Shown: piece by piece, positions 1 to 64,000 of the stretch
Layout of the letters: each line of letters starts with the position of its first letter
How positions within the stretch are numbered: position 1 is the first letter of the stretch
Assembly (NCBI GenBank): GCA_965215005.1
Contig: CBDCCZ010000012.1
Location: 153,763 to 217,762, forward strand
Direction of reading: 5' to 3'
DNA: 64,000 nt
Origin: Kofleriaceae bacterium
Lineage (GTDB): Bacteria; Myxococcota_A; Polyangia; Haliangiales; Haliangiaceae
The notes under the pieces: generated by a model
What the model was told of the DNA's origin: nothing
The model's database searches: none
Seen by the model: the letters and a program-made list of their open reading frames with translations, nothing else
Translations under genes and position numbers: made by a program

Positions 1-419
1 CGCCCTCGCCGTCCCCGGCGGCCGAGGTCGAGGTTCGCCGCATCGAAGGCGGGTTTCCGCGCTATGGGATCGACGTGAGCGAAGCCAACTTTCCCTTCGA
101 AACCCCGCTTGGCCGCTTCATCGATTACGAAAAAGGCTGCTACATCGGCCAAGAGCCGATCTCCAGGGTGCATTTTCGCGGCAGCGCCAACAAGCAGCTG
201 CGCGGCCTGCACCTCGAAGGCGACGACGTGGCGGCGGTCGGCAGCGTGGTGAGCCACGAGAGTCGCGCCGACGCGGGCGTCATCACCTCGGCGGCACGCT
301 CGGAAGCCTTTGGCTCCATCGCCCTGGCCTATCTTCACCGTTCGGTCTGGGAGCCAGGCAATCGAGTCGCCGTCGCAGGACGACCCGCGACAGTCGTCCT
401 GCTGCCCTTCGGGCAGTAA
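1..419 (+). CDS. ygfZ: YgfZ/GcvT-family folate-binding protein, 3' part (runs in from the window edge)
   Basis: [12 protein letters not shown] upstream of the tracked ORF and the KGCYIGQE signature. Confidence 0.8.
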
Positions 420-521
420 CGACGCGGCTTTGCGTGCGACCCTGGTAACGGGCCTGCGCATCTCGCGTCCTCGCCCGGCGTCGGGCGCACCCCGCCCGAG
501 CAGCCTGCGGCGGCATGCGCG

Positions 522-953
522 CTAAAAGCCGCTCTGCAGCACCGCGGCGACCAGCCCTACCGCGGCAGCGGAGCACAGCGCGACCATAACGTTGCCCAGC
601 GAGCGCAGCTGGCCCCGCGTCGGCCCAGATTCCGTGGCCAGCTCCACCAGCGCCGTCGCCTCGACTCCCGCGGGGGGCGTGGCGCGGCGCTTGCGCGCTT
701 CGGCAAGCAACTGCGCTTTGCGCGGCGCGACATCCACCCCCGGCAGCGGCGGCGCACCGAGCCGCATCGACGAGCGGTCGAAGATATCGACCAGCTGCGG
801 CGCCGAGTCGACATCGTGGCGCGGCTTGAAGATCAGCGGAAAGCCGCACGCGGGACAACACCCGACCACGCAGTCGCGAGCGACGAAATGACACTGGTAG
901 CAGACTGCCTTGTACGCCGTGCTCGTTGCTTGCTGTGCTGCCGTGGAAATCAT
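522..953 (-). CDS. Hypothetical protein with N-terminal Cys-rich (Zn-ribbon-like) segment and C-terminal TM helix
   Basis: CYQC...CPAC motifs; hydrophobic C-terminus; ATG at 953. Confidence 0.6.
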   Translation of the reverse strand: MISTAAQQATSTAYKAVCYQCHFVARDCVVGCCPACGFPLIFKPRHDVDSAPQLVDIFDRSSMRLGAPPLPGVDVAPRKAQLLAEARKRRATPPAGVEATALVELATESGPTRGQLRSLGNVMVALCSAAAVGLVAAVLQSGF

Positions 954-993
954 GACACCTATCTCTCGCTGTCGTCCGGCATTCCCCCTTCTT

Positions 994-1009
994 TGCGAAG
1001 TCAATGCCA
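994..1009 (-). promoter_or_regulatory. Candidate sigma54 -24/-12 promoter
   Basis: TGGCAT-TGACT-TCGCA on the minus strand, GG-N10-GC spacing, ~40 nt upstream of ATG 953. Confidence 0.5.
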
Positions 1010-1359
1010 CTCTGCAAACCCTCGTAACCTGCCGATACCATTCGCTCAGCCTGGCCACGTCGCGCCTCACGTGCGCTCGCGCCAGGAGAGCGCAACCCTC
1101 TGTGTGCGGAGCCCTGCCTCCAGTTCCGCGACATCTCCTATCCACTTCATCTCAGCTCGCCGATGGCCACGCGTTCGCGCCTGCCCCGCGAGGCGGCCCA
1201 TCGCGTGTCGTTCGCACTCGATACGATCCCCACTCCCCTTCAAAAGAGGCAGCCGAACTCCTGCGCTCCATCAGTCTGTAGACAGAACCACAGCGCCGCA
1301 GGCAGCGTAACCTGCGGCAGGTACGCTGGTTTTCGCCTTTCGGCCAGGGGAACTTCAGG

Positions 1360-2246
1360 CTAACGCTCGGGCGGATATGGCGCGCCGAGCGCGCGTGGCG
1401 GTCGCGAGCGGCCGATGAACCCCGCGAGCGCGATCATCGTGAGTACATACGGCAGCGTCTGCACCAGCTCGGTAGGCACGGCGATACCGGCGGTTTGAAG
1501 GCGCAGCTGCAGCGCCTCGGCAAAGCCGAACAACAAGCACGCGGCGCAGGCCCACAGTGGCCGCCAGCTCGCCATGATCACCGCCGCCAACGCGATGTAG
1601 CCGCGCCCGCCGCTCATTTCGGCGACGAAGCCGCGGCTGGTGAGGGCCAAGTAGGCGCCGCCAAGGCCGGCGAGCGCGCCTGCCATCAGCACCGCCACCC
1701 AGCGCACGCGCTCGACTCGCACCCCGAGTGATGCGGCCGCTACGGGATGCTCGCCCACCGCGCGAAGCCGCAGCCCAAAGGGAGTGCGCGCAAGCCACAG
1801 CCATACCGCTACGGCCAGCGCCACCACCAGCCAAAATAGGCCGCTGGAAATCACCCAGGTGTCGATGCCAACGGTGGTTGGCGAGCTCGCAGTGGAGTCG
1901 AAGAACAGCTCGAGCAAGTAGCGCGTGAGCCCGTAGGTCAACAAGTTGATGGCCACGCCGGCGACAATCTGGTCGCCGCCGAGTCGCACCACGACGAGGG
2001 CGTAAAGCGCGCCCACGACGATGCCGGCCAGCGCCCCGCACGCAGCCGCCAGCATGGTGCTGCCGCTGTAGTAGGCAGCCAGCGCTGCTCCGAAGGCGCC
2101 CGCAAGGAGCTTGCCCTCGAGCGCGATGTTGATGACTCCTGAGCGCTCGCTCACCACGCCACCGAGCGCGGCGAGCGCGTACGGCACGCTGATGCGCAGC
2201 ATTTGCACCGCAAACGCCAGGCTCAAAATCGAGCTCATCAGCTCGG

Positions 2247-2250
<4 letters not shown>
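1360..2250 (-). CDS. Nucleoside/sugar ABC transporter permease
   Basis: SERSGVINIALEG, GLRLRAVGE, GRGYIALAA motifs; multiple TMs. Confidence 0.9.
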
Positions 2251-3262
<1,012 letters not shown>

Positions 3263-3266
<4 letters not shown>

Positions 3267-4790
3267 GCCGCGGCCTCCCGCGCCCGTCATCCAAGCGCCG
3301 ATGCGCTCGCGGGCATCCTCCGCAGCGAGCTCGGCGGCATCGAGAGTCGCGACCACCGCACCGCCGTACATGACCATCACGCGATCGGCGAGCGCTTCGA
3401 GCTCGGCCAGCTCCGCCGACACCAGGAGCACTGCCAGGCCGGCATCGCGCGCCGCGATCAGCCGCTGGTGCAGGGCTTCAATGGCGCCAACGTCGACGCC
3501 GCGGGTTGGCTGCGCGCACAGCAGGATGCGCGCGCCCGGCTGCGTCAGCGCTCGGGCCATGACGAGCTTTTGCTGATTGCCGCCGCTGAGCGCGCGCACC
3601 GGCGTGTCGAGCGCGGTTGGGCGTATGTCGTAATCGGCGACCAGCTGCTCGGCGTGGGCGCGCATGGCCGCTCGATCGAGGCCCCAGCGCGACGCGAAAC
3701 GTCGATGTTGCCCGAGCAGCAGATTCTCGCCCATCGTCGCCTCGAGTATCACGCCGCGGGCATGGCGATCTTCAGGCACGTGCGCCACCCCGGCAGCGAT
3801 GCGCTCCGCGACGCTTGCGCGGGTGATGTCGATGCCCTCGAGCAGCACGCGACCGCCGCTCACCGGCGCCAGCCCCGCCAACGCCAGCACCAACTCGCTC
3901 TGACCATTGCCGGCAACGCCCGCGACGCCGAGAATCTCGTTGCGACAGAGCTCGAAGCTGACGCCGCGAACCCGCGCGGATCCGCCACTCCGCACGAACA
4001 GATCCTGCACCCGCAACACCGCCCCGTTTGGCTTGGCCGGCGGCTTGTCGACTCGCAGCAGCACCTCGCGGCCGACCATGGCGCGCGCCAACTCGGTTGG
4101 TGAGGCACTGGCGGCAACGAACGTGTCGATTACCTTGCCCCGGCGCATCACGGTGATGTGCTCGGCGATGGCCAAGACCTCATCGAGCTTATGGGTGATG
4201 AGGACGATGGTCGTGCCCTCGCTCGCCAGTGCCCGCAGCATGGCGAAAAGCTCGCGCACCTCGCCCGGCGTGAGCACGGCGGTCGGCTCATCGAGGATCA
4301 ACACATCGCAGCCGCGCCACAACACCTTGAGAATTTCCACCCGCTGCTGCTCGCCCACGGACAGGTCTTCGATACGCGCATCAGGGTCGACGCCAAAGCC
4401 GAATCGCGCCGCCAAGGCCGCGACCTCGCGCGCCCCGCGCTGGCGGTCTAGAAATGGCCCGCGGCGATGCTCGGCGCCGAGCATGACGTTCTCGGTGACG
4501 GTGAGAGTCGGTACCAGCATGAAGTGTTGATGGACCATGCCGAGCCCTGCGGCGATGGCGGCGCGCGGCTCGTGACGCTCGAGCGCGACCTGCCGCCCCT
4601 TGATCCGCAGACTGCCGCTGTCGGCGCGCTCCTGGCCGTAGGCGACCTTCATCAGCGTCGACTTACCGGCGCCATTCTCACCGACGATGGCATGCACCGT
4701 GCCCGACGCCACCGCGATGGACGCGCCGTCGTTGGCGAGCGTCTGGCCATAGCGCTTGTCGATGTCTTTGAGCTCGAGCGCCGGCGTCAT
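3263..4790 (-). CDS. Two-domain sugar/nucleoside ABC ATPase
   Basis: Walker A GENGAGKS, LSVGEQQ, LSGGNQQK, PTRGVD; stop apparently lost through an extra base at ~3278. Confidence 0.9.
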
Positions 4791-5788
4791 TGGCTCGGCA
4801 CCTCGATCGCGCCAGCGGTGATCTTCGCGGCGATCGCGCGCACCTCGGCAACGACCTCAGCGGGGATACGAGCCGTGTTGTTGTCATCGTAGACAAATCC
4901 CACGCCGTCATCATCGAGCCCGAGCTCGGTCACGCCGCCAGAAAATTGGCCTTTGGCAACTTGTTCGATGACCCGATACACCGCCACGTCCACGCGCTTG
5001 ACCATGCTGGTGAGCACGCAGCACGGCGCCTCGTGATATTGGTCTGAGTCGACGCCAATGGCCCAGGCGCCGGCTTCTCGTGCCGCGTTGAATACCCCGA
5101 CGCCGGTCTTGCCGCTGGCGTGATAAATCACGTCGGCGCCGCGGCTGTACTGGGTGGCCGCGAGCTCACGCCCGGTGGTGGGATCGGCAAACGCTTTCGG
5201 CTCGGTGCCGGCGTAGGCCGAGAGCACGCGGCAGTCGGGGCACGTGTAGCGCACGCCAGCGGCATAGCCGGCTTCGAACTTGCGAATCAGCGGAATCTTC
5301 ATGCCGCCCACGAAACCAACCGCGCGCGTCTTGGTCACCAGGCCCGCGAGCGCGCCCACGAGAAATGAGCCCTCGTGCTCGCGAAAGCGAATGCCGGCGA
5401 GGTTTGGCGGCGGCTCGCCACCGGAATAGTCGATGGCGGCGAACTTCACCTCGGGAAACTCGCGCGCCAGCTTGTTGATGTCGTCGGTGAAGATGAACCC
5501 AACACCGATGACCAGGTCGCTGCCTGCCGCCGCGAGCTGCCGCAGCGCACTCTCGCGATCCGAGCCATCGCCCGGCTCGATATAGCGGACTGCGACGCCG
5601 AGCTCGGCTTCGGCGCGCTCGAGGCCGCGACTGGCCGCATCGTTGAACGATTTGTCGCCGCGGCCGCCAACATCGAAGACCAGGCCGATGTGGATCCCGC
5701 TCGAGGAGGCTTGCGGCGCCCCTAGGTTGGCCCCCACCGCGAGCAACGCCGCGTTGATCACGACAAGGCCGATGACCAAGCCGCGCAT
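4787..5788 (-). CDS. BMP-family ABC substrate-binding protein
   Basis: GGRGDKSFN, FREHEGSFLVG, IGVDSDQ, TSMVKRVD motifs. Confidence 0.92.
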   Translation of the reverse strand: MRGLVIGLVVINAALLAVGANLGAPQASSSGIHIGLVFDVGGRGDKSFNDAASRGLERAEAELGVAVRYIEPGDGSDRESALRQLAAAGSDLVIGVGFIFTDDINKLAREFPEVKFAAIDYSGGEPPPNLAGIRFREHEGSFLVGALAGLVTKTRAVGFVGGMKIPLIRKFEAGYAAGVRYTCPDCRVLSAYAGTEPKAFADPTTGRELAATQYSRGADVIYHASGKTGVGVFNAAREAGAWAIGVDSDQYHEAPCCVLTSMVKRVDVAVYRVIEQVAKGQFSGGVTELGLDDDGVGFVYDDNNTARIPAEVVAEVRAIAAKITAGAIEVPSQ

Positions 5789-5846
5789 CAGAGGCTCACC
5801 ACGCGGCACGCCTCTGCGTCACTAGCAACTCGCGCAAGCGCAGCGC

Positions 5847-7251
5847 TCACTCGTGCAAAAACGCCAGAAGACCCAGCGAGTTGAGAAACACCAACACAAT
5901 CGCCAGCGGCGCGATGTAGCGGATCGCAAAGCTCCACGCCGGATACAGACCGCCCCAGCGGGTACCGCTGGCAAATTGCTCGCGCGATACCGTTTTGGGA
6001 ATCACCCAACCGACGAAGATCGCCACCAACAGGCCGCCCAGCGGCAGCAGCAAATTGGACACGTAATGGTCCCAAAATCCGAGCCAGGAGCGCGCCCCCT
6101 CCGGCGCGAGCAACACCTCAGCGATCGCGGGCCAACCAGCAAACAAATGCCGATCGCCAAACGCCGACGGAATGGCAAAGATCGTGATCGCGCTGCCGGT
6201 GGCGAGAACTGCTTTCGTGCGGCTCCAGCCAAAGCGGTCGATCACCGTCGCGGCCACCACCTCGAGCAGCGAAATCGCCGAGGTGAGCGCCGCAAACACC
6301 AGCAGCACGAAGAACGCGAGAGCAAACAGAGTGCCCCCGGCCATCTGCCCGAACGCGATCGGCATGCTGATGAACACCAGCCCCGGACCGGCCTGGGGTC
6401 CCATGCCGAACGAGAAGATGATCGGGAACATAATGAGACACGCCAGCAGCGCCACCGCGGTATCGAGAATGGAAATGGTTCCAGAGGCGACGATCATGTC
6501 GTCGCGACGCGAGAGGTAGGAGCCGTAGGTGATGAGCGCGCCCATGCCGAGACTCAACGTGAAGAACGAGTGACCGAGCGCCTCGAGCGCCCCCGCCGCG
6601 GAGAACTTGTCGCCGTTGGGCGCGAAGATGAACTCCACCGCCTCGCCAAACCCCGGCTGGGTGGTGGCATCCGCGAGCATGACCAGCAGCAACACGAACA
6701 GCGTTGGCATCATCACCTTGGCAGCCTTCTCGATGCCCTTGGCCACGCCGCCCGCCACGATGGCGATGGTGAGGGCCATGAACACCACGGTCCAAACGAT
6801 GCTGCGCCCGATGCTGCCCGAAACCTGTCCAAACAGCGCCTGCACCGAGTCTGGGGTGGAATTGGCGAAGCTGCCCTGCACCGCCAGCCACACGTAGTCG
6901 CACGCCCATCCGGCGATGACCGAGTAATAACTGAGCAGGATGAAGCCGGTGACCACCCCCATCCAGCCTACCAGCGCCCAGGCGCGGCGATGGCCGAGCG
7001 CCTCGAACGCCGGCACCGGCGAGGTCTGCGCAGCACGCCCAATCATGATCTCGCCGATCATGATCGGCAGCCCGACGAGCGCGATGCACACCAAGTAGAC
7101 CAGGACGAAGAGCCCGCCGCCGTTCATCCCGGTGATGAACGGAAACTTCCAAATGTTGCCGAGCCCCACGGCCGAGCCCGCGGCTGCCAGGACGAAGCCG
7201 AGCCGGCTCCCCCACTGGCCGCGCTCCGCCGCTGATCTGGGGGCGACGTTG

Positions 7252-7259
<8 letters not shown>
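5847..7259 (-). CDS. Sodium-dependent transporter (NSS/SNF family)
   Basis: GSAVGLGNIWKFP, FFTLSLGMG, GPGLVF motifs. Confidence 0.95.
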
Positions 7260-8946
<1,687 letters not shown>

Positions 8947-9220
8947 GTCATTCCGGCCTCACAGCCGCAAACGATGCACCGATTAAGGCGAGCCGAGCGG
9001 AAGCGCTGCTCGAGTCCGCCCCTACTCGACGATGGATGTAGTTCCAGTTGCCTTCGACCGTGAGCAGCGACGCGTCGAAGGTGCTCACGGTGTCGCTAAA
9101 CGCCGTCGGCCCTTGCTGGCCATCGAGCCGCTGGCTGAGCGAGCTTGCTCCGCTCGCGGCCACGCCGTGACCGCGTTCGAGCCTAGCGCTATGCTACCTT
9201 GAGCAAACCCAGGAGGAACG

Positions 9221-10349
9221 ATGGGCATCATCAGCTTCGTGAAGGGTGGCGTGCGCGAGCTCGCCGTCGCGCGTCCCGACGAGCACAAGGATAGTTGGGT
9301 CTATAAGCACCCCGACCAAACCATCCCGATGAAGGCGCAGCTCACCGTCGACACCGACGAGATTGCGCTGTTCTTTCGCGATGGCAGCTATGTCGGGCAG
9401 TTCGGCCCCGGCCGCCACACCCTCGATAGCTCCAACGTGCCGTTCCTCGGCCAGCTCATCGACAAGTTCACCGGCGGCAACGTCTTCATTGCCGAAGTGT
9501 TCTTCGTCAACACCCGCGAGCATCCGAGCATCAAGTTCGGCACCAGCGTGGGTGACGTACCCGATCCGCAGACCGGGCTGCGCGTGCGGCTGATGGTCCA
9601 CGGCGAGTTTTCCGCCAAAGTCTTCGACGCCACGCGCTTCGTCTCGGGGCTCGTTGGCCAGCGCATGGCGTCCAACGATGCGTTCCTCGGCTGGTTCAAG
9701 AGCCAGGTGCAGAAGACCATCAAGGATCACATCGCCGAGCTCATCGTCAAGCAGGGTTGGCCGATGATGAAGGTCACCTCGGGTGCCTATACCGAGGAGA
9801 TCGAGCAGGTAACGCTCACCAACGTCCGTAAGCACATTGAGTCGTACGGGGTCGAGATCATGCGGTTTGGTGACTTCACCATCAGCATGGACAACAAAGA
9901 CAAAGAGCGGCTCGACTAGCTGGTGGAGCGCGCCGCGTACATCAACCTTGCGGGCGGCATGCAGGGCTATCAGCAGTTTGCCCAAGCAGAAAATGATGAT
10001 GGGCGCCGGCGAGGGCATGCGCCAAGGCGGCGGCGGTGGTGGTGGTGGTGGTGGCAGTGGTGCGCTGCAAGGCGCCGGGCTGGCGATGGGCTTTGGGGTC
10101 ATCGGCCAGATGATGAACCAGCAGCAAAATGCCAGCGGCGTCGCGCCGCAAGCCAACCCGCCGGTGCAGAGTCAGCTCGGCAAAACGGTCTGCGGCGCCT
10201 GCGGCAGCCACGTCAATCCCGGCAAGTTTTGTGCGAGCTGTGGCAAAGCGCTCAGCGCCGCGCCCGCCACCAAGTTCTGCGCGAGCTGCGGCAGCAAGAT
10301 GCCCGAGGGCGCCAAATTCTGCGGCGACTGCGGCACCGCTGCCGGCTAA
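9221..10349 (+). CDS. SPFH/Band-7-like protein with C-terminal double Zn-ribbon; in-frame TAG at 9917-9919 and frameshift at ~9990
   Basis: AQLTV...ALFFRDG...GPGRHTL SPFH-like N-terminus; KFCASCG/KFCGDCG repeats; GGAGG SD before ATG. Confidence 0.8.
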
Positions 10350-10412
10350 CGACTGGGCCGGCGGCATGTGGCGGAAGATGCCGTGCGGCGCCGCCGCATG
10401 GCACTCCCACCG

Positions 10413-11819
10413 CTACGGCAGAACCAGCAGCCACATCGGCACCAGAGCGCCCATGGCCAGAAATAGAGCTGCGGTGTAGCCGACGATATCGCGCGCGCGC
10501 AGGCCCATGATGCCTAGCAGCGGCAACGCCCAAAACGGCTGCAACATGTTGGTCCAGGCATCGCCGTAGGAGAACGCAAGCACCGTGGTCGCCGGGCTGA
10601 CGCCGGCAGCGGTCGCGGCGCCCAGAAGCAGCTCGCCTTGCACTGGCCCACTGACCACCTCCAGACGGCACCGCGAGATTGACCACGCCCGCCGATAGAA
10701 AGCTGAGCACCGGCAACGTCCGCGGGCTCGAGGCCTCCACCATCGCCGTGGAAATCGCGCTGATGAGCCCGCTGCTTTTGAGCATTCCGAGGATGCCGAA
10801 GTAGAAGGGAAACTGCAGGATGATGGCTCCGGCGCCGCGCGCGCCATCGGCAATCGTGTCGACATAGCAGCGCAGCGGCCCCTGCAACGCGATCCCGACG
10901 AACAAGAACAGCCAGATCACCGAGTCGAGGTCGAGCACCATCTGGCCGCGTTGAAACGCACCAGCCGTGTATCCAAGGCCTGCGAGCCCCACCGCGCGTC
11001 CGACCCACGGACTTTCCTGCAGCCACGACACCCATCCAACGATCGGCTCGCGCCGACGCTCCGGCAGCGGCGCCAGCTGCGTGCTATCCGGTCCGATGAG
11101 CTCGCGCGTATCGCGCGGCGTGAGCGCCCAAAACAGCACCGTCGCGAGCCCGACGATGCTCCCGGTGATCAGCAAGATTCATCGCCGAAAACACCGTGGC
11201 GCTCATCGGCACCACGCCCACCAGGGACGCCGCGAAGTGCCCTTCGGCAGCCACCGTGAGCGGCGCCGAGCCCGATAGGCCGCCATGCCACACCGCAAAG
11301 CCTGCGTACGCCGCAGCACCGAGCAGCGGATAGTGCACCGCCACGCCGCCTCGGGCGGCAGCGCGCCCCAGCTCGCGCGCCAGCAGCGCACCGGCGATGG
11401 CGCCAAGCCCCCACTGCACCAGCGCGCCGCCCGCCACACGACACCAACGTCACCAGCACCGTGGCACCGGCCGCGCTGCGCGGCACCCGCGCCACCCGCG
11501 CGATCGCTTGCTGCACCGGCGGGCTGAGCGCCAGCGCGTGCCCGGTGACCAAAATCAGCGCCATCTTGAGCGCAAACGCCAGCAGCGCCGCATCGCGAAC
11601 GCCGTCGTACCAGCCGTCCATCAGCTGCCAGAGCGGCGCGATCAGCGGCTTGTCGACGCCGACGCCACGCGCCAACACGACGCCGGCGCTCACGGTTTGC
11701 GACACCGCGACCACACCGGCAGTGAGCACCACCAAGGTCAATAGCAGCGCGAGCACGAACGGATCGGGCACCCACCGCTGCGCCCACCGCGACAGCACCT
11801 TGGCTAGGCCGCCAACCAT
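10413..11819 (-). CDS. atoE: Short-chain fatty acid transporter (AtoE family), about three apparent frameshifts
   Basis: WVPDPFVLA, HGGLSGSAPL, QFPFYFGI, VPSGGGQW, GDAWTNMLQPFWALP across frames. Confidence 0.8.
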
Positions 11820-11858
11820 CGGCGCAGCATACCGCGGTGTGGTATGAAGCCGCGCCCG

Positions 11859-12581
11859 ATGAGTGAGCCCGTCGACAACCGCGCCTACTACGATGACTTC
11901 GCCGGCTGGTACGAACGACAGCGCGGCTACGGCTATCACCAAATGCTCGATGACCTCGAGGTCGAGCTGGTCCGCCGCTATGGCCACGGTCGTGATGTGC
12001 TCGAGGTCGGCTGCGGCACTGGCCTGTTGCTAGAGCGCATTGCCGGCTTTGCCGCTCATGCCGTGGGCGCCGACCTATCGGCTGGAATGCTGGCCCACGC
12101 ACGCGCCCGGCAGCTCGAGGTCGTGCAGGCCTCGGCCAGCGAGTTGCCGTTTGCCGATGCCAGCTTCGATGTCGTCTGCTCGTTCAAGGTGCTCGCCCAC
12201 GTGCGCGAGATCGAGCACGCGTTGGCCGAGATGGCGCGGGTCACCCGCCCCGGCGGATGGGTGCTTGCCGAGTTCTACAACACCCGCTCGCTGCGCTACC
12301 TGGTCAAGAGCCTCAAGCCGCCCACCGCCATCTCCGCCACCACCTCGGACGAAGCGGTGTACACCCGCTACGATGCGCCGGGTGCGTTCCGCCGCTACCT
12401 GCCCGCCACCCTCACCTGGCGCGGGATGCGCGGGATTCGCATCATCACGCCGGTGGCAGCCGTGCATCGCGTGCCGCTGGTTGGCGGCCTCACGCGCGTT
12501 CTCGAGCGGCGGCTGGCGGATGTGCCGTTGGCGCGCAGCCTCGGCGGCTTTGCCGTCGCCATCGCGCAACGCAGCCGCTGA
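11859..12581 (+). CDS. Class I SAM-dependent methyltransferase
   Basis: VLEVGCGTG motif I; LPFADASFD. Confidence 0.9.
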   Translation: MSEPVDNRAYYDDFAGWYERQRGYGYHQMLDDLEVELVRRYGHGRDVLEVGCGTGLLLERIAGFAAHAVGADLSAGMLAHARARQLEVVQASASELPFADASFDVVCSFKVLAHVREIEHALAEMARVTRPGGWVLAEFYNTRSLRYLVKSLKPPTAISATTSDEAVYTRYDAPGAFRRYLPATLTWRGMRGIRIITPVAAVHRVPLVGGLTRVLERRLADVPLARSLGGFAVAIAQRSR

Positions 12582-12640
12582 AACCGCGATGCCGCGCCCG
12601 CGGCGTCGATTCCTGCGCCCGCAGCAGGTATCCTGCCGGC

Positions 12641-14021
<1,381 letters not shown>

Positions 14022-14025
<4 letters not shown>

Positions 14026-14082
14026 CGATTCGGGGTGCCGCGTTTGAGCGCAAAACGGCACCAAGTGACAATTTACGGCACC
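14022..14082. promoter_or_regulatory. Repeat cluster, candidate enhancer (UAS) and/or hairpin after pilR
   Basis: GGTGCCG (14034-40) inverted to CGGCACC (14056-62); ACGGCACC again at 14075; GTGACRATT at 14022 and 14065. Confidence 0.45.
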
Positions 14083-14174
14083 GGAAGCGCCGCATTTCGT
14101 CCGCCGCATCTCGCGTACCGCAGCCTACACAAATAGTTCCAGGAGCTTTGCCCGGCCGGGGCAACCGCAGCGAG

Positions 14175-14190
14175 CGGTACACCCGTTGCA
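14175..14190 (+). promoter_or_regulatory. Candidate sigma54 promoter for the pilin cluster
   Basis: CGGTAC-ACCCG-TTGCA, GG-N10-GC spacing. Confidence 0.55.
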
Positions 14191-14204
14191 CAAGGAGACG
14201 AGCG

Positions 14205-14736
14205 ATGCGACGCCAGGGGGGAATGACGATCATGGAGCTGATGGTCGCGGTGGCGATCGTCGGCGTCCTGGCGGCGGTGGCGGTGTTCATGTTCACCAAG
14301 ACCACCAAGAAGGGCCAAAGCCGACGCCGAGGTCAACGCGATGTTCACCGAGCTGCGTTTGCGCCAAGAGGCCTACCACGTCGAAAACGGCGCCTATCTA
14401 TCCACCGGTGCCGACGAAAGCGATGCCTTTCCGGCGAGCCCTTCTGGTCCCAGCGGCGGGACAGAAATCCAGCCCATGCCCGCGACCTGGACGGCGCTGC
14501 GACTGCGGCCGGGCCGAGACACGGTGCTCTGCACCTACGTGAGCATGGCGGGCGATGGCGGCGATGACACCAACCTCGGTGCGGTGGCGCAGAGCTTCGG
14601 CATGGACAGCGCGCCGGCAACCAACTGGTACTACCTGCTCGCCGAGTGCGACATGGACGGAAACAGCAGCGTCAACTCGTTTTATTTTTCGCGAAGCGAC
14701 ACCACCGGTGTAGCGAAGCGAAACGAAGGCCGATAA
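14205..14736 (+). CDS. Type IV pilin-like protein 1 (apparent +1 frameshift at ~14314)
   Basis: Prepilin leader [24 protein letters not shown]; removing one G from AGGG gives KKAKADAEV and joins ORF 14341-14736. Confidence 0.8.
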
Positions 14737-14807
14737 CCCATTCACCGTTCGCGAAACTCGTAAAGCCGAATTCTCGGCGCAAGAACCACAACCGGAGGTA
14801 CGTAGAG

Positions 14808-15359
14808 ATGATTTCGAAGCTGCGCAATAAAGCCCAAAAAGGTTTCACCCTCATCGAGCTCATGATCGTCGTCGCCATCATCGGCATCCTCGCCGCGGTC
14901 GCGGTGCCCGCCTTCATGAAGTACATGCAGAAGGCGAAGACCACGGAGGCCAAGCAGTTCGTCAAGAAGATCTACGATGGCGCTCGCACGTATTACGTCG
15001 ACAGCGACACCAACAGCGCTTCACAGGAGCCGGTGGCCAAGCAGTTCCCGGCGACGACCGCAGCAACTCCTGCAGAGAATGCCTGCTGCAGTGAGGTCGG
15101 TGAAAAGTGTCAGCCCTCCGCGGCTCTGTGGGATACGGGCGACGATGCACCCACGTGGAACGCCCTGCAGTTTTCGATTACAGACCCTCACTACTACTGG
15201 TACACGTTCGAATCTGATCCCGAGGTGGAATTCACCGCTCGCGCCAACGGAAACCTCGACTGTGACACCAACTTTTCTACATTCGAGATGAAGGGATACG
15301 TGCAGGACGGAGAGGTGCAAGGCGGTCAAGGCATGTCGCGCGCCAACGAGCTCGAGTAA
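14808..15359 (+). CDS. pilA: Type IVa pilin, probable major pilin
   Basis: [31 protein letters not shown]; hairpin downstream. Confidence 0.9.
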
Positions 15360-15388
15360 GATACCTCCGTTCCCGTTCCTGGATGTTT

Positions 15389-15420
15389 CCGCCGGGGCCT
15401 GCTCCCCGGCGGTCGCATTT
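15389..15420 (+). terminator. GC hairpin after pilA (terminator or mRNA stabiliser)
   Basis: CCGCCGGGG-CCTGCT-CCCCGGCGG perfect 9-bp stem; weak U tract. Confidence 0.6.
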
Positions 15421-15445
15421 GGGCTTCGGCCCACGAAGGCTCACC

Positions 15446-16009
15446 ATGCGGCCAACGCCCACGCGCATCCGACACCCTCATAGCGGCTTCACGTTGATTG
15501 AGCTCCTGATTGCGGTGGCCATCATCGGAATACTGTCTGTCGTGGCACTTCCTTCCTTCATGAGCTACATCCGCAAGGCTAGATCATCCGAAGCTCGCAC
15601 CCAGCTGAAACTGATCAGTGACGGTGCAAGACTTTATTACTTGGATGAGCATTTTTCCGACGACTTGAGAACGACTCTGCCGAAGTCCTTTCCGATGACC
15701 CAGACGTCACCGACACCGATAGCCACTTGTTGCGCAAATGGGTCACGCAAGTGCATGCCGGCCGACGGCGGCTGGGAGAATGACGAAACGTGGCGGGCTC
15801 TAGGCTTCGCCATGTCCGATCCCCACTACTATCGCTATCAGTTTGTAGCCTCGGGAACGGGGCTCGACGCCGAGTTCACTGGCCGCGCCTTCGGCGACCT
15901 CGACTGCGACGGCATCCAGTCTACATTCGAGATCCACGGTACCGTCTCCGACGACTCCAACGACGTTCGCTCAGGTAGAGCCATTGGACGTCAAAACGAG
16001 CTCGAGTAG
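15446..16009 (+). CDS. Type IVa pilin paralog
   Basis: SG|FTLIELLIAVAIIGIL; shares DPHYY, LDCD, STFE and NELE* with the upstream pilin. Confidence 0.88.
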   Translation: MRPTPTRIRHPHSGFTLIELLIAVAIIGILSVVALPSFMSYIRKARSSEARTQLKLISDGARLYYLDEHFSDDLRTTLPKSFPMTQTSPTPIATCCANGSRKCMPADGGWENDETWRALGFAMSDPHYYRYQFVASGTGLDAEFTGRAFGDLDCDGIQSTFEIHGTVSDDSNDVRSGRAIGRQNELE

Positions 16010-16048
16010 CCCTTACGTCGACTGGGCCTACTCTTTCTTGCACACTGT

Positions 16049-17002
16049 ATGAAGCGTAGCGCCATTCGCCTCGCGCTCCTCCTCACGGCGGTTTTGTCTT
16101 TGTGGGGAGCCAGCCAGCTCCTCAAGCAGCGCGTGTTGCACGAGCGCTCGCGCTGGCCGGCGATGGAAGAGCTGCAGCTGATGCCGAGCCCGGCGGTGGT
16201 CAAGAAGCTGGCCCTGGGCTACGACCAAGCGGTGGCCGATCTGTGGTGGGCGCGGACCACGGTCTACTACGGCTCGGATACCGAGCACGAAGCCTCGAAG
16301 TTTCAGTACCTCGAGCCGCTCATCGACACGGTGCTCGCGCTCGATCCCAAGTTCGAGCGCGTCTACGACTGGGCCTCGTACGCGGTGACCTTTCGCTCCG
16401 GCGCCGCCACCACCGATGAATTCCTCCGCAGCGTGCAGTATCTCGAGCGCGCCATCGACGAGTTTCCCGACACCTACAAGTTTTACTGGCTCGCCGGCAT
16501 TCGCTACTTCCTCGACCTGCGCGTGGAGGACGAGGCTCTGCAAAGGCGCTATCGCGAGCGCGGCGCCGAGCTCATCGAGAAAGCGATGCGCCAGCCCGAT
16601 GCGCCCAGCACGCTGGCGAGCTACGCAGCGTCGTTTCGCAGCGAGCTCGGTCAACAGCAGCAAGCCCTGCGCACTCTCGAGGAGATGATCCTTCTCACTG
16701 AGGATCCCAAAGCGCAGGCCAAGCTCGTCGCTCGTTACCAGCAAATCGCCCAGAAAGAATTCCCTGCGGAGGCCCAAGAGGCCAAGCAGGCGTTCGAAGC
16801 AGCGTGGCAGGAGCATCTGCCCTATGCGCCGCCGTCGCTGTTTGCGATTCTCGGCGAGCCGCCCAAGGACTACATCGACTGGCAGGAGCTCATGGCGCCG
16901 CGCGAGCTCTTCACCGCGACGCTCGAGGACGAGCCCAGCGACGCCAGCGACTCCGACCTCAACGACGCCCTCGCCCCGACCTCGACGGCACCTGCCGACT
17001 AA
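16049..17002 (+). CDS. Pilin-associated TPR-like protein (PilG/XapA-like)
   Basis: N-terminal anchor; ADLWW...YYG and LDPKF motifs; helical; directly downstream of the pilins. Confidence 0.6.
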   Translation: MKRSAIRLALLLTAVLSLWGASQLLKQRVLHERSRWPAMEELQLMPSPAVVKKLALGYDQAVADLWWARTTVYYGSDTEHEASKFQYLEPLIDTVLALDPKFERVYDWASYAVTFRSGAATTDEFLRSVQYLERAIDEFPDTYKFYWLAGIRYFLDLRVEDEALQRRYRERGAELIEKAMRQPDAPSTLASYAASFRSELGQQQQALRTLEEMILLTEDPKAQAKLVARYQQIAQKEFPAEAQEAKQAFEAAWQEHLPYAPPSLFAILGEPPKDYIDWQELMAPRELFTATLEDEPSDASDSDLNDALAPTSTAPAD

Positions 17003-17039
17003 CGCTGTCGCCTCCTCACGGCGTAGAGCGGCGCGAGTT

Positions 17040-17744
17040 TCAACGCTGTCGTGCGTGGCGCAGCCAAAACCGACCCATTTCCCACATCGTCTTGGCGATG
17101 ACGCGCGGCTTATAGACGCCGCTCATGCCGGCTTTGCGCGGCAAGCATTTGGCCTCGACATGCACCACGCGGGCGCCGCGAGCGCGGGCGCGCACGAAGA
17201 TTTCGGTGCACATGAACACGCCGTCGGAGTCGATGGGCATCCCGTCGAAGAGCTCGCGCCGATAGAGATAGAGGAAGTTGAAGTCGTCGTAGTCGTGCAG
17301 GCCAAACAACCGCTGCGCGAGCTCGATGTAGACCTTGGAGCTCAAGAGTCGCATCGGCGTATAGCCGGGACGATCGGAGCGGCTGCCGATGACGATGTCG
17401 GCCTCGTCCAAGAGCGGGATGAACTGCGCCACCTCGGCAAAGTCGAGCTGCTGGTCGGCGGCGTGAAAGCAGATGACCTCGTTTCGAGAGTTGCGGATGC
17501 CGGTGAGAATCGCGGTTCCAGGGCCGAGGTTCTTCGGATGGCGGATGACGAGCACCTCGTCGTAGCGGCGCTCCAGCTCCGCGGCGATTCGCGCGGTGCC
17601 GTCGGTCGAGCCATCGTCGACGAGCAAGATCTCAAACTGCCGATCGCCGAACGCGCTGAGCTCGCGATGAACGTCCGCCACCGCCTCTTCGAGGGTCTCT
17701 TCCTCGTTGTACGCAAGGATCGTGCAGCTCACCGAACGGGCCAT
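17040..17744 (-). CDS. GT2 glycosyltransferase (DPM1/polyprenol-phosphate type)
   Basis: AYNEEE, VDDGSTDGT, ADQQ, IVIGSR motifs. Confidence 0.9.
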   Translation of the reverse strand: MARSVSCTILAYNEEETLEEAVADVHRELSAFGDRQFEILLVDDGSTDGTARIAAELERRYDEVLVIRHPKNLGPGTAILTGIRNSRNEVICFHAADQQLDFAEVAQFIPLLDEADIVIGSRSDRPGYTPMRLLSSKVYIELAQRLFGLHDYDDFNFLYLYRRELFDGMPIDSDGVFMCTEIFVRARARGARVVHVEAKCLPRKAGMSGVYKPRVIAKTMWEMGRFWLRHARQR

Positions 17745-17794
17745 CCGCCGATGGTACGCCACCTTTAGGACAACTCGCGAGCGAGCCTTCGCAG

Positions 17795-18625
17795 CTATCC
17801 GCCGGTCTCGAGAAGCGCCAGCAAGTCGGTGAGCGAGGCGATTCGTGCGCTCGCGGTTGGCGCGGCGGCGTCGGTCACGGCAACGAGCTCGAGCCGGATT
17901 TCTGGCGGCAACAATCGCCGCGCATCGGCCACCGCCCCAGCGTCCCGCCAGCTATCCCCCACATACCAAACGCGCATAAACTGCGCGCGGCCGCCGCGGG
18001 ATTCATGACGCAGCAATCCGCCGTCCCGAGGCGGGGCAAGGGCGGCAAATTTCCGCTGCTCACGTGCCTCCTTCGGCGTCTCCCCAAGCGCTTGTTGCTT
18101 TGCTAGCGGTTCACGACTTGCGCGATGAACCACTAGCTGCTCGATGGCGCTAGCCAAACCGCGGCCATCGGGTTTGGGCGCGGGCGCATCGTCGCGACTC
18201 ATGCACACGGTAAACGCGGCTTCAATGCCCGCCGCGGCCAACGCCGGCGCCACGCAGGCGCGACCGTTGTTGGTCACGATTCCAAGAAGCACGCCGCGGG
18301 CGGCCAACGTCGCAACCACCGAGGCACCCGGACGCGGACGCGCGCGCGCCGCAGCAACGCGCTCGGCGTCGCCGATGAGCTGCCACGCAGCGCGCACCAG
18401 CTCTCGCTGCTCGTGCGCCTCGGAGCTCGCCAGCGTGGCCGCTTCTTCGATGCGCTCCAGCAGCGGCCGCATCTCGAGCACCACCCCGCGCGCCGCAAAC
18501 AGCGCCGCCACCGCCGCTCGAGTCGGCTCGATGGCAACCGGCAGCTCGAGCAGCGTGCCGTCGAGGTCAAAGAGGACCGCGACGTTGCCGCCGTAATGAG
18601 CCCTAGCGCTGCCGCCACCGATCAC
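17795..18625 (-). CDS. HAD-superfamily phosphatase
   Basis: FDLDGT, IVTNN, PKPD, YVGDS..D motifs; start uncertain. Confidence 0.85.
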   Translation of the reverse strand: MIGGGSARAHYGGNVAVLFDLDGTLLELPVAIEPTRAAVAALFAARGVVLEMRPLLERIEEAATLASSEAHEQRELVRAAWQLIGDAERVAAARARPRPGASVVATLAARGVLLGIVTNNGRACVAPALAAAGIEAAFTVCMSRDDAPAPKPDGRGLASAIEQLVVHRASREPLAKQQALGETPKEAREQRKFAALAPPRDGGLLRHESRGGRAQFMRVWYVGDSWRDAGAVADARRLLPPEIRLELVAVTDAAAPTASARIASLTDLLALLETGG

Positions 18626-19710
18626 GCGTCGGGCAAGCCCGCGGTGGGAAAGGCATCAAAGCCGGATTCGCCGCGCACCGCCACCGGGCCGCAGTCCAGA
18701 GTGCGCACCCAATACACCTCCGGCTCGACCACCGCGTGGGGATCGGCGGCGGGCTCGCTGTCGTCGCCTCGTGCCATGGAGACCAGCAGCCATGGAAAAT
18801 TGTAGCCCGCTTCGGTGTAGGCCATGACGGTGGTCCCACAGCGGCCAGCGTTGATTTCGGTGACTCGCGGATGGCCTTCGGCATCGCCTTTGAGGTCGAC
18901 GAAGTACACGCCGTGCGGCTTGGAATCAATGGCTCGGACCGCGCGCTCGCCGAGCGCTGCGACGTCGGGTCGGACGACGGTGCGGCTCACCGCCGGCGCT
19001 CCGGTGACGCCCGAGGGCGAGACGTGCGGCAGCACGTACTCGAGACGCTCGCGCACACCGCTCGCGATGAGGACGCCATGGGCAAAGCCAGCCATCCAGC
19101 TGGAGTTGGCGCCCGGCAAGTACTCGCTGGCGGCCATGCGACCCCAGCCGCGATGGTGCTCGACCCACGCCCGCGCGATGCCGCGGTCGGTGCAGGGCAA
19201 GGCGGCGCCGCCGAGCCCGCGACCGGGCGCGCCGCTGCCGCGCACCCACACCCGCCCGTCTGTGCCGCCGAGCTCGGCAAACGCGCGCTCGAGATCACTG
19301 TCGGCGTGGAGCTCGATGGTGCGCGGAACCGCAACGCCTGCGGCATTCAGTCGGCGCTGCGTCGCCGCTTTGTCATCGCAGATGGCAATGACCTCGGGCG
19401 AAGGCAACGCGGTGCCCACTGTGAGCGCGCCAGTGGCGATGAGCTCTGCGACAGCGAACACCTCCACGGGATGCGTGGGAACGATGACGTCGATGCGCTC
19501 GCGGGCGATGAGCTCCACGAGCGCCTCGCGGTAGTCACGGCCAGTGCGAGCCAAGGGAATCCGGTAGGTCTGATCGCACTCCGAAAGCGGCAGGTGCCAG
19601 CGGTTGGCATCGGTTCCGATCAGGCGAAGGGGCTCGGGCGCGCGCCGCAGCGAACGGGTCAAGTTGACGCCGAGCGGCCCGCCGGCGCCGGTGATGAGAA
19701 CCGTGGTCAT
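18622..19710 (-). CDS. ATP-grasp ligase (carbamoyl-phosphate-synthase-like)
   Basis: VLITGAGG N-domain; ICDDK, EYLPG, TEINAGR. Confidence 0.85.
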   Translation of the reverse strand: MTTVLITGAGGPLGVNLTRSLRRAPEPLRLIGTDANRWHLPLSECDQTYRIPLARTGRDYREALVELIARERIDVIVPTHPVEVFAVAELIATGALTVGTALPSPEVIAICDDKAATQRRLNAAGVAVPRTIELHADSDLERAFAELGGTDGRVWVRGSGAPGRGLGGAALPCTDRGIARAWVEHHRGWGRMAASEYLPGANSSWMAGFAHGVLIASGVRERLEYVLPHVSPSGVTGAPAVSRTVVRPDVAALGERAVRAIDSKPHGVYFVDLKGDAEGHPRVTEINAGRCGTTVMAYTEAGYNFPWLLVSMARGDDSEPAADPHAVVEPEVYWVRTLDCGPVAVRGESGFDAFPTAGLPDA

Positions 19711-20462
19711 GGCTCGAGCGGCGCTCCAAAAAGCTCGCGCGCGTTGTCGCCCAAGATGCGCCGCTTGTCGCGCTCCGGCAGCGCCATGCCGGCCACCGCG
19801 CCGAGGTACATCAGCGGGTGCGCCAAGCCATAGTCGGAGCCCATCAGATACCGTTCAGCGCCCAGCAGCGCCACGTTGCGCTCGATGACCCAGTATTCGC
19901 GCACGCCCGAGAACTCGAACCACACGTTATCGAGCTTCTCGCGCGCCACCAGCTCGGCAGCGGCGGTGGCTAGCGGCGGCGTGTCACCTCCGGCGTGCGC
20001 CAAGATGAAGCGTACCCGCGGCCGCGCCTTGGCCGCCTCGACGGCGAACCGATAGCTGGCGATCTCTTGCCAGCGACCGCAATGCACCAGGATGGCCAGA
20101 TTTTCAGCCTCGGCGAGCTCGAGAGCGGGACCAAACGCCGCATCGGTGAGGCGCGCTCGCGACAACGATGGATGGATTTTCAGCCCGGTGAGATGACCGG
20201 CGTTGGCGTCCGCCCAGTCGAGATCGCCGGTGTCCGGGCGCACCCACGCAAACATCCAGAGGGCGCCTCGCCACCCCGCCGCCAACACCGCGCGCGCCTC
20301 GGCGAGCAGACCCGCATTGTCGCAACGATCGGTGGTCATGATGCCCGCTCCGGCAATGCCGGCGTCATCGAGCACCTCGACCACATCCTTCATGCTCACC
20401 GCGCGGCCGAGAAAGTCCGCGTGGCTCCACTCTCCAACGTGAATATGCGCATCGATGATCAT
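19707..20462 (-). CDS. Amidohydrolase-superfamily protein
   Basis: IIDAHIH, GLKIHP, ILAHAG, MGSDY motifs. Confidence 0.88.
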   Translation of the reverse strand: MIIDAHIHVGEWSHADFLGRAVSMKDVVEVLDDAGIAGAGIMTTDRCDNAGLLAEARAVLAAGWRGALWMFAWVRPDTGDLDWADANAGHLTGLKIHPSLSRARLTDAAFGPALELAEAENLAILVHCGRWQEIASYRFAVEAAKARPRVRFILAHAGGDTPPLATAAAELVAREKLDNVWFEFSGVREYWVIERNVALLGAERYLMGSDYGLAHPLMYLGAVAGMALPERDKRRILGDNARELFGAPLEP

Positions 20463-20731
20463 GCGTGTGGGCCCCCTGCCGCTAATCACGTTCACCGGCG
20501 AAGGTTCGCGACGCAAGTCGCAAGCCGCGCAAAACGCCAGCGATGGCCGCGAGACGCTGGCGATACCGCCATCCGCGGGCATTGCTGCGACCTCGCCCGC
20601 ATCGCACCGCACGGGCTCCTGCGGCGTGGGGCGCGTCCGCGACCTCTACCGGCACTCACTCAATTACAAGCGATCATCGGCAGACGCTCGGCAGCCGTGC
20701 GCAGCCCGTTGCAGCGCGCGAACTTGCGGCG

Positions 20732-23458
<2,727 letters not shown>

Positions 23459-23689
23459 TGCGGCATCCTGGTGTTGATCCGTTGCGAGCAGCGTCGTCCC
23501 CCTTACACGGGGGTACCCTCCAACGAAACGACAGTATAGCAACTCCAGGGCGTGGGCCAGAGAAAACCCAACCTGAGGTAGGACTTCCCCTCACAGCAAC
23601 GAACCGAAGAATGACGACGGCTTAGCGCAACCGCGCGCCGCTCCTGACAGACGTCCGAGCCGGGAGCGCGGCGCCCTCGCCGCACCCAC

Positions 23690-25090
23690 TCAGTGTTGCG
23701 CAAGCGCTTGTGCCGGCTGCATCCGCGCCGCACGACGAGCTGGCAAAAAGCCGCCGAGCACGCAAAAAACCACCGAAAACCCGAGGCCGACGGCTAGAAT
23801 CCACGGCCGAAAATCGAAGTAGGTCTCGGGCTTAAACGGAAATGACGGCAACCACGCTGCCGATGCCGCGTCCACCGCCAGCCCCGCCACCAGCGCGACG
23901 CCGATTCCCAACACCCCACCGGCGATGCCGATCAGCGCCGACTCGCCCAGGACAATCAGGCGAACATCGACCTGCGTGGCGCCAACCGCCCGCAACACCC
24001 CGATCTCGCGGCGCCGCTCGGAGACCTGCATGAAGAAGTTATGGGCGATGTTGATCGCCGAGATGATCACGATGATGAACGAGATCAAAATGAAGAGCAG
24101 CGTCACCACGAAGATCGCCGTGGCAAAGCGCTCGCCCAGCGAATCTTCCAGGCGTAGATCGAGCTCGTCTTGCAGCCAGGCGGAAAACGGTGTGATGGCG
24201 TCTTGACCGCTGAGACGCACCACGATGGAAGAATAAGAGCTGGCCGCCGCTTGCCCCACGAACTCCGCATTCCAACGCTCGACGTACTGAATGGGAACCG
24301 TCATGCCGATGGGCATGGCCTTGTCGCTGATGCCGATGAGCATGCCCTGCACGTCGCGTTGCTTAGCGGGATCGATGCCTTTGGAACCGGCGACCATGGT
24401 GTCCCCTAAGCCGATGTAGAAGCGCATCGCGCTGAGGCCGCGCTTGACCACCATCGAGGTGACGCTATCGATCAACGGCAAGCCGTGCGAGCTGGCAAAC
24501 TGGCCGTTGTACAGCTCGAGTAGCGTCGGCGAGATGATCACCGGCACCCGGTGATGGCAGCGCAGATCATCGAGCTGACAGTACAGCTGCGCACCCTCGC
24601 AGCTGTACTGCGGCGGCGGACCGCACGGAGCTCGGGTTGCGGCCAGCTCCGAGGCCTCCCAGTCCTTAAACAGCGCGGCCCACTCCTGGTCTTGCACGAA
24701 CTCTGGATGGATGCCGTCGGCGAAGCCTCCCACCTCGAAGCGCAACTCTTGGCCCTCGAACCGTCCGCGCCCACTTGCCGGAAACGCCACCGCCATGCGC
24801 GGCATCGCCGAGCTGACCTCCGGGCGCGCGCGAATCTTCTCGACGATGGCGTCGTCGAGCTGCTTGCTCATGTCCACGCCTACCAGCGAAGCGCGCGGCG
24901 CGATCACCTTGACCTCGTCGATGGGGAAGATCTCGCCCAACACCACGTTGCGCACCCCCATCGACAGCGCGAGAAAAAACACGAACGACGCGATGCCGAT
25001 GACGATGCCAAACGCCGACAGCACGAACTGCCGCGGGCTGCGGAGAGTGTTGGCGACGACGATGCGTGCCAGCTTTGCGACGGGCATCAT
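23690..25090 (-). CDS. MacB/FtsX-type ABC permease
   Basis: ERRREIGVLRAVGAT; PARRAARMQP C-terminus. Confidence 0.9.
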   Translation of the reverse strand: MMPVAKLARIVVANTLRSPRQFVLSAFGIVIGIASFVFFLALSMGVRNVVLGEIFPIDEVKVIAPRASLVGVDMSKQLDDAIVEKIRARPEVSSAMPRMAVAFPASGRGRFEGQELRFEVGGFADGIHPEFVQDQEWAALFKDWEASELAATRAPCGPPPQYSCEGAQLYCQLDDLRCHHRVPVIISPTLLELYNGQFASSHGLPLIDSVTSMVVKRGLSAMRFYIGLGDTMVAGSKGIDPAKQRDVQGMLIGISDKAMPIGMTVPIQYVERWNAEFVGQAAASSYSSIVVRLSGQDAITPFSAWLQDELDLRLEDSLGERFATAIFVVTLLFILISFIIVIISAINIAHNFFMQVSERRREIGVLRAVGATQVDVRLIVLGESALIGIAGGVLGIGVALVAGLAVDAASAAWLPSFPFKPETYFDFRPWILAVGLGFSVVFCVLGGFLPARRAARMQPAQALAQH

Positions 25091-25848
25091 GCCGGACCTG
25101 CCGCTCCGGCCAGGAGGTGGTCTTCGAGATCCTCCACGAGCACACCATCGCGGATGCCGATGATTCGATCGGCGACCCCGGAAATGCGTTGCTCGTGGGT
25201 GACGATGACGAGCGTGACGCCGTCGTTGCGATTGAGCTCGCGGAAGAAGTCGATGATTTCTCCACCCGTATGAGAGTCGAGGTTGCCCGTGGGCTCGTCG
25301 CAAAGCAGCAGCGTTGGGGAGGAAAACAGCGCCCGCGCGATGGCGACCCGCTGCTTCTGCCCGCCTGATAGCTCCGCTGGACGTCGAGCGGCATAGTCGG
25401 CCAAGCCGACTCGGCGCAGCGCATCCATACCGCGGTCTGCAGCGCCACCGCCGCCGGCGGCAAATGTGGCGGGTAAGGTCACGTTGCCAAGGCAGGTGAG
25501 ATGGTCGAGAAGATTGAAGGCTTGGAACACAAAGCCGATCTCGCGGTTGCGAATGCGCGCCAGCTCCGACTCGCTGGTCTTGGCGTAGTCGCGACCGAGC
25601 ACGAACACCTCACCGCCATCGGCGTGATCGAGTCCGCCGATGATGTTGAGAAGGGTCGATTTTCCAGACCCGGACTGGCCGACCAACGCGAGAAACTCGC
25701 CCCGACGAACCTCAAGCGAAATGCCTTTGAGGACCGCCGCGCGCGCCACGCCTTTGCCATAGGTCTTGGTGACCTCGCGGAGGCGAATCATCGGTGCGTC
25801 GCCGCGCGAGGGCGAAGCGCCTCGCGTATCGAGCGTGGAGTCTGCCAC
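25087..25848 (-). CDS. LolD/MacB-type ABC ATPase
   Basis: [28 protein letters not shown]. Confidence 0.95.
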
Positions 25849-25900
25849 CGGCTTGGGACGCTAGCATAGCCGGCGCTATCGTGCCGCGCGCGGCAGCAGC

Positions 25901-27373
25901 TCATCGTTTGGTTGCGAGGCGAGCGAAGAGCCGCCCATCGAGCACTGAAGCGCTCGCACTCAGCTGCCGAAAGCGTTGCAGACGCCTGGCCAACGCGGCG
26001 GCATCGACGTAGGTGCCCGTGGCCGACGCCGCTTCGGCGATGAGCTCCTCGAGATTGCCGATCGCTTGCGGCTGCAGCTGCACCGCCGCCAGCTCGAGCT
26101 CACCGGCGCGCGCGGGCGCCAGGCCGCTAGCCAATGCGGCGTCGAGCGCGCCTCGACCGACACCCACGAGCAGCGTGCTGCCGTCGAGGCGATAGCCGAC
26201 CGGCGGCAGTAGCGGCACCGATAGCCGGCGCACCGCAACCTCGCCGATGCGGTCAGAGCGCTCGAACAAGCGCCGCTGGGGGATCTCGTCCAGCAGCGCG
26301 CTGATCAGCGCCGGATCGCGCGCGATCACATAGGCGGCGAGCCAGCCATCGAGCGAGCGCGGCGCCAAGCTGCGTATCACTATATGAGCTGCTCGCGGGG
26401 TGTCGCCGAGCTCGAGCGCCGGCAGCGTCTGTGCACAAGCGCTTGCGCGGCGCTGCTGCTCGAGCCAAGCGAGGTCGATGCCGAGCGAAACATCCATCGG
26501 CACCTGTTGGCGAAGAGCCAGAATTCCAGCCGGAGGCGGCGGTGGCGCGGCATCTGCCAGAGCCAGCGCCGCTTCCGGCGCCAGAGGCGCAACCAGCGAG
26601 ACCGTAAGCGCGCCGCCCTGCTCATCGATGGCGATTCCCGCGGGCCCGCGGGTCGCCGTAGCAACGGCCGCCGCACACGGCTCGCCGAGCCGCGAGAGGT
26701 CGATCATGCCGAGCACGTCGGGCAGCTCATCCTGGCGCGGCGCCACCTCGGCGATGGCGCGGGCGAAGCGCTCCGTGACGGCGATGCCGGGGCTATCAGC
26801 GGCCGCCACCGCGGTGGCCCATGCCGGCTCGACGCCAGGCACATCGACGTGCACCAGGACCCATTGCTCGGTGTGCGCCCAGCTGACCTCGAGCGGACCC
26901 GCGCTGACGCGCGCGAGCTCAATGCTGCCAAGCGAGCTCACGGTGGCAGCGCGGGAGTCGAGGAATTCGCGCAACGCCTGCCGGTTCGCGAGGTGGAATC
27001 CCGCCGTTGGCGACTGCTCGGTGGCAAACACGACCGCGCTCGCCTCGACCGCAATGCCGATCGCAGCAAGCTCGTCGGGGGCGGTAAAATCAACCCCCGT
27101 GAGCTGTCGCAGCGCGGCCACCACCGCGGCTCCCTCGTCGGTGATCGAGGCTACGGCGGCGAGCTCGCCGAAGGCTCGCGCCGCATCGCTGGCGCTCGCA
27201 GCGGCTAGCACATAGCTGGCGTCCGCCGGCACCCACCGCAGCGCCGGCCGATCGCGCTCGAGCGGCGAGAGCGGCGCACTGTTTGCGGTGGCGCCGGGGC
27301 CGCCTCCGAGTGAGCGCGAGGACGGACCGCCGCAGCCGAGGCACGAGACGACGAGAATCAGCCAAAGACGCAT
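25901..27373 (-). CDS. Hypothetical lipoprotein
   Basis: Lipobox-like signal (CLGC); 490-aa ORF co-oriented with the ABC genes. Confidence 0.65.
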   Translation of the reverse strand: MRLWLILVVSCLGCGGPSSRSLGGGPGATANSAPLSPLERDRPALRWVPADASYVLAAASASDAARAFGELAAVASITDEGAAVVAALRQLTGVDFTAPDELAAIGIAVEASAVVFATEQSPTAGFHLANRQALREFLDSRAATVSSLGSIELARVSAGPLEVSWAHTEQWVLVHVDVPGVEPAWATAVAAADSPGIAVTERFARAIAEVAPRQDELPDVLGMIDLSRLGEPCAAAVATATRGPAGIAIDEQGGALTVSLVAPLAPEAALALADAAPPPPPAGILALRQQVPMDVSLGIDLAWLEQQRRASACAQTLPALELGDTPRAAHIVIRSLAPRSLDGWLAAYVIARDPALISALLDEIPQRRLFERSDRIGEVAVRRLSVPLLPPVGYRLDGSTLLVGVGRGALDAALASGLAPARAGELELAAVQLQPQAIGNLEELIAEAASATGTYVDAAALARRLQRFRQLSASASVLDGRLFARLATKR

Positions 27374-27579
27374 GCCCCGATGCTACTCGCTGCGCTCGCG
27401 CCGCGCTGCTGCCGGCGGGCGATCCTATGGCAGTCGGCGGCGCAACCGCGCGCCGCGCTCGCCGATACAACTTGGCAGTCCATGCAACAGGAGCTCACTA
27501 TGAAACCGCCAGACGTCGCTACGACTGCGCCCATCCCGCTTTACACGCCACCGCACCCCCTCCGTAACAGGAGCCGCCC

Positions 27580-27843
27580 ATGACCGCCCGCTCCGTCGCC
27601 GGAAGCGCCCGCAGCCGTCCGGAAGCAGTCGCGCTCATCGAGGCAAAGCTCGAGGCCGGGCAATTGACGGCCGCGCAAGCGGCTGAGATGCTCATCGAAG
27701 TCATCGTTCAACACGTTCTTCCCAAGGAGGCGCCCCCATCGGTCAAGCGAGAGCTCACGTCGCTCCTCACCGAGCTCACCGAAACCTGTCCCGCTCTCGC
27801 CTCTCAAATCGCCGAGTTGGTGCCTCGCCATATGCTTTCGTGA
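27580..27843 (+). CDS. Small hypothetical helical protein
   Basis: AGGAG SD; stop overlaps the next start; true start may lie upstream. Confidence 0.5.
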   Translation: MTARSVAGSARSRPEAVALIEAKLEAGQLTAAQAAEMLIEVIVQHVLPKEAPPSVKRELTSLLTELTETCPALASQIAELVPRHMLS

Positions 27844-29144
27844 CGTTGCTCTTCCCTTGCCCCAGCGCGCTTTGCCGTGCGGTCGGTCGCGCTGCCGTAG
27901 CGGCGCTGCTGATGCTCGTGCTGTGCGCGCCCCGCGTTGCTCTTAGCGACTCAGAGCCGGCGATCCCCGTCGCGGTGTTCGTGATGCCGCCGGGCGATGC
28001 GATGGCGCCGGCGCGACGCGCCACGGTGCTTCTCACCATGGAAGATGCGCTGGCTGGGGATGCTCGACTCGAGGTCATCGATCGCGATCAGCAACTCGTG
28101 GCGCGCGCGGCCTCGCAGCAGCAACACACCGCCGCCGCCAAGGCTCGCGAGCACCTCGCGCGCGGAGAAGAGCTGGTGCGCGCCGGACGCGTCGAAGCCG
28201 CGCTCCCGCGCCTGCGCCAGGCAGCCGCCCGACTCGCGCGCCTGCTGCCGCTCGTCGAGCCGCGTGAGCTCGCCCGCGCGCAGCTCGTGCTCGCTGCCGC
28301 CCACGCCGCAGCAGGCAACGCCCAACGCGCCACGGCGCAGCTGACTGAGCTCCTCACCTGGCGGCCCGACACTGAGCTCGATTCCTCGCTGGTGCCCCAG
28401 GCACTGGCGCCGCGGTGGCGCGAGGCGGAAGCGGCGGTGAGCGAGCTGGCGCGTGGCTCAATCGACATCCAGTCCCAGCCCGACGGCGTGCTCGCCTACG
28501 TCGATGGTCGCTTCGTCGGCTTCACCCCCACGGCCGTCGAAGACCTCGCTGTCGGCACCCACTACGTGACGCTCCGGCAGCTCGGCTTCCGCCGAGTCAC
28601 CATGAAGGTAGAGGTGGAGGCCGCGGCGCCAGCGCGTGCCGCAGCCGTGCTTCAGCCTGCCCCCGGAGCCGAGAAATTGGCCGAAGCGCTGCGCAGCATC
28701 GCGGCAAGCGGCCTCGCTGCCGCCGAGGGGCCGGCAGAGCTGGCCACGCTGGCGAGCCTACTGGGCATTCGCCATGCGGTCTTCGTAGAGGTGCCGCTGC
28801 AGCCGGACGAGAAGCGCTATCGCGCGGTGGTGTATGACGTGAAGAGCGGCCGACGGATCGCCTCGGCCACAGCGCCGGTGCGGGTCGAGCTCGAACCTGT
28901 GTTTGGGGAGCTGGCGCGTAGCCTGTACTCGGAGCTGTCGCTGGCGCCCGCCGCTACGCCCATTGTCAGGGATCGCAAGCGCGGCAAGACCCAGCCACCC
29001 ATCTATCGCCGCTGGTGGTTCTGGACGGGCGCTGCCGCCATCGCCACCGTAGCCCTGGTACCGCTGTGGTTCGTGCTCGACGACGATGGTCCGAGCTGCC
29101 CGTCGGGCGCCGTCTGTGGCGACGTCATCTTGCATCGCTTCTGA
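27840..29144 (+). CDS. PEGA-domain protein with TPR-like helices and C-terminal anchor
   Basis: SQPDGVLAYVDG...G.TP PEGA motif; YRRWWFW anchor. Confidence 0.8.
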   Translation: MTLLFPCPSALCRAVGRAAVAALLMLVLCAPRVALSDSEPAIPVAVFVMPPGDAMAPARRATVLLTMEDALAGDARLEVIDRDQQLVARAASQQQHTAAAKAREHLARGEELVRAGRVEAALPRLRQAAARLARLLPLVEPRELARAQLVLAAAHAAAGNAQRATAQLTELLTWRPDTELDSSLVPQALAPRWREAEAAVSELARGSIDIQSQPDGVLAYVDGRFVGFTPTAVEDLAVGTHYVTLRQLGFRRVTMKVEVEAAAPARAAAVLQPAPGAEKLAEALRSIAASGLAAAEGPAELATLASLLGIRHAVFVEVPLQPDEKRYRAVVYDVKSGRRIASATAPVRVELEPVFGELARSLYSELSLAPAATPIVRDRKRGKTQPPIYRRWWFWTGAAAIATVALVPLWFVLDDDGPSCPSGAVCGDVILHRF

Positions 29145-29149
29145 CGGCG

Positions 29150-29824
29150 CTAATAGACCATGTCGCCGACGAAGATGTAGCCTTTCGCGGAACCCTTGGG
29201 ACCGGTCATCTCCACGGGCACCTTGCTGTTTCCTTGCACCACCAGCACCGAATGCGGCCGCGTCATCGGCCGGCCCTGCTCATCATAGAAGCCGGCGAGC
29301 ACGATGACCTTGGCCTGCCGCGGCGCGGTGTTGACCAAGTAGCCGCTGACGACGACGCGATCGCGCACCTTGAAGATGTGGCCGTCGGTGACCACCAACG
29401 GCGGCTGATAATCTGGCTCGAACGCGCCCAGCACCTGTAGGCGCGCGCCGACCGCGGTGGGGTGCTCGGAGTCCTGCTCGTCGACCGGGGTGAACAGCCG
29501 CACGCCGCCCGCCGGCACCCGCAACGATTCGCTGCGCAGCGTTCCTACCGTCGCGCCGTTGGCATCGAGCAGCTCGCCGCCGAGGGTGACCATGGCGTCG
29601 CGGTCCGTGTGATTCTCGACATCGACCATGACGAAGGTGGCGCGATATTCGTGCTTGCCCGAGCCGACCACGTCATGCCGAATCCGCATCGTCTGGTCGA
29701 CAATCTCGAGGCTGCTGCGGTCGATTTGCTTATCGGCCCACGACGACGGTCGCTCACAGGCCACCGCCGCGGGCAGCAGAGCCATCAACCAAGCGACGCG
29801 CAGAAGGGGCCAGAGGCGCTTCAT
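29150..29824 (-). CDS. Lipoprotein with tandem FxLYD-like Ig-fold domains
   Basis: AVAC lipobox; ELLDANG and GFYDEQG motifs. Confidence 0.6.
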   Translation of the reverse strand: MKRLWPLLRVAWLMALLPAAVACERPSSWADKQIDRSSLEIVDQTMRIRHDVVGSGKHEYRATFVMVDVENHTDRDAMVTLGGELLDANGATVGTLRSESLRVPAGGVRLFTPVDEQDSEHPTAVGARLQVLGAFEPDYQPPLVVTDGHIFKVRDRVVVSGYLVNTAPRQAKVIVLAGFYDEQGRPMTRPHSVLVVQGNSKVPVEMTGPKGSAKGYIFVGDMVY

Positions 29825-29887
29825 CGACCCGAGTATGAACGATTGAATCCGCCGCCCCGCCGCCGGCGAGCTGGCTGGTGGAGACCG

Positions 29888-30160
29888 CTACGAAGCGCGC
29901 CGCGCGCTGTAGTACTGAAGCACGTCGCGCACCGCATCATCGAGCTCGAGCGCAGCGGTATCGAAGCCAGCCAGCGCGTGTGCCAGGGTTGCGATGCGCT
30001 CGTGATCGGTAGCCCGCTTATCGATGATGACGCGATACGTTCCTCGTACCCGGCACAGCCCGCCGTGGCCGACGGTGGCGAGCAGCGGCTCATACGTCAC
30101 CTTGATAGCCAGGGCGTCGGCAGCAGATTCGAGCGCAGCCAGTAGTGCTTTGGGCTTCAT
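29888..30160 (-). CDS. Small hypothetical protein
   Basis: GGLCRV.G...VIID; LAHAL segment; GGAG-less start. Confidence 0.6.
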   Translation of the reverse strand: MKPKALLAALESAADALAIKVTYEPLLATVGHGGLCRVRGTYRVIIDKRATDHERIATLAHALAGFDTAALELDDAVRDVLQYYSARRAS

Positions 30161-30370
30161 CGGATTCTCGGCGGAGAAGCGGAGCGAGCTGCACTGTAGC
30201 AATGCCCTCGCCATTCAGCCACTAGCAGCTCCCGTTCAGAGCAGGGATTTGACGGCAAATCGCCCATCATCGAGAGTTACCGGGATCGCGCCGTCGTCGC
30301 ATGCAGCCAACAGAGCCCGACGTTCACGCCGCCCGCCATAACCTACAAGTTCATCCTACAGTTTAGAACG

Positions 30371-31903
30371 ATGCAGCTCGCAACCCTCGCAAAGGCCTCC
30401 AGTGCGGTGGCGGCCACGCGCTCACGCAAACAGAAGATCGCGCTCCTGGCCGAGGTGCTCGGTCAGCTCGAAGCAAGCGAGATGCGCATCGCTAGCGCGT
30501 ATCTCGCGGGTGAGTTGCCGCAGGGCAAGATCGGCCTCGGCGCTGCCCTGGTGCAGGCGGCCGCGGGTTCGCCAGCGCTCGAGCCAAGCCTCGACCTGCG
30601 AAGCGTGAGCGATGCCTTCGACCGCATCGCCGCTGCTCGCGGCCCCGGTTCCGCGGGTGCCAAGCGCGAGCAGCTCACCGCGCTATTTGCACGCGCCACG
30701 GCGCAAGAGCAGACGCTGCTCGCAAACCTCATTCTCGGCAATCTCCGCCAAGGCGCGCTCGAAGCAATCGTCATAGAAGCAATTGCCGCGGCCGGTGCTC
30801 TCGAACCGTCGATCGTGCGGCGAGCGTGCATGCTCGCGGGCGGGCTGCCGCAGATCGCACAGGCGGCCCTCACCGGCGGCGCCGCAGCTCTTGCCGCGTT
30901 CGACCTCCAGCTCATGCGTCCCGTACAGCCCATGCTCGCCCAGCCCGCAGACGATCTCGCCGACGCGATGCAGCAGCTCGGCAGCGCCGCCCTCGAGTAC
31001 AAGCTCGACGGCGCACGCATCCAAGTGCATCGCGCGGGCGGCGAGGTGCGGGTGTTCAGCCGTGCTCTCAACGACGTCACCGCGGCGGTCCCGGAGGTGG
31101 TGGCGGCGGTGTTGGCGTTGCCCGAGGACCAGCTCATCCTCGACGGCGAGGTATTGGCACTGCGCGACAACGGCCGGCCGCAGCCCTTCCAGGTCACCAT
31201 GCGCCGATTTGGCCGCCGCGGAGGAGATGCGCTGCGAGCGGCGCTGCCATTGGCGCCGCACTTCTTCGATTGCCTCTACGCGAATGGCGCATCGCTGCTC
31301 GATCAGTCGATGGAAGCGCGCATGGCGTTCCTCGAGGATCTCGTACCCCCGTCGATGCGGGTTCCGCGAATCGTCACGGCCGATGCAGAACGCGGACAAA
31401 CGTTCTGGCGGCAAGCGCTCGCCGCCGGTCACGAGGGTCTGATGGTCAAATCGCTCACCGCGCCCTATGAAGCCGGTGCGCGCGGCTCCAACTGGCTCAA
31501 AATCAAGCCTGCACACACCCTCGATCTCGTCGTTTTGGCCGCGGAATGGGGGTCTGGGCGACGTCGCGGCTGGCTTTCCAATCTGCACCTCGGGGCCCGT
31601 GATGCAGATAGCGACTCGTTCGTGATGCTTGGCAAAACCTTCAAAGGGATGACAGATGCGCTGCTGCAATGGCAGACCGAGCGCCTGCTAGAGCTCGAGG
31701 TTGGTCGCGAGCCCAACGTCGTTCATGTCGAGCCGTCGCTCGTGGTCGAAGTTGCGTTCAGTGATGTGCAGACGAGTCCTCGCTACGTCGGTGGCTTGGC
31801 GCTGCGGTTCGCTAGGGTGAAACACTATCGGCCCGACAAGCGGCCCGTGGATGCGGACACCATCGAGACCGTGCGTGAGCTTCAACGGCGCAGCCTCGCC
31901 TGA
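30371..31903 (+). CDS. ligB: ATP-dependent DNA ligase (LigB-type)
   Basis: EYKLDG adenylation motif; LDGE, FFD, EGLMVK, WLKIK, LRFAR. Confidence 0.9.
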   Translation: MQLATLAKASSAVAATRSRKQKIALLAEVLGQLEASEMRIASAYLAGELPQGKIGLGAALVQAAAGSPALEPSLDLRSVSDAFDRIAAARGPGSAGAKREQLTALFARATAQEQTLLANLILGNLRQGALEAIVIEAIAAAGALEPSIVRRACMLAGGLPQIAQAALTGGAAALAAFDLQLMRPVQPMLAQPADDLADAMQQLGSAALEYKLDGARIQVHRAGGEVRVFSRALNDVTAAVPEVVAAVLALPEDQLILDGEVLALRDNGRPQPFQVTMRRFGRRGGDALRAALPLAPHFFDCLYANGASLLDQSMEARMAFLEDLVPPSMRVPRIVTADAERGQTFWRQALAAGHEGLMVKSLTAPYEAGARGSNWLKIKPAHTLDLVVLAAEWGSGRRRGWLSNLHLGARDADSDSFVMLGKTFKGMTDALLQWQTERLLELEVGREPNVVHVEPSLVVEVAFSDVQTSPRYVGGLALRFARVKHYRPDKRPVDADTIETVRELQRRSLA

Positions 31904-31967
31904 GCTCCGGATGCAAACTGCGACAGACGGGCTCTGTGAACGCCACAAAGCCCGTCTGCTCAGCGGA

Positions 31968-32222
31968 TCAATCGTGGCCGAGAGTCTTGACGATCTTGTT
32001 GTAGATGCCGAGAGACAAGAACGTGGGAGCCCAGTGCCCGATGAAGTTGGCGAGTTGTTTGCGGTTGGTGAACTCGCAAACCAGCGAGCCAATGATCGAG
32101 CCACCGGCAAGCCACAGATATACGTCCGAGGGCAGCGCTGCAGTCCGCTCCTCGATGGCGGAGGCAACGAAGCCTTCTTTCATATTGCGGGGTTTGGTTC
32201 GAAGATCGCGTACGAAGCCCAT
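31968..32222 (-). CDS. Small membrane protein
   Basis: AAAGGA SD; GHWAPTFLSLGIYNKIVK C-terminus. Confidence 0.7.
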   Translation of the reverse strand: MGFVRDLRTKPRNMKEGFVASAIEERTAALPSDVYLWLAGGSIIGSLVCEFTNRKQLANFIGHWAPTFLSLGIYNKIVKTLGHD

Positions 32223-32257
32223 GCTAGTTCCTTTCGTGGTTGGGAGCTGCTTGCCAG

Positions 32258-32273
32258 TGCAACCGTCATTCCA
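32258..32273 (-). promoter_or_regulatory. Candidate sigma54 promoter
   Basis: TGGAAT-GACGG-TTGCA on the minus strand, ~35 nt upstream of ATG 32222. Confidence 0.5.
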
Positions 32274-32400
32274 GTGGTCTGCGCAGCGCTTCAAGACGCC
32301 GCCGAGGCGAATGCAACGCACTGAGTCACCCTTGTCGCGGCAGTGCTGGACGCGATCAGTAAACGACTCCCGAAGCACCTCCAAACGTGTCGCATGAGAA

Positions 32401-33564
32401 TCAGGATTTCTTCTGCATTGGGCATCTCGCGGCGACCAGCTCGAGGATTACCCGGCCGAAGTGCTCCTCGAGCTCGCTGTCGAAGTCATTCTCGCCGAGC
32501 GTCGCGAGCGCGCCGAGAAATCGCGGCCAGCTCGAATCGCACGCCTCAAAGAGCGTCGCGAGCTCCTCGAAGCCGGCGTTATACACCTTGTAGACCAGGA
32601 GCGAGGCGTTGTTGGGCTCACTCACCAAGTCGAGCTCCCGGCGCAGCGCGGCCAAGATGCTGCGCTTACGCGCAAGCTTTGCCTCATCCGTCGTCGAGCT
32701 GGCGTAGACGGCGGCGAGCTCGGTGTACGCCGCCGTCAGGCGGGCGCCGCGGCTGCGATCGCCAGCGAGATCCTCCTGATACTGCAACAGCTCCGGAGAC
32801 TGCGCGCCAAACCGAGCAGCCAGATAATCGGCCGCCATACCGTCGCCCACGAAGCTCGCGATGCTCTCGTTGAAGTAGGTCTGGCTGGGGATGAAGATGG
32901 TCGCGTGCACGAGCTCATGAATGAGAATGTTGGCGAGCGATGCAAACGCATCGTCCTCGGGCGAGAACATCGAGCTCAGCACAGGGTCAGGAAACCAACC
33001 GCCGGTGGAGTAGGCACTCACGCCGCGGATGTAAACGTCGTAGCCGCGTCCGCGCATGCGCCGATAGAACGCCAGTGCATCTTCCCGTTCGAAGTAGCTG
33101 AGATTGGGAAAGGCGCCAACGATGGGGAACGTAAACGTCACCGGCTCGAGCGCCAACGGCTCCGCAGCACTCACGAACCAAACCACCGCGTCATCATCGA
33201 GCTCGACGAACCTGGTGTAGCGGTTGGCGACTGAGAGGCCCTGCTCCCTTGCGTACTCTTTGATGAGAAGCGACTCCGAGAGCAGCATTGCGGTGCGCTC
33301 ATCGACGTTGGGATCGTCGATGACGCGATCGATGGGACGAGCGCGCTGCAAGAGCTGGAGCTGGCCATGCGCCGCCTGACCGAGATAGCGCGGGTCGACG
33401 CATCCCGTGACCACGACGACCAGCGCGAGCAGAGCCGCTAGCAGCCCACCGATCAATGGTGGAGACGCCGAAGGCGGCGCGTCACCAAACGTGCGGCGGT
33501 GTCGTCGTCGTTGACGAAAATCTGAGAGGTCGCGGCGCTCGAGTCGCGGGATTTCACGTGGCAT
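32401..33564 (-). CDS. Putative zinc aminopeptidase lipoprotein (start uncertain)
   Basis: VTGC lipobox; YLGQAAHGQ, AYSTGGWFPDP, HELVH...FNES. Confidence 0.85.
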   Translation of the reverse strand: MPREIPRLERRDLSDFRQRRRHRRTFGDAPPSASPPLIGGLLAALLALVVVVTGCVDPRYLGQAAHGQLQLLQRARPIDRVIDDPNVDERTAMLLSESLLIKEYAREQGLSVANRYTRFVELDDDAVVWFVSAAEPLALEPVTFTFPIVGAFPNLSYFEREDALAFYRRMRGRGYDVYIRGVSAYSTGGWFPDPVLSSMFSPEDDAFASLANILIHELVHATIFIPSQTYFNESIASFVGDGMAADYLAARFGAQSPELLQYQEDLAGDRSRGARLTAAYTELAAVYASSTTDEAKLARKRSILAALRRELDLVSEPNNASLLVYKVYNAGFEELATLFEACDSSWPRFLGALATLGENDFDSELEEHFGRVILELVAARCPMQKKS

Positions 33565-33611
33565 TGCAAAGAACCGCCCGGTCAAGCTGCTGAATTCGCA
33601 GCACTTCGGGG

Positions 33612-33627
33612 TGGCATCTGTCCTGCT
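33612..33627 (+). promoter_or_regulatory. Candidate sigma54 promoter
   Basis: TGGCAT-CTGTC-CTGCT, then AGGAG SD and ATG 33666. Confidence 0.55.
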
Positions 33628-33665
33628 AAGGGTGGTGATGGATTTTGCTTCAGGAGAAATCAACG

Positions 33666-35765
33666 ATGCCCCTTCGACTCGCTTATTCAACCCCACAGTC
33701 GTCCATCGCCTCCGCGCGATCCAGGAGTCGGCTCACCAATATGGCCTTGGCCGGCGCCGCACTCGGCGCTCTGCTCGCCGGTTGCAATGACAACGAGCCC
33801 CGCGACGTCACCACTCGCCCCTCGCTCGTGCAGTATCGCAGCTGCGATGCGCTCGAGCGTGATCTCAAGGAGATGCTTCTCGCAGAGGTCGACACCTACG
33901 CCGACCAAGCCATTCGCGGCGGTGGCCCGGTGGTCGCCGAGGATGCCGCTGGCGATCCTGGTGCTCCCAGTAGCGACGGCGGTGACCGGCAGCAAGACCA
34001 AGACTACTCGGGTACCAACAATCAAGAGGCCGGTGTCGACGAGGCCGACTTCGTAAAGACCGACGGCGCCCACGTATATCTGCTCAACGGCCATCGGCTG
34101 CACATCTTCGACGTTCCCACCTTCGGCACGTTGAGTCCTGCCTCGGTCGTCGAGCTCGAAGGCTCCCCGCGCGAGCTGCTCCTGCACGCCGCTACCCACC
34201 GGCTGGTGGTGTTTAGCGATGTCTGGCCCGACGCGCTTCCACCGCAGCATCCGCTGCGCTCGGCAATCGCCCGCGATGATGCGAGCCAACCGAGCTTCCG
34301 CTCCGAAAACCTCGGCAAAGTCACCGTCTACGATGTTGCAGAGGCCACCGCGCCACGTCTGGTGCGCGAGCTGTATGTCGAGGGCACCTACCTGACGGCG
34401 CGCGCGATCGACAGCTCGATCCGCGTCGCGAGCTACACCACGATGAACGTGCCGGGTCTCTACGACTGGTGGTGGTACTACCAAGACAGCGACTACGACG
34501 CCGATCAAACTCGTGCTCGTGCTCGCGCCGCGGTGCGAGCTGCCTCTCTCGATGACCTGCTGCCGCACGTCTACGAGCGCAGCGGCAATGGCGCTCTCAC
34601 CACCCGACGATTCGATGCGGCCGCGTGCAGTGCCTTTCAACGCCCCGCCAACTCCAGCGGGCGTGGCTTCACCTCGCTATTGTCCCTCGACGCAGCCGAT
34701 GACGACAGCTTCTCGGATCAACACGTGGTGAGCAACTGGCCGACCCTCTACGCCTCGAGCGACTATCTCTACATCGCCGAGCCTGCCAACGATTGGTGGT
34801 GGTACTGGGAGAATGAGAACGAGCTCGAGCAGCTCAATCTCCACATGTTCGACATCACTCGCCCGAGCGAGACGCGTTACTTGGGGAGTGGCCGGGTCGA
34901 CGGCGTGCTGCACAACTCGTTCTCGCTCGATGAAGAAGACAGCTATCTGCGAGTTGCGACCACGGTCAACTGGTGGAATCGCTGGTGGCTCGACACTCCC
35001 CCGCCCAGCGACAATCAGCTGCACGTCCTAGAGCTCACCGGCGAGGGCCTGGAGACGGTCGGCAAGCTCACGGGGCTCGCCAGAGGCGAGCAAATCTTCT
35101 CCGCGCGAATGGTCGGCGACCGCGGGTATCTCGTGACCTTCGAGCAAGTGGATCCGTTGTTCACCCTCGATTTGAGCGACCCGCGCAACCCGCGGATGGT
35201 GGGCGAGCTCAAGATTCCTGGGTTCTCGACCTACTTGCATCCCATCGCTGACGACAAGCTCCTCGCGATCGGCGTCGGCGGCGACGAACGCGGCGCCAAC
35301 TGGCAAACGCAGGTGTCGATGTTCGACGTGAGCGACTTCGCAGCGCCGGTCCTAGCGGACGTCGAAGAGCTCGACCAGTCGGGGCAGAGCAGCTCCTCGG
35401 AGGCGCTCTACGAGCACAAGGCGTTTCAATACTGGGCGCCGCGAGGTCTGTTAGCCGTGCCGATGTCGAGCTACATCTACCGCGGCGACGAGTATCAGTA
35501 CTCGAGTAGCCTCGCGCTTCTCAACGTCGACTCCCAAAGCGGCTCGCTATCTCGCTACGGCACCATCGATCACTCGCGACTCTATCCGCCACAAGCAGAC
35601 TATTGGTACAATCGCGAGATTCGCCGCAGCATCTTCATGGGCGACTTCATCTACGTCTTCAGTGACCGCGGAATTACCGTGCACGCCCTCGATGAAACCC
35701 TCAGCGAGGTCGATAGCGAGACGCTACCGGGTACTTCGTACGAGGACGGCCCGCGCGGAATTTGA
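33666..35765 (+). CDS. Secreted beta-propeller-domain lipoprotein
   Basis: LAGC lipobox; TNNQEAGVDEADFVKTDG; VDPLFTLDL; GELKIPGFSTYLHP. Confidence 0.88.
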   Translation: MPLRLAYSTPQSSIASARSRSRLTNMALAGAALGALLAGCNDNEPRDVTTRPSLVQYRSCDALERDLKEMLLAEVDTYADQAIRGGGPVVAEDAAGDPGAPSSDGGDRQQDQDYSGTNNQEAGVDEADFVKTDGAHVYLLNGHRLHIFDVPTFGTLSPASVVELEGSPRELLLHAATHRLVVFSDVWPDALPPQHPLRSAIARDDASQPSFRSENLGKVTVYDVAEATAPRLVRELYVEGTYLTARAIDSSIRVASYTTMNVPGLYDWWWYYQDSDYDADQTRARARAAVRAASLDDLLPHVYERSGNGALTTRRFDAAACSAFQRPANSSGRGFTSLLSLDAADDDSFSDQHVVSNWPTLYASSDYLYIAEPANDWWWYWENENELEQLNLHMFDITRPSETRYLGSGRVDGVLHNSFSLDEEDSYLRVATTVNWWNRWWLDTPPPSDNQLHVLELTGEGLETVGKLTGLARGEQIFSARMVGDRGYLVTFEQVDPLFTLDLSDPRNPRMVGELKIPGFSTYLHPIADDKLLAIGVGGDERGANWQTQVSMFDVSDFAAPVLADVEELDQSGQSSSSEALYEHKAFQYWAPRGLLAVPMSSYIYRGDEYQYSSSLALLNVDSQSGSLSRYGTIDHSRLYPPQADYWYNREIRRSIFMGDFIYVFSDRGITVHALDETLSEVDSETLPGTSYEDGPRGI

Positions 35766-35811
35766 CAGCATCGCGCCTGGCCGCGTCTGCCGCGGCCAGG
35801 CTTGCAAGCCA

Positions 35812-37044
35812 TCAACCGTACGCGCGCTGAATACGCTCAATAGCCTCATCGACGTTGGCGCGACTGTTGAACGCCGACAGCCGAAAGTATCCCTCGCCTG
35901 AAGGACCAAAACCCGAGCCAGGCGTTCCCACCACCTGCGCCTTTTCCAGAAGGTCATTGAAGAAATCCCAAGAGCTCACGTTCTTGGGAGTCTTCATCCA
36001 GATGTACGGTGCGTCCTTGCCACCAAACACGTCGAACTTTGCTGCCGCTAGTCCCGCCCGCAGCCGATCAGCGTTCTCCATGTAGAAGTCGATTTGCGCC
36101 CCGGTCTGCGCCAGGCCGTCGGCCGAATACACCGCCGCCGCACCGCGCTGCACGATGTACGACGTGCCATTGAACTTGGTCGAGTGCCGACGGTTCCACA
36201 TGGCGTTCAGCGAGACCTCGGTGCCATCGGCAAGACGGCCCTTGCAGGCTTTCGGCACCACCGTGAACGCGCACCGCACGCCGGTGAAGCCGGCGCGCTT
36301 GGAGTAGCTGCGCATTTCGATCGCGCACTCTTTTGCGCCCTCGATCTCATAGATCGAACGCGGCAGTGAAGGATCGCGAATGAAGGCTTCGTAGGCAGCA
36401 TCAAAGACGATGATGGCGTCCGAGCGCCGCGCCCACTCGACCCACGTCGCCAAGTACTCGCGAGTCGCGACGGTGCCAGTGGGATTGCTCGGCGAGCAGA
36501 GATAGACGACGTCTACAGGCTCAGGCGGCGGCTGCGGAGCAAAGCCATTGGCGTCGTTGGCCGGCAGATACACCAAGCCGCGATAGCGCCCCGCAGCATC
36601 GAGCTCGCCCGTGCGACCGGCCATGACGTTGGAGTCGACGTAGACGGGATAGACCGGATCGATCACGGCGATGGTGCAGTCGCGCGCGAACAGCTCTTGG
36701 ATGTTGCCGCTATCGCACTTGGAGCCGTCGGAAACGAAGACCTCCTCCGACTCCAGCGTGACCCCGCGCGCGGCGTAGTCGTGCTCGAGAATGGCATCGA
36801 TGAGAAACTCGTATCCGCGCTCGGGCCCATAGCCATGAAAGCTCTCGCGGCGCCCCATTTCGTCAACGGCCTCGCGCATGGCAGCAACAATCGCGGGTGC
36901 GAGCGGCTCGGTGACGTCGCCAATGCCGAGCTTGATGATCGAGGCCTCGGGGTGGGCACGGTGGAATGCGCCCACCCGACGGCCGATTTCAGGAAACAGA
37001 TAGCCGGCGGGAAGCTTCTGGAAGTGCTCGTTGATGCGTGCCAT
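35812..37044 (-). CDS. dapL: LL-diaminopimelate aminotransferase
   Basis: [35 protein letters not shown] (PLP Lys), [10 protein letters not shown]. Confidence 0.95.
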
Positions 37045-37065
37045 GAACGCGGACCTTAGCAGAGC

Positions 37066-38181
37066 TCAAGGCGGCGTTCCCGCGCGCGCAGCGAGCTCGC
37101 GCAGGCCGCTCGACAGCCCTACGTGTGGAAACAGCGGCCGACCCTCGGCGGTGGCTCGTACCGCGGCGATCACATCGACCACGGTCTGCACCGGCGTGGC
37201 GCCATCGAACATGAGCACGATGCGCTCGCTATCGCCCGGACGTTCGCCCGGCCAGTGCCGCGCCACCAGCTCGGCAAGACTCACGGACAGCGGCGCGAGA
37301 TCGAAGCTGGGCGCGGGGGTGGCGGCCGCCAGCGACAGCCGCGGCGACTGCATGGTTCCCTCGATGCCGCTCGCCGACCAAAGGATGAGTCGCTGCCCAA
37401 GAATGGTCACCACCGGCTTGAGGAGCATGGCTCCCTCGCCCGCGGCCTCGGCGGGCTGCGCGCTGCGATGCCCCCGCGGCAGCGATACCGGCAGCGCACC
37501 GAGACCCTCGTCGCCCAACGCGATCAGCGCCAGCTCCTCGAAGCCGGTCTCGCGCGCCGTGCGCAGCACGTGCTCGAGGAGCACGAACGGTGCCGCGCGA
37601 TCGATGACGATGCCCAGCGGCGGAATCGCCTCGATCTCGAGCGCGTGGCTCTTGAGCGCGGACCGCAGTGGCTCGATGACCAAGTCCTCATCGCGCCCCA
37701 CTAGCAGCGCCGGCGCCACCACGCCGCGCTCGAGCGCTACCACGCGCTGCCCCGCTAGCGCGATGCCAGCCGCATCAACGACCACCCGCGTAAGCGGCAC
37801 ATCAGAGGACAACGCAACCGCGGGAGCGCTCGGCAATCGCGCCGGCGGTAGCTCGCTTTCAACAACCGGTTCATCGATTAGCGGACACGCGGTGAGGCCA
37901 GCTGCATCGACGGCAGCGCGAAGGTCTCCTGCCGCACTCGGATCGCTTGCAGCGGCGCTCGCTATGAGGGCGCGGCCTTGGGGATGACGGACGTGCTCCT
38001 CGAGATACGCCGTCAATCGCTGACTTCGCTCGCGAGCGGCAAGCTCATCGAGCGCCAACACCCGCGGTGCATCGCAAAGGAGCTCGAGGGCGGCGGGCAG
38101 GCTCTGCGGCTCCTGCTTCTTGCAAGCGGCGGTTTGCGCACTCGCGAGCAGCAACGCGCACGCAACGGAGCGGTGCATCAC
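37066..38181 (-). CDS. Lipoprotein with ExbD/TolR-like periplasmic domains
   Basis: AACKK lipobox; IDRAAPF..L and FDGATPVQTVVDVIAAVR segments. Confidence 0.5.
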   Translation of the reverse strand: MMHRSVACALLLASAQTAACKKQEPQSLPAALELLCDAPRVLALDELAARERSQRLTAYLEEHVRHPQGRALIASAAASDPSAAGDLRAAVDAAGLTACPLIDEPVVESELPPARLPSAPAVALSSDVPLTRVVVDAAGIALAGQRVVALERGVVAPALLVGRDEDLVIEPLRSALKSHALEIEAIPPLGIVIDRAAPFVLLEHVLRTARETGFEELALIALGDEGLGALPVSLPRGHRSAQPAEAAGEGAMLLKPVVTILGQRLILWSASGIEGTMQSPRLSLAAATPAPSFDLAPLSVSLAELVARHWPGERPGDSERIVLMFDGATPVQTVVDVIAAVRATAEGRPLFPHVGLSSGLRELAARAGTPP

Positions 38182-38255
38182 TGCCCGAGCATACCCCGGC
38201 GCCGCCTTCACGCGCCGCGTCTGCGCACCTCAGCTCTCGTGCTAGCGTGGCGGGC

Positions 38256-39491
38256 ATGAAGACGGTCGACGCCGCTTTGGCTTGCCGCCTCGCGGCAGAG
38301 CACCAGACTCCACTTTACGTCTATGACGCCGCGATCGTGCGCGCGCGCATCGCTGCGCTCCGGCAGTTCGATGTCGTCCGCTACGCGCAGAAGGCGTGCT
38401 CGAACGTGCACCTCTTGCGGCTGATGCGGCAGCAGGGGGTGCTGGTCGATGCGGTGAGCGCAGGCGAGCTAACGCGCGCGCTCCGCGCCGGCTACACCGG
38501 CAAAGGCGAGCCCGCCGGGGTCATCTACACCGCCGATATCCTCGATCCCACGGCGCTCGAGCAGGTCATCGAGCACGACATTCCCGTCAACGCAGGGTCT
38601 GAGGACATGCTCGCGCAGCTCGGCGCCCGCCACCCCGGCCATCGGGTGTGGTTGCGCATCAATCCCGGCTTCGGGCATGGCCACAGTCGCAAGACCAACA
38701 CCGGCGGCGAGTGGAGCAAACACGGCATCTGGCACGAGCATCTGCCGGCGGCGCTGGAGCTATTGGGTGAGCACCAGCTCGAGCTCGTCGGGCTGCACAT
38801 GCACATCGGCTCGGGCACCGACTTCGATCATCTGCAAAAGGTTTGCGATGCGATGGTTGCGCAGGTGCAGCGCGCGGGGGTCGATCTGCAAGCGGTTTCC
38901 GGCGGCGGCGGCTTGCCCATCGATTACCGCGGCACCACGCAGCTCGATACCAGCGCGCTCTACCAGCTTTGGGATCGCGCCCGAACCCGCATTCAGCAAA
39001 CGCTGGGGCACGCGGTGCGGCTCGAAATCGAGCCTGGCCGCTACCTCGTCGCCGAGGCCGGCAAGCTGGTTGCGACGGTGCGTGCGGTCAAAGACGTTGG
39101 CGGCCATCGCTTCGTGCTGGTCGACGCCGGCTTTGACAACCTCGTACGCCCGTCGATGTACGGCAGCTATCACGCCATGAGCGTGATCGACAGCGCCAGC
39201 CAACAGCTGCGCACCGGCGACTCAGTGCCGACGGTGGTCGGTGGCCCGCTGTGCGAATCCGGGGACGTGTTTACCCAAGAGGAAGGCGGCGTGGTCGTGC
39301 CCCGCGAGCTGCCGCCAGCCCGCGTCGGCGATCTCATCGTCTTCCACGACACCGGCGCCTATGGCGCGACCATGGCGTCCAACTACAACTCGCGGGTGCT
39401 GGCCCCCGAGCTCTTGGTCGATGACGGGCAGGTGCGCCAAATCCGCCGCCGCCAGCACATCGAGGAGCTACTTGCGCTCGAAGAGCTGTAG
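38256..39491 (+). CDS. lysA: Diaminopimelate decarboxylase
   Basis: YAQKACSN (PLP Lys), HMHIGSG, EPGRY, GPLCESGD, GAYG..SNYN. Confidence 0.95.
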   Translation: MKTVDAALACRLAAEHQTPLYVYDAAIVRARIAALRQFDVVRYAQKACSNVHLLRLMRQQGVLVDAVSAGELTRALRAGYTGKGEPAGVIYTADILDPTALEQVIEHDIPVNAGSEDMLAQLGARHPGHRVWLRINPGFGHGHSRKTNTGGEWSKHGIWHEHLPAALELLGEHQLELVGLHMHIGSGTDFDHLQKVCDAMVAQVQRAGVDLQAVSGGGGLPIDYRGTTQLDTSALYQLWDRARTRIQQTLGHAVRLEIEPGRYLVAEAGKLVATVRAVKDVGGHRFVLVDAGFDNLVRPSMYGSYHAMSVIDSASQQLRTGDSVPTVVGGPLCESGDVFTQEEGGVVVPRELPPARVGDLIVFHDTGAYGATMASNYNSRVLAPELLVDDGQVRQIRRRQHIEELLALEEL

Positions 39492-39529
39492 CCCGGCGCA
39501 ACGCGTCGCGGCTACAGCTGCCAAGCGGA

Positions 39530-40867
39530 CTAGTGAGTGACCGGCAGGCCGCTCGGTACCGTCTGCGGCACCAAGTGGCTCAAGTCCACAGCGGCCGGAT
39601 CGGTGAGCGCGTGCAAGAAGGCCATTAGATCGTCGAACTCGGCGTCGCTGAGTCGCAACGGCTCGGCGATCAACGGATCGGGCGCCGCGGTCATGGCCTC
39701 GAGTAGCACCGGGTCATCGATCACTAGGTCGTGCAAGCGCGGGTCGAGCTGCTGGCGGTCGTAGTTCGTCATCGCAGCGCGCGGATCGAGGTGATGTTGC
39801 ACTGCCGCCTCGAGCTCCGTATAGGAGCCATCGTGCATGTACGGACCGGTGAGCGCGACGTTGCGCAGCGGCGGCGTGCGGAACGCGTAGCGTTCAGCAG
39901 GGTCTCCACTCTCCCGCCCGCGACCCCAGTCTTCCGGGGCCTCGTCGCCTTTGCCGGGGCCGATCTGCGGCGCGCAAATGTTGTGGGCTTTTTGGTCGCT
40001 CAGCAGCGGCCCAGCGTGACAACTAGAACACTGCGCCTTGCCGTAAAACAGGATCGCGCCGCGCTTCTCCTGCGCATCGAGCGCCTCGTCATCGCCCGCT
40101 AAGTAGCGGTCGAAGGGGCTGCTCAAGAACGTAAACGCATCGATCTCGTAGGCGGCAATTGCCTTGGCGGCATGCTGAAAGCCGATGTCGTCAATGCTGA
40201 GCGCCGGATAGGCATCGGCAAACAGCACTCGATAGCGCTCGATTCCCACTAGTCGGGCCGCCAATGCTTCCCAAATAGCGGGCAGGTCATCTCCCACCGC
40301 CAGCTCGTTGGCGCCACCAAACACATCGATATCGCCGTCGCGACCGCGCATTTCATCGCGGCTGGTGACCGGGAACATCGCCTGCACCTCCAGTGGATGC
40401 TCGAGCCCCGGGGGCAGCTGCGAGCCTGCGGGCGAGTCGACATAGCCGGCCGTCGCGACGCGATTGTCCCAAAACATCGTCGTCCAGAGGCGCGAGCCAC
40501 GATTGAAGATCTCCGGGGCGTTGCGCGGGATGAAATCACCTGAGCCGAGCTCACGACTGGTACCCAGGCCGATACCGCCGGTGCCGATCGAGACCGCGAG
40601 AGCGTCGCCTGTCGCCGCACTGGGGTGATGACAGTCGGCGCAGGCGATGTTGCGGTTGCCGCTCAGCTCGCGATCGAAGAACAGCGCCTCGCCCAGGCGC
40701 ACCATCGCCGGCGATGCGAGCGGACCGGGATCGACCGATTCAACCTCCTGCGCCGCGAGTAGACTGCGGAGCTCCTCGTCAGGCGAGGTATCCGCGCAGC
40801 CCACACTTACTACGCCAAGCGACATCGCCCCGAACAAGCCGGCCAACGACGCAAACCCTTGCCTCAT
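39530..40867 (-). CDS. Di-heme cytochrome c peroxidase/MauG-family lipoprotein
   Basis: CADCH and CSSCH heme motifs; FRTPPLRNV, PYMHDG. Confidence 0.92.
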   Translation of the reverse strand: MRQGFASLAGLFGAMSLGVVSVGCADTSPDEELRSLLAAQEVESVDPGPLASPAMVRLGEALFFDRELSGNRNIACADCHHPSAATGDALAVSIGTGGIGLGTSRELGSGDFIPRNAPEIFNRGSRLWTTMFWDNRVATAGYVDSPAGSQLPPGLEHPLEVQAMFPVTSRDEMRGRDGDIDVFGGANELAVGDDLPAIWEALAARLVGIERYRVLFADAYPALSIDDIGFQHAAKAIAAYEIDAFTFLSSPFDRYLAGDDEALDAQEKRGAILFYGKAQCSSCHAGPLLSDQKAHNICAPQIGPGKGDEAPEDWGRGRESGDPAERYAFRTPPLRNVALTGPYMHDGSYTELEAAVQHHLDPRAAMTNYDRQQLDPRLHDLVIDDPVLLEAMTAAPDPLIAEPLRLSDAEFDDLMAFLHALTDPAAVDLSHLVPQTVPSGLPVTH

Positions 40868-41054
40868 GCTGGTCTCCACTTCATGACTCAAATTATGTGC
40901 AACTCAGGATACAGTAGCTGGAGCATACAAACAATTGCAAATCGTGTCTGTGATGTATGCGACTCTCGCACGCCAGATGCGAGTATCTCCCAGACCCATG
41001 CATGGTGCGAAGAACTCCCGTGACCTCCCTCGGTCCGTCCGCGTCTTGGTAGTC

Positions 41055-41807
41055 ATGAACTCCGCGTTTCATGTCCTTGCCGCCACGGTCCTGGCGACCG
41101 CCATCGGCTGCTCCGCCCCCGCCGAGCCTCCGGCTTCGGTTCCTCCCACCTCTCCTGCGGCCGTCGCGGCACCCGCTCCCGCCACGGCGATGGCTCCGGC
41201 GGCAGATCCTGCGCCCGCCGCTGCACCTCTCACTGCCACCGCTGGCAGCGAGCTCGGCACGCGCCCTGAGGGCATTGGACTCGCCCCAGGCGCAGCCGCC
41301 CCCGATGCCGAGGTGCACGACCTCCAGGGTCAGGCGGTCCAACTCAGCGCCCTCTTCTCGCGCGGTCCGACCCTGCTGGTTTTCTATCGCGGCGGCTGGT
41401 GCCCTTACTGCAACACGCAAGTTCGACAGCTGACCGAGGCCGCGGAGCAGTTCTCCGCCCACGGCGTGGCCCTTATAATGATAAGCGTCGATCGCCCCGA
41501 AGCCGCTGCCACCACCGAAGCCGCCTACGACATCCCCTTCCCGGTGCTCAGCGACTCCGATCTCGCGGCCCATCGGGCCTACCACGTGGTCGAGCAGGTC
41601 GGGCCGGAGGATTACGAGCGACTTACTGGCTACGGCATCGACCTCGAAGCCGCCTCCGGACGAGATCATCACAGCATCGCCATCCCGTCGGCGTTCTTGA
41701 TCGACGACGCCGGGGTGATTCGCTGGTCCCATGCCGCTCGCGACTACAAGACCCGCCCCACGGTCGAGCAACTATTGGCCGCGGTTGCCAACGCTCCGCT
41801 TCGCTGA
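41055..41807 (+). CDS. Peroxiredoxin-like (AhpC/TSA) lipoprotein
   Basis: AIGC lipobox; FYRGGWCPYC; FPVLSD. Confidence 0.88.
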   Translation: MNSAFHVLAATVLATAIGCSAPAEPPASVPPTSPAAVAAPAPATAMAPAADPAPAAAPLTATAGSELGTRPEGIGLAPGAAAPDAEVHDLQGQAVQLSALFSRGPTLLVFYRGGWCPYCNTQVRQLTEAAEQFSAHGVALIMISVDRPEAAATTEAAYDIPFPVLSDSDLAAHRAYHVVEQVGPEDYERLTGYGIDLEAASGRDHHSIAIPSAFLIDDAGVIRWSHAARDYKTRPTVEQLLAAVANAPLR

Positions 41808-41860
41808 CAGCTCGAGGGCCAATTGCTGAGCGGGCGCGCATCGCATAGGGTTGCTCGCCC

Positions 41861-43438
41861 ATGGCGGACCGCAGCGAGCGCGACATCAGTTTCACCATGG
41901 AGCTCGACGAGCTCGACGAGACTCCCGAAGCGCTGCGGCGGCGAGCGGCGCGAGAGTTGCGAGCTCCACTTGCAGAAATTCCCGAGCTAGAGGTTCGCAA
42001 GCGCTCGATCGATGCCCGCAAAGGACGGGTGCGGGTCCACTTCGTCGTGGGCTTGGCACCGACGGCGCCCATCGAGCTGGCAGCGCCGGCACCGCGGCAG
42101 GTGGACCAGGATCGGCGCGTGGTCATCGTGGGCGCGGGGCCCGCGGGACTCTTCTGCGCGTACGAGCTCGCGCGCCGCGGCATCGGCGCGATCGTCCTCG
42201 ATCGCGGCAAGCCGGTGCAGGCACGCCGCCGCGATCTGAAAGGTCTGCAGCAACACGGCGTGGTCGACCCCGACAGCAACTACTGCTTTGGGGAGGGCGG
42301 CGCGGGCACCTATAGCGACGGCAAACTGTATACGCGGTCGCACAAACGTGGCGACGTTCGCGATGTCCTGGAGATCCTCGCGCTACATGGCGCGCCGGCG
42401 CGCATCCTTATCGATGCCCGCCCTCACATCGGCTCGAACAAGCTCCCCAAGGTGATCTCGGCGATGCGTGAGCGGCTGGTTCGGTGCGGCGTCGAGGTGC
42501 GGTTCGGAGCACGGGTTGACGAGCTCATCACCGAGCGCCGCGGCGGCCAGGCGCGCGTTGCAGGGGTGCGGCTGGCCGACGGCACCGAGCTCTCCGCTCG
42601 CGCCGTGGTGATCGCAACGGGCCACTCAGCGCGCGACGTTTTCGAGATGCTCGACCGAGCCGGAGCACCGCTTGCCGCCAAACCATTCGCCATGGGCGTG
42701 CGGATCGAGCACCCACAGCCGCTAATCGACCGCATTCAGTATGGTGCTGCCGCCGGTCATCCCGCCCTACCCGCGGCGAGCTACAAACTCGCCCATAGCA
42801 ACGCCGCGGGCGGTGTGTACTCGTTCTGCATGTGTCCCGGCGGGTGGGTGGTGCCGGCCTCCACCGAGCCCGACGCTCTGGTGGTCAACGGCATGAGCCT
42901 GTCGCGCCGCGACTCACCGTTCGCCAACAGCGGGCTCGTCGTTTCGCTCGCCGGCGAGCAAGCCACGGACTGGCGGTCGGGCGTGGCGCTGCAGCAGCGG
43001 CTCGAGCAGGCGGCATTTGCGGCCGGCGGCGGCGCTCTGCGCGCTCCGGCGACCCGCGTCACCGACTTCGTAGCGGGCCGCGGGTCAACTTCGGTGCCCG
43101 CATCGAGCTACATTCCTGGCCTGCACGCCACTGACGTAGGCGAGGTGCTAGAGGTTGTAAGCCCGCAGTTCGCCGATCATCTGCGGGCGGCGCTCCGCGT
43201 GTTCGAGCGCCGAATGCGCGGCTACATCACCGACGAAGCAGTGGTAATTGGGGTTGAGTCGCGGACCAGCGCGCCGGTGCGCGCGCTGCGAGATCCCCAA
43301 GCTCTCACCAGCCCTGCGGTTGATGCGCTGTATCTTTGCGGAGAAGGCGCCGGATATGCCGGCGGCATCGCCAGTGCGGCGGTTGACGGAATGCGGATTG
43401 CGCGAGCCGTCGCTCTGTCGCTCGGCTCGCGCTCGTAG
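41861..43438 (+). CDS. FAD-dependent oxidoreductase
   Basis: GAGPAG; FGEGGAGTYSDGKL; FCMCPGG; GEGAGYAGGI. Confidence 0.9.
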   Translation: MADRSERDISFTMELDELDETPEALRRRAARELRAPLAEIPELEVRKRSIDARKGRVRVHFVVGLAPTAPIELAAPAPRQVDQDRRVVIVGAGPAGLFCAYELARRGIGAIVLDRGKPVQARRRDLKGLQQHGVVDPDSNYCFGEGGAGTYSDGKLYTRSHKRGDVRDVLEILALHGAPARILIDARPHIGSNKLPKVISAMRERLVRCGVEVRFGARVDELITERRGGQARVAGVRLADGTELSARAVVIATGHSARDVFEMLDRAGAPLAAKPFAMGVRIEHPQPLIDRIQYGAAAGHPALPAASYKLAHSNAAGGVYSFCMCPGGWVVPASTEPDALVVNGMSLSRRDSPFANSGLVVSLAGEQATDWRSGVALQQRLEQAAFAAGGGALRAPATRVTDFVAGRGSTSVPASSYIPGLHATDVGEVLEVVSPQFADHLRAALRVFERRMRGYITDEAVVIGVESRTSAPVRALRDPQALTSPAVDALYLCGEGAGYAGGIASAAVDGMRIARAVALSLGSRS

Positions 43439-43577
43439 CTCCTGGCCGATCCCCTCGGCCAGAATATCCGCTGGGTCCCCTCCCTGTTGTTGCGCCGCTT
43501 GGAATGCGACCACGCGTCTCGCCTGCGAGTCGCTCGGCTCCGGCACCGGTGGGTGCCGCGGCCGCGACCCGCCGGCG

Positions 43578-44225
43578 TTACGCGCGAGCCGCGTCTTCCA
43601 AGAGGCCGGTTCGTAGTGCTGTGCTGACGAGCCCCGCCCGCGTTCGCAGTCCGAGCTTGCGCATGACTCGGGATCGGTACCCCTCGACCGTTTTGATGCT
43701 CACCTCGAGCATCTCCGCGGCCTCGGCGTTCGTGTGCCCGAGAGCGACGAGGCGCATGACCTCAAGCTCCCGCGGGCTCAGAATCGCCAGAGGTCCCGAC
43801 GCGCGGTCGCCGTTAGCGGCGACCTCCTCCGTCTGCTCGGGAAGATACGTCTCCCCCCGCGCGACGGCGCGTAAAGCACCCATGACCTCGTCGGGAGCGG
43901 CTCGTTTCGAGACCACCCCCTTGGCGCCAGACTCGATCGCTTCGCGTCGAATGATGTGGTCGACCACCTCGGCGAGAACGACCACACGGGCCGATTCCTT
44001 CGCCTCTCGGATTTCTCCAATGGCAGCCAACGCACCCGACGGAGGCAACGCAGCATCAACGATAATGATGTCTGCATCGTTTCGGGTCACGGCGTCCCCG
44101 AGCTCACGAACGTCCCCCACTTCACCGACAATCATCATGTCTTCTTGAGTGTCGATGAGCATCCGCAGGCCCGCACGTACAAGCGCGTGCGCGTCAGCGA
44201 GTAATATCCGCGTGTTGCTATTCAT
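43578..44225 (-). CDS. NarL/LuxR-family response regulator (atypical receiver)
   Basis: Receiver plus LSPRELEV...SIKTVEGYR HTH. Confidence 0.9.
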   Translation of the reverse strand: MNSNTRILLADAHALVRAGLRMLIDTQEDMMIVGEVGDVRELGDAVTRNDADIIIVDAALPPSGALAAIGEIREAKESARVVVLAEVVDHIIRREAIESGAKGVVSKRAAPDEVMGALRAVARGETYLPEQTEEVAANGDRASGPLAILSPRELEVMRLVALGHTNAEAAEMLEVSIKTVEGYRSRVMRKLGLRTRAGLVSTALRTGLLEDAARA

Positions 44226-44493
44226 TGCGTCGTTTTCCCTCGCTCTTGTTGGTGTGGGAGGACGGCGAGGCAATGTCAAGTGGGGCGAATTGCGACCACC
44301 GCTGCCTCGGAAAAAGCCCAATGTCATCACGGGAAAAGGTGGGCATCGACCACGTTTGCCATCTCGCGCAGCGGCCGCCGTGGCGAATTGTCACTCGCGT
44401 TCGCGCGCGCTTGGCACCGACTCGTCGCGCGGACATTGCCAGCTCGCGACGCCCCCGACGCCGTCGCTTGCGATGCTGCTGCTCGTGCACGGT

Positions 44494-45195
44494 ATGAGGT
44501 CCATGGGCGCGAGCGCGATGCTGGCTGCGGACTTCGCAGGCGAGCTCGATACCACCAGCCACGCCATTCGCTTGCCGCGCTTGGCGCCGGCGTTTCTCAC
44601 CCGCTCCGGCCGCCGCGTCACCCGCACCGGAATTCTGGCCTTCGACCTGTTGAGCCACCTCCGCAGCGAGCTCGCCGGGACGCACTTTGCAGCTGCGGTG
44701 GCGCGGCGCGCCGACGTGTTAGCCTGGGTGGCTGAAAATCTGGCTGCGGTGCACGGCGTCGAGGTCGAGCCACCCGCCGCGCTGGCATCAGGCCCGCGGC
44801 TGGTGATCGCGCAGAGTCATGGATTGATCGCTGCCCTGGCGATCTTGTCACAGCTACCGGCCGTGGCCGTGACCAGCGACGATTCGCTAACCTGGCCCGT
44901 CATCGGTGCTGCGCTCCGCGAGTTGGGCGTCGTCGTTCACACCCGTGAGGTGAGCCGCGCGGCGTTGCTGCGCCATGTCCGCCGCACGTGGGAACGCGGA
45001 GTGGCGGTGGTGAGCTTCGGAGCGATTCCACACGAAGCCTTGCTCGCTGCCGCGGCGCTCGCCGTGCCGGTGACTGCTGTGCGCGTGCACACCAGTAACA
45101 GCGACGGCGGGCGCCACGACTTTCTGCGCGAGTATCTGCGCACGGTGGCCAGGCCCAAGACGCGGGTGAGAGTCGAGCTGTACGACGCCGCGTGA
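44494..45195 (+). CDS. Degenerate PlsC-like acyltransferase-fold protein
   Basis: GPRLVIA, WPVIG...LG segments; no HxxxxD. Confidence 0.45.
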   Translation: MRSMGASAMLAADFAGELDTTSHAIRLPRLAPAFLTRSGRRVTRTGILAFDLLSHLRSELAGTHFAAAVARRADVLAWVAENLAAVHGVEVEPPAALASGPRLVIAQSHGLIAALAILSQLPAVAVTSDDSLTWPVIGAALRELGVVVHTREVSRAALLRHVRRTWERGVAVVSFGAIPHEALLAAAALAVPVTAVRVHTSNSDGGRHDFLREYLRTVARPKTRVRVELYDAA

Positions 45196-46412
45196 GTGGT
45201 GATTCGCTGGTCCTGCCGACCGCTGCGAGGCGCGGTCGTCGTGGGTTGCCCGCTCTCGTTCACACTCGTTCTATGCGACGCCCTCCAACTTCAGCTCACG
45301 ACGTTGCGGTTTCCAGCGCCGCGACCGCCCGCGCCGAATGGCCTCGTGTGCCCCGTTGGCTCCGCAACCGCGTCGATGGGGGCCTCACCGGATTTCCTGA
45401 GCTCGACGCGCTCGAACGCATCCTGCCGGAGCTCGAGCCGCATGGCCGCGTCGAGGTCCTCACCACCGTCACTGGGCGCATCGGCGGCCTCGAGCGTCGC
45501 TATCCGCTGTATGGGATCGTGCTCGGCCAAGCGCCACCGACCTCGCCGGTGTTCTTGCTGGTCGGCGGCATCCATGGCCTGGAGCGAATTGGGACCATGG
45601 TGGTGCTGGCGTATCTTACCTCGTTGGTGCGCCAGCTCGAGTGGGACCAGATCCTGCGCGATAGTCTGCGTCGCGTTCGCATCGCGTTCTTGCCGATGAT
45701 GAACCCAGTCGGCATGGCAGCACGGACGCGCGCCAATGGCAGTGGCGTCGACCTCATGCGCAACGCACCGCAAAACGGCGAAGGCTGGGGCACCCCGCTG
45801 GTTGGCGGTCAGCGGCTGTCCCCACGACTCCCCTGGTACATGGGTGAGCGCGGAGCCCCGATGGAGCGCGAGGCCCAGGCGCTCGTAGATTTCGCGCGCC
45901 GCGAGCTGTTCTCCGCCCGCGTCGCCATCGCCATCGACGTCCACTCGGGCTTCGGGATGCTCGATCGGCTGTGGTTTCCGTACGCGCGAACCCGCAAACC
46001 CCTGCCCCACCTGCCCGAGATCTTTGCGCTCAAGCGGCTGCTCGACCGCACGCTGCCGCATCACATCTACGAGATGGAGCCCCAGGCGCAGGTTTACACC
46101 ATCGTTGGCGACCTGTGGGATTACCTCTACGATGCCTATCGCGCGGCTCAACCGGACGGGACCTTCATCCCACTCACGCTCGAGATGGGCTCGTGGCTGT
46201 GGGTGAAGAAGAATCCGCTGCAGCTGCTTTCGGTGCTGGGGTCGTTCAATCCGATTCTGCCGCATCGACTGCGCCGGACGCTCCGCCGCCACCTGCAGCT
46301 GTTCAACTTTTTGCACCACGCGAGTGCCTCGCCGCACTCGTGGAGCGGCTTTGCCGAGGCGCCGCGGCGCGCGCTGCGCTCCGAGGCGTTCTCGATGTGG
46401 TACGGGCGCTAA
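45192..46412 (+). CDS. M14-family zinc carboxypeptidase-like protein
   Basis: GIHGLE, NPVG, RANGSGVDLMRN, DVHSG, TLEMG. Confidence 0.85.
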   Translation: MSGDSLVLPTAARRGRRGLPALVHTRSMRRPPTSAHDVAVSSAATARAEWPRVPRWLRNRVDGGLTGFPELDALERILPELEPHGRVEVLTTVTGRIGGLERRYPLYGIVLGQAPPTSPVFLLVGGIHGLERIGTMVVLAYLTSLVRQLEWDQILRDSLRRVRIAFLPMMNPVGMAARTRANGSGVDLMRNAPQNGEGWGTPLVGGQRLSPRLPWYMGERGAPMEREAQALVDFARRELFSARVAIAIDVHSGFGMLDRLWFPYARTRKPLPHLPEIFALKRLLDRTLPHHIYEMEPQAQVYTIVGDLWDYLYDAYRAAQPDGTFIPLTLEMGSWLWVKKNPLQLLSVLGSFNPILPHRLRRTLRRHLQLFNFLHHASASPHSWSGFAEAPRRALRSEAFSMWYGR

Positions 46413-46436
46413 CGTCGAGGCATCACGATAAGGCGA

Positions 46437-47717
46437 TTACGGCGCCGCCGTGGCCAGCGGCACCGAGAAGCGACACGAGCTGCCGCGTGGCGAGCGCGGC
46501 TGAATCCAGATTCGGCCGCCGTGCGACTCCACCACGAGCCGGCAGAACGCCAGCCCCATTCCCAGCCCAGCGGTGATTTCGCTCGACGCGAAGGCATGCG
46601 GCAGCAGCACGGGGTTTAGGTCGGCGCCGTCGTCGTCCACCGCAAGGGTGAGACAGGCATCGTCGGCATCTACACAGCCAACGATGACCCGCTGCGTGCC
46701 GCCGCGACGACCCGCGGCGTCCCAGATGAGGTTGATGAGCACGCGGCCGATGAGGTCAACGTCCACTCGAATCGGCAGCGGAGCAGGCACCCGCAGCTCG
46801 AGCTCCACGCCGCGCGCGCGCACCTGAGAGCCGACGCGATTGGCAACATCGAGCAATAGCTCGCGAACGTCGCACTCGATGGGGGCAAGACACAGCTCGC
46901 GGCGCGCATCCACATCCAGCACCCCAAGAACCAACGTGTCGAGGTGATCGGCGGCCTCGGCGAGCTGGCCAAGCTGCTGCGAAGCCGCGGTGGAAAGCAG
47001 CACGCGCTCGCTGTCTGCGTCGGCGCGGCACACTTCTGCGGCGAGCGACTCGGTGGCGGAACGAATCGTCGTGAGCGGGACGCGCATGTCGTCGAGTAAC
47101 ACCCGCACCAGCGCCGCTCGCTCCTGCCGCATCAGGGTTAGCTCTTGAAGGTGCGCGGCTAGGTGCTGCTGATGCGCCGCAGCAGCCGTGGCCAGAAGGT
47201 GAGCGGCAAGCAGCGCTTCGGCCTGTCGCGCCAGGTCTTCGAGGACCTCGACGTGCTCCTTGGTGAGAGAGCGGCAGCGGCTGTCGAGCAGCGCGAGCAC
47301 GCCGATGGGGCGCTGCTTCCAGCGCAGCGGAACTCCGGCATAGAAGCGCACCATGGGCTGCTTGTAGACCAGCGGGTTGCCCGCAAATCGCGGATCAGCG
47401 GAGGCATCTTCTATCACCAGCGGGGCGTCCTGAGCGACCACGTGCGCGCAAAGTGAGATGGCGCGCGGTAGCTGCTGAACGTCGAAGCGGTGGCTTGATT
47501 TCAACCACTGCCGCTCTGCATCGATGAAGCTGAGGGTGACCGTGGGGGCGCGAAAAATTCGCGCCGCCAGGTGCGTTAGGCTGTCAAACTCGGGTGTAGG
47601 GGGAGTATCGAGGATGGCGAGCTCCGCGAGAGCCTCGAGCCGCTCGTGCTCATCCTCCCGCGGGGGTGGAGTCGCATACGGCGGCGGTGTGCGTTTCTTG
47701 TTGGGCAACGGAGCCAC
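46437..47717 (-). CDS. GAF-domain histidine-kinase-like protein lacking the phospho-His
   Basis: GAF (RFYAGVPL); H-box LDDMRVPL; HATPase-like GLGMGL...HGGRI. Confidence 0.8.
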   Translation of the reverse strand: MAPLPNKKRTPPPYATPPPREDEHERLEALAELAILDTPPTPEFDSLTHLAARIFRAPTVTLSFIDAERQWLKSSHRFDVQQLPRAISLCAHVVAQDAPLVIEDASADPRFAGNPLVYKQPMVRFYAGVPLRWKQRPIGVLALLDSRCRSLTKEHVEVLEDLARQAEALLAAHLLATAAAAHQQHLAAHLQELTLMRQERAALVRVLLDDMRVPLTTIRSATESLAAEVCRADADSERVLLSTAASQQLGQLAEAADHLDTLVLGVLDVDARRELCLAPIECDVRELLLDVANRVGSQVRARGVELELRVPAPLPIRVDVDLIGRVLINLIWDAAGRRGGTQRVIVGCVDADDACLTLAVDDDGADLNPVLLPHAFASSEITAGLGMGLAFCRLVVESHGGRIWIQPRSPRGSSCRFSVPLATAAP

Positions 47718-47908
47718 TCATTCGCTATCGGTCGCTCGATGGGCTTCTTGACCGCGACAGAGGCCAGAAACCGAGGCCAGAAATTCAGCGGCTCATTCCT
47801 CGCACCTCCGCGCAAGCGCGCGGGCCCGTCGAAGCGACGTGATGCCCGTGAAGCGAAACGCTTGCGCGACGCGGGATCACTGCCCCGTGATGCTGCCGCT
47901 TCATGCCG

Positions 47909-49246
47909 TCAGAGGTGACGCAATTCCTCGATGTGCGCCTCGCCGGTGCGGCGCAACGCATGTAGGTGGGCGCGCGCGAGCTCGACCTCCGCGCACCACA
48001 AGTCTTCGTTCCACGCTTCGGTCTTGATGTAGCCATGGCTCTTGGCAAACGCCTGAATCTTGCCGTTGCCCGCCGGCGCCTCCACCCTCACGGTCACCCA
48101 CTCCGCCCGACGACGCTCCGACACCAGCTGCGCCAGCGCCTCGAGCCCTTCGCCCGACAGCGCACTGATCGCCACGGCGCCCGGGAGTCGCGACCGCAGG
48201 ATCGCCAACCCATCTTGGTCATCGATGCAGTCGATCTTGTTGAGCACCGGCACGATGCGACCGAGCTCGCAGCCGAGCTCCGCCAACACGTGCTCGACCG
48301 CAGCAATCTGCTCGAGCACCTGCGGATGGCTGGCGTCGATGACGTGCAGCAGCAAGTCGGCGCTGAGCGCTTCCTCGAGGGTGGAGCGAAAGCTGGCCAC
48401 CAGGTGATGGGGCAGCTTGCGGACGAAGCCGACGGTATCGGAGAGCACCACGTCGGCGCCGGGCTCCAGATGCCAGCGGCGACTCTTGGTGTCGAGCGTG
48501 GCGAAGAGCTGATTTGCCGCGTAGGTCTCGGCCTCGGTGAGCGCGTTCATCAACGTCGACTTGCCGGCGTTGGTGTAGCCCACGAGCCCCACCGTGAACA
48601 CGCGGCTGGTGCGGCCCTCGACCAACCGTTCACGCCGCTCGTGAATGCCGCGAAGCTCGTCGCGCAGCCGCGTGATCCGCTTCTTGACGATGCGCCTATC
48701 GATCTCGATCTGCTTCTCGCCCGGCCCCTTCATGCCGAGGCCGATGCTGCTGCCGCCGGTGCCGGCCTGGCGCTCGAGATGGCTCCACATGCCGCGCAGC
48801 CGCGGTGCGGTGTACTCGAGCTGCGCGAGCTCGACCTGCAACTTGGACTCTTTGGTGCGCGCGCGGCTGGCAAAGATATCGAGGATGAGCTCGGAGCGGT
48901 CGATGACTTTGCGGCCGATGATCTTCTCGAGCTCACGGATCTGCGCCGGCGTCAGCTCGTTGTCGAACACCACGACCTTGGCTTCGCAAGCGCCCGCGAG
49001 CTCCGCGACGTGCTCGGCTTTGCCGCGCCCAATCAGGGTCGCCGCGGTCACCGCGAGCCCGTCGCCGTTCTCAGCGCCGCGGCGGGGACGGCGCTGGAAC
49101 GTGCGGCCGACGACGCGACCGCCGGCTGCCTCGACCAAGCTAGCAAGCTCGTCGAGGGAAAGATCGGGCTCATCGATGGGCTGCATCGGATAGAGGCCGA
49201 CGAGAAATGCTGGTTCGGATTCGATGGCTGTGCGGTCGTCAATCAT
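47909..49246 (-). CDS. hflX: Ribosome-splitting GTPase HflX
   Basis: GPGEKQIEIDRR, GYTNAGKST, LFATLD, DTVGF, NKID. Confidence 0.97.
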   Translation of the reverse strand: MIDDRTAIESEPAFLVGLYPMQPIDEPDLSLDELASLVEAAGGRVVGRTFQRRPRRGAENGDGLAVTAATLIGRGKAEHVAELAGACEAKVVVFDNELTPAQIRELEKIIGRKVIDRSELILDIFASRARTKESKLQVELAQLEYTAPRLRGMWSHLERQAGTGGSSIGLGMKGPGEKQIEIDRRIVKKRITRLRDELRGIHERRERLVEGRTSRVFTVGLVGYTNAGKSTLMNALTEAETYAANQLFATLDTKSRRWHLEPGADVVLSDTVGFVRKLPHHLVASFRSTLEEALSADLLLHVIDASHPQVLEQIAAVEHVLAELGCELGRIVPVLNKIDCIDDQDGLAILRSRLPGAVAISALSGEGLEALAQLVSERRRAEWVTVRVEAPAGNGKIQAFAKSHGYIKTEAWNEDLWCAEVELARAHLHALRRTGEAHIEELRHL

Positions 49247-49379
49247 GCGCTGGTGCGGTCGACCAAGCTAAGAGCTGGCCGCGGCTCCCGCAAGAGGATT
49301 TGTCCGCTGACGTCGAAACGAACCTCGACTCGCCGCGCCCACTCCGGCAAACGACAGCGTGTTCGAGCACTTGCGAGCG

Positions 49380-50360
49380 TCAACGCTTGATGATGATCAC
49401 CGCTAGAGACTCGTCTTGCCGCTCCGCCCAGCGCCGCTTGTAGTCCATCTCGGTCCCGAGGTCGTACTCCTGATAGCCGGTCTCGCAGAGCTCGGTGATC
49501 TGCTCGAGCTGCAACAGACTGCCGAGAGATTGCTCGTGATAGTCGGCGTCGTAGGAGAACTGCAAGCCGCGATAACACGTGCCGATGACGCCACCGAAGA
49601 CGTAGCCAATGTCGCGGTCCTGATGACGCGCGAAGATCGTCCGCTGCGCGCCGCGCGCGATCAGTCGGGCAATCATGATGCGATAGAAGTCGTGCATGGC
49701 GCCGCCGTCGATACCGACCCCGGTGCTGCCCTTCCAGCTGCGCATTTCGATGCGCAAGATGCGGTCAAAGAGCGCCTCAGCGTCCTCTTCGCGCTCGAGA
49801 TGACAGCGCTCGAACGTGACCCCGGCCTGGCTGGCGAGGCGCGCCGCGCGCCGCAATCCCTTGCGAAAATTGCGCGACCGCCGGGCCAGAAATCCGTCCA
49901 CACCGCCCTCTAAGCTAGCGACGTGGCGGATGGTGCTCGCGCCGAGTCTGACATCGCTCCACGGCGCAAATCCGGTGACGAGAGCGGCCGCCAATCCCGA
50001 GTGCTCGAAGATGCCGGTGAGCGCTAGAACGTCCCAGTCGTCGCGCCGGAGCCGGCAGAGCTCGACGAACGCGCGCGCCAAGTCTATCGAGCTCGCGCCG
50101 ACCAGCGGACACGACAACCCCCACATGGCCTCCAGGGGCTCGAGGTAGCGAAATCCACGCGGATGCATCGCCGCCATCAGCGCGACCCATCCCGCCTCGC
50201 TGCGGTGCAACCACGGCCGCCGGGGCGGCATCAACGCGCGGTTGGCGGGCAGGATCCAGTCGCTTGCGGAGCAAAAGCGGTCCAGGAGCGGCGCCGCCAA
50301 GACGTCATCATCGAAGGCTCGGCTCGCGCGCTCCAGCTCAGCCAGGGGCAGCTCGTGCAC
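49380..50360 (-). CDS. GNAT-family protein (CelD/BcsL-like)
   Basis: SRNFRKGLRR; SLGSLL; YDLGTEMDYKRRW. Confidence 0.75.
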   Translation of the reverse strand: MHELPLAELERASRAFDDDVLAAPLLDRFCSASDWILPANRALMPPRRPWLHRSEAGWVALMAAMHPRGFRYLEPLEAMWGLSCPLVGASSIDLARAFVELCRLRRDDWDVLALTGIFEHSGLAAALVTGFAPWSDVRLGASTIRHVASLEGGVDGFLARRSRNFRKGLRRAARLASQAGVTFERCHLEREEDAEALFDRILRIEMRSWKGSTGVGIDGGAMHDFYRIMIARLIARGAQRTIFARHQDRDIGYVFGGVIGTCYRGLQFSYDADYHEQSLGSLLQLEQITELCETGYQEYDLGTEMDYKRRWAERQDESLAVIIIKR

Positions 50361-50458
50361 GTCGACGTTTTATAGCGAGGTCTGCGGGCGAGCGCCAGAG
50401 CGGGCTCGCCCACCAACCGCCCGGCGCCGCCAACCCGCGACGCCGGTATAGTCGCGCG

Positions 50459-50866
50459 ATGCCTAAACCGCAATCGGCGGGAACGCTGCTCTATCGGCGA
50501 GGAGCTGCCGGCCTCGAGGTGCTCCTGGTGCATGCTTCGGGAGGCTATAACCGCCGCGCCCCATGGGGCATCCCCAAGGGACTTCCCGAGCCTGGCGAAT
50601 CGCTCGAAGCGGCAGCCCGGCGCGAGACCCGTGAGGAGACCGGTGTCGAGGCGGGTGTGCTGATGCCGCTGGGGTACATCGATTATACGCGCAGCCGCAA
50701 ACGCATCCATGCCTTCGCCGGCCCCGCCCCGGCCGAGGCGACGCCGCGCTGCGCCTCCTGGGAAATCGACTGCGCCGAATTCGTCGCAATCGAGCGCGCG
50801 CGGCAGCTGATTCACCCCGAGCAAGCGGCGTTCCTCAGCCGGCTCGAAGCGGCGCTGGCCGAGTAG
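50459..50866 (+). CDS. NUDIX hydrolase
   Basis: PKG...GESLEAAARRETREETG Nudix box. Confidence 0.92.
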   Translation: MPKPQSAGTLLYRRGAAGLEVLLVHASGGYNRRAPWGIPKGLPEPGESLEAAARRETREETGVEAGVLMPLGYIDYTRSRKRIHAFAGPAPAEATPRCASWEIDCAEFVAIERARQLIHPEQAAFLSRLEAALAE

Positions 50867-50960
50867 CGCGCCGTGCGGCAAGACGCGCATCGCGCGGCGA
50901 AATGGGCTATACAGCCCGCCTTGTCCGCGACCCTACTCGCGGAACTTCTAGCGAGAGCCG

Positions 50961-51329
50961 ATGGACGATTCACGCGATAGTAGACCCGCCCGGCGCCCCC
51001 GCGCGCACCGCCTCATCTTGCCGCTCGGCATGCGCGTGCTGGTCAACGTCCTGAAGGACGAAGACCGCACGGAGGCGGGCCTGTATCTCCCCGAGGGTGC
51101 CAAAGAACAGCATCTAGAGGCTCTTTATGGAGAGGTCATCGAGGTCGCTCGAGACAAGCCGACAACCGAGGAGCCGGCGGAAAACGTCTCGGGTGTACCG
51201 ATGGGCTCGCGGGTGCTGTTCAAGAAAGACGCCGGCATTCGCGTGCCTTGGGATGAGCGCCTGCGGGTGCTCGACGTCAAAGACATCCTGGCGACCGTCG
51301 AAGAGCACTCCGACGAGGACGCGCACTAG
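50961..51329 (+). CDS. groES: GroES/Cpn10-family co-chaperonin (no adjacent groEL)
   Basis: PLGMRVLV, TEAGLYLP mobile loop, GEVIEV, GSRVLF, DILA. Confidence 0.8.
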   Translation: MDDSRDSRPARRPRAHRLILPLGMRVLVNVLKDEDRTEAGLYLPEGAKEQHLEALYGEVIEVARDKPTTEEPAENVSGVPMGSRVLFKKDAGIRVPWDERLRVLDVKDILATVEEHSDEDAH

Positions 51330-51506
51330 CGGGCAGCATCGCCTAGCGACGCGCTGCGGATCACGGTTGCAGGTGGCTTTGCATGTGGCGCCCGCGCAAC
51401 AATGATGCGCTGGCCGCTACAAGGTGCTGCCGGCGCTCGTGCGCAGGCGCACGCCCCGGCATCGTTGCCATTGCACACGGCGGTGGCGCCCTCCTACGCT
51501 GCAGAC

Positions 51507-52523
51507 ATGAACGCATCGCCTACGTTGTCTTTAGCCGCGGTGCTCGCAGTGGTCAGCGCCGGCTGCTTGAGCACCTCCCACGTCATTCCCAAGAATGAGC
51601 TCATGCGGATCGCTCAGAGCGATCCCAATCAGCGCGGCGAGCGAGTCCGCGTGGTCCAGGGTTTCGCCGGAGAGGAGGAGCCGCCGCAGCGCACGCCGGT
51701 CACCTCGAGCACGACGGTGGTGGTGGTTGGTGGCGTGGGCGGCGGTGGTGCACCCGCGCGGCGCAGCACGCGGGTTGCGGCGAGTCGCGGCGGCGTGCGC
51801 TCCTCGCGTGGCGACCTCGCCAGCGCCAAGGCAAGCGAAGCGTACTGGTGGATCGTGGCCGGCGCTGCGTTGGGAGTTGGCTTGGCGGTCACCGAAGGCG
51901 CTCGCTACAACGGCTGGGTTCAGCTGCACCCGATGCATCCCGTCCATCTTTTCGGCCGCTACGGAGAGTACACCTGGATGCCGCTCGCGCAGCTCGATCC
52001 CGAGACCGCGGCATGGGCCGAAAAAGCCATCGTTCGCCCCGAAGAAGGCCCTTGGCGACGACTCGAGCGCGCACCGCTCGACCGTCACGGTCTCACCTAT
52101 TCCATCTTGCTCGGCGCGGCGGAGCTGCCGTCGGCAACCGGTAGCGAGCACACCGGCTTTCTGTCGCACATTCAGTTCGGCGTGTTTCCCACCCAGGTCA
52201 TCGGCCTCAACCTCGACATCGCGTTGGGCTGGGCCGAGAACGACCAGCTGGAAACCATCTTCGACACCCGCTGGTCGCTCGAGCTGCAAGCGTATCCGCT
52301 CCAGGCGGGTCGCTTTCACGTCGGCGGCTACGGCGCCCTCGGGCTGGCGGCGCGCTTCGAAGATGGTCCCGACGGTGTCGATCAGCGCGACACGGTGCTC
52401 TCGGGGGGTCTGCTCATGCAGCTGGACCTGACCACGACCCTGGCACTCACCGGCCGGGTCGGCGTGGCCTCACTGTTTGACGAGATCTCCACCGAAGGCA
52501 CCATCGGCATTTCGGTGTATTGA
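51507..52523 (+). CDS. Hypothetical lipoprotein with probable C-terminal beta-barrel
   Basis: SAGC lipobox; amphipathic beta-strands ending in aromatic Y. Confidence 0.6.
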   Translation: MNASPTLSLAAVLAVVSAGCLSTSHVIPKNELMRIAQSDPNQRGERVRVVQGFAGEEEPPQRTPVTSSTTVVVVGGVGGGGAPARRSTRVAASRGGVRSSRGDLASAKASEAYWWIVAGAALGVGLAVTEGARYNGWVQLHPMHPVHLFGRYGEYTWMPLAQLDPETAAWAEKAIVRPEEGPWRRLERAPLDRHGLTYSILLGAAELPSATGSEHTGFLSHIQFGVFPTQVIGLNLDIALGWAENDQLETIFDTRWSLELQAYPLQAGRFHVGGYGALGLAARFEDGPDGVDQRDTVLSGGLLMQLDLTTTLALTGRVGVASLFDEISTEGTIGISVY

Positions 52524-53339
52524 TGGTCGCTGGATGATCGCCGGCTTGGCGGCGAGCTCACTCAGCGTCCTTCGCGGTGCTGGAGCTCGGTCGGCTCTGC
52601 CAAGGTCGCGGGCACGGCGCCATCGACCGTGGCGTCGGTGCAGCCGGGGATGGCGCGAACATCCGCTGACGCCTCCCGCAGGTGCGACCGACAGCTCCGC
52701 CGCCAGTGAGACGTTATCGGACCGCAGCCCCGCCGGTCCCACGAGCTCGAGCGCGCTCGGCGGCAGCTCGCCGAGCCAGCGCATCCGGCCGTCGATCCAC
52801 ACCGTAAGCTCGCTGCCGAGGATCTCGGCGCGAATCGAGTGGCTCGAGCCAACCTCGAGCGTGGGCGGGCGCCGGCGCCGCTGCGGGTGAATCGTGTGAT
52901 AGCCGGCGGTGCCGCACTCGGCGTGGGTATGGCTGCCGCGCTGACGCTTGAGCGAGACGTCGATGCCGGGTTCGGGCTCGAGCCGCCACATTACGTAGAT
53001 CAGGTTGCAGCCGTCTTCGGCGCGCAGCTTGAGCCCGACCTGCCGGCGCAGTTGCCCAGAGTGCAGGAGGCGAACATCGCTGCTCGGTCCGCGATAGGTA
53101 AACTGCAGCTCGGCCGCATCGCCGCCGGAGCCGAGCGCAACGGCGCGTACCGTCGGCTCGTCGATCGCCAGCTGTCCCGGCAGGGCTTCGGCTTGCTCGA
53201 TGCCGCGGGTGGCGCACAGCGACTCGGGCACCATTGGCGCCACCACCAGCTGCGGCTCGGGATCGGGCTCATCCGTGAGGCTCCAGCCGCAACCGGTGAG
53301 CGCGGCGAGAATCAGAGTACAGCCCCAGGTGCCGCTCAT
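52470..53339 (-). CDS. Lipoprotein with probable concanavalin-A/lectin-like beta-sandwich
   Basis: LTGC lipobox; strand-rich; HSIRAEI..SELTVWIDG...GPAGLRSDN; ATGA overlap with the upstream gene; 3' end uncertain. Confidence 0.55.
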   Translation of the reverse strand: MSGTWGCTLILAALTGCGWSLTDEPDPEPQLVVAPMVPESLCATRGIEQAEALPGQLAIDEPTVRAVALGSGGDAAELQFTYRGPSSDVRLLHSGQLRRQVGLKLRAEDGCNLIYVMWRLEPEPGIDVSLKRQRGSHTHAECGTAGYHTIHPQRRRRPPTLEVGSSHSIRAEILGSELTVWIDGRMRWLGELPPSALELVGPAGLRSDNVSLAAELSVAPAGGVSGCSRHPRLHRRHGRWRRARDLGRADRAPAPRRTLSELAAKPAIIQRPSIHRNADGAFGGDLVKQ

Positions 53340-54394
53340 CGCCCCTCCTCGAGGATCTCGCGGAGGCTGGCGACGTGCGCCTCGAGATACGCATGCTCGG
53401 CCTTGACCTCGACCCACTCGAACCACACCGTGCGGCGGAGCCGCCGGCTGCTCTCACCGCCGATGCGAGTGAGCTGCTCGAGCTGGGTCTCGAGCTCTTC
53501 CAGCAGCGCCCCGGTCTCCGTGAGCCGCTGCTGCTGATCCACGAACAGCGACTGCAGTGACTCGCGCGCTTCCGGGTTGGGCTCGTCGCGAAGCAATCGC
53601 CGGCGCCCGGCCGCGGCGCGTTCGTTGGCCGAGCCCTGCAATAGCCAACCGAGATTGAAGCTGGCAATCGCCACCGCGAAGAACGGCGAGTCATCGGCGT
53701 CGCTGGTGAGGAAGGCGTCGTAACCGGCGCGGACACTCACGTCCCAGGAGCGCGCGCGCCGCAATCGGCCATCGTAACTCTCGACGTCGGCGTCGGCGCG
53801 ATACAGCGCGGCAAGCGCCCCCGAGGAGCTCGCCGATGATGCCGGCAGCGTGCTCAGCTCGGCGCGGGTGGTAGCGGCCAGCTCGCGGAGCGCACGGATG
53901 CGCATGCGGGTGGCGGTGACTTCTTGTACGGTCGCGCGACGTGCGGAAAGGTCGTCTGCCGCGCGAGCGAGCATTTCCCCTGCTTCGGTAAGCGAGCTGT
54001 CGAGCACCTCGAGACGAGCCCGAAGCGCCCGCTGCAGGCGCGCGTCGCGAACGTCTTGCAGGGCGTGAAAGCGGCGGCAATCCGCGCGGGCGCGATCGCG
54101 GGTGAGGCCCGCTTGATAGAGGTTGCCAAGACTGTAGGCAACACCCGCCGTGAGCCGCAGATCGTCGGAGGTGGCTTCTGGCGCCACCGTAATGACCGGT
54201 TGATCGATATAGCCAATGCTGCCAAACACGGCCGGCATCGCCAAGCGAGCAGCGTCGGCGTCGGCCGCGCCGCCCACGGCGTCGCAGTAGCCGCTAAACG
54301 CAGCTTGTGCGCTTGCTTGGGCAACTGCCGCCAGATGAACCGAGACGAGCGCAGCCACAACCCCAGCTCTTTTCATCACTCGCGATGGTCTCAT
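53336..54394 (-). CDS. TolC/outer-membrane-factor-like protein
   Basis: Signal peptide (AQA); two repeats of paired amphipathic beta-strands followed by long helices. Confidence 0.6.
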   Translation of the reverse strand: MRPSRVMKRAGVVAALVSVHLAAVAQASAQAAFSGYCDAVGGAADADAARLAMPAVFGSIGYIDQPVITVAPEATSDDLRLTAGVAYSLGNLYQAGLTRDRARADCRRFHALQDVRDARLQRALRARLEVLDSSLTEAGEMLARAADDLSARRATVQEVTATRMRIRALRELAATTRAELSTLPASSASSSGALAALYRADADVESYDGRLRRARSWDVSVRAGYDAFLTSDADDSPFFAVAIASFNLGWLLQGSANERAAAGRRRLLRDEPNPEARESLQSLFVDQQQRLTETGALLEELETQLEQLTRIGGESSRRLRRTVWFEWVEVKAEHAYLEAHVASLREILEEGR

Positions 54395-55908
54395 AAAAGC
54401 AGTGGCCGGCCACCAGCGAACAGCACATCTGCTTCCGCCGCGTCAGCGGTTTCTAGATCCACAGACACCATCCGACCCCGTAGCACCTTCTCGCGCTGGG
54501 GATGCTTGAACGTAACCTCCCCAGGCAACACCTCGATGACCTCGCCAACGCGTCCACAAAACAACATCTCGAGATGACACCCGTAAAGCGACGTTCCCGC
54601 CTCGAGTCCCTCGAGGTTGCTATAGGGCACGAAGGCTACATTGGCATTGTCGGCTACGGCGCGCAGAAAGGGCGACTGTGACAAACCCGCGAGAATCTGG
54701 TTTTGACGCTCTAGGCTGAGGGCCAATGCCTCGCGATTCTCGACCGCCTTGGCGGTTTCCAGGCGCGACAGCTCATATTCTTGTTTGATGCGCAGGACGT
54801 CGTAGCTGAGCGAGCCGTCGCCGCCTTTCTCGGTAACGATGGCATCGAGTGCGCTCGCTTCGGCCTCGAGCTCGGCAGCGCGTGTTTCGTATTCCGCTTG
54901 TCGCTCGGCAAGAGAGAGGGTCGAGCTGGTGATTTGCGCGAGTTGATATTTGCCCGATAGGAGGTCGCTGCGGTCGATGAGACCGGCGGCGAGCTCTTCT
55001 GTCATGCGCTTGCGCGAAGAGCTGGCGAACGCGCGGTTGGAGCGCGCTATTCGAGCCCGGGCGCCGGCGTAGTCACGCGCGAGCTCGCGCACCCGGTCGA
55101 GCGCCGAGCGGCGGCCGGAGAGGTCGGCGCGGATGGCGCGGGCAAACTCGGACTGAAAGGTCTGCTGCACCGCGATGTAGCGATCGGCATGACTGAGCTC
55201 GGCGACGATGCGATCGCGCTCATTTTGCTGCGTCGCCAACTGCGCCTGCAGCGCCAGTACCCGCTCATCGCTCTTGGACACCACCATGGGCTGTATCCAA
55301 CTGTCACTCACGAAATAGAATGCCGTGGTTGCAATGTAGCCAACGAGCACCACGACGATGAGTGTGAGGACGCCAAAGCCCAGCAGCCGATACGCCGAAA
55401 CGAGCAGCTTGGCGGTCTTTTGCGACAACTGCTCTGCGGAAGGCAGGCTCGGAGCGCCCAATCCCAAACTCTCATACGCGCTCCACCGATTGGCTGCCGC
55501 AGCCGGTTCTTGATACGCGGGCACGCTGGTGAGACCGACGGGCGGCGGCGTGACCTTTGGCTCGATAGCGGAGGCCTCGCCCGTGGCAGGCATGGCAGCT
55601 CGCGGCGCCTCGGGCGGCGGCGGCAGTGGCGGTGGGCTCGCCGTGCTCGGCCGCTGGGGCGAAGCTTCAGACGCCTCAGGGCCATTGTAGCCGGGTAGCT
55701 TCCAACCAGCGGCGAGCTCGGCCGCCGTGACGCCATGGCGACGCCGGCGCGGCTTGCCGAACGGAATCACCGTGTTCGAGCGCGGCGGAAGACGCGGCGC
55801 CGCTCGTTTGCCACTGGCGACGCGGTTGGAAGGGGTCGAGGGTTGTCGCGGTTGTGGCTTGGCCGCGTCGCGCGCAGGAGAAGAGTCTTGTGAGTTGGGT
55901 GCTGACAT
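54391..55908 (-). CDS. Membrane-fusion (HlyD-like) periplasmic adaptor
   Basis: Pro-rich N-tail, single TM, ~200-aa coiled coil, C-terminal beta domain (VAFVPY...GEVIEV). Confidence 0.6.
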   Translation of the reverse strand: MSAPNSQDSSPARDAAKPQPRQPSTPSNRVASGKRAAPRLPPRSNTVIPFGKPRRRRHGVTAAELAAGWKLPGYNGPEASEASPQRPSTASPPPLPPPPEAPRAAMPATGEASAIEPKVTPPPVGLTSVPAYQEPAAAANRWSAYESLGLGAPSLPSAEQLSQKTAKLLVSAYRLLGFGVLTLIVVVLVGYIATTAFYFVSDSWIQPMVVSKSDERVLALQAQLATQQNERDRIVAELSHADRYIAVQQTFQSEFARAIRADLSGRRSALDRVRELARDYAGARARIARSNRAFASSSRKRMTEELAAGLIDRSDLLSGKYQLAQITSSTLSLAERQAEYETRAAELEAEASALDAIVTEKGGDGSLSYDVLRIKQEYELSRLETAKAVENREALALSLERQNQILAGLSQSPFLRAVADNANVAFVPYSNLEGLEAGTSLYGCHLEMLFCGRVGEVIEVLPGEVTFKHPQREKVLRGRMVSVDLETADAAEADVLFAGGRPLLL

Positions 55909-56121
55909 CGTGGCTTGGGCGCCGCCAGGTGCAAAAACATCGCCACAGGAATCGTCGACCGGAGGTCGCGAAATCAGCTACGAGACGCCCTCGAGCGCCC
56001 ACTGTTGTGGTGGGAGCCATCCCCACCACGAGGCCCCACCCCCCAACCGCCAGACCCGCGCGATTGCTCGAGAGTTGCGTATCACCGCGAACACAAGCGG
56101 TATGCGGGCTCGCTTCTCGAA

Positions 56122-56149
56122 CGAGCAAGAACGGCATCACTCTTGCTCG
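56122..56149 (+). promoter_or_regulatory. Candidate sigma54 promoter embedded in a 9-bp inverted repeat
   Basis: CGGCAT-CACTC-TTGCT (56132-56147); CGAGCAAGA-N10-TCTTGCTCG. Confidence 0.6.
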
Positions 56150-56168
56150 AGTCACGACAGCACCGAGC

Positions 56169-57380
56169 ATGTCTTCGTTTCCCATCTACCTGTTCATCTT
56201 CATCGTGTTTCTGAACCGCTACGTGTTCGGATTTTACCTAACGTTGGTTCGTGGGCGGCGGTTTGACGACACGGTTGCAGGCTATGAGCCCACCATCACC
56301 GTGGTGGTCCCACTCTTCAACGAGGGTCGCTCCATCTACGACACGATCGAGAGCTTGGTTCGACTCGACTACCCGGCGGACAAGCTGCAAATCACCGTCG
56401 TCGACGACTGCTCGACCGACGACAGCTATGAATGGGCCGCTCGTGCCGCCACCCAATACTCGAACGTTCGGGTGCTGCGCAACCCCGTAAACGTCGGCAA
56501 GCGCAAAGGCATCAATCATGCGGTTCGCGAGGCGACCTCTGAAATCATCGTCTCCGTCGACTCGGATGTCATCGTTTATCCAACGGCGCTTCGCGAGTTG
56601 GTCGCTCGCTTTACCAGTCCAGAGATTGCAGCGGTCGGCGGTCGAATCCACGTTTCGAACCCAAACGACAACTGGCTCTCCAAGCTGCAAACTATCAAGT
56701 ACTACTTTGGCCAGGAGCACCTAAAGAACCTCGAGCGGTCACTCCGCTCGGTGATGTGCCTTTCCGGCTGCCTTACTGCCTACCGGCGCCACGTGCTGAT
56801 GGAGCTCGAGCCCATCCTCGAAAGCCGCAACATCCTCGGAATAGCCATCAAGTACGGCGAAGACCGGTTTTTAACCCGACAAATCGTCAAACACGGCTAT
56901 CGCACTGTGATGACCATGGATGCGATGTGCTTCACCAAAGCACCCACGACACTGCGCGGCTACTTCAGCCAACAACTGCGCTGGAAGCGCTCCAACATCG
57001 TCGACTTTGCCTGCGGCCTCGGCCACGCCTGGCAACTCCATCCGCTCCTGTGTCTGCAGTACTTGTCGATGTTCCTGTTGCTGCTGGTCTATCCGTTCGT
57101 CATCGCGACACACGTGCTCGAAGGAACGTTCTTCGAGCTAGCCAGCTTCCATGTGGCAATCATTGCCGCCTTTGGCCTCATCTACTACTTCGCTCCATCG
57201 ACGCGCGCGCTGCCGCCGTGGCTGCGCGTGCATCCGATCTCGTTTCTGCCCATGGCGGTGTTGATGCCGGTTGCCTACATCCTGCTAACGCCGCTCGGAC
57301 TCTTCACCCTAGACACCTCGAGCTGGGAAACGCGCGGCCATGGCGCCGTGGCCACGCCTGGAGCCGGAGCACCGAAATGA
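56169..57380 (+). CDS. Processive GT2 synthase, NodC/hyaluronan-synthase-like
   Basis: DDCSTD, GKR, VDSD, SGCLTAYRR, GEDRFLT, QQLRW; N- and C-terminal TMs; 403 aa. Confidence 0.88.
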   Translation: MSSFPIYLFIFIVFLNRYVFGFYLTLVRGRRFDDTVAGYEPTITVVVPLFNEGRSIYDTIESLVRLDYPADKLQITVVDDCSTDDSYEWAARAATQYSNVRVLRNPVNVGKRKGINHAVREATSEIIVSVDSDVIVYPTALRELVARFTSPEIAAVGGRIHVSNPNDNWLSKLQTIKYYFGQEHLKNLERSLRSVMCLSGCLTAYRRHVLMELEPILESRNILGIAIKYGEDRFLTRQIVKHGYRTVMTMDAMCFTKAPTTLRGYFSQQLRWKRSNIVDFACGLGHAWQLHPLLCLQYLSMFLLLLVYPFVIATHVLEGTFFELASFHVAIIAAFGLIYYFAPSTRALPPWLRVHPISFLPMAVLMPVAYILLTPLGLFTLDTSSWETRGHGAVATPGAGAPK

Positions 57381-58120
57381 TCCTCGCCGCCCATCAACCC
57401 GCGTTTCTGCCGTGGCTCGGCTATCTCCACAAGATGGCCATCGCCGACGTCTTCGTGGTCATGGATGACCTGCAATACGAAGCGCAGAACTTCCAAAACC
57501 GCAACCGCGTCAAGCTCAACAGCGGCGCGGGCTGGCTCACGGTGCCCGTCGAGCGTGGCTCGCAGAGCGACTCGATTCTGCAAAAACGCATTCAAAACGG
57601 CGGCAATCCAAAGCAACACTGGCAACGTCGCGCGTGGATCACTCTCAAGACGCACTACGGCCGCGCAAGCTACTTCTCCGACTATGCAGAGGAGCTCGAG
57701 GACGTATTCACCCGCCCTTGGAACAGCCTGTTCGAGCTCGACTGGCACATGCTCACCCTGGCGCGCCGCTGGCTCGGCATCACCACGCCGGTTCTTCGAT
57801 CTTCGGAGCTCGCACTCATCGGGCAACGCAGCGAACGCATCGTCGACATGTGTCGCAAGGTGGGCGCTCATAGCTATCTCTCTGGCAGCGGCGGCTCATC
57901 CGGCTACCTCGAGCTCGAAGCATTTGCCGAAGCCGGCCTTGCGGTCGCATGGCAGCAGTTCCGTCATCCGCTACATCAACAGCGTTATCCAGAGCTCGGC
58001 TTCATCTCGCATCTGGGCTTCATCGATTTGCTCTGCAACTGCGGGCCCCAGAGCCGCGACATCTTGTTTGCCACCGCAGCGCCCCGCGCCACGACTCAAC
58101 ACCTGGAGGCCAGCTCGTGA
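57377..58120 (+). CDS. WbqC-like family protein
   Basis: HQPAFLPWLGY...D.FVVMDDLQY...QNRN; WLTVPV; YLSG. Confidence 0.9.
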   Translation: MILAAHQPAFLPWLGYLHKMAIADVFVVMDDLQYEAQNFQNRNRVKLNSGAGWLTVPVERGSQSDSILQKRIQNGGNPKQHWQRRAWITLKTHYGRASYFSDYAEELEDVFTRPWNSLFELDWHMLTLARRWLGITTPVLRSSELALIGQRSERIVDMCRKVGAHSYLSGSGGSSGYLELEAFAEAGLAVAWQQFRHPLHQQRYPELGFISHLGFIDLLCNCGPQSRDILFATAAPRATTQHLEASS

Positions 58121-58749
58121 ATCGAATCTTGGAAGAGAAAGGCGGCCGGGTGTTGGCATTCGGCGCCCACCCCGATGATCTCGAGGTCGGCGCCGGTGGG
58201 TTGCTAGCGCGTTTGTCCGATGAAGGCGCCGAGGTCACGATGGCCATCGTCTCGGTCCCTAGCGACAGCAAATCGCGAGCCGACGAGGCGCGCGCCAGCG
58301 CCGACATCCTCGGCGCAGACGACCTGTTCATCCTCTTTGAGGAGAAGCAGTGTCGGGTAGAGGATATTCCGATGCACGAGTTGGTCCGCCGCTTCGACCA
58401 AATCGTTGCCGACGTGCGCCCCGATCTCGTCATCACTCACTCGGCCCACGATCTCCATTGGGATCACGGTCTCGTCAACCGCGCGACGGTTTCGTCGCTG
58501 CGGCGCACGCCATGCGACTTGCTGGCATTTCTCTCCAGTCCAGAGATGAACGCTCAGTCGCGCTCCATTGGGCAGTGCTTTGCCGACATCAGCAGCACGA
58601 TGGACCGCAAGATCGCCGCTATCGGCGCGCATCACTCGCAATTATCCAAGCTAGACCTAGAGTCGAGCCGGGACTTGGCGCGCGCGATGGGCCGTATCAG
58701 CGGGTTCGAGTACGCGGAAGCGTATGAGGTGCTTCGGGTGCGCATTTGA
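58117..58749 (+). CDS. PIG-L/LmbE-family de-N-acetylase
   Basis: AHPDDLE, HSAHDLHWDH, HHSQ, YAEAY. Confidence 0.9.
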   Translation: MNRILEEKGGRVLAFGAHPDDLEVGAGGLLARLSDEGAEVTMAIVSVPSDSKSRADEARASADILGADDLFILFEEKQCRVEDIPMHELVRRFDQIVADVRPDLVITHSAHDLHWDHGLVNRATVSSLRRTPCDLLAFLSSPEMNAQSRSIGQCFADISSTMDRKIAAIGAHHSQLSKLDLESSRDLARAMGRISGFEYAEAYEVLRVRI

Positions 58750-58784
58750 GGCACGAGGATGCCTGAGGAGTCAATGGAGTACAT

Positions 58785-58833
58785 GCTCTATGGGACACCC
58801 ACGCCTCGTCCGGCGATGAGTGTCCCATAGAGC
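58785..58833. repeat. Long inverted repeat (14-bp perfect arms) after the GT2 operon
   Basis: GCTCTATGGGACAC...GTGTCCCATAGAGC with further inner CGCC/GGCG pairing. Confidence 0.85.
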
Positions 58834-58891
58834 GCCGCTACTGAGCTGGCAGCTTGCCACGTGGAATCGGGGCAATAGCCGCAGCGCCGCA

Positions 58892-58907
58892 GGGCATGCA
58901 GCTTGCT
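58892..58907 (+). promoter_or_regulatory. Candidate sigma54 promoter
   Basis: GGGCAT-GCAGC-TTGCT, GG-N10-GC spacing. Confidence 0.5.
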
Positions 58908-58988
58908 GAGTCCCAGGGAATGAGTCGACTCCGCCGCGCCTGTCGGTACCTGTGCTACTCGAACGTGGACCTCTCTTTCGCGTCATCG

Positions 58989-60659
58989 ATGCGGCTTCTT
59001 GTGCTCAGCATGCTCGCCGCCGCGAGCGGTTGCGACGGTGTCATCGTGAGCCCGGGCGGCGGTGAGGGAGACAGTCCTGCGGGAGAAACACCACCGGCGC
59101 TGGTCAATGCGTATGCGCCCGCCCGCGTGCGGCGCCTGAACTTCGATGAAATACAGCGCTCAGCGCGAGACATCTTTCTGGCCAACGTCGCGTCTCCGTC
59201 GCCCTTGCCGGCATCCCTCACCATCCCCGGTGAGAAAGTTCCCCACCAGTTCGACACTCAGTATGACCGTATGACCGTCTCAACAGCGGTCGCGGAGGCT
59301 CTGCAACAGTATGCGGAGTGGGTCGCCGTCAATACCGCGGCAAATCTCGACTCGGTGCTCCCTTGCGAGTGGGATACCGCGGAAGCGAGTTGCGTCCGCG
59401 ACTTCATCGAGACGTATGGCTACCGAACCTGGCGCCGGCCATTAGAAGCAGCCGAAATCACCATGCTGGAAGACCTCCACGCGACGTTGCGCGGCGCGGA
59501 AGGCGCGGGGGTGGAGCTGGGTATTCAGGGCGTCGTCGAAGCGCTCCTGCAAGCGCCTAGCTTCCTGTTTCGCACTGAGCTCGGCGAGGCATCGGCGTCG
59601 GGCTCAGAGGAGCCGTTCGTCGTGCTCACGCCTTACGAGACGGCGACGGCCATGGCGTACTTCCTGTGGCGCTCAGCGCCGGACGACGAGCTTCTGGCCG
59701 CGGCGGAGGAGTTGGCTACCGCCGAAGGACGAAGGAAGCACGCGCGGCGCATGCTAGAGGATCCGCGGACAAGAGCAAGCATTCGGTCGTTCGTGACGCA
59801 GTGGCTCGAGGTCGACGGTCTAGGCGATCTGCTGCTCAGTCAGGAGCAATATCCCGAGTGGGATCCGTCGATGAATGGCGCCCTGCTGCAGGAGATCGAG
59901 CGATTTGCCGATACCATTGTTTTGTCTGGGAAGGGCTATGAGGGGCTCCTCACCGCCCCGTCCACGATTGCGAACCAGACCATCGCCAGGCTCTACGGCG
60001 TCGAAGCAGCGTCCGGGACTGACTGGGCGCCTCTAGAGCTCGACCCGATGCAGCGCAGCGGCGTCCTCACCCAACCCGGATTTCTCGCTTCGCACTCGCC
60101 CCCGGCCGATTTCTCACCCATCTTCTTGGGCCTGTTCGTGCGTACCAAGCTGCTTTGTCAACTCATTCCGGAACCGGCGGACGACATCCCTCAGCTGCCC
60201 ACAGATCCGACCCTGACGGCGCGCGAGCGGTACTCTGCCCATTCCGCTGATGGCGGCTGCCAGGCCTGCCACCGCATGATGGACCCGGTTGGCTTCGGCT
60301 TTGAGCGGTTCGACGCGCTGGCGCAGTGGCGTGCAACTGACAAGGCCGTGGCGCTCACCGGCGCCGGAGAGCTCCTCGGCACCGACGCGGATGGCTCGTT
60401 TACCGATCCGGTGGGGCTCGGTGCGCGGCTCGTCTCCAGCACCGTCGCGCGCGACTGCTTCGTCGGTCAGATGTACTCCTACGCGCTCGGCCGCGGCGTG
60501 GCCATCCCGTCTTCGCGGCTAGAAGTCGACGAGGTGGCGATCGCGCAGGCGATGGAGGATTTCGGCTCCGGCCTGGGCGACGTTCGAGAGCTCATGCTCA
60601 CCGTCGTCGCCAGCGACGCCTTCGTACGCCGCGATCCCAGCAATCTCGAAGCACGCTAA
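58989..60659 (+). CDS. DUF1592/DUF1588/DUF1595-type lipoprotein
   Basis: ASGC lipobox; RRLN, WRRPL, PSFLFR.E, YFLW.SAPD, RSGVLT, CQACH..MDP.GF.FE.FD. Confidence 0.88.
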   Translation: MRLLVLSMLAAASGCDGVIVSPGGGEGDSPAGETPPALVNAYAPARVRRLNFDEIQRSARDIFLANVASPSPLPASLTIPGEKVPHQFDTQYDRMTVSTAVAEALQQYAEWVAVNTAANLDSVLPCEWDTAEASCVRDFIETYGYRTWRRPLEAAEITMLEDLHATLRGAEGAGVELGIQGVVEALLQAPSFLFRTELGEASASGSEEPFVVLTPYETATAMAYFLWRSAPDDELLAAAEELATAEGRRKHARRMLEDPRTRASIRSFVTQWLEVDGLGDLLLSQEQYPEWDPSMNGALLQEIERFADTIVLSGKGYEGLLTAPSTIANQTIARLYGVEAASGTDWAPLELDPMQRSGVLTQPGFLASHSPPADFSPIFLGLFVRTKLLCQLIPEPADDIPQLPTDPTLTARERYSAHSADGGCQACHRMMDPVGFGFERFDALAQWRATDKAVALTGAGELLGTDADGSFTDPVGLGARLVSSTVARDCFVGQMYSYALGRGVAIPSSRLEVDEVAIAQAMEDFGSGLGDVRELMLTVVASDAFVRRDPSNLEAR

Positions 60660-60694
60660 CCGCCCTCGATGCTTCTATCCGAAGGAAAACCGCG

Positions 60695-62113
60695 ATGAGT
60701 GAGAACTACTTGAAGCAGCTCTGCTCTCGACGCAGTGTCTTGCGGAGCTTGGCCCTCGGAGCAGGCGGAGTGGCGTTTGCCGGATCGCTTGGGAAACGAC
60801 GCTCGCGCGGGGGAGCTTGGGCGCAGGCCGCAGATACCGCGACCGCTCCCAAGCGACTGCTAGTGCTCTACAACCCGAACGGCATCCGTTATGAGAATGG
60901 CGGCCGCGACTGGGTCACGTGGGGCACTAGCGAGACCGACTTCGCGCTCAGCGACATCACCCTGCCCCTCAAAGATCTACGTGACCAGCTGGTCTTCTTC
61001 GAGAACCTCTCGTTCGGCATGACCGCCTCTTGGGGAGACACACATCGCGGCGGGCGCAAGGCCGCTCTAACGGCAGCCAAGCTCGTTCAGCGGGATGGTG
61101 AAACCGGCGATTTGGCCCTCGGCAGGCCCTCGGGGCCTTCCATTGATCAATTTCTCGGCCAAGCGCTAGGGCGACGAGTTACACCGAAGTGGCCGTCGTT
61201 GCTCCTCAACCTGCTTGGCTACGGCAGCACCTCAGAGGTTTCGTTCGATGCCAACGGCGCGAGCATCACACCGTACGAAAGCCCGTGGATCGTCTACGAG
61301 AAGATGTTCTCGGAGCTCGTAGATCCATCGGGGACTACTGACCCAGGGCTGCTTCATCGCGTGCTCCGCCGGCAGAGCGTGCTCGACGTGGTCCACCAGG
61401 ATCTCGCTCGTTTTCGCCGACGACTTCCCAGCGAAGACCAGGAGCGCGCCGACGCTCAGCTCGCAGCCATTCGTACGCTCGAGGAGCGGCTGGTCGACTC
61501 CAACGTCCCCGACTCGTGCACGCCCCCGGAGCTGGGCCAACCTCTGGACCCGCGCAAGACCAACACGTATCCACAGCTCCTGCGAGCCACCTCCGACCTC
61601 TGTGTCGCCGCTTTCGCCTGCGACCTCACCCGGTTTGCCGTGATCGAAGCCCGCTCCTCGTTTAGACGCGCTCCATCGGACTTTCCACCGATCAACGGCG
61701 AGCACTACGAGCATCATTACTCGCACGAAGATCCACTGAAGTTTGCGCAGCTCAAAGCCTTCTACATGAACGAAGTGGCCTATATCGCTTCGCGTCTGCA
61801 GGCCATTCCGGAGGGCAACGGCACCATGCTCGACAACACCGTCATCCTCTGGACGACGGAAATCTCTACCGGCCATAGTCACGCGCGAATGCCGTGGATG
61901 ACGGTTGGAGGCCAGAATCTCGGTGTCCGCACCGGTCGAGCGCTGAAGCTGCCAGCATATTACCAAAACCCGGTCGAGGCCCAGAACCGCCGCTATAACG
62001 GCTATCCACATCGGCGACTCCTCGTTTCGCTCATCGAGGCGATGGGTGTCGATGCGACGGGATTCGGTGATCCCATGGTCCCCGGAGAGCCGATGGAAGG
62101 CTTTCGCGCCTGA
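60695..62113 (+). CDS. DUF1552 (HXXSHH)-family Tat-exported protein
   Basis: SRRSVL Tat motif; PKRL...PNG; SIDQ; FACDLTR; HHYSH; TMLDNT. Confidence 0.88.
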   Translation: MSENYLKQLCSRRSVLRSLALGAGGVAFAGSLGKRRSRGGAWAQAADTATAPKRLLVLYNPNGIRYENGGRDWVTWGTSETDFALSDITLPLKDLRDQLVFFENLSFGMTASWGDTHRGGRKAALTAAKLVQRDGETGDLALGRPSGPSIDQFLGQALGRRVTPKWPSLLLNLLGYGSTSEVSFDANGASITPYESPWIVYEKMFSELVDPSGTTDPGLLHRVLRRQSVLDVVHQDLARFRRRLPSEDQERADAQLAAIRTLEERLVDSNVPDSCTPPELGQPLDPRKTNTYPQLLRATSDLCVAAFACDLTRFAVIEARSSFRRAPSDFPPINGEHYEHHYSHEDPLKFAQLKAFYMNEVAYIASRLQAIPEGNGTMLDNTVILWTTEISTGHSHARMPWMTVGGQNLGVRTGRALKLPAYYQNPVEAQNRRYNGYPHRRLLVSLIEAMGVDATGFGDPMVPGEPMEGFRA

Positions 62114-62250
62114 GCCTGTCCCGAGGAGACGGCTGCGGATCCGCAACCGGCGAGCTCTAAACGCTCGGTTCCTGCGACACCGTCACAAATCGCCGCAACC
62201 CCGGGCTGCGTGCTTGGCGCGGCGCGTCAACGAGGCATACTGTAGGACCT

Positions 62251-63912
62251 ATGAGCGCAGACGCCCAGCCGATCTCCCTCGATGAAGTGCGCGCCATCGC
62301 CGCCGCCGCGCAGGCTCTCACCGATACCGCCGTCGCCAGCGCCGCCGAGCTCACGAACGGCGGCAAGAGTATCGATGATCATCAGGTGGTCGTCGAACGC
62401 GTGGCCTATGCGGCCACTGAAGCGCGCGCGGCTGCCGAGCTGGTCGCGATGACAGCGAGCAAGCGGCGGGTGGATGACCAGCTGTTGCGCATCACCGGCG
62501 CTGCCGTTGCTGAGCTAGCGACCTCGGCGCGCGAGCGGCTGTTGCCGGTGCTCGAGGACTTGGGAGTCTCGGAGCAAGACGTTGAGGGCTGCTATCCCGC
62601 GGAGGTGCGAGCGCAGCTGCGTCGCGCCGCGCACGAGAGCTCGCTGCGCGCCATTGGCCGTCAGGTGGCCGAGGAGCGCGGGAGAAATCAGCTCGAGCTC
62701 GACGAGGTGCTCGAGCAGGTGCGCGATAGCGTCCGGCAATTTGCGGACAAGGAAATCGCGCCGCACGCCGAGCATATCCACGTGCACGACGAGCTGGTGC
62801 CGCAGAGCTTCATCGACAAGATGGCTGGGCTTGGTTACTTCGGCTTATCGGTGCCCGAAGAGTACGGCGGCCACGAGATGGGTAACTTGGCGATGATCCT
62901 CACCACCGAGGAGCTCTCGCGTGCTTCGCTGGCCGCGGCTGGCTCATTGATCACGCGCCCGGAAATTCTTGCCAAAGCGCTGCTCGGTGGCGGCACCGAA
63001 GCCCAAAAGCAGCACTGGCTGCCCAAGATCGCCGGCGGCGAGCTGATGGTGGGCATTTCGGTGACGGAGCCCAATGTCGGCAGTGACGTTGCCTCCCTCA
63101 CCTGCCGCGCCGAACGCGCGACCGTTGATGGCGTCGACGGCTGGACGATCACCGGCGCCAAGTCGTGGTGCACCTTTGCCGGTCGCGCCGATATCTTGGC
63201 GCTGCTCGCCCGAACCGACCCGGATCCGAAGAAGGGCGCCAAGGGACTGAGCCTGTTCATCGTGCCCAAAGAAGCGTTCACGGGCCACGAGTTCACCACC
63301 ACCCAACCCGGCGGCGGCAAGCTCGAAGGCAAAGCCGATCGCACGCCGGGATATCGCGGCATGCACTCCTTCACGCTGCATCTCGATCGCTATTTCGTGC
63401 CGGCCGATCACTTGGTAGGCGGCGTCGAGGGCGAAGGCCGCGGCTTCTATTTGCAGATGGCTGGCTTTGCCGCAGGGCGGCTGCAAACCGGCGGCCGCGC
63501 GTGCGGGCTGGCGCAAGCAGCGCTGGAAAAGACCGCCGAATACGTGGTTGAGCGCAGCCAATTCTCGCGCCCGCTGATCGAGTTTCAGCTCACCCAATAC
63601 AAGCTCGGGCAAATGGCCAGCAAGCTCATGGCCGCGCGCGCCATCACCTACGCCGCCGCCGAGGCCATGGACGAAGACGAGCGCGCTGCCTCCACACTCG
63701 CCGCGCAGGCCAAGCTCTACGCGTGCGACGTGGCCGTCGAGGTCACGCAGCTCGGACAGCTCTTGCACGGCGGTTGGGGCTACGCCGAGGAGTACGCGAT
63801 CTCGCGCTACGTCATCGACGCGCTGGTGCTGCCCATCTTCGAAGGCGTCAAGCCGGTGCTCGAGCTCAAGGTCATCGCCCGCGGCCTCCTGGCCCAAACG
63901 GCGCGCGGCTAA
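62251..63912 (+). CDS. Acyl-CoA dehydrogenase with N-terminal extension
   Basis: VPEEYGG, TEPNVGSD, ITGAKSW, RSQFSRPL..FQ, HGGWGY, IFEG. Confidence 0.93.
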   Translation: MSADAQPISLDEVRAIAAAAQALTDTAVASAAELTNGGKSIDDHQVVVERVAYAATEARAAAELVAMTASKRRVDDQLLRITGAAVAELATSARERLLPVLEDLGVSEQDVEGCYPAEVRAQLRRAAHESSLRAIGRQVAEERGRNQLELDEVLEQVRDSVRQFADKEIAPHAEHIHVHDELVPQSFIDKMAGLGYFGLSVPEEYGGHEMGNLAMILTTEELSRASLAAAGSLITRPEILAKALLGGGTEAQKQHWLPKIAGGELMVGISVTEPNVGSDVASLTCRAERATVDGVDGWTITGAKSWCTFAGRADILALLARTDPDPKKGAKGLSLFIVPKEAFTGHEFTTTQPGGGKLEGKADRTPGYRGMHSFTLHLDRYFVPADHLVGGVEGEGRGFYLQMAGFAAGRLQTGGRACGLAQAALEKTAEYVVERSQFSRPLIEFQLTQYKLGQMASKLMAARAITYAAAEAMDEDERAASTLAAQAKLYACDVAVEVTQLGQLLHGGWGYAEEYAISRYVIDALVLPIFEGVKPVLELKVIARGLLAQTARG

Positions 63913-63913
63913 C

Positions 63914-64000
63914 TCAGTGCAAGTGCTTGGCGGCCAGCGCTTCTTCGGCAAGCTCATCGAAGCTCAAGCGCTGGGTACGCACGACCTCCTCGTCGCTGTA
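63914..64000 (-). CDS. 3' end of an unidentified gene entering from the window edge
   Basis: Open frame YSDEEVVRTQRLSFDELAEEALAAKHLH* converging on the ACAD stop. Confidence 0.45.
   Translation of the reverse strand, partial: YSDEEVVRTQRLSFDELAEEALAAKHLH

Follow-up and report, generated by a model that had tools for sequence, protein, structure and literature searches.

A conserved myxobacterial gene cluster predicted to pair a NodC/HAS-like glycan synthase with its own adaptor and TolC-type channel

We analyzed a stretch of 64,000 nucleotides from a Kofleriaceae bacterium (the window) and located a six-gene cluster that probably encodes a synthase-dependent system for glycan secretion: protein D would polymerize the glycan, and proteins C and B would export it. 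Our search of the literature, with subscription papers and supplements outside it, returned no report on this locus, which a comparative-genomics supplement could list.

Gene content and conservation of the cluster

The six ORFs form two divergent three-gene arms separated by a spacer, which we re-measured at 260 bp; this layout and the gene overlaps are as originally predicted.

A, 52470-53339, minus strand: predicted lipoprotein
B, 53336-54394, minus strand: predicted short TolC-type outer-membrane factor
C, 54391-55908, minus strand: predicted adaptor-like protein
Sigma54-type -24/-12 motif facing C-B-A, 55931-55945, minus strand
Sigma54-type -24/-12 motif facing D-E-F, 56132-56146, plus strand: kept in related loci
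D, 56169-57380, plus strand: processive-type GT2 synthase of 403 amino acids (Pfam GT2/Chitin_synth_2)
E, 57377-58120, plus strand: WbqC-family protein (PF08889)
F, 58117-58749, plus strand: PIG-L/LmbE-family N-deacetylase (PF02585)
Hairpin after F, 58785-58833, plus strand: local feature without a U-tract

The four internal junctions are overlaps (three ATGA and one GTGA), and GC3 of the six ORFs is 0.72-0.78. Pfam matches for D, E, and F bear out their earlier assignment as GT2, WbqC, and PIG-L proteins; the window proteins A, B, and C return no Pfam or NCBIfam match at E ≤ 0.1. The sigma54 motif that had been noted before the synthase is real and is kept in 53/64 related loci versus 1.1 expected from shuffles. 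A second motif, absent from the original prediction, faces C and is found in 51/64 related loci versus 1.0 expected, and the source genome encodes a match to the sigma54 DNA-binding domain. The hairpin reported to follow D-E-F folds strongly in the window (z -4.3, 0/200 shuffles) but is not conserved: the position folds below z -2 in only 3/55 related loci, and we therefore do not regard it as part of the system and rule it out as a conserved terminator. The source genome contains no further copies of it.

All six genes occur together in 48/49 related loci of sufficient length, a count that overstates independence because the genomes are kin. Where the contig allows, D is present in 60/60, E in 58/58, F in 53/54, B in 68/68, and A in 62/62 loci. 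In locus L252, which belongs to another family, the genes form a single operon (D-E-F-C-B-A), and locus L251 contains the operon D-E-F-C-B. The two arms, on whose co-occurrence the original prediction depended, are one system.

Outside the family, 12 genomes have a B match, and in 11 of them D, C, and B run in the same direction; most out-of-family loci show neither E nor F. Among 80 metagenome loci, GT2 is found in 74 and B in 75, with the next neighbor family in 12; the synthase-adaptor-channel operon is the sole conserved unit in these loci. D-C-B is an invariant core that recurs in other bacterial groups, and its minimal three-gene operon spans ∼3.5 kb. In Paraburkholderia sp. PGU19 the operon reads C-B-dehydrogenase-GH16-GT2. 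The neighborhood of D-C-B has no conserved ABC, RND, or MFS partner (a motif test finds ABC-ATPase-like ORFs in only 2/73 and 2/80 loci), and neither nodA, nodB, and nodIJ nor a dehydrogenase is among the conserved neighbors of the six-gene loci. Other loci have swapped in a CE4 deacetylase (L117 and L118) or CE4 together with heparinase II/III (L209), and a UDP-sugar dehydrogenase adjoins L216; these exchanges suggest that the glycan is N-acetylated. In 29/73 loci glmS is found close to F, which we do not count as evidence for GlcNAc because the glmS-bearing loci look like one sub-lineage.

The synthase, channel, adaptor, and lipoprotein

D contains DSD, GEDR, QQLRW, and WETRG motifs, carries a single hydrophobic segment at its N-terminal end and three at its C-terminal end, and stops ∼13 residues past WETRG with no regulatory tail. 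Its membrane topology, with three likely TM helices and an interface helix, is NodC-like. The best NCBIfam match is NodC (TIGR04242, 169.9 bits, below the cut-off of 550); the PgaC/IcaA model (TIGR03937) scores 111.6 bits (cut-off 422) and the CelA model 37 bits (cut-off 699). No pgaABD-like TPR-porin or CE4 neighbor is conserved in the six-gene loci. NodC (represented in L121) is ∼30% identical to D, shares GEDR and QQLRW, and is of similar size, but has a glutamate where D has Lys-177. The best PDB sequence matches of D are class I hyaluronan synthases (E 3e-22). In our tree D groups with neither NodC nor HasA but in a separate clade, and the 18 C-linked GT2s that we tested group together (SH-aLRT 98). 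The locus suggests that a new clade of GT2 enzymes lies between NodC and the hyaluronan synthases.

Like class I hyaluronan synthases (HasA in L122), D has basic residues at GlcA-binding positions and a WxTRG gating loop: Lys-177 and Lys-186 are present in 72/72 close relatives and align to Arg-287 and Arg-296 of XlHAS1 (offset counted by hand), which are reported to stabilize GlcA (PMC11750622). GDDR is described as invariant in class I enzymes (PMC11750622), whereas 72/72 close relatives of D have GEDR. D further differs from HAS by WET in place of WGT and by fewer TM helices, and the six-gene loci have no linked hasB/hasC. Position 177 is Ile, Val, or Leu in the metagenome clade and Val in the Paraburkholderia enzyme with its linked dehydrogenase. 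In NodC, Leu-19 and Arg-349 form a ruler that closes the product site; Arg-349 aligns to Arg-346 of D in one alignment and to Gly-336 in another, an unstable mapping.

B (∼350 amino acids) has a signal peptide, and its predicted model (pLDDT 88) contains two repeats of an amphipathic β-hairpin, with strand alternation, plus long helices, as in canonical outer-membrane efflux proteins (OEP). Among the Foldseek matches listed, every one of the 38 with E ≤ 0.001 is an outer-membrane factor, although TolC proteins superpose at r.m.s.d. 10-14 Å and TM about 0.3; a VIA search gives Z 13.6 (r.m.s.d. 9.8, 311 aligned). PF02321 is matched at E ≤ 1 by 20/41 B family members (best 2e-6) and not by window B in the Pfam search. 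The family comprises 383 clusters (50% identity, E ≤ 1e-10), and Pfam offers no dedicated model for it. We predict that B is a short TolC-type outer-membrane factor; the source genome encodes seven further canonical OEP genes above cut-off.

The model of C shows a Pro-rich, variable N terminus, a conserved TM helix (residues 175-193), a long α-hairpin, and a β-barrel, and thus the inner-membrane anchor, hairpin, and barrel of an adaptor. Its lone Foldseek match at E ≤ 0.001 is EmrA (4tko, 3.8e-5, TM 0.34), which ranks only 13th in a VIA list made up mostly of generic coiled coils. PDB sequence searches with the B and C alignments gave nothing useful. In membrane fusion proteins a lipoyl (barrel-sandwich hybrid) domain flanks the hairpin. 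We see no such domain in the C model, where a single strand precedes the hairpin, and the 25 Pfam families listed for 32 C members include neither HlyD nor a lipoyl family. C is predicted to be adaptor-like, apparently without a lipoyl domain. Of the membrane fusion protein and TolC folds originally proposed for the minus-strand proteins, the models retain a TolC-like B and the hairpin and barrel of C, but not a lipoyl domain.

A has a lipobox (LTGC, Cys-17) and a predicted ConA/β-sandwich-like domain at residues ∼40-227, whose Atlas features lie near PF06439 and PF08244 without an alignment, in agreement with the lectin-fold lipoprotein first suggested. Arg, Lys, Trp, and Tyr residues are invariant and the last ∼60 residues variable, and in L117-L119, L212, and L216 A is fused to the C terminus of B. 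We rejected A as a GH16 enzyme because the conserved acid pair is absent.

The WbqC/PIG-L pair

E matches PF08889 with 215.5 bits (cut-off 21.3), and F matches PF02585 with 69 bits, above cut-off; both lack a signal and a TM segment. The best NCBIfam match of F is BshB1, below cut-off. F conserves AHPDD and HWDH, which correspond to the PIG-L/LmbE metal motifs AHxDD and HxDH. BshB and BshC form a deacetylate-then-aminoacylate pair and may offer an analogy for F and E. We found no solved relative of WbqC in the PDB, no usable Atlas match outside its own family, and no biochemical work in the literature searched. WbqC is annotated as a putative glycine transferase in a table of PMC7253198, and the accessible part of a Pasteurella capsule study describes a glycine transferase, BcbH, without mention there of WbqC (PMC13552107). 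WbqC/PIG-L is a portable accessory pair outside the core: it occurs without D in 5/30 WbqC loci examined, some of them Wza-type and carrying a PF02719 dehydratase, as well as on unrelated plasmids. In L253 it accompanies an unrelated GT2 beside canonical HlyD and OEP genes, which we count in favor of the export model.

Proposed mechanism, alternatives, and related systems

In our model, D would polymerize a GlcNAc-containing β-glycan at the inner membrane, and the chain would pass from D via C into a predicted B trimer. D may stand in for the usual inner-membrane pump, so that polymerization drives export. The conserved TM helix of C may pack on D and complete its small membrane domain, and A, at the periplasmic side of B, may bind or clip the chain. 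In the cytoplasm F would strip N-acetyl groups and E re-acylate the amine, most likely on the nucleotide sugar; glycine as the group added is a guess from annotation. Sigma54 would turn on both arms. The product is, judged from the proteins encoded, likely a GlcNAc-containing β-glycan that is N-deacetylated and re-acylated. We slightly favor a uronate-containing, GAG-like backbone, at about even chances, over a chitosan-like homopolymer, which has a somewhat lower but still appreciable probability. Lys-177 and Lys-186 speak for our model; GEDR in place of GDDR, the non-basic residues at position 177 in the metagenome clade and Paraburkholderia, and the lack of a dehydrogenase among the conserved neighbors of the six-gene loci speak against it. 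Tentatively, the lipoyl-less adaptor, dedicated short TolC, and minimal synthase might define a distinct multi-phylum class, whose myxobacterial version would export an undescribed N-aminoacylated, GAG-like polymer from pre-modified nucleotide sugars.

D could instead make short chito-oligomers in the cytoplasm, with F and E acting as NodB and NodA and with C-B exporting the product together with an unlinked transporter. NodC being the best NCBIfam match (170 bits), the GEDR motif, the NodC-like TM count, and the apparently cytoplasmic F and E fit this route, and our own model shares its logic of cytoplasmic deacetylation followed by acylation; NodC, whose TM count D matches, is reported to lack a channel (PMC4132801), which weighs against our model. 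However, no transporter is conserved nearby, E and F are missing from most out-of-family loci as noted, GH16, CE4, and heparinase-like neighbors suit a polymer, and D keeps the HAS/chitin-synthase-type WxTRG loop, which together make the Nod-like route unlikely. The independent life of the WbqC/PIG-L pair raises the question of whether D-C-B secretes an unmodified glycan while the pair, as a co-regulated passenger, serves another one, such as O-antigen or EPS. Yet E and F overlap D's operon, stay with D when gene order differs (L251 and L252), and F is as conserved as D (74-84%), and we find a passenger role more doubtful still. Least probable to us is that C-B is an anchor or scaffold, or an exporter for proteins or lipid-linked products, with the glycan of D exiting otherwise or staying periplasmic. 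C seemingly lacks a lipoyl domain, B is a short, divergent protein, and shorter C proteins occur with a related GT2 at loci without B (two such genomes have no B match at all); but in the loci examined B is only ever found with C and, where the contig allowed, with GT2, and the core has no family of secreted proteins as a conserved neighbor.

The export model has precedents. Tripartite export of mixed-linkage β-glucan (MLG) is proposed for BgsA-BgsB-TolC in Sinorhizobium meliloti, where loss of tolC abolishes MLG (PMC13438883). XcsA-XcsB-TolC is described, in PMC8892547 and PMC12430437, as a cyanobacterial cellulose system with an HlyD-like adaptor, although the latter calls the model experimentally unvalidated (PMC12430437), a point that also favors a non-conduit role of C-B. 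The former source notes a MexA/HlyD-like domain in alginate Alg44 (PMC8892547). Like both systems, the present one combines a GT2 synthase, an adaptor, and a TolC-type channel with no ABC pump; an accessory glycanase is a further point in common with Xcs. In the Sinorhizobium system, however, the synthase BgsA spans the membrane seven times and ends in a tail that binds c-di-GMP, the adaptor BgsB resembles HlyD, tolC is encoded away from bgsBA, and the product is a glucan; Xcs has a cellulose synthase with PilZ and TolC outside the operon. Here the gene content is the same, but we find no cellulose-synthase-type GT with a c-di-GMP-binding domain, and the divergent adaptor and channel lie inside the same cluster, which also has sigma54 motifs and encodes N-tailoring enzymes and a lipoprotein with a predicted lectin fold. 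The predicted factor and adaptor folds resemble those of type I secretion and tripartite efflux (TolC, OprM, EmrA, and HlyD), which differ in their ABC, RND, or MFS partner, in the length of the factor, and in the lipoyl domain. The architecture had been thought unrecognized, which holds for this locus in the literature searched but not for the combination of synthase, membrane fusion protein, and TolC. New here are the NodC/HAS-like synthase, the operon-encoded channel and adaptor without a Pfam model, and the cytoplasmic WbqC/PIG-L tailoring.

Passage of a polysaccharide through a TolC-type channel has been proposed for two glucan systems, on genetic evidence in which TolC is shared and unlinked. 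In the present system one cluster encodes the synthase together with its adaptor and channel, at the smallest in the three-gene operon of ∼3.5 kb, and the model can therefore be rebuilt and solved. The locus also places WbqC, a family lacking any solved relative, in a defined context. Lineages of this GT2 clade exchange their tailoring enzymes and may produce new polymers of amino sugars. The conserved six-gene myxobacterial cluster and its core lend themselves to a compact test of whether polysaccharides can exit by TolC-type channels.

The two arms and their shared spacer

The six open reading frames, four gene overlaps and 260-bp spacer of the original prediction were re-read in the sequence exactly as claimed.

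Genes of the cluster in the window (no match: no Pfam or NCBIfam match at E≤0.1)
A, 52470-53339, minus strand, no match
B, 53336-54394, minus strand, no match
C, 54391-55908, minus strand, no match
D, 56169-57380, plus strand, Pfam GT2/Chitin_synth_2
E, 57377-58120, plus strand, Pfam WbqC
F, 58117-58749, plus strand, Pfam PIG-L

Gene linkage indicates that the C-B-A and D-E-F arms belong together, in line with their predicted pairing. Among 40 related genomes, all eight with a close C have the six genes in window order. A species-genome scan returned 78 loci, mostly titled Kofleriaceae, Haliangiales or Myxococcales, of which 73 are close; 49 have enough flank for gene counting (24 short contigs were excluded), and 48 are complete, a count that includes many kin and overstates independence. 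Another family of the same class has a single operon, D-E-F-C-B-A, in L252, with D-E-F-C-B visible in L251. B was found in 16 of 301 genomes of the phylum. D, C and B are co-directional in 11 of 12 out-of-family B-bearing genomes (two of these loci duplicate ones encountered before, and in L214 B is known from a genome-search match); neither E nor F was found in the retrieved stretches of the 11. A is fused to the C-terminal end of B in L117-L119, L212 and L216.

The D-E-F arm and a C-like fragment are duplicated beside the full cluster in L057 and L073; L092 and L110 each hold two copies of A, and L092 is missing F. The window's flanking genes showed no conservation across the related loci compared. 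The unconserved C-terminal tail of A (52470-52523) shares 54 bases with a convergent, lipoprotein-like upstream frame (51402-52523; C-terminal part beta-rich, no Pfam match), and F is followed by a DUF1592/1588/1595/1585 and DUF1552 gene pair (58854-62113) not conserved with the cluster.

The spacer contains two back-to-back GG-N10-GC motifs. The sigma54 motif predicted toward D is kept in 53 of 64 loci (1.1 expected) and the second, toward C, in 51 of 64 (1.0 expected). The window's own genome has a sigma54 match, and in L118 a sigma54 activator gene lies directly upstream. The predicted hairpin 3' of F is strong locally but conserved in only 3 of 55 related loci.

Predicted export proteins and the synthase

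The B model (pLDDT 88) has two beta-hairpins between long helices, with membrane-type strand alternation. Every Foldseek match listed at E≤0.001 is an outer-membrane factor, as are the top seven VIA matches (Z 13.6 to 10.4), so that the model resembles the TolC-like protein expected, though at an r.m.s.d. of 10-14 Å. PF02321 is weakly matched by 20 of 41 B-family members. In C, as read from sequence and model, the head is Pro-rich and variable and the single TM helix is conserved; the protein also has a long hairpin and a beta-barrel. EmrA is its only Foldseek match at E≤0.001 and the VIA comparison gave no clear assignment; these features favor the proposed MFP-like fold, but no lipoyl domain was seen in the model. 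A lies near PF06439 and GH32-C beta-sandwiches in Atlas features, its conserved residues are mainly basic and aromatic, and a lipobox-like motif precedes its domain in 48 of 70 homologues.

D is ∼30% identical to the chito-oligosaccharide synthase NodC and to the hyaluronan synthase HasA, scores below the NodC and PgaC NCBIfam cut-offs, and carries GEDR, as NodC does. Its K177 and K186 align to R287 and R296 of Xenopus HAS1, which stabilise GlcA according to PMC11750622; NodC has E and R there. D terminates just past the WETRG gating-loop motif, without a regulatory domain. Its membrane part resembles the three helices of NodC, reported in PMC4132801 to form no channel, and unaided translocation by D is therefore not assured; the conserved TM helix of C may complete it. 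The same genome encodes a second NodC/HAS-like GT2 (G000:C54:108417-109628), 35% identical to D.

The core and its probable tailoring enzymes in other lineages

By homology, the D-C-B core extends to other phyla. On a Paraburkholderia sp. PGU19 plasmid, genes for a C-like and a B-like protein, a TviB-like dehydrogenase, a GH16 protein and a GT2 are co-directional (C and B identified by motif, by eye, and by a subsequent homologue search). Relatives of its C are named from Paraburkholderia, Trinickia, Ralstonia, Caballeronia and Cupriavidus, and from Candidatus Angelobacter, Acidiferrum and Methylomirabilis. In the best 80 of 531 Angelobacter-like-clade metagenome loci, no unit other than GT2-C-B is conserved: 74 loci have the GT2 and 75 have B, against 12 for the next most frequent family. 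These loci, too, include many kin, and their numbers overstate independence. Eighteen C-linked GT2s form one clade (SH-aLRT 98) separate from NodC and HasA in a tree from a quick search with few outgroups; another analysis is concordant.

Fourteen loci (L025-L027, L029, L031-L036, L038, L039, L041, L042) encode a shortened C of about 200-280 aa, in which the hairpin is cut. They have no B within the locus, and their C usually neighbors a GT2 that shares 51-58% identity with D. A DUF2279 (PF10043) gene, which may substitute for B, lies in the retrieved stretch of eight, and an acyltransferase_3 gene in two. In L028, L030, L037 and L040 the GT2 is highly divergent, 570-585 aa long, and preceded by B-like and C-like genes. 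A possible chitosan-like system lies on a Paenibacillus plasmid (L124:1556-9186), where a GT2 bearing the HAS motif GDDR is accompanied by two polysaccharide deacetylases and a GH18 gene.

E and F are without export signals. PIG-L lies ≤1.5 kb from WbqC in 17 of 30 WbqC loci examined, five of them without D; some D-less pairs adjoin a PF02719 nucleotide-sugar dehydratase and Wza, and the pair also occurs in plasmid sugar loci. Judged from these neighborhoods the pair is portable, which suggests action on nucleotide sugars, by deacetylation and then re-acylation. For glycine as the acyl group, the sole basis is a 'putative glycine transferase' annotation in PMC7253198. In the operon OEP-HlyD-GT2-WbqC-PIG-L at L253:8225-13520, the same pair is joined to canonical OEP and HlyD genes and to a GT2 unrelated to D (27% identity), and this reads as the same logic assembled a second time. 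A second, distant WbqC in the window's genome (G000:C12:1772-2419) has no PIG-L neighbor. Lineages without E/F often have other glycan enzymes at the locus.

Enzymes at loci without E/F
L117, L118: CE4 deacetylase
L116: beta-helix protein
L209: CE4 and heparinase II/III
L123: dehydrogenase and GH16

Proposed mechanism and relation to known exporters

We consider the cluster real. Probably, D is the polymerase of a GlcNAc-containing beta-glycan that crosses the periplasm by way of C and leaves through B as exit channel; A would bind or trim this chain, and its amino groups would be altered by F and E, all under sigma54 control; linkage and motifs are observed and folds predicted, and from these we infer complex, export and chemistry. 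A Nod-factor-like oligomer is an improbable product. That E and F are passengers is somewhat less probable still, and least likely is a non-conduit role for C-B.

The architecture, unrecognised in the original prediction, is not a new category, since it works like the proposed tripartite glucan exporters BgsAB-TolC (PMC13438883) and XcsAB-TolC (reviewed in PMC8892547 and PMC12430437). In the open literature, a scope outside which most subscription journals lie, we found no paper on this locus. The cluster is a member of neither system, because D belongs to a different synthase class and lacks a c-di-GMP domain, the channel is dedicated and linked, the adaptor is divergent, and a predicted lectin-fold partner and N-tailoring are added. 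Synthases of the metagenome and Paraburkholderia clade have a hydrophobic residue at position 177, and different lineages thus probably make different glycans.
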